From Trichlorobacter lovleyi SZ (GTDB taxonomy: Bacteria > Desulfobacterota > Desulfuromonadia > Geobacterales > Pseudopelobacteraceae): DNA of 32,000 nucleotides. A model generated the notes under the pieces. That model made no database searches and was not told the DNA's origin. It saw only the letters and a program-made list of their open reading frames with translations. The stretch spans positions 1,860,001 through 1,892,000 of the forward strand of contig NC_010814.1 in the NCBI RefSeq assembly GCF_000020385.1. The letters run 5' to 3'. Shown in pieces: positions 1 through 32,000 of this stretch. Position numbers and translations under genes: made by a program. Each line of letters opens with the position of its first letter. Within the stretch, counting starts at the first letter, position 1.

Positions 1-171
1 TGCACCACCATGCCCTGTATCATCTGTACCAAGATGCTGATTAATGCCGGCATCAAGCGGATCGTCTATGCCGAGGGATATGCCGACGAGCTTGCCCGTG
101 AAATGGTGCAAGACAGCGGGATTGAGGTAGTCCATTTTGAACGCGGCACACCAGAAGGAGGAACCCGATGA
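1..171 (+). CDS. dCMP/cytidine deaminase family protein, C-terminal fragment (5' end lies outside the window)
   Basis: Frame 1 reads [49 protein letters not shown]. The PCxxC zinc-ligand motif followed by INAGI+R+VY is typical of ComEB/dCMP deaminases. The TGA at 169-171 overlaps the nrdR ATG (ATGA). Confidence 0.7.
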
Positions 172-620
172 AGTGTCCGTTCTGTGGCCATCCAGATAGT
201 AAAGTCGTCGATTCACGGCCTGATAAAGGCGGAGCGGTTATCCGCCGCCGTCGCGAATGCGAGGAGTGCGCCAGGCGTTTTACCACCTATGAACGGGTGG
301 AGGAGATGCTGCCTCTGGTCTGCAAGAAGGATGGACGGCGGGAACATTTTGACCGGATGAAGGTGGTCTCCGGCATCAAGAAGGCTTGTGAAAAACGTCC
401 GGTTTCCGTGGAGGATATCGAGCGCATGGCTGACCGGCTGGAAACCCGCCTGCAGGAGTGCGGTGAGCGGGAAGTGCCGGCATCACGGATCGGCGAGTGG
501 ATCATGAACGAGCTGCATGCCGTCGACCAGGTCGCCTATGTCCGTTTTGCCTCGGTCTATCGTTCTTTTAAGGATATCAACGAATTCATGGTTGAGCTGC
601 AGGACCTGCTGAAAAAGTAG
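168..620 (+). CDS. nrdR: Transcriptional repressor NrdR (zinc ribbon + ATP-cone)
   Basis: 150 aa. The N-terminus [17 protein letters not shown]...[20 protein letters not shown] is the canonical NrdR zinc ribbon, and the C-terminal ATP-cone ends in [13 protein letters not shown]. Confidence 0.95.
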
Positions 621-629
621 GGGGCCGAA

Positions 630-1733
630 ATGTCAACATCAGACATTGCATACATGAAGCGGGCGATTTCCCTTGCACGGAAAGGGTTAGGCAGGACTGC
701 TCCCAATCCGGCTGTAGGCTGTGTGATTGTGTGCGACGGGGTGATTGTGGGGGAGGGGTGGCATAAAAAGGCCGGTACCCCCCATGCCGAGGTGCATGCC
801 CTGGCCATGGCCGGTGCTGCAGCCAAAGGGGCTGATGTCTATGTGACGCTTGAGCCCTGCTGCCATCACGGTAAGACTCCACCCTGTTGCGATGCGTTGA
901 TCGCCGCAGGTGTGCGGCGGGTGGTGGCCGGCATGGTTGATCCCTTTCTGCAGGTGGCCGGCAAAGGATTGCAGACTTTGCGTCAGGCCGGTGTCCGGGT
1001 TGAAGTGGGGTTGCTGGAACAGCAGTGCAAGGAGTTGAACAAGGGGTTTATCAAGTCTGTCACCACCGGTATGCCGTACCTGCTCTACAAGACCGCCATG
1101 ACCATGGACGGTAATATTGCCACTGTCACCGGACATTCCCGCTGGGTCACCGGTGAGGAGTCCCGGCGTCTGGTGCATCGCCTGCGTGCTCACTGTGATG
1201 CCGTCATGGTGGGGGTGGATACGGTGATTGCAGACAACCCGCAATTGACGGTCCGGCATGTCAGGGGGAGAGATCCGCTGCGGGTGATTGTGGATACCCG
1301 CTTGCGTACTCCGGAAAGCGTTAACGTACTGAATGGCACTGATGCCGGTAGAACCGTGATTGCCACCTGTGAGACAAATCCTGATATTCATCAGCGCTAT
1401 TTGTCGCAGGGAGCGGACATACTGGTCTGCCGGGAATATGACGGCCGGGTTGAAATGACTGATCTGCTGCGCAAACTGGCTGTCAGGGGGGTGCAGAGCA
1501 TTCTGGTGGAGGGCGGCAGCCGTCTGGCAGGCGATCTGTTGCAGCGCAATCTGATTGATGAATGTATTTTTTTCTATGCTCCAAAGGTAGTGGGGAACGG
1601 TTTTGCTCCCTTTGCCATACAAGGAATAAGTACCATGGATGAAGCCATTCAACTAGAGGTGCAGCGGGTTGGCATGTCCGGCCCCGACGTGGTGGTGTAT
1701 GCCAGGCCGGTGGGTGTATGTTTACCGGTCTGA
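630..1733 (+). CDS. ribD: Bifunctional diaminohydroxyphosphoribosylaminopyrimidine deaminase / 5-amino-6-(5-phosphoribosylamino)uracil reductase
   Basis: 367 aa. Deaminase motifs HAEVHAL and PCCHHGKTPPC are present, and the reductase half carries MTMDGNIAT...SILVEGG. The gene starts 9 nt after nrdR. Confidence 0.95.
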   Translation: MSTSDIAYMKRAISLARKGLGRTAPNPAVGCVIVCDGVIVGEGWHKKAGTPHAEVHALAMAGAAAKGADVYVTLEPCCHHGKTPPCCDALIAAGVRRVVAGMVDPFLQVAGKGLQTLRQAGVRVEVGLLEQQCKELNKGFIKSVTTGMPYLLYKTAMTMDGNIATVTGHSRWVTGEESRRLVHRLRAHCDAVMVGVDTVIADNPQLTVRHVRGRDPLRVIVDTRLRTPESVNVLNGTDAGRTVIATCETNPDIHQRYLSQGADILVCREYDGRVEMTDLLRKLAVRGVQSILVEGGSRLAGDLLQRNLIDECIFFYAPKVVGNGFAPFAIQGISTMDEAIQLEVQRVGMSGPDVVVYARPVGVCLPV

Positions 1734-2359
1734 TCGAGTGTACCGGGCGTGTGGTTGCCCTGCGTCGCGGCGGGGAGCGTGCCGTGCTGGAGGTTTCTGC
1801 TCCGTTGCCCGTCAGTGAGGTCTGTATCGGTGACTCAATTGCCGTAAACGGTGCCTGTCTGACGGTCGTGGCTATGCAGGGGGATCGTTTCAGCTTTGAT
1901 GTATCGCCTGAAACGGTGACCCGTACCACCTTTGCTACCCTGCAGCCGGGCAGCCCGGTCAATCTGGAACGGGCCCTGCGGTTGGGCGGCCGTCTGGACG
2001 GACATCTGGTAACCGGGCATATTGACTGTGTCGGACGGCTTGAAAGCAGGACGAATCAGGGCAATGCTGTTGTTCTTGAGTTCAGCCTGCCGCGTGAACA
2101 GGCCAGGATGCTGGTGGAAAAGGGGTCGGTGGCAATAGACGGGATCAGTCTGACGGTCAACGGGGTGACCGACAGCGGTTTTTCGGTTTCGATCATTCCC
2201 CATACCCTGGAAAAGACAACCCTGGCGGCTGTCGGACCTGGCAAGCAAGTGAACATTGAGACCGATGTTATCGGTAAATATGTGGCAAGGCTGGTTGGTC
2301 CCCATGCCGGTACGGGTGGACTGACCATGGAAAAACTGATGCAGAACGGTTTTATCTGA
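1718..2359 (+). CDS. ribE: Riboflavin synthase (alpha chain)
   Basis: 213 aa. It has the canonical MFTGLIE.G N-terminus and the internally duplicated GDSIAVNGACLTV / GSVAIDGISLTV barrels. It overlaps the ribD 3' end by 16 nt. Confidence 0.93.
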   Translation: MFTGLIECTGRVVALRRGGERAVLEVSAPLPVSEVCIGDSIAVNGACLTVVAMQGDRFSFDVSPETVTRTTFATLQPGSPVNLERALRLGGRLDGHLVTGHIDCVGRLESRTNQGNAVVLEFSLPREQARMLVEKGSVAIDGISLTVNGVTDSGFSVSIIPHTLEKTTLAAVGPGKQVNIETDVIGKYVARLVGPHAGTGGLTMEKLMQNGFI

Positions 2360-2376
2360 GAGAGGAAAACGGAACG

Positions 2377-3582
2377 ATGGGCGTATGTACGATTGAAGAG
2401 GCGATTGAAGATATCCGTCAGGGCAAGATGGTCATTCTGGTGGATGACGAGGATAGGGAGAACGAAGGCGATCTGACCATGGCTGCCGAGATGGCAACCC
2501 CGGAGGCGATCAACTTCATGGCAAAATATGGCCGGGGCCTGATCTGTCTGACCCTGACCCCGCAAAAGTGCGATGCCCTGGGACTGAAGCCGATGGTGCG
2601 GGACAATACCTCCCCCTTTGAGACCGCTTTTACGGTTTCAATCGAGGCCAAACGCGGCGTTACCACCGGCATTTCTGCTGCAGACCGTTCCCACACCATT
2701 CTGACGGCTGTTGCCCCCAACGCCTCAGCAGCTGATCTGGTCAGTCCCGGTCATATCTTCCCGCTGCGTGCCAAGCCGGGCGGGGTGCTGGTTCGTACCG
2801 GTCAGACCGAGGGGTCGGTTGATCTGGCGCGGTTGGCAGGGCTGACCCCGGCCGGCGTGATCTGCGAGATCATGAATGATGACGGCAGTATGTCCCGTAT
2901 GCCGGAGTTACGGAAGTTTGCCAAACAACATGGTCTGAAGATCTGCACCGTGGCTGATCTGGTGGCCTACCGTCTGAAGCATGAGCAACTTGTCCGGCCT
3001 GTTGCCGATGCCAAACTGCCGTCCCGTTATGGCGGTGACTGGCGGGTGGTGGCCTTTGAAAATGATGTGGACAAGCTTGATCATATAGCCCTGATCAAGG
3101 GAGACCTCTCCGGTGATCAACCGGTACTGGTGCGGGTGCATTCAGAGTGCCTGACTGGCGATGTGATGGGATCCCAGCGTTGTGATTGCGGTGATCAGCT
3201 GCACAAGGCGATGGAGGCGATTGACAAGGAAGGACGCGGGGTTATTCTCTATATGCGCCAGGAGGGGCGGGGGATCGGCCTGATCAACAAGCTGAAAGCG
3301 TACGAACTGCAGGATCAGGGAATGGATACGGTTGAAGCCAATCAACAACTCGGTTTTAAGGCTGACATGCGAGATTACGGGGTCGGCGCCCAGATCCTGC
3401 TGGCTTTAGGCATCCGTAAAATCAGAATTCTGACCAACAACCCTCGTAAGCTGGTAGGTCTGCAAGGGTATGGCATTCAGATCGTGGACAGGGTATCGAT
3501 TGAAGCCAATCCCACCTGCTCAAACAAAGGTTACCTCAGAACCAAACGTGATAAACTGGGGCATCTGCTGGAAAAAGTCTGA
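2377..3582 (+). CDS. ribBA: Bifunctional 3,4-dihydroxy-2-butanone-4-phosphate synthase / GTP cyclohydrolase II
   Basis: 401 aa. The DHBP synthase half has [11 protein letters not shown] and GHIFPL. The GCH-II half has [18 protein letters not shown] and [11 protein letters not shown]. Confidence 0.95.
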
Positions 3583-4109
3583 TGCGCGTTCTGTTGCATA
3601 CCTGTTGCGGTCCCTGTGCGCTGTATCCTCTGACCAGCCTGCGTGCTGAAGGGGTGGATGTTACCGGTTTTTTCTTTAACCATAACATACATCCCTACCA
3701 GGAGTATGTCCGGCGGCGAGATGCTGCGCAGCAGATGGCAGATCTGGAAGGGATGCCGCTGGTACTGCGGGATGAGTACCGCCTGGAGGAATTCCTTGCC
3801 AATGTGGCTGCAGAGCCTGATAAACGCTGTGGCTACTGCTACGCTTCACGCCTGGATGCTGTGGCTGCGGCAGCGAGGGAAGGCGGTTTTGATACCTTTA
3901 CCTCGTCGCTTTTCTACAGCCGATACCAGAATCATGAGTTGATGCGCCGGAAGGCTGAAGAGTCAGCAGCGCGCTATGGTGTTCAATTTCTCTATCGCGA
4001 CTTCAGGCCCGGCTGGCAGGAGGGGATTCGACGTTCCAAAGAGCTGGGGCTGTACCGCCAGCAGTACTGCGGCTGTGTCTACAGCGAGAAGGAGCGCTAC
4101 TGCCGTTGA
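3582..4109 (+). CDS. queH: Epoxyqueuosine reductase QueH (DUF208 family)
   Basis: 175 aa. The protein starts LLHTCCGPC, has an internal CGYCY, and ends YRQQYCGCVYSE, which is the Cys pattern of DUF208/QueH. Its ATG shares 1 nt with the ribBA stop (TGATG). Confidence 0.85.
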   Translation: MRVLLHTCCGPCALYPLTSLRAEGVDVTGFFFNHNIHPYQEYVRRRDAAQQMADLEGMPLVLRDEYRLEEFLANVAAEPDKRCGYCYASRLDAVAAAAREGGFDTFTSSLFYSRYQNHELMRRKAEESAARYGVQFLYRDFRPGWQEGIRRSKELGLYRQQYCGCVYSEKERYCR

Positions 4110-4134
4110 AGCTGGATACGTTGTCATACTTTAT

Positions 4135-4176
4135 AAACAAGAAAAGGCCCGGAATAATCCGGGCCTTTTCTTGTTT
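4135..4176. terminator. Bidirectional intrinsic terminator hairpin between queH (+) and the ferredoxin gene (-)
   Basis: AAACAAGAAAAGGCCCGG-aataat-CCGGGCCTTTTCTTGTTT forms a perfect 18-bp stem. A/T runs on both sides give a U-tract on either strand. Confidence 0.85.
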
Positions 4177-4194
4177 AATCGAGATACGTTACTA

Positions 4195-4362
4195 CTAAGC
4201 GTGGATTGCGTTGACAGGGCAGGTGTCTACACAGGCGCCGCAGTCAATGCAGGTGTCTGCATCGATAACGCGCTTGCTGCCTTGCTCGCTAATTGCGTTG
4301 ACAGGGCAGGAGTCTTCACATGCTGCGCAGTTGGTGCAATCGTCAGTAATAGTGTGTGCCAT
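4195..4362 (-). CDS. 2x[4Fe-4S] clostridial-type ferredoxin (55 aa; below the ORF-track length cut-off)
   Basis: My own reverse-strand translation is MAHTITDDCTNCAACEDSCPVNAISEQGSKRVIDADTCIDCGACVDTCPVNAIHA*. It contains two CxxCxxCxxxCP motifs. A strong SD (AGGAGGTGG) lies about 6 nt upstream of the ATG (complement of 4360-4362), and the stop is TAG (complement of 4195-4197). Confidence 0.88.
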   Translation of the reverse strand: MAHTITDDCTNCAACEDSCPVNAISEQGSKRVIDADTCIDCGACVDTCPVNAIHA

Positions 4363-4618
4363 GGTACCACCTCCTAAAAATAGTTGAAAATTGGTTGTCC
4401 TTTCTGCAAAGGCGTGAACGTGTTACCACAGCACCGGTAAAATGTCCAGCAAAACTGTATACGGGATTTCACTGGGCTGTCTCACAAATTGGTTGAATTT
4501 TGATTGATCAGCATGATATATCAAATGCAGTTTTATTATTGTGTAAATGGTTTAATCTCACTAATGTTTTTTTATTGAAAATAATATCTTGATTTATGTT
4601 CATTCGGGAGGAGTTTGT

Positions 4619-5884
4619 ATGATTATCATGGCATTGAACTGCGGAAGCTCGTCTGTAAAATACCAGTTGTTTGACTGGGATAAAAAGGTGGTTGTTGCCA
4701 AGGGGATGGTTGAACGGGTTATTGTTGGTGACTCCTATATCGTCCATGAAGTTCCGGGCAGAGATAACTACAAGCTTGAGCAAGACTGCCCGGATCACAG
4801 GGCTGCCATTGACCTGGTCATCCGTACGGTCACTGATCGTGAGTGTGGTGTGCTGCAGAGTGTTGCTGAAATCTCTGCGGTTGGCCACCGGGTGGTGCAT
4901 GGTGGTGAGAAGTTCACCTGCTCAGTGCGGATTGATGATGATGTACTCAACGCTGTCAAGGATGTACAACATCTGGCCCCACTTCATAATCCGCCCAATA
5001 TTGAAGGTATTGAGGCTGCCCGTGCGCTGATGCCTGCCATACCTCATGTTGCTATTTTTGATACAGCCTTCCACCAGACCATGCCGGAGCATGCTTTTCT
5101 GTACCCCGTACCCTATGACTGGTATGAAAACCATGGTGTTCGTCGCTATGGCTTTCATGGTACCTCCCATCTGTATGTCTCCAAGCGTGCCGCCATGTTG
5201 TTAGGCAAACCTGCGGAACAGTGCAATATCATTACCATGCATATTGGAAACGGTGTTTCCCACTGCGCCATCAAGGGCGGCGTGTCAGTTGATACCACCA
5301 TGGGGCTGACGCCTTTGGAAGGTGCCGTCATGGGCACACGCAGTGGTGATATTGATCCGGCCATTCCTGCCTTTATGATGCAGAAAGAAAATCTCTCCGC
5401 AAAGGAGATTGATAGTGTTCTGAACAAGAAAAGCGGTATCCTGGGGATTACCGGCCGCTATACCGACCGCCGTGATGTGATTGAGCATGCTGCGAAAGGA
5501 GACCACCGCTGTCAGTTGGCACTGGATATCGAGGCGTACCGCCTGAAAAAGTATATTGGTGCCTATATGGCAGCCATAGGGAAACTGGATGCGGTTGTCT
5601 TCACCGCTGGTGTGGGGGAAATGGGGGCCGCTATCCGTGAGAAGGCGATTGAAGGGCTTGAGCATATCGGCATTCATCTTGACCGGGAGCGTAATGCCGG
5701 CGCCATGACCCGTAAGCGGGAGTCACTGATTACCACCGACGATTCACCGGTCAAGGTCTATGTTATCCCTACCGATGAAGAACTGGTCTTTACTGAGGAT
5801 GTGGTGGCGATTCTGAACGGCACCTATACTGACCATATGCAGTTTGAGTATTCTTTTGCAAAGCCTGACTTTGTAAGGACGTAG
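4619..5884 (+). CDS. ackA: Acetate kinase
   Basis: The N-terminus is MIIMALNCGSSSVKYQLF, with internal GHRVVHGG, FDTAFHQTMP, YGFHGTSH and EMGAAIRE. I chose the ATG at 4619 because GGGAGGAG sits 5 nt upstream; the track ORF begins at 4589. Confidence 0.94.
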   Translation: MIIMALNCGSSSVKYQLFDWDKKVVVAKGMVERVIVGDSYIVHEVPGRDNYKLEQDCPDHRAAIDLVIRTVTDRECGVLQSVAEISAVGHRVVHGGEKFTCSVRIDDDVLNAVKDVQHLAPLHNPPNIEGIEAARALMPAIPHVAIFDTAFHQTMPEHAFLYPVPYDWYENHGVRRYGFHGTSHLYVSKRAAMLLGKPAEQCNIITMHIGNGVSHCAIKGGVSVDTTMGLTPLEGAVMGTRSGDIDPAIPAFMMQKENLSAKEIDSVLNKKSGILGITGRYTDRRDVIEHAAKGDHRCQLALDIEAYRLKKYIGAYMAAIGKLDAVVFTAGVGEMGAAIREKAIEGLEHIGIHLDRERNAGAMTRKRESLITTDDSPVKVYVIPTDEELVFTEDVVAILNGTYTDHMQFEYSFAKPDFVRT

Positions 5885-5892
5885 ACGAAATA

Positions 5893-5929
5893 GAGTGAGG
5901 GGGGAAAGATTTTCTTTCACCCCTCACTC
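5893..5929. terminator. Bidirectional terminator hairpin between ackA (+) and the TPR gene (-)
   Basis: GAGTGAGGGG..gaaagattttctttc..CCCCTCACTC forms a 10-bp GC-rich outer stem with additional inner pairing. Confidence 0.75.
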
Positions 5930-5937
5930 GTTACCTC

Positions 5938-6750
5938 TTACCCTTTCAATTCTTCCTGCAACCCTTCTACGACAGCCCTTACTTCGGCAAGCATATCCGC
6001 TGCCTGGGGAGACGTCTCGTACTTAAGGTACAGACGATAATACGTTAGTGCGTCTTTCATCCGCTCCTGATCCATGCAGATCCCTCCCAGGGTCAGGTAG
6101 GCCATGCTGAAATCCGGTGCCAGTTTGACTGCTATTTTACAGTTTTCCTCTGCCGGATCATACTCTTCAAGATCATAGTAGAGTTCTCCCAGATTATGGT
6201 AGGCAGCCGGGTCGGTCGGGTCAAGCTCAATTCCCTTCTGGTAGGCCTCAATGGCAGCCTTGTGATCTCCACTGCCGTAATACAGATCCCCCAGCGCATT
6301 CCAGGCAAAGGTGTTGTCCGGTTCATGTTCAATAGCCAGCCTGAAAGCCGCCTTAGCTTCCTCAGTCTGGTCAAGGGCGTTGTGGACAAGGCCGATGCTG
6401 ACCAGGGCATCGGCATCCTGGGGGTCAATCAGCAGGACAGCCCGGTACTGCGCCAGGGCCTCCTGATGACGGCCTGCTTCAAACAACAGGTCCCCCAGAG
6501 TGGTAAGGGCGTCTGGGTCATCAGGAACAATGTCTGTGCCGGTGCGATAGGCCTGTATGGCCTCATCAAGCCGCCCCAGCTCTGCCAAAGTGTCACCGCG
6601 GTAAAAGTGTGCGTGGGGATCAGTTGGTGTGTGCCCGCTATACTTATCAAGTAATTGCAAGGCTGCGGCAGGATTGCCGGCATCAAGCAGGTCAATTGCC
6701 CTGGTCAACTCTTCATGCAGTTTTTCAGTAATCATATCGTTTTCCCCCAT
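5938..6750 (-). CDS. Tetratricopeptide-repeat (TPR) protein
   Basis: 270 aa built from repeated 34-aa units of the form A...Y..A..L.P.. (for example AIEAYQKGIELDPTDPAAYHNLGELYY). The alternative start at M6 (6735) has the better SD (GGGGGA). Confidence 0.85.
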   Translation of the reverse strand: MGENDMITEKLHEELTRAIDLLDAGNPAAALQLLDKYSGHTPTDPHAHFYRGDTLAELGRLDEAIQAYRTGTDIVPDDPDALTTLGDLLFEAGRHQEALAQYRAVLLIDPQDADALVSIGLVHNALDQTEEAKAAFRLAIEHEPDNTFAWNALGDLYYGSGDHKAAIEAYQKGIELDPTDPAAYHNLGELYYDLEEYDPAEENCKIAVKLAPDFSMAYLTLGGICMDQERMKDALTYYRLYLKYETSPQAADMLAEVRAVVEGLQEELKG

Positions 6751-6814
6751 TCCAAAATCTGCATCACCATATACAAATCAGATTAATTTTTCAGCAAAAT
6801 TTCGGCAGTACTGC

Positions 6815-6842
6815 TTGCAATGGGGAAACTTTGCCCTATACT
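6815..6842 (+). promoter_or_regulatory. Candidate sigma70 promoter for ptsP (TTGCAA-N16-TATACT)
   Basis: The -35 TTGCAA is at 6815-6820, followed by a 16-nt spacer and the -10 TATACT at 6837-6842, 32 nt upstream of the ptsP ATG. This is a sequence match only. Confidence 0.35.
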
Positions 6843-6873
6843 GTAAACATTCTTCAGCATTACGGGGCATTTC

Positions 6874-9219
6874 ATGCAGCGTGAACAATCACAACATTTT
6901 CTTGGTCTGAGAACCTTGGAAGATATCAGCAGTATCATCTTGCATTCCCATGATTTGCAGGAAACCTTGGATAATATTGTTACGATTGTTGCCAAGCGGA
7001 TGGGGAGCGAGGTCTGCTCAATCTACCTGCTGGAAGATGATGGTGAGACCCTGGTACTCAAAGCTACCAAGGGACTTTCAAAAAATGCTGTCGGAAAGAT
7101 CATGATGAAGACATCAGAAGGTCTTTCCGGATTAGTGGTGCAGACCAGGGATATGGTTACCACCGATAATGCCCCTGCGCACCCGCGCTATAAATATTTC
7201 AAGCATTCCAAGGAAGAACGCTATCTTTCGTTCCTTGGGTTGCCTTTGTTTGAGCGCAAGACGCCGATCGGCGTCATTGTGGTCCAGACGGTCGCTGCCC
7301 GTAGTTTTACAGAAGTTGAGATCAGTATTCTCAGGACCATTACCTTTCAGATCAGCAGCATCGTCCTGAATGCCAAATTACTGGACTCCATCCAGAGTAA
7401 AGAGCAGGAGCGGGCTTACTATGAACAGGAACTGGCTCGTCTCAAGACTCACCGCCCTAGTGACGGTGGTCGCGAACAGCCGGAAACAAAATCTAAAACC
7501 CGTGCACTGGGGGGGACTGCCGTCTCTCCAGGGTTCAGTCATGGCAAGGTCTATATTCTTGATCGTTTCAGCGACAAGGTGATCAAGGTTGCCAAAGTCG
7601 GCTCTGTTGAAGAAGAACTGCATAAATTCAGGATAGCTCTGGAAAAAGTAACTATCCAGACTATTTATATGGAAAAACGTGTCAGTGAACTGTTGTCAGA
7701 AGATGATGCTTCAATCTTTCATACCCATCTGATGATTCTTGAAGACAGGGGCTTTCTTAATAAAATTAACGATCTGATTGATCAGGGGGTTGGCGCAACC
7801 AGGGCGGTACATGAGGTAGTCCAGGGCTATATCGAGGTTTTTTCAGCCATGGAAGATCCTTACCTCCGGGAACGTTCCGCTGATATGGAGGATATCGGCC
7901 GCAGGATCATTGATGTGCTGGAAGGGAATGAGAACGATGGAGTAAAGTTGAAGGAAAAACGGGTCATCGTTGCAGAGGATATCTTTCCCTCCGACATGGC
8001 CATGCTGGATCATGATAAAATTCTGGGAATAGTGACGGAAAAAGGCAATATCTATTCTCATGCTGCCATTATGGCAAAGTCTCTGGGAATCCCAGCTGTT
8101 GTCGGGGTAAAGGGGCTGCTCCATGCAGCCAATGTCAAAGATCAGGTGATTGTTGACGGCACTTCCGGCCACATTTACCTGAATCCTGAAAAGCAGGTCC
8201 GCGAAGAGTACCTTAGACTTGAAAAAGAGTACACCATCCGTTTAAAGGAGCTGGAGCCGCTTCGGGATTTACCGGCAGTAACCAGCGATGGCATGCGGAT
8301 TTTGTTGCGGGCCAATATCGGGCTGTTGTCTGATGTCAGGACCGCGGTTGCCAATGGCGCCGAGGGGGTCGGACTGTACCGGACCGAGTTCCCTTACATG
8401 GCCCGCACAACCTTCCCTAACCGTGAGGAACAGGCATCCCTCTACCGCAAAATTCTGGAAGGATTTCCGGGGCAGCCGGTCAATATTCGTACTCTGGATA
8501 TCGGCGGAGATAAGGGACTGCCCTATTTCAGCTACCCCCATGAAGACAACCCGTTTCTGGGCTGGCGCTCAATTCGTGTTTCACTGGATGAAGAAGAAAT
8601 TTTTCGTGAGCAGTTGGCAGGTATCCTTTTGGCAGCCCCGGCTGGTCAGGCCACCATTATGTTTCCGTTAATCAGCTGCCTTGATGAGGTGCGCAGGATC
8701 AGATCGATTCTGAATTCGGTAGTGGCCGAGCTATGCCGGCAGGGCCATGATGTCTGCGGTGGACTTCCAATGGGGATCATGGTGGAGGTGCCGGCGGCTG
8801 TACAGATTATTGACCGCTTGGCAGCAGAGGTGGATTACCTGAGTATCGGCACTAATGACCTGATTCAGTATCTGCTTGCAGCGGACCGCAACAATGCCAA
8901 GGTCAAGCAGTATTATGAACCGTATCATCCGGCAGTGCTGCATGCCATCAAGCGGGTTGCAGACGTTGGACAGCGGATGGGAAAGAAGGTTTCAGTCTGT
9001 GGTGAGATGGCAGCTGATCCACTGAATGCCCTTTTGCTGGTAGGGATGGGGGTTCGCGAATTCAGTCTGTCCGCCCCCAGCATTCCGCTGGTTAAGCAGG
9101 CGCTGCGCTCGCACTCGTTGCGATTATGCCAGGCCATGGCCCGTAAGGTACTGGCCTTTGATACAGCCTGTGATATCAAACGCTATCTTGCAAAACGCCG
9201 CAAGGAGTTGTTCGAGTAG
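6874..9219 (+). CDS. ptsP: Phosphoenolpyruvate-protein phosphotransferase with N-terminal GAF domain (EI-Ntr type)
   Basis: 781 aa. The N-terminal GAF-like region carries LQETLDNIVTIVAKRMGSEVCSIYLL. Enzyme I motifs are present: the phospho-His region GNIYSHAAIMAKSLGIPAVVG, then GLYRTEF, and the C-terminal SIGTNDLIQY...CGEMA. Confidence 0.9.
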   Translation: MQREQSQHFLGLRTLEDISSIILHSHDLQETLDNIVTIVAKRMGSEVCSIYLLEDDGETLVLKATKGLSKNAVGKIMMKTSEGLSGLVVQTRDMVTTDNAPAHPRYKYFKHSKEERYLSFLGLPLFERKTPIGVIVVQTVAARSFTEVEISILRTITFQISSIVLNAKLLDSIQSKEQERAYYEQELARLKTHRPSDGGREQPETKSKTRALGGTAVSPGFSHGKVYILDRFSDKVIKVAKVGSVEEELHKFRIALEKVTIQTIYMEKRVSELLSEDDASIFHTHLMILEDRGFLNKINDLIDQGVGATRAVHEVVQGYIEVFSAMEDPYLRERSADMEDIGRRIIDVLEGNENDGVKLKEKRVIVAEDIFPSDMAMLDHDKILGIVTEKGNIYSHAAIMAKSLGIPAVVGVKGLLHAANVKDQVIVDGTSGHIYLNPEKQVREEYLRLEKEYTIRLKELEPLRDLPAVTSDGMRILLRANIGLLSDVRTAVANGAEGVGLYRTEFPYMARTTFPNREEQASLYRKILEGFPGQPVNIRTLDIGGDKGLPYFSYPHEDNPFLGWRSIRVSLDEEEIFREQLAGILLAAPAGQATIMFPLISCLDEVRRIRSILNSVVAELCRQGHDVCGGLPMGIMVEVPAAVQIIDRLAAEVDYLSIGTNDLIQYLLAADRNNAKVKQYYEPYHPAVLHAIKRVADVGQRMGKKVSVCGEMAADPLNALLLVGMGVREFSLSAPSIPLVKQALRSHSLRLCQAMARKVLAFDTACDIKRYLAKRRKELFE

Positions 9220-9253
9220 CTTGCCGGCTACGATGATGTAAAGGCTGAATAAG

Positions 9254-9288
9254 AAAGAGGGGAGAACCAATGCGGTCCTCCCCTCTTT
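9254..9288. terminator. Bidirectional terminator hairpin between ptsP (+) and the 7TM gene (-)
   Basis: AAAGAGGGGAG-13 nt loop-CTCCCCTCTTT forms an 11-bp stem flanked by A/T runs on both sides. Confidence 0.7.
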
Positions 9289-9316
9289 GTGTAACAGGTA
9301 TGCGTAGTTTGGGTCT

Positions 9317-10111
9317 TTAGCGTAGCAGCTTGAACAGGTAGGCAAAGGTGCCGGCAACCGAGAAGCTGGTCACAAAGTTAAAGATCTTGAAGAGTGACTT
9401 GGCAATATCCACCTTGCCCTGGTGCAGGGCGATGTCTGTGGAGATACCGTCAAACTCGATGATGTCAAGCCAGGGCTTGTCCCATTGATACATCATGAGG
9501 TAGAGACCGGCACCTTTCCAGATCAAGGCGCAGATAAAGACCACACCGAAGGAGAGGATACCATTTGCGATCGGAGAGTCTTTCATCTCTTTGTAGATCT
9601 TGAAGATGGTGTAGATATTGATGATGCAGAGGTAGAACCAGACGGTGTTGTTCATCATCCGGTAGTTACGCAGCACGTAGAGGGATGGCTTCGGGTTCAG
9701 GCTGATGACCAGAATTGCAAACCCGATAATTAAGGCCGTACCAATATAGATGGTCTTTTTGGAACCAGTAATTTCGAGCGTTCGCGTGAAAACGTAGTAT
9801 TCCTGGATGCCAAGGCTGATAACCAGAATTGCAATGGTACCGATCATGTAATGGATGGCAATCATGATGGTAAATGTTTCATGCCATGGATTCAGCTGGT
9901 AAGACTGGCTCCAGAAGAGCAGGAAGAAGCCGATTGAGATACTTGTCCAGATCCGGGCGTTGTTGAGGCTGAAATAAAAACTGATCGCCGCCGCCAGAAA
10001 CCAGAAGAAAACCAGCAGCAGACTGGTGAAATCAATAACTACATTGTTGTAGATCTTGGGTAAAAAAGGGAAAATTGATGTTAAAGCCTGAAAAAAACCT
10101 GTTAAATCCAT
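9317..10111 (-). CDS. Integral membrane protein with about 7 predicted helices; family unknown
   Basis: 264 aa. I count seven hydrophobic segments by eye. A strong SD (GAGGAGGCG) precedes the ATG. The gene is noticeably more AT-rich than its neighbours. I recognise no catalytic or family motif. Confidence 0.8.
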   Translation of the reverse strand: MDLTGFFQALTSIFPFLPKIYNNVVIDFTSLLLVFFWFLAAAISFYFSLNNARIWTSISIGFFLLFWSQSYQLNPWHETFTIMIAIHYMIGTIAILVISLGIQEYYVFTRTLEITGSKKTIYIGTALIIGFAILVISLNPKPSLYVLRNYRMMNNTVWFYLCIINIYTIFKIYKEMKDSPIANGILSFGVVFICALIWKGAGLYLMMYQWDKPWLDIIEFDGISTDIALHQGKVDIAKSLFKIFNFVTSFSVAGTFAYLFKLLR

Positions 10112-10147
10112 AACGCCTCCTCGAAATCTGCGCTGGGCGGAATTAAA

Positions 10148-11098
10148 TTAGAGTTGTGCTGCCTGGTTTGAGATGGCTTCTTTCATCTCTTTAATCTTAT
10201 TGGCACTGGCCAGCAGTTTTGAACCTTTTTCTATTGCAGTAAGCAGTTCCTGCAGTTTTTCCGGCTCATTGAGCGCAGATGCTCCACCAATGTTCATTAA
10301 TTCCTTTTCTGCCAGTGTCCTCCCGAGCTTGCCGATGAACTGATTGGCCAGGTCAATGATTGCAGTTTCAAGGTCGGCTGGAGTAATTTTTGCGGGAATG
10401 GCCGCTGGCCCTGAAGCCGGTGCGGATGATACTACCGGAGCGGTGGCAAAGATGTTACCCGATGATGCCTCCCAGAGTGAGCGGATATCAACCAGTCCTG
10501 CCAGGTCAAGCACGAAACCATCGTTTTCGGCAAGTACCCGCAGATCGACGCGGGCTCCAGGCAGACCGGCAATCTGCTGAACCTCGCCGGCTGAGGTTTC
10601 AATGGCGCTGGAGGCATCATGGAAGAAGCCGACTGTTGCACCGTTGCGATAAAAAATCAGCCCGGCCCGTTCAGGAGTATAAATTTTGAGCGTGGCTGTC
10701 ATTTGTTCAGTCTTGATCCGGTCAAGCAGTGCCTTGAAATCGATCAGTTTGATTTCCTGGCTGTCAATGGTAGCCTGCCCACCTGTTAACGCCATCACTG
10801 CCAGGGTAATGTCCTTTGAAAGTGCATACACACTAAAGGTGCCGCTGGAGGCAAGCAGCATCAACTCTACCAGCGCTTGCAGGGCTGCTTGTTCCTTGAT
10901 CTCTTTGTCCTCTCGGTGCACAATGGCGTTTACCAGCTTGCCTTCGTCATACACCAGGGCGCAGTCAGCTGATGGAAAGTCAAACATGGCGCACCCGGTC
11001 AGTTTGCCGTTTTTAAGCTTTTCCAATGCTTCTGGGAGTTGCAACTTTGAGATCGGGACATTCTCGGCCAGCGGGTTTCCTTTTGGCAGCAGAAACAT
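10148..11098 (-). CDS. Cytoplasmic protein with two tandem DUF4388/PATAN-like repeats, a Pro/Ala/Ser linker and a C-terminal helical domain
   Basis: I chose the start at MFLLPKGN (ATG = complement of 11096-11098, with GAGGGA upstream); the track ORF extends to 11152. The two repeats are LPEALEKLKNGKLTGCAMFDFPSADCALVYDEGKLVNA and FKALLDRIKTEQMTATLKIYTPERAGLIFYRNGATVGF. Both follow the DUF4388 pattern seen in the 26236-27558 protein. Confidence 0.72.
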   Translation of the reverse strand: MFLLPKGNPLAENVPISKLQLPEALEKLKNGKLTGCAMFDFPSADCALVYDEGKLVNAIVHREDKEIKEQAALQALVELMLLASSGTFSVYALSKDITLAVMALTGGQATIDSQEIKLIDFKALLDRIKTEQMTATLKIYTPERAGLIFYRNGATVGFFHDASSAIETSAGEVQQIAGLPGARVDLRVLAENDGFVLDLAGLVDIRSLWEASSGNIFATAPVVSSAPASGPAAIPAKITPADLETAIIDLANQFIGKLGRTLAEKELMNIGGASALNEPEKLQELLTAIEKGSKLLASANKIKEMKEAISNQAAQL

Positions 11099-11287
11099 AA
11101 TGGGGATCCCTCGATGTGGAGTGGCAGGGAAGTTCCCTGCGAAGTGCCTCATTTAGCAGCAGTCCCGACAGCAGATGTCAGGCAATGCTGGGTATTGTAA
11201 CTAATGAATTGCTCCTGTCAAGCTCTGTGCCACAAAAATGTTTGTTTTTCTTAACATAACACTGTTTCCTAATTATGGTATTTTCTG

Positions 11288-13732
11288 ATGATTCCTGAAC
11301 GTCCGCTCGTAATACCACTTGCCTTTCTTGCTGCCGGCAGCCTGGCAGAGTATCTGTTGGCTATTCCTTTTTCCAGATTGATTCCAGTGGTTCTGTTAGT
11401 TTTGCTTGTTTTTGCTCTGCCGTTTAGGAAGCAGGTGCTGTTCAGCTGTCTGCTGGCATTATTCTGGATGAGCTGGGAGATGGCTGCCCTGGCTCCCAGG
11501 CTGGATATCAGGAATGTCAGGACAGGAATCTCAGGCTATGAGGGAAAGCAGCTTCTGGTTGAGGGGATAGTGGTGCGGCGTCCAGCCATCCTGCCTGAAG
11601 GAGAACGGCTCGTGCTGCAGGTCGAGCGGGTCTTTGCAGGCAGCGCAGAGTCTCTCTCGAGCGGTTCCCTGTTGTTAACCATTGCAAAGGGGCACGGGAG
11701 CTGGCTGACCGGTGACCGGATACGTTGTCCGGTGAAAGTCAGGGTTCCACAACTGCTTGGGCTGCCCGGTGAGTTTGATTACGGTCGGTATCTGACATTG
11801 CGCGGCATTGAAGCAACTGGCTGGATACCTGATGCTGAATCGGTTGTTCTGATGCGTGGAGCTGCCAGAGCGTCATGGCAGCGCAGCATAGATAGTCTGG
11901 CCATGCGCAGCCAGGAATTCATTCGCCAGTGCCTGCCCGACTCCGCTCAGCGTGGCGTCGTGCTTGCCCTGGCAACCGGCAACCAGCAGGAGGTGCCTCC
12001 AGATGTAGCTGCAGCCTATACTCGGGCTGGTGTTACCCATATACTGTCCGTTTCCGGCTTCCATGTCGGGGTGGTGACAGCGGTCTGGGTCATCATGCTT
12101 AGATGGCTGATGCTGCGGTGGGAATGGCTGGCTCTGCAGCTGGATCTCCGCAGAGCTGCCTTGTTGTCAACGCTGCCGGTTATGTTGCTGTATCTGGTCT
12201 TTACGGGGGGAGCGCCGGCCACTGCAAGGTCAGTATTTATGGTGGCGGCAGTGGTGTTGGCGGCCTGGAGTGAACGTGAAATAGATCTCCTGGATGCGTT
12301 GTTACTGGCAGCCTTTGTGCTGTTACTGCAAGATCCTGCTGTGCTGTTTAATCTCTCGTTCCAGCTTTCCTTCTTGTCTCTGTGGGGATTGCTTGTCCTG
12401 ACACCACTTTTGACTAAACCTGTTGAGCATCTGCTAAAGCAGGAATGGCAGCGTATGACAGTACTGTTTTTTGCCGCCTCTCTGGCTGCTGTGCTTGCAA
12501 CTATGGCACCGGTGCTTGCATCATTTCATCAGGTTTCATTTACCGGAATAGCAGCTAATCTGGTGGTGGTGCCATTGCTCGGTTACGGTGCAACAGTTCT
12601 GGCAACAATGGCAGTCCCTCTGTCATTTTTCATGCCGTCGTTTGCTGCCTTGGTGCTGATGTTTACAGGCTGGCTGGTGCAGTTGAGTAATACTTTTGTC
12701 CAGTGGATCGCCCGGGTTCCGGTACTTCACAGTTTCAGTGCCGGCAGCACTGATGTGGTGATAACCATTGCCTTGCTTGCTGTACTTGGCTTTGTACATG
12801 GACGCCGGACCAGGATGTATGCCGGCAGCCTGCTGCTGGTTGCCCTGGTGCTGGTGCACCTCTGGCCTGGTCCTGCACTGGATGGGAAGCTCAGGATGAC
12901 TTTTTTGAGTGTGGGGCAAGGGGATGCAACCTTGATTCAATTGCCTGACGGGCGTACCATGCTGGTGGATGGTGGTGGTTATCTGCGGGATACCGGCCGG
13001 GATTTCGGTGAACGATACCTGGTACCCGCCTTGCACGGTCTGAGTGTTAAACAGATTGATATCATGGTGTTAAGCCATCCACATCCTGATCATCTGGGAG
13101 GATTGCCTGCAGTTGCAGAACAGTTCAAGGTAGGGGAATACTGGCAGGCAAAAGGCAGCGCTCAGGGGGCTGACTATCAGCGTTTGATAAATGCGTTGGC
13201 GCATCAGAAAACAACTACGCGGATCTTGCAACAGGGGGATCGTCTTCAGGTTGGGGAGGGGGTGCTGGTTTCTGTTCTGTCATCACCGCAAGGGGAACAG
13301 TCCCTGAAAACCGATAACGACGATTCACTGGTGCTGCAGCTTCAGCAGGCAGGTTTCAGTGCTTTGATGATGGGCGATGCCGGTTTTCCGGTTGAGGAGA
13401 TGCTGCTGAGCCAAGGGATAGGACCGGCAACCGTGCTCAAGGTGGGACACCATGGCAGTAAAACTGCCACAGGTGAGAGCTTTCTGCGACGAATCAAGCC
13501 AAACGTTGCAGTGGTATCGGTTGGTGCAGGCAACAGTTTTGGTCTGCCGGCGGACGAGACGCTGGATAAAATCAGGCACCAGGGGGCTGTTCTTTATCGT
13601 ACCGACCAGCAGGGTACTATTCAGCTGCTCAGTGACGGACACACCTATACGGTTGGGCCGCTTGTGACGGAAAATGGATTGGTGCGAGCAATCAGACGTT
13701 TTGCTTTGACAGCCAGTAACCAGCTGCGATAA
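11288..13732 (+). CDS. comEC: DNA internalisation-related competence protein ComEC/Rec2 (polytopic membrane domain + metallo-beta-lactamase domain)
   Basis: 814 aa. The competence-domain signature THILSVSGFHVG is present, followed by many TM helices. The C-terminal MBL domain has FLSVGQGDA, DGG, SHPHPDHLGGL and KVGHHGS. Confidence 0.9.
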   Translation: MIPERPLVIPLAFLAAGSLAEYLLAIPFSRLIPVVLLVLLVFALPFRKQVLFSCLLALFWMSWEMAALAPRLDIRNVRTGISGYEGKQLLVEGIVVRRPAILPEGERLVLQVERVFAGSAESLSSGSLLLTIAKGHGSWLTGDRIRCPVKVRVPQLLGLPGEFDYGRYLTLRGIEATGWIPDAESVVLMRGAARASWQRSIDSLAMRSQEFIRQCLPDSAQRGVVLALATGNQQEVPPDVAAAYTRAGVTHILSVSGFHVGVVTAVWVIMLRWLMLRWEWLALQLDLRRAALLSTLPVMLLYLVFTGGAPATARSVFMVAAVVLAAWSEREIDLLDALLLAAFVLLLQDPAVLFNLSFQLSFLSLWGLLVLTPLLTKPVEHLLKQEWQRMTVLFFAASLAAVLATMAPVLASFHQVSFTGIAANLVVVPLLGYGATVLATMAVPLSFFMPSFAALVLMFTGWLVQLSNTFVQWIARVPVLHSFSAGSTDVVITIALLAVLGFVHGRRTRMYAGSLLLVALVLVHLWPGPALDGKLRMTFLSVGQGDATLIQLPDGRTMLVDGGGYLRDTGRDFGERYLVPALHGLSVKQIDIMVLSHPHPDHLGGLPAVAEQFKVGEYWQAKGSAQGADYQRLINALAHQKTTTRILQQGDRLQVGEGVLVSVLSSPQGEQSLKTDNDDSLVLQLQQAGFSALMMGDAGFPVEEMLLSQGIGPATVLKVGHHGSKTATGESFLRRIKPNVAVVSVGAGNSFGLPADETLDKIRHQGAVLYRTDQQGTIQLLSDGHTYTVGPLVTENGLVRAIRRFALTASNQLR

Positions 13733-13775
13733 TAAATTACAGTTAATACACGTGCGTTTCCAGGTGCAAACTCAG

Positions 13776-15197
13776 ATGCCGACAACCCATTTGATGGATG
13801 AAATACTGATCGTCGAAGATGATCGCTTTTTCCGGGAGCTCTATGCCGACCTCCTGAGGCAGGCGGGCTATAGTGTCACCACAGCCTGTTCCGGTGAAGA
13901 GGCGACCGAGCAGCTGGCTTGTTCCCGCTTCGGCCTGGTGGTGACAGACCTGACCATGCCCGGCATTTCCGGTTTGGAACTGTTGGTCAAGATAAAGTCT
14001 CAAGATCCCTCGATTGATGTTATTCTGGTAACTGCCAACGCCGATCTGGAGTCAGCTCTTTTTTCTCTCAAGCATGGTGCTCGAGATTTTTTATTAAAGC
14101 CGATCAATTCCGATGAGCTCTTGCATGCCGTACGACTCTGCATGGAACAACGTCGTCTGCTTGATGAGAACGTCGAGTTGCGCAACATGCTGGGCCTCCT
14201 GCAGACCAGCCAGACCCTGTCCAGTTGTCTGGACCTGGAGGGGGTCTGTCACCTCGCGGTTGATGCGCTGGCCCGTGAGGCCGGTGTGAGTCGCGGCATT
14301 GGTATGGTGCAGTTGGAAGGTGAGTTTGTTATCAAAGAACTCAAAGGGCTCGATGCTGCAACCGGTTCATTACTGGACAGGCTGCTGGCCTCTTCCTATC
14401 GCAAACGGGTTTCCCGTAAAGGGCAGCCGATCCGGATATTGCTGCCGGCAGGGCACGAAGAGCTTGATCAAGCCGACCTCAGGGAGGCAATTCTTTTCCC
14501 TCTCACCATCAGAAGCAGCTGTCCCGGCATGGTGATCCTCCTGAATGATCCCAACCAGATAGTGCCACCCATCAAGAATGAGCGTAATATCAACTTTCTT
14601 GAAGAGCATGCTGCCAGAGCCCTGGACAATGCCCTGCGTTTCACCTCAACCAGAGATCTGCTTTATATCGATGAGTTGTCCGGTCTGTTCAACTACCGCT
14701 ACCTGAAGGTTGCCCTGGAACGTGAAATAAAGCGGGCTGACCGCTACTCCACTCAGTTGTCGGTAGTGTTTCTTGATCTGGATAATTTTAAAGGGGTGAA
14801 CGATACCTATGGTCATCTGGTGGGCAGTAACCTGCTCAAGGAGCTGGGAGCACTCCTGAAAAAGTCGGTCCGTGAGGTTGATGTGGTGATCCGCTACGGC
14901 GGCGATGAGTATACTATTATACTGGTGGAAACCGGGGCTGAAACGGCTCATTGTGTCGGTGAGCGTATCCGGCGGATGATTGAAAAACACAGCTTTCTTT
15001 CCCTGGAGGGCTATCAGATTCAATTGACTGCCAGTCTGGGACTGGCCTGTTACCCGGAAGACACCACGGGACTTGAGGAACTGCTTTCAATGGCCGACAA
15101 GGCTATGTATGCCGGCAAGGCCTCGGGAAAAAACTGTGTTTACCGCATTGTCAGCCCGCTGGCTGGCGGTGGAGTACTGCATAAGGAGCAACGATGA
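13776..15197 (+). CDS. Response-regulator receiver + central GAF-like region + GGDEF diguanylate cyclase domain
   Basis: The REC domain reads ILIVEDD...VVTDLTMPG...LLKP. The GGDEF domain reads DELSGLFNYRY...FLDLDNFKGVND.YGH..G...L, with the active-site variant GGDEY (14898-14912) and the RxxD I-site REVD (14871-14882). I chose the ATG at 13776; the track ORF starts at a GTG at 13752. Confidence 0.9.
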   Translation: MPTTHLMDEILIVEDDRFFRELYADLLRQAGYSVTTACSGEEATEQLACSRFGLVVTDLTMPGISGLELLVKIKSQDPSIDVILVTANADLESALFSLKHGARDFLLKPINSDELLHAVRLCMEQRRLLDENVELRNMLGLLQTSQTLSSCLDLEGVCHLAVDALAREAGVSRGIGMVQLEGEFVIKELKGLDAATGSLLDRLLASSYRKRVSRKGQPIRILLPAGHEELDQADLREAILFPLTIRSSCPGMVILLNDPNQIVPPIKNERNINFLEEHAARALDNALRFTSTRDLLYIDELSGLFNYRYLKVALEREIKRADRYSTQLSVVFLDLDNFKGVNDTYGHLVGSNLLKELGALLKKSVREVDVVIRYGGDEYTIILVETGAETAHCVGERIRRMIEKHSFLSLEGYQIQLTASLGLACYPEDTTGLEELLSMADKAMYAGKASGKNCVYRIVSPLAGGGVLHKEQR

Positions 15198-16453
15198 GCA
15201 TAACCGGTATCAAGGGCTTTAATGATCTTTTACCCGCAGAATCAGGTCTTTGGCAGTTTATTGAACAAACGGCCCGACAGGTCTTTGCACGCTACGGTTT
15301 TAACGAGATCCGTGTGCCGATCGTTGAAAAAACCGAGCTGTTTTGCCGCTCAATTGGTGATACCACCGATATTGTTGAAAAGGAGATGTATACCTTTATG
15401 GACAAGGGGGGCAGCAGTCTGACCCTGCGGCCTGAGGGAACGGCCAGTGTGATGCGGGCATTGATCGAGCATAAATTGTACGCCCTGGATAGTATCAACA
15501 AGCTCTACTATATGGGCCCCATGTTTCGCCACGAACGTCCCCAGAAAGGGCGTTACCGCCAGTTCCATCAGATTGGAGCCGAGGTGACCGGTGCTGCGGA
15601 CCCGCTGATTGATGCCCAGGTGCTGTTGATGGTCAGTCGTCTGTTTCAGGAGTTCGGGTTGACCGAGCCGCGGCTGCAGATCAATTCATTGGGATGCCCG
15701 GCCTGCCGCCCGGCCTATCGGCAAGCCCTGGTGGCCTTTCTGGCGGAACGTCAGGAAGCGCTTTGTGAAGACTGTCGTCGGCGTCAGGGCACCAATCCCT
15801 TGCGGGCACTGGATTGCAAGGTTCCCGGATGTATCGAGGCCACGCAAGGTGCCCCTGCCATGGTCGAACACCTCTGTAACGAGTGTGATCAGCATTTCAG
15901 CATGGTCCAAAACTACCTGACAGCCGCAGAAGTGCCGTTCAGCCTCAATCCCCGTATGGTCAGAGGACTCGATTACTACACCCGTACCACCTTTGAGCTG
16001 GTAACCGGCCTGCTGGGTGCTCAGTCAGCAGTGGCAGCCGGCGGGCGGTATGATGGCCTGGTGGAGCAGCTTGGCGGGCCTGCCGTGCCTGGTATCGGTT
16101 TTGCCCTTGGCGTGGAGCGGGTGGCATTGTTGCTTGGCGACCGCAGTTTTGAAAAAACGCCGGATCTGTTCATTGCTGTCATGGGTGATGCTGCCCGGAC
16201 AGCAGGTTTTCGTCTGATGGCAGCCCTGCAGGATCAAGGATTCTGGGTAGAAACTGATTGTGAGGGGAAAAGTCTGAAAAGTCAGATGCGGCGGGCTGAC
16301 AAGCTGAAATCCCGTTACAGTATTGTGTTGGGGGATACCGAGCTGGTTGCCGGCAGCGGGACGTTAAAGCGGATGGCGGACGGCAATCAGCAGCCGGTAC
16401 ATCTTGAAGCGGCAACTATTGCAGCAGCTATCACAGGAGGTGGGCAGACATGA
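15194..16453 (+). CDS. hisS: Histidine--tRNA ligase
   Basis: 419 aa. Class II motifs are present: LRPEGTA, MFRHERPQKGRYRQFHQ, GGGRYDGL and GFALGVER. ATGA overlaps occur at both ends (15194-15197 and 16450-16453). Confidence 0.95.
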   Translation: MSITGIKGFNDLLPAESGLWQFIEQTARQVFARYGFNEIRVPIVEKTELFCRSIGDTTDIVEKEMYTFMDKGGSSLTLRPEGTASVMRALIEHKLYALDSINKLYYMGPMFRHERPQKGRYRQFHQIGAEVTGAADPLIDAQVLLMVSRLFQEFGLTEPRLQINSLGCPACRPAYRQALVAFLAERQEALCEDCRRRQGTNPLRALDCKVPGCIEATQGAPAMVEHLCNECDQHFSMVQNYLTAAEVPFSLNPRMVRGLDYYTRTTFELVTGLLGAQSAVAAGGRYDGLVEQLGGPAVPGIGFALGVERVALLLGDRSFEKTPDLFIAVMGDAARTAGFRLMAALQDQGFWVETDCEGKSLKSQMRRADKLKSRYSIVLGDTELVAGSGTLKRMADGNQQPVHLEAATIAAAITGGGQT

Positions 16454-18207
16454 ATTACCCGATCTGGTTTGTTCCGGCGTTTGGTGGCGGCCTGCTGATC
16501 GCACTGGTGGCTATTGTGCATGTCTTTGTCTCCCATTTTGCGGTGGGGGGCGGGCTCTATCTGGTGCTGGCCGAGCGGAAGGCGATCAAGGAAAAAAGCC
16601 AGGCAATCATGGACTTTGTCAAAAAGCATACAAAGTTCTTTATGCTGCTGACCATGGTCTTTGGCGGTCTGACCGGTGTTGCCATCTGGTTTGTGATCTC
16701 TCTGATCCACCCCGCTGCCACCTCACTGCTGATCCATACCTTTGTGTTTGGCTGGGCAGCTGAATGGGTCTTTTTTCTGGTGGAGATTGTGGCCCTGTTT
16801 GTCTACTTCTATGCCTTTGGCAAGATGGATGACCGGACCCACCAGACCATCGGCTGGATCTATTTCGGTGCAGCCTGGATGAGTCTGTTTCTGATTAACG
16901 GCATCATCGACTTTATGCTGACCCCCGGTAGCTGGATCAGCACCAGCAATTTCTGGTCCGGCTTTTTCAACCCGACCTTCTGGCCCTCACTGTTCTTTCG
17001 CAGCTTTATGAGTTTTATGCTGGCCGGTTGCTACGGTTTTCTGACAGCCACCTTTCTGAAGGATGAAGAGGCCAGACACCGGATGATCCGCTACTCGGGT
17101 GTCTGGGCACTGGTGTCATTGATCCTGTCGGTGCCGGCAGGCTGGTGGTATATCTCGGTGCTGCCCGACAAGGCGCGCAGCCTTGTCGGAGGGGCCTCCC
17201 CAACCATTACCCGTGCAGCTACTGTAGGCGCCTTTTCCTTGGCCGCCTTGGCCGGCCTGGTGATGGTCCTGATTCTGCTGCATCCCAGGGCACGTACCCG
17301 GACGTTGACGGTGGTGGTTATGGTTGCTGCCATGGGCTATATGGGAGCCTTTGAATGGACCCGTGAGGCGGCCCGTCGTCCCTACGTTATTAACGAAGTG
17401 ATGTACTCCAACGGCATTCTCAAGAGCGAGGTGGAGCGGATCAACCGGGAAGGGTTTCTGAAAAATGCCAGGTGGGTACAGCAGAAAGAGATAACGGAAG
17501 CCAATCAGCTTGAGGCAGGTCGTGAACTGTTTCTGCATCAGTGCTTTGCCTGCCATACCGTAGGTGGCTTCAACAACGATATCATCAGGCGCACCAAAAA
17601 CATGAGCTACGGCGCCATGCGCAAATACCTGACAACCATTCATGAAAAACGTTATTTCATGCCTCCCTTTGTCGGAAACGAGACGGAGTTGAAGGCGTTG
17701 GCCGCCTACCTGACCGCCGGGCTGCATAAAAAACCGTTGGCGGATGATGGCGGCGCTGCTGGTGATCGCGGCACTGTTCTGTACGAAGAGAACTGTGCTG
17801 CCTGCCATAGTGCCGAAAGTATCAAACCTAAGATGAAGGGTTGGGAACTGGCAAAGATACGTGCCGCACTGGATAAACTGCCTGCCCTTAACCCCGCCAT
17901 GCCGGAATATAATGCACCTGCGCCTGACAAAGATGCAGTGGCCGGCTATCTGTTCAGTCTGAATAACCCCGGCGCCGATTCTTCTGCCAAGGATCAGGGG
18001 GCCACCTTGTACGAGGAAAATTGCGCAGCCTGCCACAGTCTTGATCAGGTCAAGCCAAAGATGGCCGGTTGGCCAAAGAAGAAGATTCGTTCTGCCCTTG
18101 ATAAGCTGTCGGCGCTCAATCCAGCCATGCCGGATTATTCGGGAACCGCTGTTGAAAAAGATTTTCTGGCTGACTATCTGGCCAAACACACAGGAGGTGC
18201 CCAATGA
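16450..18207 (+). CDS. Cytochrome bd subunit I (CydA)-like polytopic membrane domain fused to three class-I cytochrome c domains
   Basis: 585 aa. Residues 1-305 contain about 8-9 helices, including HVFVSHF and AAEWVFFLVEIVALFVYFYAFGKMD, which resembles the CydA glutamate helix (FFLES.F.GL.FFGW). CxxCH motifs start at aa 365 (CFACH), 449 and 525 (both CAACH), each with a downstream MP methionine. The bd-family assignment is made by eye only. Confidence 0.7.
   Translation: MNYPIWFVPAFGGGLLIALVAIVHVFVSHFAVGGGLYLVLAERKAIKEKSQAIMDFVKKHTKFFMLLTMVFGGLTGVAIWFVISLIHPAATSLLIHTFVFGWAAEWVFFLVEIVALFVYFYAFGKMDDRTHQTIGWIYFGAAWMSLFLINGIIDFMLTPGSWISTSNFWSGFFNPTFWPSLFFRSFMSFMLAGCYGFLTATFLKDEEARHRMIRYSGVWALVSLILSVPAGWWYISVLPDKARSLVGGASPTITRAATVGAFSLAALAGLVMVLILLHPRARTRTLTVVVMVAAMGYMGAFEWTREAARRPYVINEVMYSNGILKSEVERINREGFLKNARWVQQKEITEANQLEAGRELFLHQCFACHTVGGFNNDIIRRTKNMSYGAMRKYLTTIHEKRYFMPPFVGNETELKALAAYLTAGLHKKPLADDGGAAGDRGTVLYEENCAACHSAESIKPKMKGWELAKIRAALDKLPALNPAMPEYNAPAPDKDAVAGYLFSLNNPGADSSAKDQGATLYEENCAACHSLDQVKPKMAGWPKKKIRSALDKLSALNPAMPDYSGTAVEKDFLADYLAKHTGGAQ
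17770..18186 (+). repeat. Tandem intragenic duplication encoding two ~63-aa cytochrome c modules
   Basis: The first copy, 17770-17958, encodes GTVLYEENCAACHSAESIKPKMKGWELAKIRAALDKLPALNPAMPEY.... The second, 17998-18186, encodes GATLYEENCAACHSLDQVKPKMAGWPKKKIRSALDKLSALNPAMPDY.... They are separated by a short Gly/Ser/Asp linker. Confidence 0.85.
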
Positions 18208-19271
18208 GTCCGGCAAGCCTGATTCCCGTTGCTGACACCTTAACCGCCCCGAATGGCTGGTTTCAGTTTTTTCTAATGCTGACTTTTCCCCTGCACCTGT
18301 TTGCCATGAATGCCATGCTGGGGGCCGGACTGGTAGCCTTTATCAGCCATCTGTATCCAGGACGGGCATACCATGAGCTTTCCCATCAATTGGCCAAGGC
18401 GTTGCCGTTTCTCGTTGCTTTTACCATCAATCTGGGGGTGGCCCCGTTGTTGTTTGTCAACGTTATTTACGGTCATCTGCTGTACTCAAGCACCGTATTA
18501 ATGGGACTGTATTGGCTTGCGGTGATTCCGATCCTGATTGTTGCCTATTATCTGACCTATATCTATGACTTCAGTTTTAGAAAGCTGGGTAATCTGGCCA
18601 TGTTCGTACTGCTGGCAGTGTTGGCGCTGTTGCTGACAGTCGGCTTTATCTTTTCCAACAATATGAGCATGATGATCGCTCCAGCCAGCTGGAGTCGCTG
18701 GTTTACCACTCCTGGCGGTACCCTGCTGAATCTGGCTGACCCAACCTTGATGCCTCGCTATCTGCATATGATCACCGGCTCGCTCGCTGTGGGCGGCCTG
18801 TTTACCGCGTTGTATTCAGCGACACTGTTGAAGTCTACCCCCGAAGTCTCCAAGGCGGGCCGGAAACTGGGTATGCAGCTTTTTACATGGTTGACGCTGT
18901 TGCAACTTGGCGTCGGAACCTGGTTTCTACTGTCTCTCCCCAAGGCAACCATGCTTCGGTTCATGGGGGGAGGTCCTATTGCAACAGCCTTGCTGGTAAT
19001 CGGTGTGCTGTTGGCTGTGGCAACGCTGCTAACCGGTTTCAAGCAGCTGGTCCTGCCTACTGTCTGGCTGACCCTGCCGTTGGTCTATGTCATGTCATTT
19101 ATGCGTGATGTTGTTCGAGGCAACTTCTTGGCCCCCTATTTTAACCCGACCACTGTGCCGGTACAGATACAGTGGTCACCGTTAATCTTTTTCCTGGTGA
19201 CCCTGGCGCTGGGGATTGGACTGGTCGCGTGGATGCTTATTAGATTAATAAATACTAAAAAAGCCTGTTAA
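18204..19271 (+). CDS. Polytopic membrane protein (about 9 helices); possible CydB-like partner subunit
   Basis: 355 aa, ATGA-overlapped with the upstream gene (18204-18207). I count nine hydrophobic segments by eye. The CydB-like suggestion rests only on size, topology and position, with no diagnostic motif. Confidence 0.6.
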   Translation: MSPASLIPVADTLTAPNGWFQFFLMLTFPLHLFAMNAMLGAGLVAFISHLYPGRAYHELSHQLAKALPFLVAFTINLGVAPLLFVNVIYGHLLYSSTVLMGLYWLAVIPILIVAYYLTYIYDFSFRKLGNLAMFVLLAVLALLLTVGFIFSNNMSMMIAPASWSRWFTTPGGTLLNLADPTLMPRYLHMITGSLAVGGLFTALYSATLLKSTPEVSKAGRKLGMQLFTWLTLLQLGVGTWFLLSLPKATMLRFMGGGPIATALLVIGVLLAVATLLTGFKQLVLPTVWLTLPLVYVMSFMRDVVRGNFLAPYFNPTTVPVQIQWSPLIFFLVTLALGIGLVAWMLIRLINTKKAC

Positions 19272-19310
19272 AACGGACTTTAATGGTCTTTTGTCGCTGT
19301 ATACAGATTG

Positions 19311-19342
19311 TTGACATCAAGATATAGATATGTTCTTATAAA
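19311..19342 (+). promoter_or_regulatory. Weak candidate promoter upstream of the octahaem cytochrome gene
   Basis: TTGACA lies at 19311-19316. Downstream there are only imperfect -10 options: TCTTAT with a 17-nt spacer, or TATAAA with a 20-nt spacer. An AGATAT AGATAT direct repeat sits in the spacer. Confidence 0.2.
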
Positions 19343-19416
19343 GTGATTTTGTTATCTGCCATGCTCGGCAACAGGTGCCGGGCTCACTATACGCAGGACA
19401 ACGAAAGGGGAAGGGT

Positions 19417-20883
19417 ATGAAGGGTTTTAAAGGAATGGTGGTGATGTTGACCGCTGCTCTGGTTCTGGTTTCGTTCCAGGCCTTTGCCGGTCCGGATCAC
19501 ACTGAGTTCGTCAAAGGGCCGTTCAAAAAGGGCCAGGATGTCACCAAGGTCTGTCTGGAATGCCATGAAAAGCAAGCCGCTGACGTGATGAAGACCGCTC
19601 ACTGGAAGTGGGAAGGTACTCCGAACCATGTCAAGGGTATGGAGAAGAGCACAAAGACCTTTGGTAAGAAGAACATGATCAACAACTTCTGTACCACGGT
19701 TTTCCCCGGTCCTGACGGTATTGCCCATGAATCCTGCAGCAAGTGCCATGCCGGTTACGGCTGGACCCGTTCAAAATTTGATTTTAACGACAAGACCCGT
19801 GTTGACTGTCTGGTCTGCCATGCCCAGAAAGGCAACTATGCCCGCGCCGGTGTTGGCGCAGATGTTGACACCAAGGCCATGGAAAAAGGTTCCATGAACC
19901 TTGAACTGGCAGCTCAAAGTGTTGGCAAACCCAGCCTGAAAAACTGTGGTGTTTGTCACTTCTACGGCGGCGGCGGTGATGCCGTCAAGGTGCCGGGCCT
20001 GGATTCAACCCTTGAAGCTGCTCCAAAAGAGCAGGATGTGCATATGGCTAAGAAGGAGAAGGGTGGCGCAGGCCTGCTTTGCCAGGATTGCCACAAGACC
20101 AAGGATCATGCCATTGCCGGTCGTTCCAGCCAGATGGCTCACTATGAAGCCAAGGTTGAGTGTACTGACTGTCACAGCGGTGCCAAGGCTCCTCACCAGA
20201 AATCAAAGAACAAGGCTATCCTGGACAAGCACACCGCCTCTGTGGCCTGCCAGACCTGCCACATTCCTACTATTTCCCGTGGTCAAGCAACCAAGACCAT
20301 GTGGAACTGGTCTGATGTCGGCAAGAGCATCAAGGCAGAAGAAGAGTTTGATCGTGAGACTTTTGCCAAGCACAAGGGCACCTTCAAGTACAACATGAAT
20401 TACGTTCCTACCTATGCCTGGTATAATGGCCAGATCGAGCGTTATATGCTGGGCGACAAGATCAAGGATCCGTCCAAGCCGGTCAACATCACCAAGCCTG
20501 CTGGTGACATCAAGGACAAGACTGCCAAGATTTATCCGTACAAGTTCTACACCGGTACCCAGCCGATGGACAGCAAGTTCAAGTACCTGAATACCTTCCA
20601 GCAGTACAAGGAGCTGTGGGTGAACTTTGACTGGGAAAAGGCACTGGTAAACGGTGCAAAGAGCCCTGAAGGTCTGCCGTACAGCGGTAAGTACCAGTTT
20701 GTGAAAACCCAGTCCTGGCTGAGTGCTGGTCATGAGGTTGCTCCGAAAGAGCAGGCACTGCAGTGCGGTGAGTGCCACATGGGTGCCAAGCGGATGGACT
20801 GGGCTGCTTTGGGCTACAAAGGCGACCCAATGCAGGTTGGCGGCCGTTCGGTAGAAAAGGCTGCAAAGAAGAAAAAGAAGTAA
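19417..20883 (+). CDS. Periplasmic octahaem c-type cytochrome (Otr/tetrathionate-reductase-like octahaem family suspected)
   Basis: I chose the start MKGFKGMVVMLTAALVLVSFQAFA|GP, which gives a signal peptide and has GAAAGGGGAAGGG upstream. Eight CxxCH motifs are present: CLECH, CSKCH, CLVCH, CGVCH, CQDCH, CTDCH, CQTCH and CGECH. At about 490 aa with 8 haems, the size fits Otr-type enzymes. The family call is from memory and was not searched. Confidence 0.85.
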   Translation: MKGFKGMVVMLTAALVLVSFQAFAGPDHTEFVKGPFKKGQDVTKVCLECHEKQAADVMKTAHWKWEGTPNHVKGMEKSTKTFGKKNMINNFCTTVFPGPDGIAHESCSKCHAGYGWTRSKFDFNDKTRVDCLVCHAQKGNYARAGVGADVDTKAMEKGSMNLELAAQSVGKPSLKNCGVCHFYGGGGDAVKVPGLDSTLEAAPKEQDVHMAKKEKGGAGLLCQDCHKTKDHAIAGRSSQMAHYEAKVECTDCHSGAKAPHQKSKNKAILDKHTASVACQTCHIPTISRGQATKTMWNWSDVGKSIKAEEEFDRETFAKHKGTFKYNMNYVPTYAWYNGQIERYMLGDKIKDPSKPVNITKPAGDIKDKTAKIYPYKFYTGTQPMDSKFKYLNTFQQYKELWVNFDWEKALVNGAKSPEGLPYSGKYQFVKTQSWLSAGHEVAPKEQALQCGECHMGAKRMDWAALGYKGDPMQVGGRSVEKAAKKKKK

Positions 20884-20906
20884 AATATCGCTTGTCAGTG
20901 TGAGAG

Positions 20907-20940
20907 AAAGGCCGTCCGATATTGTCGGGCGGCCTTTTTT
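20907..20940 (+). terminator. Intrinsic terminator after the octahaem cytochrome gene
   Basis: AAAGGCCGTCCGA-tattg-TCGGGCGGCCTTT is followed by TTT(T), starting 24 nt after the stop codon. Confidence 0.8.
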
Positions 20941-20977
20941 CGTGCTAGAGTTTTTTACAGCAAAATGGGAGGCGGCG

Positions 20978-21394
20978 ATGGATAAAAACATACTTGCCGT
21001 AATGGTCATGATTATCCTGTTAGGTACCGGCTGTGCGGCAAAAAGGCCGGTACTCTATCCCAATGAGTTGTATCGGTCTGGAGGTGCGGAAAAGGCACGT
21101 CAGGAGATTGATAGCTGCCTGAAGCTGGCTGAAGAAGCTGATACACAAGGGCGTCTGGCTGAAGAGGTTGCGGCAAAAACCGGTAAATCGGCCCTTGTCG
21201 GTGGTGCGACCGGCGCCGTTGTCGGTGCCATTACCGGATCTGCCCTACGTGGAGGTCTGATCGGTGCTGCAGCCGGCGGCACTGCCGCATTGGTGAGCAG
21301 CGCTATAAAAACGCCTGAAGACTCTCCTGTTTTCAGGCGGTTCGTTGAGATCTGCCTGTATGAGAAGGGCTATCAGGTTCTGGGCTGGCAGTGA
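20978..21394 (+). CDS. Small lipoprotein with a glycine-zipper segment
   Basis: I chose the start MDKNILAVMVMIILLGTGC, which gives a lipobox Cys and has GGGAGGCGG as SD. The Gly-zipper reads GGATGAVVGAITGSALRGGLIGAAAGGTAAL, and the C-terminus is CLYEKGYQVLGWQ. The track ORF begins at 20900. Confidence 0.72.
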   Translation: MDKNILAVMVMIILLGTGCAAKRPVLYPNELYRSGGAEKARQEIDSCLKLAEEADTQGRLAEEVAAKTGKSALVGGATGAVVGAITGSALRGGLIGAAAGGTAALVSSAIKTPEDSPVFRRFVEICLYEKGYQVLGWQ

Positions 21395-21406
21395 TACTGC
21401 GCTATT

Positions 21407-22552
21407 CTATTGGCCTTGGGAGGGGGTTCTCCCGATCTTCTTGAGATATTCGCCAAATCCCTTTTCAAAGATCAGTTCAATCTCATTTTTTGGCCGGTTT
21501 TCAGCATAGTTTTTGAAATACACAGCCATGCTGATCAGGGCGATGATGACAACGCTAACGGTGAGAATGGTTTTAATCAACAGCTTCAGCCGTTGCTCTG
21601 GGGGGACGTCAGGCTGAGGTGCTTCGGGGCCGCTACGGAAGAGATAATGTTCTCGCATCTGCCTGATACGTTTTAATTGGACATTTGAGATGTAGCTGAC
21701 AATGGCATCCCGGTCCCGTTCTTCAACAAACTTGAACTTGAGCCCGGTGTTGTAACTGGTGCGATTGAACTGCTTGCTGGCAGCATAGTTTTCATTGGCA
21801 AAGGCAACAATACAAACAGCATCAATTATCTGCGGCTCAGGTTCACTGGGTAGATAAATTTCGAGCGGGACCAGGGTGTTCTCTTCAAATTTGTGGTGTA
21901 AGAGCATCCGGACCCCGCCGCCACTGATGTTTGCAGCCAGCGGGATGACGTCATCCCAACTGTGATCCCTGCTGTCATCCTCGCCTGGATCAGGTTGTTC
22001 AAGGCCTTCTCCGCTGTCCTCCCAGCTGCCTTCATCGCCCAGCTCTTCCGACGGCAGTTCTTCGTTCTGAGGGGCTTTGCGCAGTCGCTCCCAGGGCTTT
22101 TTCGCCTGTTGTCTCCGTTCCATTTCCGCTGCAAGACGTGCCTCCCGTTTCTCTTTCCAGGCAGCCTTCAACTTGACTTCGCTCTGCTCACTGCTGATGA
22201 AATATTTGATCGGTAGAAAGGCGTCAATCCGGTAGAATTCCCGCAACTCAGAGGAGACGATTTCACCGATCAGCCGCAGCAGCACTTCACGTTTGAAACC
22301 TTCGGTAACAATTATGGCACGGCATGAGTAGCCGGAAACCTCATTGCCGGTCCGGATATCCAGGATGGTGCCTACTAATAGTTTAACACCTGCAGGAAGT
22401 GTGTCGCGGGAGAGCTGGAGAGAAATCAGGTCTTCATCAATGGAATGGATGATGGCCCAGTCGTGAAACGTGTCGCCGCCGGGTACCGGGATGCCGACAT
22501 TGACCTTCAACCCGACAGGAAAGTGCGCAAGGTATTGATCAAAATCGCTCAT
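21407..22552 (-). CDS. PilZ-domain c-di-GMP receptor candidate with a long charged insertion and a C-terminal membrane anchor
   Basis: 381 aa. The RxxxR motif is REFYR (22229-22243). The (D/N)xSxxG motif is NISGGG (21914-21931). A TM helix LLIKTILTVSVVIIALISMAVYF lies near the C-terminus. Confidence 0.78.
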   Translation of the reverse strand: MSDFDQYLAHFPVGLKVNVGIPVPGGDTFHDWAIIHSIDEDLISLQLSRDTLPAGVKLLVGTILDIRTGNEVSGYSCRAIIVTEGFKREVLLRLIGEIVSSELREFYRIDAFLPIKYFISSEQSEVKLKAAWKEKREARLAAEMERRQQAKKPWERLRKAPQNEELPSEELGDEGSWEDSGEGLEQPDPGEDDSRDHSWDDVIPLAANISGGGVRMLLHHKFEENTLVPLEIYLPSEPEPQIIDAVCIVAFANENYAASKQFNRTSYNTGLKFKFVEERDRDAIVSYISNVQLKRIRQMREHYLFRSGPEAPQPDVPPEQRLKLLIKTILTVSVVIIALISMAVYFKNYAENRPKNEIELIFEKGFGEYLKKIGRTPSQGQ

Positions 22553-22567
22553 GGAGGCTCCGGTTAA

Positions 22568-22768
22568 TCAGGCTGGAGTGATAACGGTACGGTTTAGTTC
22601 TTCCAGTAGGGCCTCAATATCAAGTTTGTGATGCCCGGCCCCATGTTCAAGGGTTTCCAGGTCGGCTATCTGACATTCATAGCATTCCAGCCCGTGACGG
22701 GCAAAAACCTGTACCGTGGCAGGGTGTTGCCTGATGATGTCGCCGATAATCATGTCTTTGGTGATCAT
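22568..22768 (-). CDS. DUF1858-domain small protein (hybrid-cluster-protein-associated redox disulfide type)
   Basis: MITKDMIIGDIIRQHPATVQVFARHGLECYECQIADLETLEHGAGHHKLDIEALLEELN matches the DUF1858 pattern (ITKDM.I.E....P....VF...G..C..C......T.EEA....G.D...L...LN). I chose M5 as the start because GAGG lies 6 nt upstream; the track ORF extends to 22780. Confidence 0.72.
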   Translation of the reverse strand: MITKDMIIGDIIRQHPATVQVFARHGLECYECQIADLETLEHGAGHHKLDIEALLEELNRTVITPA

Positions 22769-22788
22769 AGCCGGCCTCATGATGGGTT

Positions 22789-22814
22789 AAAAAAGGGGAC
22801 GCAGAAGCGTCCCC
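22789..22814 (-). terminator. Intrinsic terminator after the aminotransferase gene
   Basis: On the minus strand, GGGGACGC-ttct-GCGTCCCC is followed by TTTTTT, about 10 nt after the stop codon. Confidence 0.75.
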
Positions 22815-22823
22815 GGCTTGAAT

Positions 22824-24023
22824 TTATTTCAGGTTCTTGATCGCTTCTTCAATGCGATCCATTCCCTTTTTGATGTTTTCCATGCTGATGGCGTAAGAGA
22901 GGCGGGCGTAGCGGTCATCGCCAAAGGCAACGCCGGGAACCAAAGCCACTTTTGCGTCTTCCAGCAGGTAAGCGGCAAAGTCGGAAGAGGTCTCGATCTT
23001 TTTGCCGCCCGGAGTTGTCTTGCCGTATACCCCTGAAAAGTTGGGGAAGACGTAGAAGGCGCCGTTTGACTTGAAGCAGGAAACACCCGGCATGGCGTTC
23101 AGCCGCTCCACAATGTAGGTGCGCCGCTTCTCGAACTCAACACACATGGCTGCAACCGGCTCCTGGGGGCCGTTCAGCGCCTCAACGGAGGCCTTCTGGG
23201 CAATCGATGTGGCGTTACTGGTTGATTGGGACTGCATCTTGGTCATGGCAGCCATCAGCTCTTTGGGGCCGCAGGCGTAGCCGATCCGCCAGCCGGTCAT
23301 GGCGTAGGTCTTGGAAACGCCGTTGACTACAATGGTCCGTGATTTAAGGGCCGGTACCACCTGGGCAATATTGTAGAAGCTCAGACCGTCATAGATCAGT
23401 CGCTCATAGATATCATCGGCAACAACCAGCACGTGCTCATGCTTCAGCAGTACTTCACCCAGCGCAGCCAGTTCTTCTTTGCTGTAGGTGGAACCGGTCG
23501 GGTTGCAGGGTGAGTTCAGGATCAGGTAACGGGTCTTGGGGGTGATCGCCTTGTCAAGCTGTTCAGGGGTGATCTTGAAGCCGGTGGACTCGTCAGTCAT
23601 GATAAAAACCGGTGTGCCGCCGGCCAGTACGATCTGGTCAGGGTAGGAGACCCAGTAGGGACCCGGGATGATGACTTCATCACCTTCCTGGATCAGGGCT
23701 TGGGAGATGTTGTACAGGGTGTGCTTGGCGCCGCAGGCTACGGAGATCTCGTCGCGGGTATATTCCAGATTATGATCCCGCTTCATCTTGGCGATGATGG
23801 CGTCTTTCAGGTCATCGGCGCCGCCAACCGGCATGTAGCGGGTAAAACCGGCGTCAATAGCCTTCTTGCCGGCTTCGCGAATATGTGCTGGGGTGTCAAA
23901 GTCAGGCTCGCCGGCCCCGAAACCGACGACATCAACCCCTTGGGCTTTAAGTGCTTTTGCCTTGGCATCAATGGCAAGGGTAGGGGATGGCTGGATTTTG
24001 TTAACGCGATCTGCGAGTTTCAT
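22824..24023 (-). CDS. Aspartate aminotransferase (class I PLP-dependent aminotransferase)
   Basis: 399 aa. It carries GEPDFDTP, NSPCNPTG, the PLP-lysine motif SKTYAMTGWRIGY, and R.SY near the C-terminus. Confidence 0.92.
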   Translation of the reverse strand: MKLADRVNKIQPSPTLAIDAKAKALKAQGVDVVGFGAGEPDFDTPAHIREAGKKAIDAGFTRYMPVGGADDLKDAIIAKMKRDHNLEYTRDEISVACGAKHTLYNISQALIQEGDEVIIPGPYWVSYPDQIVLAGGTPVFIMTDESTGFKITPEQLDKAITPKTRYLILNSPCNPTGSTYSKEELAALGEVLLKHEHVLVVADDIYERLIYDGLSFYNIAQVVPALKSRTIVVNGVSKTYAMTGWRIGYACGPKELMAAMTKMQSQSTSNATSIAQKASVEALNGPQEPVAAMCVEFEKRRTYIVERLNAMPGVSCFKSNGAFYVFPNFSGVYGKTTPGGKKIETSSDFAAYLLEDAKVALVPGVAFGDDRYARLSYAISMENIKKGMDRIEEAIKNLK

Positions 24024-24070
24024 GTTGCCTCCTTGGTCTGATTGGATAATGTGTGAAGCAAACTTAAATG

Positions 24071-24565
24071 TTATCGGTTTAAACCGTATTTCTGCTGCAT
24101 GGCAGTTTTTACTTCCGGTGGTACAAAGCTGTCAACCGGCCCCCTCAGTGAGCAGACCTCTCTGACAATTGATGATGAAAGATAGCCATACTGAACCGAG
24201 GTCATCATAAACAGGGTCTCTATGTCGCGGCCTATGGTACTGTTCATCTGGGCAATCTGGAATTCGTACTCAAAATCGGAAATGGCCCGTAACCCCCGGA
24301 TGACCACGTGCGCTTCTTTTGAAGCTACATAATCTATCAGAAGGCCGGTAAAGGTGTCAACGGAGACCCGTGGTTCATCCTTCAGGACGGTTTTAATCAG
24401 GTCAACCCGTTCCTCGATGTTAAAGAGCGCATTTTTTTGAGAGTTGCGCGCAACAGCCACGATTACATGTTTGAAGATCTTCAGTCCGCGCTGGATGATA
24501 TCAAGATGACCATAGGTGATCGGGTCAAATGAACCGGGGTAGATGGCAATGCGGCTATGGGGCAT
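24071..24565 (-). CDS. coaD: Pantetheine-phosphate adenylyltransferase
   Basis: I chose the start MPHSRIAIYPGSFDPITYGHLDII, which contains the T/HxGH motif, with internal ISDFEYE and SSSIVRE. The longer track ORF (to 24724) would run through rsmD. The gene overlaps the rsmD 3' end by 11 nt. Confidence 0.93.
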   Translation of the reverse strand: MPHSRIAIYPGSFDPITYGHLDIIQRGLKIFKHVIVAVARNSQKNALFNIEERVDLIKTVLKDEPRVSVDTFTGLLIDYVASKEAHVVIRGLRAISDFEYEFQIAQMNSTIGRDIETLFMMTSVQYGYLSSSIVREVCSLRGPVDSFVPPEVKTAMQQKYGLNR

Positions 24566-25124
24566 GACGTTGCTCCATGGTGTAGAGTTCAAGGGCGGTA
24601 TCGCCGTAGATACGTCGGTCCGAGCGATTGCAGGGGCCGATCCGTTCAGGTAGCGGCGTGCGCGCAGCTGCCTCTGCAACCACCAGGCCGTCTGCAGCAA
24701 GCAGTGCCGATCCTGCAAGCTCAATCACTTTTTGATGCAATCCCGCCTGGTAGGGAGGGTCCAGCAGTATCAGGTCAAAACAGACCTTTTGCCGCACAAG
24801 GCGTTCAAGTGCCTGCAGGCAGTCAAAAGGTAGCACCTCGGCACGATCACTGAATCCGGTATGTCCCAGATTCAATCGTAACGACTCAAGGGCATGCCGG
24901 TCTTTTTCTATAAAAGTGACCTGCTCTGCGCCTCTTGAAAGCGCCTCGATGCCGAGTGAGCCGCTTCCGGCAAACAGATCAAGTACCCGCATGCCATCCA
25001 GGCGGCCGGCACTGTCCAGCAGGCTGAAAAGTGCCTCTTTGACACGGTCACTGGTGGGACGCGTCGTTGTTCCGCGGGGGGCTGTCAGCCTCATTCCCCT
25101 GGCTTTTCCGGCAATAACCCGCAC
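24555..25124 (-). CDS. rsmD: 16S rRNA (guanine966-N2)-methyltransferase RsmD
   Basis: 189 aa with a GTG start. It reads MRVIAGKARGMRL....TRPTSDRVKEALFS, has the SAM site DLFAGSG.LG.EALSRGA, and the DPPY motif. Confidence 0.9.
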   Translation of the reverse strand: MRVIAGKARGMRLTAPRGTTTRPTSDRVKEALFSLLDSAGRLDGMRVLDLFAGSGSLGIEALSRGAEQVTFIEKDRHALESLRLNLGHTGFSDRAEVLPFDCLQALERLVRQKVCFDLILLDPPYQAGLHQKVIELAGSALLAADGLVVAEAAARTPLPERIGPCNRSDRRIYGDTALELYTMEQRHAP

Positions 25125-25268
25125 ATGCAGCCTTTCGTGAACAGTCGTGCCTGTTTATGCAGCAAAAACAGGTTGAATTCCACTTTTTTAATCAATCGGT
25201 ACCCTACCCGACGTAGTGGAGGCTGTCAAGGAACGAAACTACCCTTTTCAATACCGGCAACAGTCTGC

Positions 25269-25286
25269 TATAGTGCGCGCACTATA
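25269..25286. promoter_or_regulatory. Perfect 18-bp palindrome overlapping a TATAAT box upstream of the HDOD gene (candidate operator)
   Basis: TATAGTGCGCGCACTATA is its own reverse complement. Its right arm runs into TATAAT (25284-25289), 27 nt upstream of the ATG at 25316. Confidence 0.4.
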
Positions 25287-25315
25287 ATACGATTTGATTG
25301 GTTTCAGGAGTTTAC

Positions 25316-26209
25316 ATGCCCATGAGTTTGACCCCGCTGAGCACTGCCCAGGCCATCATGAAGACCTTCAAAGTCCTGCCAACGGTACCGGCTGCGGCTT
25401 CACGTGCCATACAGTTGTTGAATGAATCGGAAGTTGATATGGGGGAGGTAGCTGATATCCTGCTGGCAGACCAGGTCATGGCCGCCCGGGTGATCAGGAT
25501 TGTCAATTCGCCGCTCTACAAGCTGCTGCAGGAGATTGACTCTGTACGTCAGGCCCTGATCTATCTGGGGCCACAGCGGGTGTTTGAAATCATCCTGACC
25601 TCATGTTTTCTCGAACTTACGGACTCACAGAGCCGGACTCCGTTAAAGATGCAGTCCTGCTGGGAACATGCCTTTGGCGTTGGACTGGTTGCCAAAAAAC
25701 TTGCCTCCTTCAGTGATGACATTCCCCAGGACCAGGCCTATATTGCCGGGATTTTGCATGATATCGGAGAAGTAATACTCAGCCAGCAGCGTCGTGACGA
25801 ATTCACCCGTGTGCTGGTGCTGGCACGTGAGCGGGAGTTGGATCTCTATCAGGCTGAGATGAAGGTTTTTGGCACCAGCCATGCTGAAGTAGGAGCCCTG
25901 TTGGCTGAGCAATGGCGCTTTCCTGAAGTGTATATTGATGTCATCAGGAACCACCATGGGCTGCAGAGTGGCAACATGTCTACGTTGACCCGCCTTGTCC
26001 ATATTGCGGATCAGATCTGCCTGAATGTCGGATTCTGTTGTAAGTATGGAAATGCCGAGCAGCGCGAAGGGCAGGTCTATGGTATTGATATGCTGGACCT
26101 GGAACGGCAGTTGAGCAGCCTGGGGGTCAAGCGGCTGTCGGACTTCCGTGCGTCGTTGGCGGAGCTGGTGCAGCAGGTCAAGCAGACCGTTGAGTCGATC
26201 TATGGCTGA
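25316..26209 (+). CDS. HDOD-domain signalling protein
   Basis: I chose the start MPMSLTPL, with CAGGAG 5 nt upstream. HDOD hallmarks are present: LPTVPAAASRAIQLLN....D..EVADIL..D..MAARVIRIVNSPLY, GILHDIGEVIL and HAEVGALLAEQWRFPE..IDVIRNHH. Confidence 0.85.
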   Translation: MPMSLTPLSTAQAIMKTFKVLPTVPAAASRAIQLLNESEVDMGEVADILLADQVMAARVIRIVNSPLYKLLQEIDSVRQALIYLGPQRVFEIILTSCFLELTDSQSRTPLKMQSCWEHAFGVGLVAKKLASFSDDIPQDQAYIAGILHDIGEVILSQQRRDEFTRVLVLARERELDLYQAEMKVFGTSHAEVGALLAEQWRFPEVYIDVIRNHHGLQSGNMSTLTRLVHIADQICLNVGFCCKYGNAEQREGQVYGIDMLDLERQLSSLGVKRLSDFRASLAELVQQVKQTVESIYG

Positions 26210-26215
26210 TGCCCG

Positions 26216-26242
26216 GGGATGACGGGGATCCCCGTCTATCCC
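26216..26242. terminator. GC-rich palindromic hairpin between the two convergent HDOD genes
   Basis: GACGGGGATCCCCGTC (26221-26236) is a perfect 16-bp palindrome, extended by GGGAT/ATCCC. It overlaps the stop codon of the minus-strand gene. There is no clear U-tract, so terminator function is uncertain. Confidence 0.4.
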
Positions 26243-27558
26243 GCTGAAAGGATGCTGTCAATTTCCCGGTCAAGCTCTTCAAGGTGGTCAGCAAACGGCG
26301 CTGCCCATTCACCAGAGTGTGCTGCCAGTGCAGAGACCACATCATCCGGCAGCGGTGATTCGTTCTTTGCCAGCTGATCGGAAAGATAAATTATCTGAAC
26401 CAGTTGCTGATAAGCCTCGGCTTTTTCCGGCAGATGGTGGTTTTTGATAACTTCTTGTATTTCGTCAGAAAAATTCCATTTTTTTGCCACCAGTGCCCCC
26501 AGCGTGGTGTGGTGTACCCGCATCAGGTAATCCCGTTTTTCCTTGTCGAGATCGTACTTTGAGAGCATTTCCAGCATTACGATCCAGCCGATGTCATGCA
26601 GTAGTCCGCAGACAAATGCCTGATCGTGGTTTCCCCCCATGTCCCGTGTCAGTTGTTTGGCAATCATGCCTACCATCATGGAGTGGTGCAGAATCTGCTC
26701 GATCTCTTCGGCATGTTGCGGGGAGAAACCGCTGAGCGCATTAACGGTAACAATGCTCATCAATGATTTCAGGCCCATGTACACCACGGCATCGCGCAGG
26801 GTGCCAACCTTGCCGCGCCTGCCGTAAAAGGGCGAGTTGGAGACCCGCAGGATTTTTGAAACCAGCAGGGGGTCTGTCAGGCACTCAATAATCTGGTCAA
26901 TGGTGAGTCCCGGGCTGTTGATCTTGTCCATCAAGAGCTGCATTTCGGTGGGCAGTGGCGGGATGTCCAGGGCTCCTTTACGGATCAGCTCGTAAACCTC
27001 GTTCAGTACCGGGTCAAGGCTTGAAAGTTCGATCAGGCGGGCCTCATCAATCTGGACGGTAGAGTCCAGCAGAACCTTGGTCGGTTTGATATTGACCGGG
27101 CTGCAGAGGACGGCAGCCGGGAGAAAATCGCTGAAACGGAACGAACCGGTTCGCCAGGCCAGGGAGGTTGTCAGCGATTGTTCAGCCAAGGTGGAGATCA
27201 GCCCCCCCAGGCGCTCAAGCGGGATGCCTTCTTCACTCGAGAGCAGTCCGATAAACGAGATCCCCAACTCCTCTGACTGTTTGAGAGCCTCCATGATCCG
27301 CTCCATGGAGAGACCGAACTGATCCCGGATCGCGTCATAGAGCTGCTGTCCCTCCTGATCACACCAGACAAAGATCAGTCTTCCGTCCTGAAAGAAAAAA
27401 CGACGGGTATACTCATCATTGGTGGCAATCAATGTCCCTGATTTCTTGGAGCCTTCAATCCACTGAATCAGGTCGCTGAGTGACATCAGGCTCAGGCTGC
27501 CCTCAATAGATCGGGTGAGCCGCTCATCATTCTGATTGCTGAAGGTGGGCTGCAGCAT
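26236..27558 (-). CDS. DUF4388 (PATAN-like) + HDOD two-domain signalling protein
   Basis: 440 aa. The N-terminus IEGSLSLMSLSDLIQWIEGSKKSGTLIATNDEYTRRFFFQDGRLIFV fits DUF4388. The C-terminal half has ILRVSNSPFYG, GLLHDIGWIVML and HTTLGALVAKKWNFSDEIQEVIKNHH, which are HDOD hallmarks. GAGG lies 8 nt upstream of the ATG. Confidence 0.85.
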   Translation of the reverse strand: MLQPTFSNQNDERLTRSIEGSLSLMSLSDLIQWIEGSKKSGTLIATNDEYTRRFFFQDGRLIFVWCDQEGQQLYDAIRDQFGLSMERIMEALKQSEELGISFIGLLSSEEGIPLERLGGLISTLAEQSLTTSLAWRTGSFRFSDFLPAAVLCSPVNIKPTKVLLDSTVQIDEARLIELSSLDPVLNEVYELIRKGALDIPPLPTEMQLLMDKINSPGLTIDQIIECLTDPLLVSKILRVSNSPFYGRRGKVGTLRDAVVYMGLKSLMSIVTVNALSGFSPQHAEEIEQILHHSMMVGMIAKQLTRDMGGNHDQAFVCGLLHDIGWIVMLEMLSKYDLDKEKRDYLMRVHHTTLGALVAKKWNFSDEIQEVIKNHHLPEKAEAYQQLVQIIYLSDQLAKNESPLPDDVVSALAAHSGEWAAPFADHLEELDREIDSILSAG

Positions 27559-27604
27559 GCACTGGCCTCATCATTTTGTCTGTTTATTGAGAGTGGTATG
27601 CATT

Positions 27605-27632
27605 AGTATAGCGCCACTATGGAGCTATGCAA
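27605..27632 (-). promoter_or_regulatory. Candidate sigma70 promoter for the DUF4388-HDOD gene (TTGCAT-N16-TATACT)
   Basis: On the minus strand, TTGCAT is the complement of 27627-27632. A 16-nt spacer follows, then TATACT (complement of 27605-27610), about 47 nt upstream of the ATG. This is a sequence match only. Confidence 0.35.
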
Positions 27633-27731
27633 GGTGCTTTGTCTTTTTCATGCCTGCTGCAGCAGGGGAACGGTCCCTGCAGATATGCGGCTGCTGACCG
27701 GCCGGCAAACGAAAAAAACGGACAGGCGAAG

Positions 27732-30128
27732 ATGACAGCAGCCTGTCTGCCGATTGACCGTGTCCTGCCTCAACTGCTTGCCACCCTGCAGACGCACGCC
27801 AGCATCGTGCTGTCTGCCCCGCCGGGAGCAGGCAAAACCACCCGTGTGCCTTTGGCGTTACTGAAAATCATCCCCCCGGGTAACGGCCGGATACTCATGC
27901 TTGAACCTCGCAGGATTGCTGCTGTCTCCGCTGCCCGCTACATGGCCGCGTCACTGGGAGAACAGGTGGGGCAGACCGTTGGCTATACCATCCGTTTTGA
28001 ACGCAGACTGTCTGCGCAAACCAGGATTGAGGTGGTGACCGAGGGGATTCTGACCCGCCGTCTGCAGGAAGATCCTGAGCTTGCCGGTGTTGCTTGCATC
28101 ATTTTTGATGAATTCCATGAACGCTCCATCCATGCCGATCTGGGGCTGGCCCTCTGCCTGGAGGCCCAGGCTGCCCTGCGTCCTGATCTGAAGCTGTTGG
28201 TCATGTCTGCCACCCTTGATTGTGCTCCGCTGGCAAAACTGCTGGGAGATGCCCCGATCCTGTCGTCAGAAGGCCGTTCTTTTGCCGTGGATCTGCGCTA
28301 TCTCCCTGTCACGAACCGGCAGCCGTTAGCCGGACAGATGGCCGGGGCTATCAGGCTGGCCCTGCGTGACAATCCTGGTGATCTGTTGGCCTTTTTACCC
28401 GGCAGCAGTGAGATCAGGGCTGTCCAGCGTGAACTGGATGGCAGTGTTGATGGCATGATCTGCCCGTTGTACGGTGATCTTCCCTTTGAACAACAGCAAC
28501 AGGCTATTCAGCCGGGAACGCGCAGGCGGGTGGTGCTGGCCACCAATATTGCCGAGACCAGCCTGACCATCAATGGCGTCCGGATTGTAGTGGATAGCGG
28601 ATTGACCAGAAGGTTGCAGTTTGATCCGGCCACCGGCCTTGAACGGCTGATGACGGTGCGTGCATCTCGGGCCTCCGCCCTGCAGCGTACCGGCAGGGCA
28701 GGGCGTACCGGCCCGGGGGTCTGCTATCGCCTCTATGGCGAACAGAGCTTTCAGGCCATGACGCCGTTCACTCCGCCGGAGATGCTGACCGCAGACCTGG
28801 CTCCACTCGTACTTGAGCTGGCTGCCTGGGGCGCGACGCCTGACGGGCTGTCCTGGCTTGATCAACCGCCTGCAGCACATCTGGCAGCAGCACAGGCACT
28901 GTTGCAACTGCTGGGGGCACTGGACCGGAATGGTGCAATAACCGGGCTCGGGCGCCGCATGGTGCGTCTGCCGCTACACCCGCGGCTGGCCAGGCTGTTG
29001 ATTGCCGGGCAGGAACTGCAGCTGCTGCCTGAGGCCTGCAGATTGGCGGCAGAACTCTCAAACCGCTCATCAGCCCTGACAGCGATCGAACAAACAGAAC
29101 AACAGCTGCTGCAGTTGATGGGGGGACGAAGGAAACGCGGGATCCTGCCGTCTGCTGATGCAGTGCGTGCCCCGCTCCTGATCCTGGCCTGGCCGGACCG
29201 GATTGCCAGGCGGCGTCCGGGTGATGAAGGGCGCTACCTGCTGGCATCTGGCCGTGGTGCCGCCTGCAGGAACAGCCGGGCAGAGCTGCTGGTTGCCCTG
29301 CAGGTGGATGGGGGCGATGGTGCTGAAGGGGTCATCCATCAATCGGCAGCAATAACCGTCGACCAGCTGCGTCAGACCGTGCCGCAGCTGATTACCCGGC
29401 AGCGCTCAGTCAGCTGGGATCAGGCCGCTGCGCGGGTCGCTGCAACGGAACAGGAGCAGATCAGGGCGGTTGTGCTCTCTTCGCGTCAGATTGCGGCCGA
29501 CGATGCTGAGGCGACAGCATTGCTGCTGGAACAGCTGCGTTGTCAGGGCGTCGCCCTGTTGGGGTGGTCCGAGACTGCCCGGCAGCTGCAGTCCCGGGTA
29601 ATACTGGCAGGACGTCTGCTGCCAGAGGAGGGCTGGCCTGACCTGTCCGATACCTGGTTGTCCGAACACCCGGAACAGTGGCTGGCAAACCGCCTATCCG
29701 GTCTGCGCTCACAACAGGATCTGGGGCAGCTGGCAATACTTCCTCTCCTGCAGGAGCTTGTCGGATGGAAGTTGATGCAATTATTGGATTCAGTCGTACC
29801 TGCCGGGCTGACTGTGCCCAGTGGCCGTCGTATCGGTCTGGACTATACGGATCAGGAAGGACCGGTCTTGTCGGTCAAACTGCAGGAGCTGTTCGGTCTG
29901 GCCGAATCACCCCTGATCTGCCATGGCAGAAGAGCGGTGCTGGTGCATCTGCTTTCACCAGCAGGAAGGCCGGTGGCAGTCACCAGAGATCTGAAAGGGT
30001 TCTGGGAACGAGGGTATCTGGAGGTGCGCAAGGAGCTGCGGGGCAGGTATCCCAAGCATCCCTGGCCAGATGATCCCTGGAATGCGGTGGCGACCCATAA
30101 GACCAAGAAGGCGCTGGATAAAAGATAA
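27732..30128 (+). CDS. hrpB: ATP-dependent DEAH-box helicase HrpB
   Basis: I chose the start MTAACLPIDRVLPQL. Helicase motifs are present: SAPPGAGKTT, DEFHERS, SATL, TNIAETSLTI and QRTGRAGR. The C-terminal HrpB domain ends in RGRYPKHPWPDDP. The track ORF starts at 27627. Confidence 0.9.
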   Translation: MTAACLPIDRVLPQLLATLQTHASIVLSAPPGAGKTTRVPLALLKIIPPGNGRILMLEPRRIAAVSAARYMAASLGEQVGQTVGYTIRFERRLSAQTRIEVVTEGILTRRLQEDPELAGVACIIFDEFHERSIHADLGLALCLEAQAALRPDLKLLVMSATLDCAPLAKLLGDAPILSSEGRSFAVDLRYLPVTNRQPLAGQMAGAIRLALRDNPGDLLAFLPGSSEIRAVQRELDGSVDGMICPLYGDLPFEQQQQAIQPGTRRRVVLATNIAETSLTINGVRIVVDSGLTRRLQFDPATGLERLMTVRASRASALQRTGRAGRTGPGVCYRLYGEQSFQAMTPFTPPEMLTADLAPLVLELAAWGATPDGLSWLDQPPAAHLAAAQALLQLLGALDRNGAITGLGRRMVRLPLHPRLARLLIAGQELQLLPEACRLAAELSNRSSALTAIEQTEQQLLQLMGGRRKRGILPSADAVRAPLLILAWPDRIARRRPGDEGRYLLASGRGAACRNSRAELLVALQVDGGDGAEGVIHQSAAITVDQLRQTVPQLITRQRSVSWDQAAARVAATEQEQIRAVVLSSRQIAADDAEATALLLEQLRCQGVALLGWSETARQLQSRVILAGRLLPEEGWPDLSDTWLSEHPEQWLANRLSGLRSQQDLGQLAILPLLQELVGWKLMQLLDSVVPAGLTVPSGRRIGLDYTDQEGPVLSVKLQELFGLAESPLICHGRRAVLVHLLSPAGRPVAVTRDLKGFWERGYLEVRKELRGRYPKHPWPDDPWNAVATHKTKKALDKR

Positions 30129-30138
30129 GGAGATCTCC

Positions 30139-31644
30139 ATGCTGTTTGAGATGCATTGCCATACTGCGGAAAAATCAAGCTGCAGTTCTGTCCCGGCAGT
30201 TGAGCTGATCCGCAGGGTACAGGCCCGCGGACTGCAGGGGATTGTGCTGACCGATCATCACGCCATCTGGGAGGCTGAAGAGCTGGCAGCGATCCGGCAG
30301 CAGGCCGGGGTGCCGGAGCACTTCCTGATCCTCTCCGCACAGGAGGTGACCACTGCTGCCCATGGCGATCTGTTGGTCTACGGCGCCGCAACAGCCATTC
30401 CCAAAGGCACGCCGTTGTCTGAGATCAGGCAGTCCTGGCCCGATGCCGCCCTGGTATTGGCCCATGCCTACCGTAAGGGGCGCCGTCCCACTGATCAGCA
30501 GCTGACCGATCCGCTGCTGAATGGTGTGGAAATCTTCAGCTCAAACCATGGTGTGGCTGAAAACAGCCGCGGTCTGGCAGACTGGCATCGCCTGCGTTTT
30601 ACCGCCATCAGCGGCACTGACACCCATGGTGTGCAGTACGCCGGTTCCTATCCCACCATTTTTGACCATCCGGTTCAGTCGATGCAGGAATTGGTTGGCG
30701 AGCTGCGAGCCGGCCGCTGCCGCCCGTTTTTTAAAGAAATTCCCCGTTCCGGCGCCAATGCCGTGGTGACTGAGGTGACCTTCGGCACCAAGGAAGGTGA
30801 CGAAAACCGGGAACGGATTATTATCCGTACCCTGAGTGATGCAAAGAAATGGAAAGGCACCGAACGGGCCGAGACCATCATGGCAGCAGTGGCAGAAGCG
30901 GGCTTCAGTGCAGGTCGATACCGGGTTCCGAAACCGATCGAGATCGATCAGGAACGGATGACCATCATTGAGCAGGGGATCAGGGGACGTTCACTGCATG
31001 ATAAACTGCTGGCAGCCGGTCATACCGATGCCTGCTGGTACCTTGAGCTGACCGGCCGTTGGCTGGCCCGTCTGCATAAGGCGCGGCTGGCTGTAACAGC
31101 AGCAGATGAGTTTGAACAGCGCGAAGAAGCCAGAATAAGAAATTACCTGTCGCGCTTTGAAGCAATCAACCATCGCCATAGCGACCGAGCCCGGCAGATT
31201 GCTGAAGCGATCATTGCTGCGGAACATGATCTGTCGTGCGGGCACGACTGTCTGGTACAGGGACATGGTGATTTTCATCCCAAGAATGTGATGGTCGGCC
31301 AGGACAGTCAGGAAAACCGTGACACACTCTTTGTGGCGGCCATTGACTTCGGCAGCTCACTACAACTGCCGCCTGCCTTTGATGTGGGTACCTTTCTGGC
31401 CCAGTACCGCAACCAACTGTTCAGCCATCAGGAGCTGCTTGAGCGCCTACCGGAATCAATCTTTCTGGACGCCTACCTTGATGAGGGGCCGCCGGTGGGA
31501 GATGATTTCCTCTGGCAGGTTGAGCTGTTTCGGGCCCGCACCAACCTGAGTATAGCGGCCTTCCTGATCCGGGTGGGGATGGGCGAGAGCGAGGATCTCT
31601 GGCGGGTGCTGGTGGAGGCGGAACAGGGGATGAGCCAGATATGA
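30139..31644 (+). CDS. Fusion protein: N-terminal PHP-family metal-dependent phosphoesterase domain + C-terminal aminoglycoside-phosphotransferase/choline-kinase-like kinase domain
   Basis: I chose the start MLFEMHCHT, with AAGGAG 7 nt upstream and 10 nt after the hrpB stop. PHP motifs are HCH (30154-30162), TDHH, AHAYR and GTDTH. The kinase catalytic loop is HGDFHPKN (31264-31287), followed by AAIDFG. The track ORF starts at 30070. Confidence 0.82.
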   Translation: MLFEMHCHTAEKSSCSSVPAVELIRRVQARGLQGIVLTDHHAIWEAEELAAIRQQAGVPEHFLILSAQEVTTAAHGDLLVYGAATAIPKGTPLSEIRQSWPDAALVLAHAYRKGRRPTDQQLTDPLLNGVEIFSSNHGVAENSRGLADWHRLRFTAISGTDTHGVQYAGSYPTIFDHPVQSMQELVGELRAGRCRPFFKEIPRSGANAVVTEVTFGTKEGDENRERIIIRTLSDAKKWKGTERAETIMAAVAEAGFSAGRYRVPKPIEIDQERMTIIEQGIRGRSLHDKLLAAGHTDACWYLELTGRWLARLHKARLAVTAADEFEQREEARIRNYLSRFEAINHRHSDRARQIAEAIIAAEHDLSCGHDCLVQGHGDFHPKNVMVGQDSQENRDTLFVAAIDFGSSLQLPPAFDVGTFLAQYRNQLFSHQELLERLPESIFLDAYLDEGPPVGDDFLWQVELFRARTNLSIAAFLIRVGMGESEDLWRVLVEAEQGMSQI

Positions 31645-32000
31645 TCGACAGCCGGAGACTGCACAATCTGAACAACTGTCCGATCAGACCGGGGCCGGTG
31701 GTGTACTGGATGAGCAGGGAACAGCGGGTTGCTGATAACTGGGGACTGTATCATGCCCAGCAACTGGCGCTGGAACGTCAGGCAGCGCTGTTGGTGGTCT
31801 TCATCCTGGCGGACGGTTTCCTGGGGGCTACGCTGCGGCAGTACGGTTTTATGCTGCAGGGACTGGAGCAGGTTGCCCGCAAGCTGGACGGGCTGAATAT
31901 ACCGTTTCTGCTGCTGGAGGGGGAGCCACGGCATTCAATGCTGCAGTTCATTGCGCAAGAACAGACCGGTTGCGTGGTCTGCGACTTTGATCCGCTGCGG
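31641..32000 (+). CDS. Class II CPD deoxyribodipyrimidine photolyase, N-terminal part (3' end lies outside the window)
   Basis: MIDSRRLHNLNN.PIRPGPVVYWMSREQRVADNWGLYHAQ...LLVVF.L...FLGATLRQYGFMLQGL......L....IPF.LL.G.P......F.......VVCDFDPLR closely follows the class II photolyase N-terminus as I remember it from the Methanosarcina enzyme (GPVVYWMSRDQR..DNWAL...FML.GL...DFSPLR). It overlaps the upstream gene by ATGA. Confidence 0.85.
   Translation, partial: MIDSRRLHNLNNCPIRPGPVVYWMSREQRVADNWGLYHAQQLALERQAALLVVFILADGFLGATLRQYGFMLQGLEQVARKLDGLNIPFLLLEGEPRHSMLQFIAQEQTGCVVCDFDPLR

Follow-up and report, generated by a model that had tools for sequence, protein, structure and literature searches.

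In the window, by which we mean the whole 32,000-nucleotide stretch of Trichlorobacter lovleyi SZ DNA that was analysed, three co-directional open reading frames (P1, P2 and P3; Table 1) lie at the very coordinates given by an earlier note on this DNA, whose claim of three co-directional genes therefore stands. The start of P1 overlaps the stop of hisS, and the stop of P1 overlaps the ATG of P2 in the form ATGA. The hisS/P1 junction is repeated at the related loci L001-L003, L005, L007, L012, L020, L082-L084 and L102.

Table 1. Features of the hisS-P1-P2-otr locus, with positions counted from the first letter of the window
Feature	Position	Strand	Description
hisS	15194..16453	+	Context only, no part of the enzyme
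P1 (OR-C1a)	16450..18207	+	585 aa; CydA-like 8-helix domain (aa 1 to ~320), then three class I cytochrome c domains
P1 codons of H24, E105, E112	16519-16521, 16762-16764, 16783-16785 (span 16519..16785)	+	Placed by Geobacillus CydA alignment
P1 motif E302-W-T-R-E306-A-A-R309-R-P311-Y	17353..17385	+	After helix 8; resembles CydA W441..E445..R448-Q-P450-W
P1 haem c domain 1	17482..17739	+	CxxCH at aa 365; probable Met ligand M404 in MPPF
P1 haem c domain 2	17755..17979	+	CxxCH at aa 449; M484 in NPAMP
P1 haem c domain 3	17983..18204	+	CxxCH at aa 525; M560
P2 (OR-C1b)	18204..19271	+	355 aa; 9-helix bd-fold subunit
P2-otr spacer	19272-19416		145 bp
Spacer hairpin	19275..19295	+	5 pairs, then TTTTGT; directly after P2 stop
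Spacer block TTGACAT..ATATGTTyTTATAmA	19311..19344	+	Conserved in spacer alignment of 10 Otr-linked loci
P3 (otr)	19417..20883	+	488 aa; Otr-family octahaem cytochrome c

A CydA-like subunit with fused haem c domains

P1 matches the Pfam model of cytochrome bd subunit I (PF01654, Cyt_bd_oxida_I) at 40.1 bits, above the cut-off of 26.2 (E 2.3e-10), over residues 17-233 only. Its profile aligns with Geobacillus CydA (5doq_A; E 1.4e-6) such that H24, E105 and E112 fall on H21, E101 and E108, and a hidden Markov model built from 78 P1 homologues scores 34.3 bits against the Geobacillus CydA fragment. The AlphaFold2 model consists of 8 long transmembrane helices, after which come three small helical domains, its best 10 PDB matches in Foldseek are all CydA chains, and the Lys/Arg-rich odd-numbered loops of the sequence are consistent with an N-out, C-out topology. 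The earlier note had likened the histidine of helix 1 and the di-glutamate helix to those of bd enzymes, and on this the Pfam match, the 5doq_A alignment and Foldseek agree; the profile search against bd subunit I that it had suggested likewise ended above the cut-off. The profiles of P1 and P2 gave non-significant results in hhalign against the single E. coli CydA and CydB sequences, and the homology with bd enzymes rests on the comparison of the two profiles with each other, on the Geobacillus fragment and on structure prediction.

H24, E105 and E112 correspond to H19, E99 and E107 of E. coli CydA, i.e. to the ligand of the high-spin haem and to the proton-channel glutamates, with the two glutamates of P1 showing the 6-residue spacing of the Geobacillus type; H131 and S145 correspond to CydA H126 and S140. 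The first three are invariant in sets of 13, 46 and 78 homologues; in the last set, which covers three phyla, H131, S145, E302, E306, R309 and P311 also reach a conservation of at least 97%. H29 and H96 are also invariant and have no CydA counterpart. Whereas equivalents of His19, Glu99 and Glu107 are present among the E. coli residues that the earlier note had singled out for scoring, those of His186 and Met393, and hence the ligands of haem b558, were looked for in P1 and found to be missing, as was the Q-loop: F183 stands where CydA has H186, and the loop joining helices 6 and 7 measures only ~18 residues. P1 retains helices 1-8 of CydA and has, instead of helix 9, three periplasmic cytochrome c domains of class I. 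HMMER places P1 residues 295-317, with the motif that follows helix 8, on E. coli CydA 434-456, with a local score that on its own is not significant. E306 may accordingly be the equivalent of CydA E445, the haem b595 ligand, a residue given as absent from OR-C1a by Murali et al. (2021; bioRxiv 10.1101/2021.01.16.426971).

The C-terminal part of P1 carries CxxCH motifs at residues 365, 449 and 525, and matches three PF13442 cytochrome c domains (E 1.6e-30) as well as TIGR00782 (ccoP), which bears out the three periplasm-facing CxxCH modules of the earlier note. An invariant methionine, in an MPPF or NPAMP motif, follows each CxxCH, suggesting that the haems c are probably His/Met-ligated. The third domain is a tandem duplicate of the second (64% amino-acid identity), and the number of haem c motifs varies among 78 relatives of P1, with three in 58, two in 17 and four in 3. 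Among PDB sequences, CydA is the best match of P1 as a whole and CcoP chains come next; CcoP is the best match of the c domains themselves. The likeness with CcoP of cbb3 oxidases lies in a terminal oxidase bearing class I cytochrome c domains in tandem, which form the entry point for electrons from periplasmic cytochromes, and the same role is proposed here for those of P1. Unlike in cbb3 oxidases, the core of P1 is of the bd type and not of the haem-copper type, and it is the catalytic subunit that carries the c domains.

The partner subunit and its family

In hhalign, the membrane-domain profiles of P1 and P2 match with a probability of 96.5% (E 9.4e-10), which makes the two proteins paralogues. 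The AlphaFold2 model of P2 (pLDDT 96.8) has 9 long helices, and each of its best 12 PDB matches in Foldseek is a chain of a cytochrome bd, CydA as well as CydB (query-normalised TM-score 0.44-0.63). A P2 hidden Markov model scores 15.2 bits against the N-terminal half of Geobacillus CydA, placing H31 on H21. H31, H188 and M297 are invariant across 80 diverse homologues, and R301 is invariant as well; H31 takes the position of CydA H19 and H188 that of H186. An equivalence of M297 with CydA M393 was considered and rejected, because M297 belongs to helix 8 and not to helix 7, and is set in a different local motif. H31, H188 and M297 could bind an additional haem and allow other electron paths, an observation that counts against viewing the pair as an O2 reductase.

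P2 contains no CxxCH motif and matches no Pfam or NCBIfam model; its 80 homologues have no bd-family match either, to PF02322 or to PF01654, and the P2 profile retrieved only noise from PDB sequences. Membership of the CydB (PF02322) family is also contradicted by hhalign, where the probability of a match to E. coli CydB is 0.7%. The 9-helix partner of CydB-like size in the earlier note is thus confirmed and is a bd-type subunit, whereas the note's 'no recognisable motif' does not hold, given the relationship with P1 and the three invariant residues. In place of CydB, P2 supplies a duplicated and diverged copy of the P1 membrane fold, and this paralogy, with the cytochrome bd fold, makes it OR-C1b. 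In about 70 of 80 genome loci it is the gene immediately after P1; the contigs of two distant P2 representatives, at 1.2 and 3.6 kb, are too short to show any neighbourhood.

Judged by its sequence, the P1-P2 pair is a typical member of the OR-C1 branch of the cytochrome bd oxidase superfamily. The OR-C1a and OR-C1b subfamilies were described in 2021 by Murali, Gennis and Hemp, who proposed from sequence alone that OR-C enzymes accept electrons from cytochrome c and reduce O2 (bioRxiv 10.1101/2021.01.16.426971). All OR-C1a markers of their Table S6 occur at identical numbers in P1 (H24, E105, E112, S145, H131, Y119, Y121, V77, W80 and F183). Further shared traits are an 8-helix CydA homologue that has no quinol site and bears CxxCH motifs at its C-terminus, an adjoining paralogous subunit, and occurrence in Desulfuromonadota, Desulfobacterota and Acidobacteriota. 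There is no essential difference from the family, in which haem c sites range from 1 to 8 (three in P1, none in P2); the overlap with hisS and the otr gene downstream are clade-specific context. Our literature searches for experiments on OR-C found none and met the name OR-C1 only in that 2021 study, in agreement with the statement of the earlier note that bd clades with c-type extensions lack a demonstrated function.

With canonical bd enzymes (E. coli CydAB; Geobacillus 5DOQ; qOR1-qOR3), the pair shares both subunit folds, the haem histidine of helix 1, the di-glutamate helix 3, the equivalents of H126 and S140, and a GRQPW-like motif after helix 8. In contrast to them, P1 has covalent haem c domains in place of the Q-loop, the H186/M393 b558 site and helix 9, and subunit II is a CydA-like paralogue with histidines at the H19 and H186 positions. 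By these residues, P1-P2 would not be a canonical quinol:O2 cytochrome bd (qOR).

The octahaem cytochrome and its neighbourhood

P3 begins with a hydrophobic signal segment, contains eight CxxCH motifs and matches TIGR04315, the model of the octahaem tetrathionate reductase (Otr) family, at 535 bits (cut-off 375) and Shewanella Otr (PDB 1SP3) end to end at 381 bits (E 5e-113). These matches narrow down to Otr the octahaem cytochrome that the earlier note had compared with enzymes of the Otr/ONR/HAO type. Like the Shewanella oneidensis enzyme, P3 has the eight CxxCH motifs and a lysine in GKKNxINNFC: K84, invariant in 16 homologues, aligns with K56 of 1SP3. We take Lys56 to be the lysine ligand of the catalytic haem, lying outside a CxxCK motif, as Mowat and co-workers reportedly described in 2004. 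An identity of P3 with the octahaem nitrite reductase of Trichlorobacter ammonificans and T. lovleyi (TaNiR, NrfA-3) was rejected on the grounds of its Otr-family matches; in published descriptions, TaNiR is an ONR that has nap genes as neighbours and groups with nitrite reductases of the NrfA type. Shewanella Otr, the only enzyme of its kind with known activity, acts in vitro as a reductase of tetrathionate, nitrite and hydroxylamine; its partner is the soluble cytochrome STC, itself fed by CymA, and no dedicated membrane partner is known (PMC4484225).

Translation of otr starts at ATG 19417, upstream of which lies a conserved ribosome-binding site, GAAAGGGGAA. The hairpin at the beginning of the spacer may be a weak terminator: RNAalifold, applied to 10 loci, showed compensatory change at 2 pairs and assigned the fold just -3.5 kcal/mol, and a terminator scan neither detected this hairpin nor found a strong terminator between P2 and otr. 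The conserved block further downstream is a candidate promoter or operator, where scanning for promoters gave no canonical sigma-70 match. An Rfam scan of the spacer returned nothing above threshold, and the 5'-UTR folds with no extra stability relative to shuffled sequences (z -0.37). The conserved spacer looks like a promoter region of otr, which probably has its own promoter.

At 90% identity, over 3,900 protein clusters match the P1 membrane domain, and at 50% identity 1,341 clusters match P2; Murali et al. counted 532 OR-C matches in 24,706 GTDB genomes and list OR-C also for the Bacteroidota genera Chitinophaga, Sphingobacterium and Hydrotalea (their Table S7; bioRxiv 10.1101/2021.01.16.426971). 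These enzymes are found chiefly in anaerobic members of Desulfuromonadota, Desulfobacterota and Acidobacteriota, and the OR-C1 carriers are mostly strict anaerobes. The conservation of the three-gene neighbourhood, raised by the earlier note, is split: P1 and P2 adjoin each other in practically all of the relatives examined, in Desulfuromonadota, Desulfobulbales and Acidobacteriota, whereas otr follows it in only 10 of 81 OR-C1 loci in genomes (plus 4 metagenome loci) and is missing from the other 71. Conversely, OR-C1 lies nearby in 4 of 80 Otr loci and in none of the 76 whose Otr is at most 69% identical; elsewhere, Otr is accompanied by a second Otr copy, YeeE/YedE-like proteins and ArsR, or by molybdopterin oxidoreductases. 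All Otr-linked OR-C1 loci belong to a single Geobacteraceae/Trichlorobacter clade, and the juxtaposition therefore arose once. Most of the 18 clade members retain it and six have lost it (L005, L009, L010, L013, L015 and L016), while at L006, L008 and L014 P1-P2-otr stay together despite a changed upstream context. As the linkage survives such change and no strong terminator intervenes, co-expression is possible. Even so, otr is a lineage-specific neighbour of OR-C1 and no demonstrated partner.

Electron donor and substrate

We consider it probable, with some reserve, that P1-P2 is a bd-type reductase which depends on periplasmic cytochrome c, works independently of Otr and most likely has O2 as its substrate. 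Electrons from the periplasmic cytochrome c pool would enter via the three fused haems c and pass to the bd-type haem pair held by helices 1-4 and 8 of P1, where O2, or possibly another small oxidant, would be reduced with protons drawn from the cytoplasm along the E112/H131/S145 pathway. Such entry via haems c, combined with O2 reduction at bd haems, would make the enzyme a cytochrome c oxidase on a bd scaffold, and its role in these anaerobes might be O2 scavenging. O2 reduction by OR-C is what the conserved residues suggest; retained catalytic and proton-channel residues, along with the E306..R309.P311 motif, form the pattern expected of a terminal reductase and not of a dehydrogenase. Otr would be a separate periplasmic reductase, probably fed from the general periplasmic cytochrome pool, whose gene was placed beside OR-C1 once, in the ancestor of the Geobacteraceae/Trichlorobacter clade.

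What, then, could be the meaning of this juxtaposition? The earlier note saw in P1-P2 a bd scaffold repurposed as a dedicated quinol dehydrogenase, which would oxidise menaquinol and feed Otr via the haem c domains, and the position of otr directly downstream in 10 genome and 4 metagenome loci, its persistence there through upstream rearrangement, the lack of any NrfH/CymA- or NrfD-type gene in the 32,000-nt window and the P2 histidine at the CydA H186 position all fit such a role. However, the Q-loop and the haem b558 ligands define quinol oxidation in bd oxidases, and P1 has neither, while it keeps cytoplasm-facing proton-channel residues that would be superfluous for a dehydrogenase releasing protons to the periplasm. 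Moreover, its haem c domains resemble the His/Met class I type of CcoP, whose haems usually are high-potential and would be poor donors to low-potential bis-His multihaem chains. Co-conservation of donor and reductase across lineages fails too, considering the 71 of 81 OR-C1 loci with no otr, the 0 of 76 distant Otr loci with OR-C1 and the single phylogenetic origin of the linkage; otr is preceded by a conserved promoter-like block and its own ribosome-binding site, and the Otr partner in Shewanella is the soluble STC (PMC4484225). In short, positive support for the quinol-oxidising donor was not found, and we hold it to be very unlikely. It is easier to conceive, albeit still unlikely, that OR-C1 and Otr are separate enzymes kept adjacent for a common purpose, as co-regulated or partly co-transcribed periplasmic sinks that detoxify O2, nitrite and hydroxylamine via the cytochrome c pool. 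Both face the periplasm and depend on the same cytochrome c maturation and electron supply, Otr does reduce nitrite and hydroxylamine in vitro (PMC4484225), no strong terminator follows P2, and most of the 18-member clade has kept this ancestral gene order, also after upstream rearrangement. Yet the linkage was lost in six of these members, and the association never recurs outside the clade.

Could OR-C1 act on something other than O2? Its conserved residue set is that of the O2-reducing site of canonical bd oxidases, enzymes that also turn over NO and H2O2, and there is a slim chance that OR-C1 instead reduces one of the latter two at the bd haem site, or that it moves electrons between periplasmic cytochromes and menaquinone via haems in both subunits. 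The invariant H31, H188 and M297 of P2 and the extra H29 and H96 of P1, which the O2-reductase model leaves unexplained, would then make sense, as would the mostly strictly anaerobic carriers, but no quinone-site signature was identified, and OR-C is present also in Chitinophaga, Sphingobacterium and Hydrotalea, Bacteroidota genera with an aerobic lifestyle. Hardly probable, too, is a version for the Geobacteraceae clade with cofactors in both subunits (the bd haem pair in P1 and a P2 haem on H31, H188 and M297), in which OR-C1, not being an O2 reductase, would supply Otr and the periplasmic haem pool as a bd-scaffold menaquinol:cytochrome c oxidoreductase or as a membrane gate that works reversibly.

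The window adds no new principle and offers a clean, typical example of OR-C1. Leads for biochemistry are the H19- and H186-type histidines of subunit II, for which there is no Pfam or NCBIfam model, and the E445..R448.P450-like motif of subunit I. Some of the anaerobes that respire metals or sulfur have no haem-copper oxidases, as reported for Trichlorobacter lovleyi (PMC3403914). If OR-C enzymes are indeed cytochrome c-dependent bd-type oxygen reductases, they would constitute a further class of cytochrome c oxidase and, for metal- and sulfur-respiring anaerobes, a likely means of scavenging O2.

P1 and P2 as a cytochrome bd superfamily pair

The three ORFs of the earlier note are all present as described, and their coordinates are collected with those of associated features in the table. 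P1, the CydA-like membrane protein with haem c domains, matches the Pfam model of cytochrome bd subunit I (PF01654; 40.1 bits against a gathering score of 26.2, E 2.3e-10), with the match confined to residues 17-233 (profile positions 6-232 of 418), and a profile of its homologues matches Geobacillus CydA (5doq_A; E 1.4e-6), the N-terminal half of which scores 34.3 bits against a 78-sequence P1 profile; the profile comparison proposed earlier thus bears out the bd relationship. The AlphaFold2 model (pLDDT 80.4) comprises eight transmembrane helices and, C-terminal to them, three small helical domains, and its best ten PDB matches are all CydA chains, the next ten being CydB chains. This architecture has already been named in the literature: within the bd superfamily, divided into qOR, OR-C and OR-N, OR-C1a is an 8-helix CydA homologue with C-terminal haem c motifs and without the quinol site, adjoined by a paralogue, OR-C1b (Murali, Gennis and Hemp 2021).

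Coordinates of the features in the window
Feature	Position	Length	Remarks
Receiver-GGDEF gene	13752-15197		Stop overlaps hisS start (15194)
hisS	15194-16453		ATGA overlap of stop with P1 start (16450)
P1	16450-18207	585 aa	CxxCH at residues 365, 449, 525
P1 H29 codon	16534-16536
P1 H96 codon	16735-16737
P1 haem c domains 2 and 3	17755-18204		Tandem duplicate
P2	18204-19271	355 aa	ATG start overlaps P1 stop
P2-P3 spacer	19272-19416	145 bp
Conserved spacer block	19311-19344		TTGACAT..ATATGTTyTTATAmA
otr leader hairpin	19360-19390		8-bp, GC-rich
P3 (otr)	19417-20883		Signal-like N-terminus, eight CxxCH motifs
Glycine-zipper lipoprotein gene	20975-21394
PilZN1-PilZ gene	21407-22552(-)
c-di-GMP and HDOD/DUF4388 signalling genes	10148-11152, 13752-15197, 25298-26209, 26236-27558		Abundant in the window

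P1 H24, E105 and E112 align with H21, E101 and E108 of Geobacillus CydA, that is, with H19, E99 and E107 of the E. coli protein, and these are the residues that Table S6 of Murali, Gennis and Hemp (2021) gives for the OR-C1a reference. The same table lists S140 as S145, H126 as H131, F114/F116 as Y119/Y121, L71/E74 as V77/W80 and H186 as F183, and leaves M393 and E445 without equivalent. All OR-C1a residues of that table occur in P1 with identical numbering and are invariant in alignments of its homologues, which makes P1 a typical OR-C1a. P1 therefore keeps the residues of the proton pathway and the ligand of the bd high-spin haem, and has lost the quinol and b558 elements, so that the CydA alignment suggested in the earlier note is upheld for H19, E99 and E107 and fails for H186 (F183) and M393 (no equivalent). 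To the published OR-C1a description we would add a predicted set of equivalents: HMMER aligns GAFEWTREAARRPYVINEV, which follows helix 8, with residues 434-456 of E. coli CydA, AGWFVAEYGRQPWAIGEV, in a placement whose local score alone is not significant, and thereby pairs E306 with E445 (the haem b595 ligand), R309 with R448 and P311 with P450, the three P1 residues being at least 97% conserved among 78 homologues. Two extra histidines, also at least 97% conserved, are H29, five residues past H24 in helix 1, and H96, where helix 3 begins on the periplasmic side; canonical CydA has no counterpart of either, and they may be ligands of an extra haem.

The C-terminal part of P1 contains three PF13442 cytochrome c domains, all periplasmic and of the CcoP-type class I family (PF13442, TIGR00782 and CcoP chains in the PDB). 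An MPPF or NPAMP motif with an invariant Met lies after every CxxCH, suggesting His/Met ligation. Domains 2 and 3 share 64% amino-acid and 68% DNA identity. The number of haem c motifs varies among 78 relatives, with three in 58, two in 17 and four in 3.

P2, previously credited with no recognisable motif, is OR-C1b. Neither Pfam nor NCBIfam yields a match to P2, and the sequence libraries are equally silent on 80 diverse members of its family. This family (1,341 clusters at 50% identity) lacks a model in both databases and is therefore annotated as hypothetical everywhere. The assignment follows from the alignment of the P1 and P2 family profiles (96.5% probability, E 9.4e-10; P1 16-252 on P2 25-261), from a match of the P2 profile to the N-terminal half of Geobacillus CydA (15.2 bits, H31 on H21), and from the fold of the very confident model (pLDDT 96.8, pTM 0.92, nine long helices), for which each of the 12 top-ranked PDB matches is a cytochrome bd chain (query-normalised TM-score 0.44-0.63). 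Seven residues are invariant: H31, F84, Y115, H188, G238, M297 and R301. H188 lies within DPTLMPRYLH, aligned with NPAMPTKVAH186 of Geobacillus CydA and NPTFWPSLFF183 of P1, so subunit II retains the His of both the H19 and the H186 position, the latter having been lost from subunit I. In one compared locus (L163, 1526-3208), the membrane domain of a 560-aa P2 homologue, P0212, is joined to a Tll0287-like domain (PF11845), implying that subunit II also gains extra periplasmic modules in some lineages.

Genomic setting of P1-P2 and otr

P3 exceeds the cut-off of TIGR04315, the tetrathionate reductase family octahaem cytochrome model (535 bits against 375) and matches Shewanella Otr (PDB 1SP3) with 381 bits, confirming the octahaem family anticipated earlier. 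Does its position after P2 reflect functional coupling? A scan with one genome per species returned at least 589 OR-C1 loci, and the best 80 came from Geobacteraceae/Trichlorobacter, Desulfuromonas, Desulfocapsaceae and other Desulfobulbales, Holophagae and Aminicenantes; the closest among them, in a Trichlorobacter MAG, has 84% identity and full synteny. Carriers include Geobacter sp. AOG2, Desulfuromonas sp. KJ2020, Desulfofustis glycolicus DSM 9705 and Desulfopila sp. IMCC35008. P2 directly follows P1 in essentially every examined locus with downstream sequence, making the pairing obligate, and the remaining flanking genes are variable and unrelated. The three-gene neighbourhood postulated in the earlier note thus holds nearly universally for P1-P2 and not for otr, which lies 3' of P2 in only 10 of 81 loci (the best 80 plus the window). 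A neighbour-joining tree built on the P1 membrane domains puts every Otr-linked locus into one clade of 18, basal members included, that also has six loci without linkage, indicating that the juxtaposition had a single origin and several later losses. Seen from the Otr side, among 80 metagenomic loci (38-96% identity), OR-C1 lies upstream only in the four closest (at least 78%) and in none of the 76 at 69% identity or below, where otr stands next to another Otr copy together with YeeE/YedE-like membrane proteins and an ArsR regulator, or next to a molybdopterin oxidoreductase with 4Fe-4S subunits. Compared at the level of gene neighbourhoods, the loci show no independent recurrence of the linkage that would argue for functional coupling.

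Among the metagenomic Otr loci (L085-L161), Otr genes outside the Geobacteraceae clade often stand in tandem pairs, with an ArsR-type regulator before and two genes for YeeE/YedE-like membrane proteins after, and others adjoin a molybdopterin oxidoreductase with a 4Fe-4S subunit; these neighbours, assigned to families by reading their sequences, suggest a sulfur-compound context. In Desulfobulbales (Desulfocapsaceae loci L036-L075), P1-P2 often have, within a few genes, a short sigma-54 activator without receiver domain, PspF-like by eye, and a small NifU-like membrane protein.

The P2-otr spacers of ten linked loci share three features: directly 3' of the P2 stop, a weak short hairpin with T-run (5 pairs, two with compensatory changes); the conserved block; and a conserved otr ribosome-binding site, GAAAGGGGAA. 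Simple scans of the spacer detected no canonical promoter and no terminator, and an Rfam scan gave no match. A promoter or operator of its own is probable for otr; some read-through from P2 may also occur. The leader hairpin, GCUCGGCA..UGCCGGGC, is present in most linked loci, and the leader fold is no more stable than shuffled sequences.

The window holds no further respiratory genes; its other genes have housekeeping or signalling roles (nrdR, the rib operon, queH, ackA, ptsP, comEC, the receiver-GGDEF gene, hisS, an aminotransferase, coaD, rsmD, HDOD proteins and hrpB). Overlapping junctions string a housekeeping tRNA synthetase to a respiratory enzyme, and the hisS-P1 junction recurs in L001-L003, L005, L007, L012, L020, L082-L084 and L102. 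The lipoprotein and PilZN1-PilZ genes 3' of otr are conserved together with it in L001, L003, L007, L083 and L084.

Proposed electron path and rival readings

Electrons would enter from periplasmic cytochromes via the fused haems c of P1 and pass to its bd-type haem site, where O2 (or another small oxidant) would be reduced, the protons coming from the cytoplasm; the same cytochrome-fed O2 reduction has been proposed for OR-C (Murali et al. 2021). The earlier note had instead cast P1-P2 as a quinol-oxidising donor to the octahaem enzyme, a role that is not supported. The only point favouring a P1-P2/otr link is that the three genes stay together in L006, L008 and L014 despite a changed upstream context. 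Against a quinol-dehydrogenase role, P1 lacks the quinol site, and E112, H131 and S145 of the cytoplasm-facing channel, which a dehydrogenase would not need, are strictly conserved across three phyla; together these constitute the strongest argument. Also weak is the premise that Otr needs a dedicated membrane donor. Shewanella Otr has an interaction partner in STC, a soluble cytochrome that takes electrons from CymA (PMC4484225), and at least 54% of Desulfuromonadia species carry Otr/PpcF homologues (PMC11492766).

Cytochrome-fed reduction at the P1 site leaves unexplained the invariant H31, H188 and M297 of P2, the invariant H29 and H96 of P1, and the translational overlap with hisS. They would be compatible with cofactors in subunit II and with other electron paths, an arrangement that we consider improbable. 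The family membership, OR-C1a/b plus Otr, is secure; the quinol-linked role proposed earlier is not supported. The enzyme encoded in the window is a member of a known, uncharacterised family, OR-C1.
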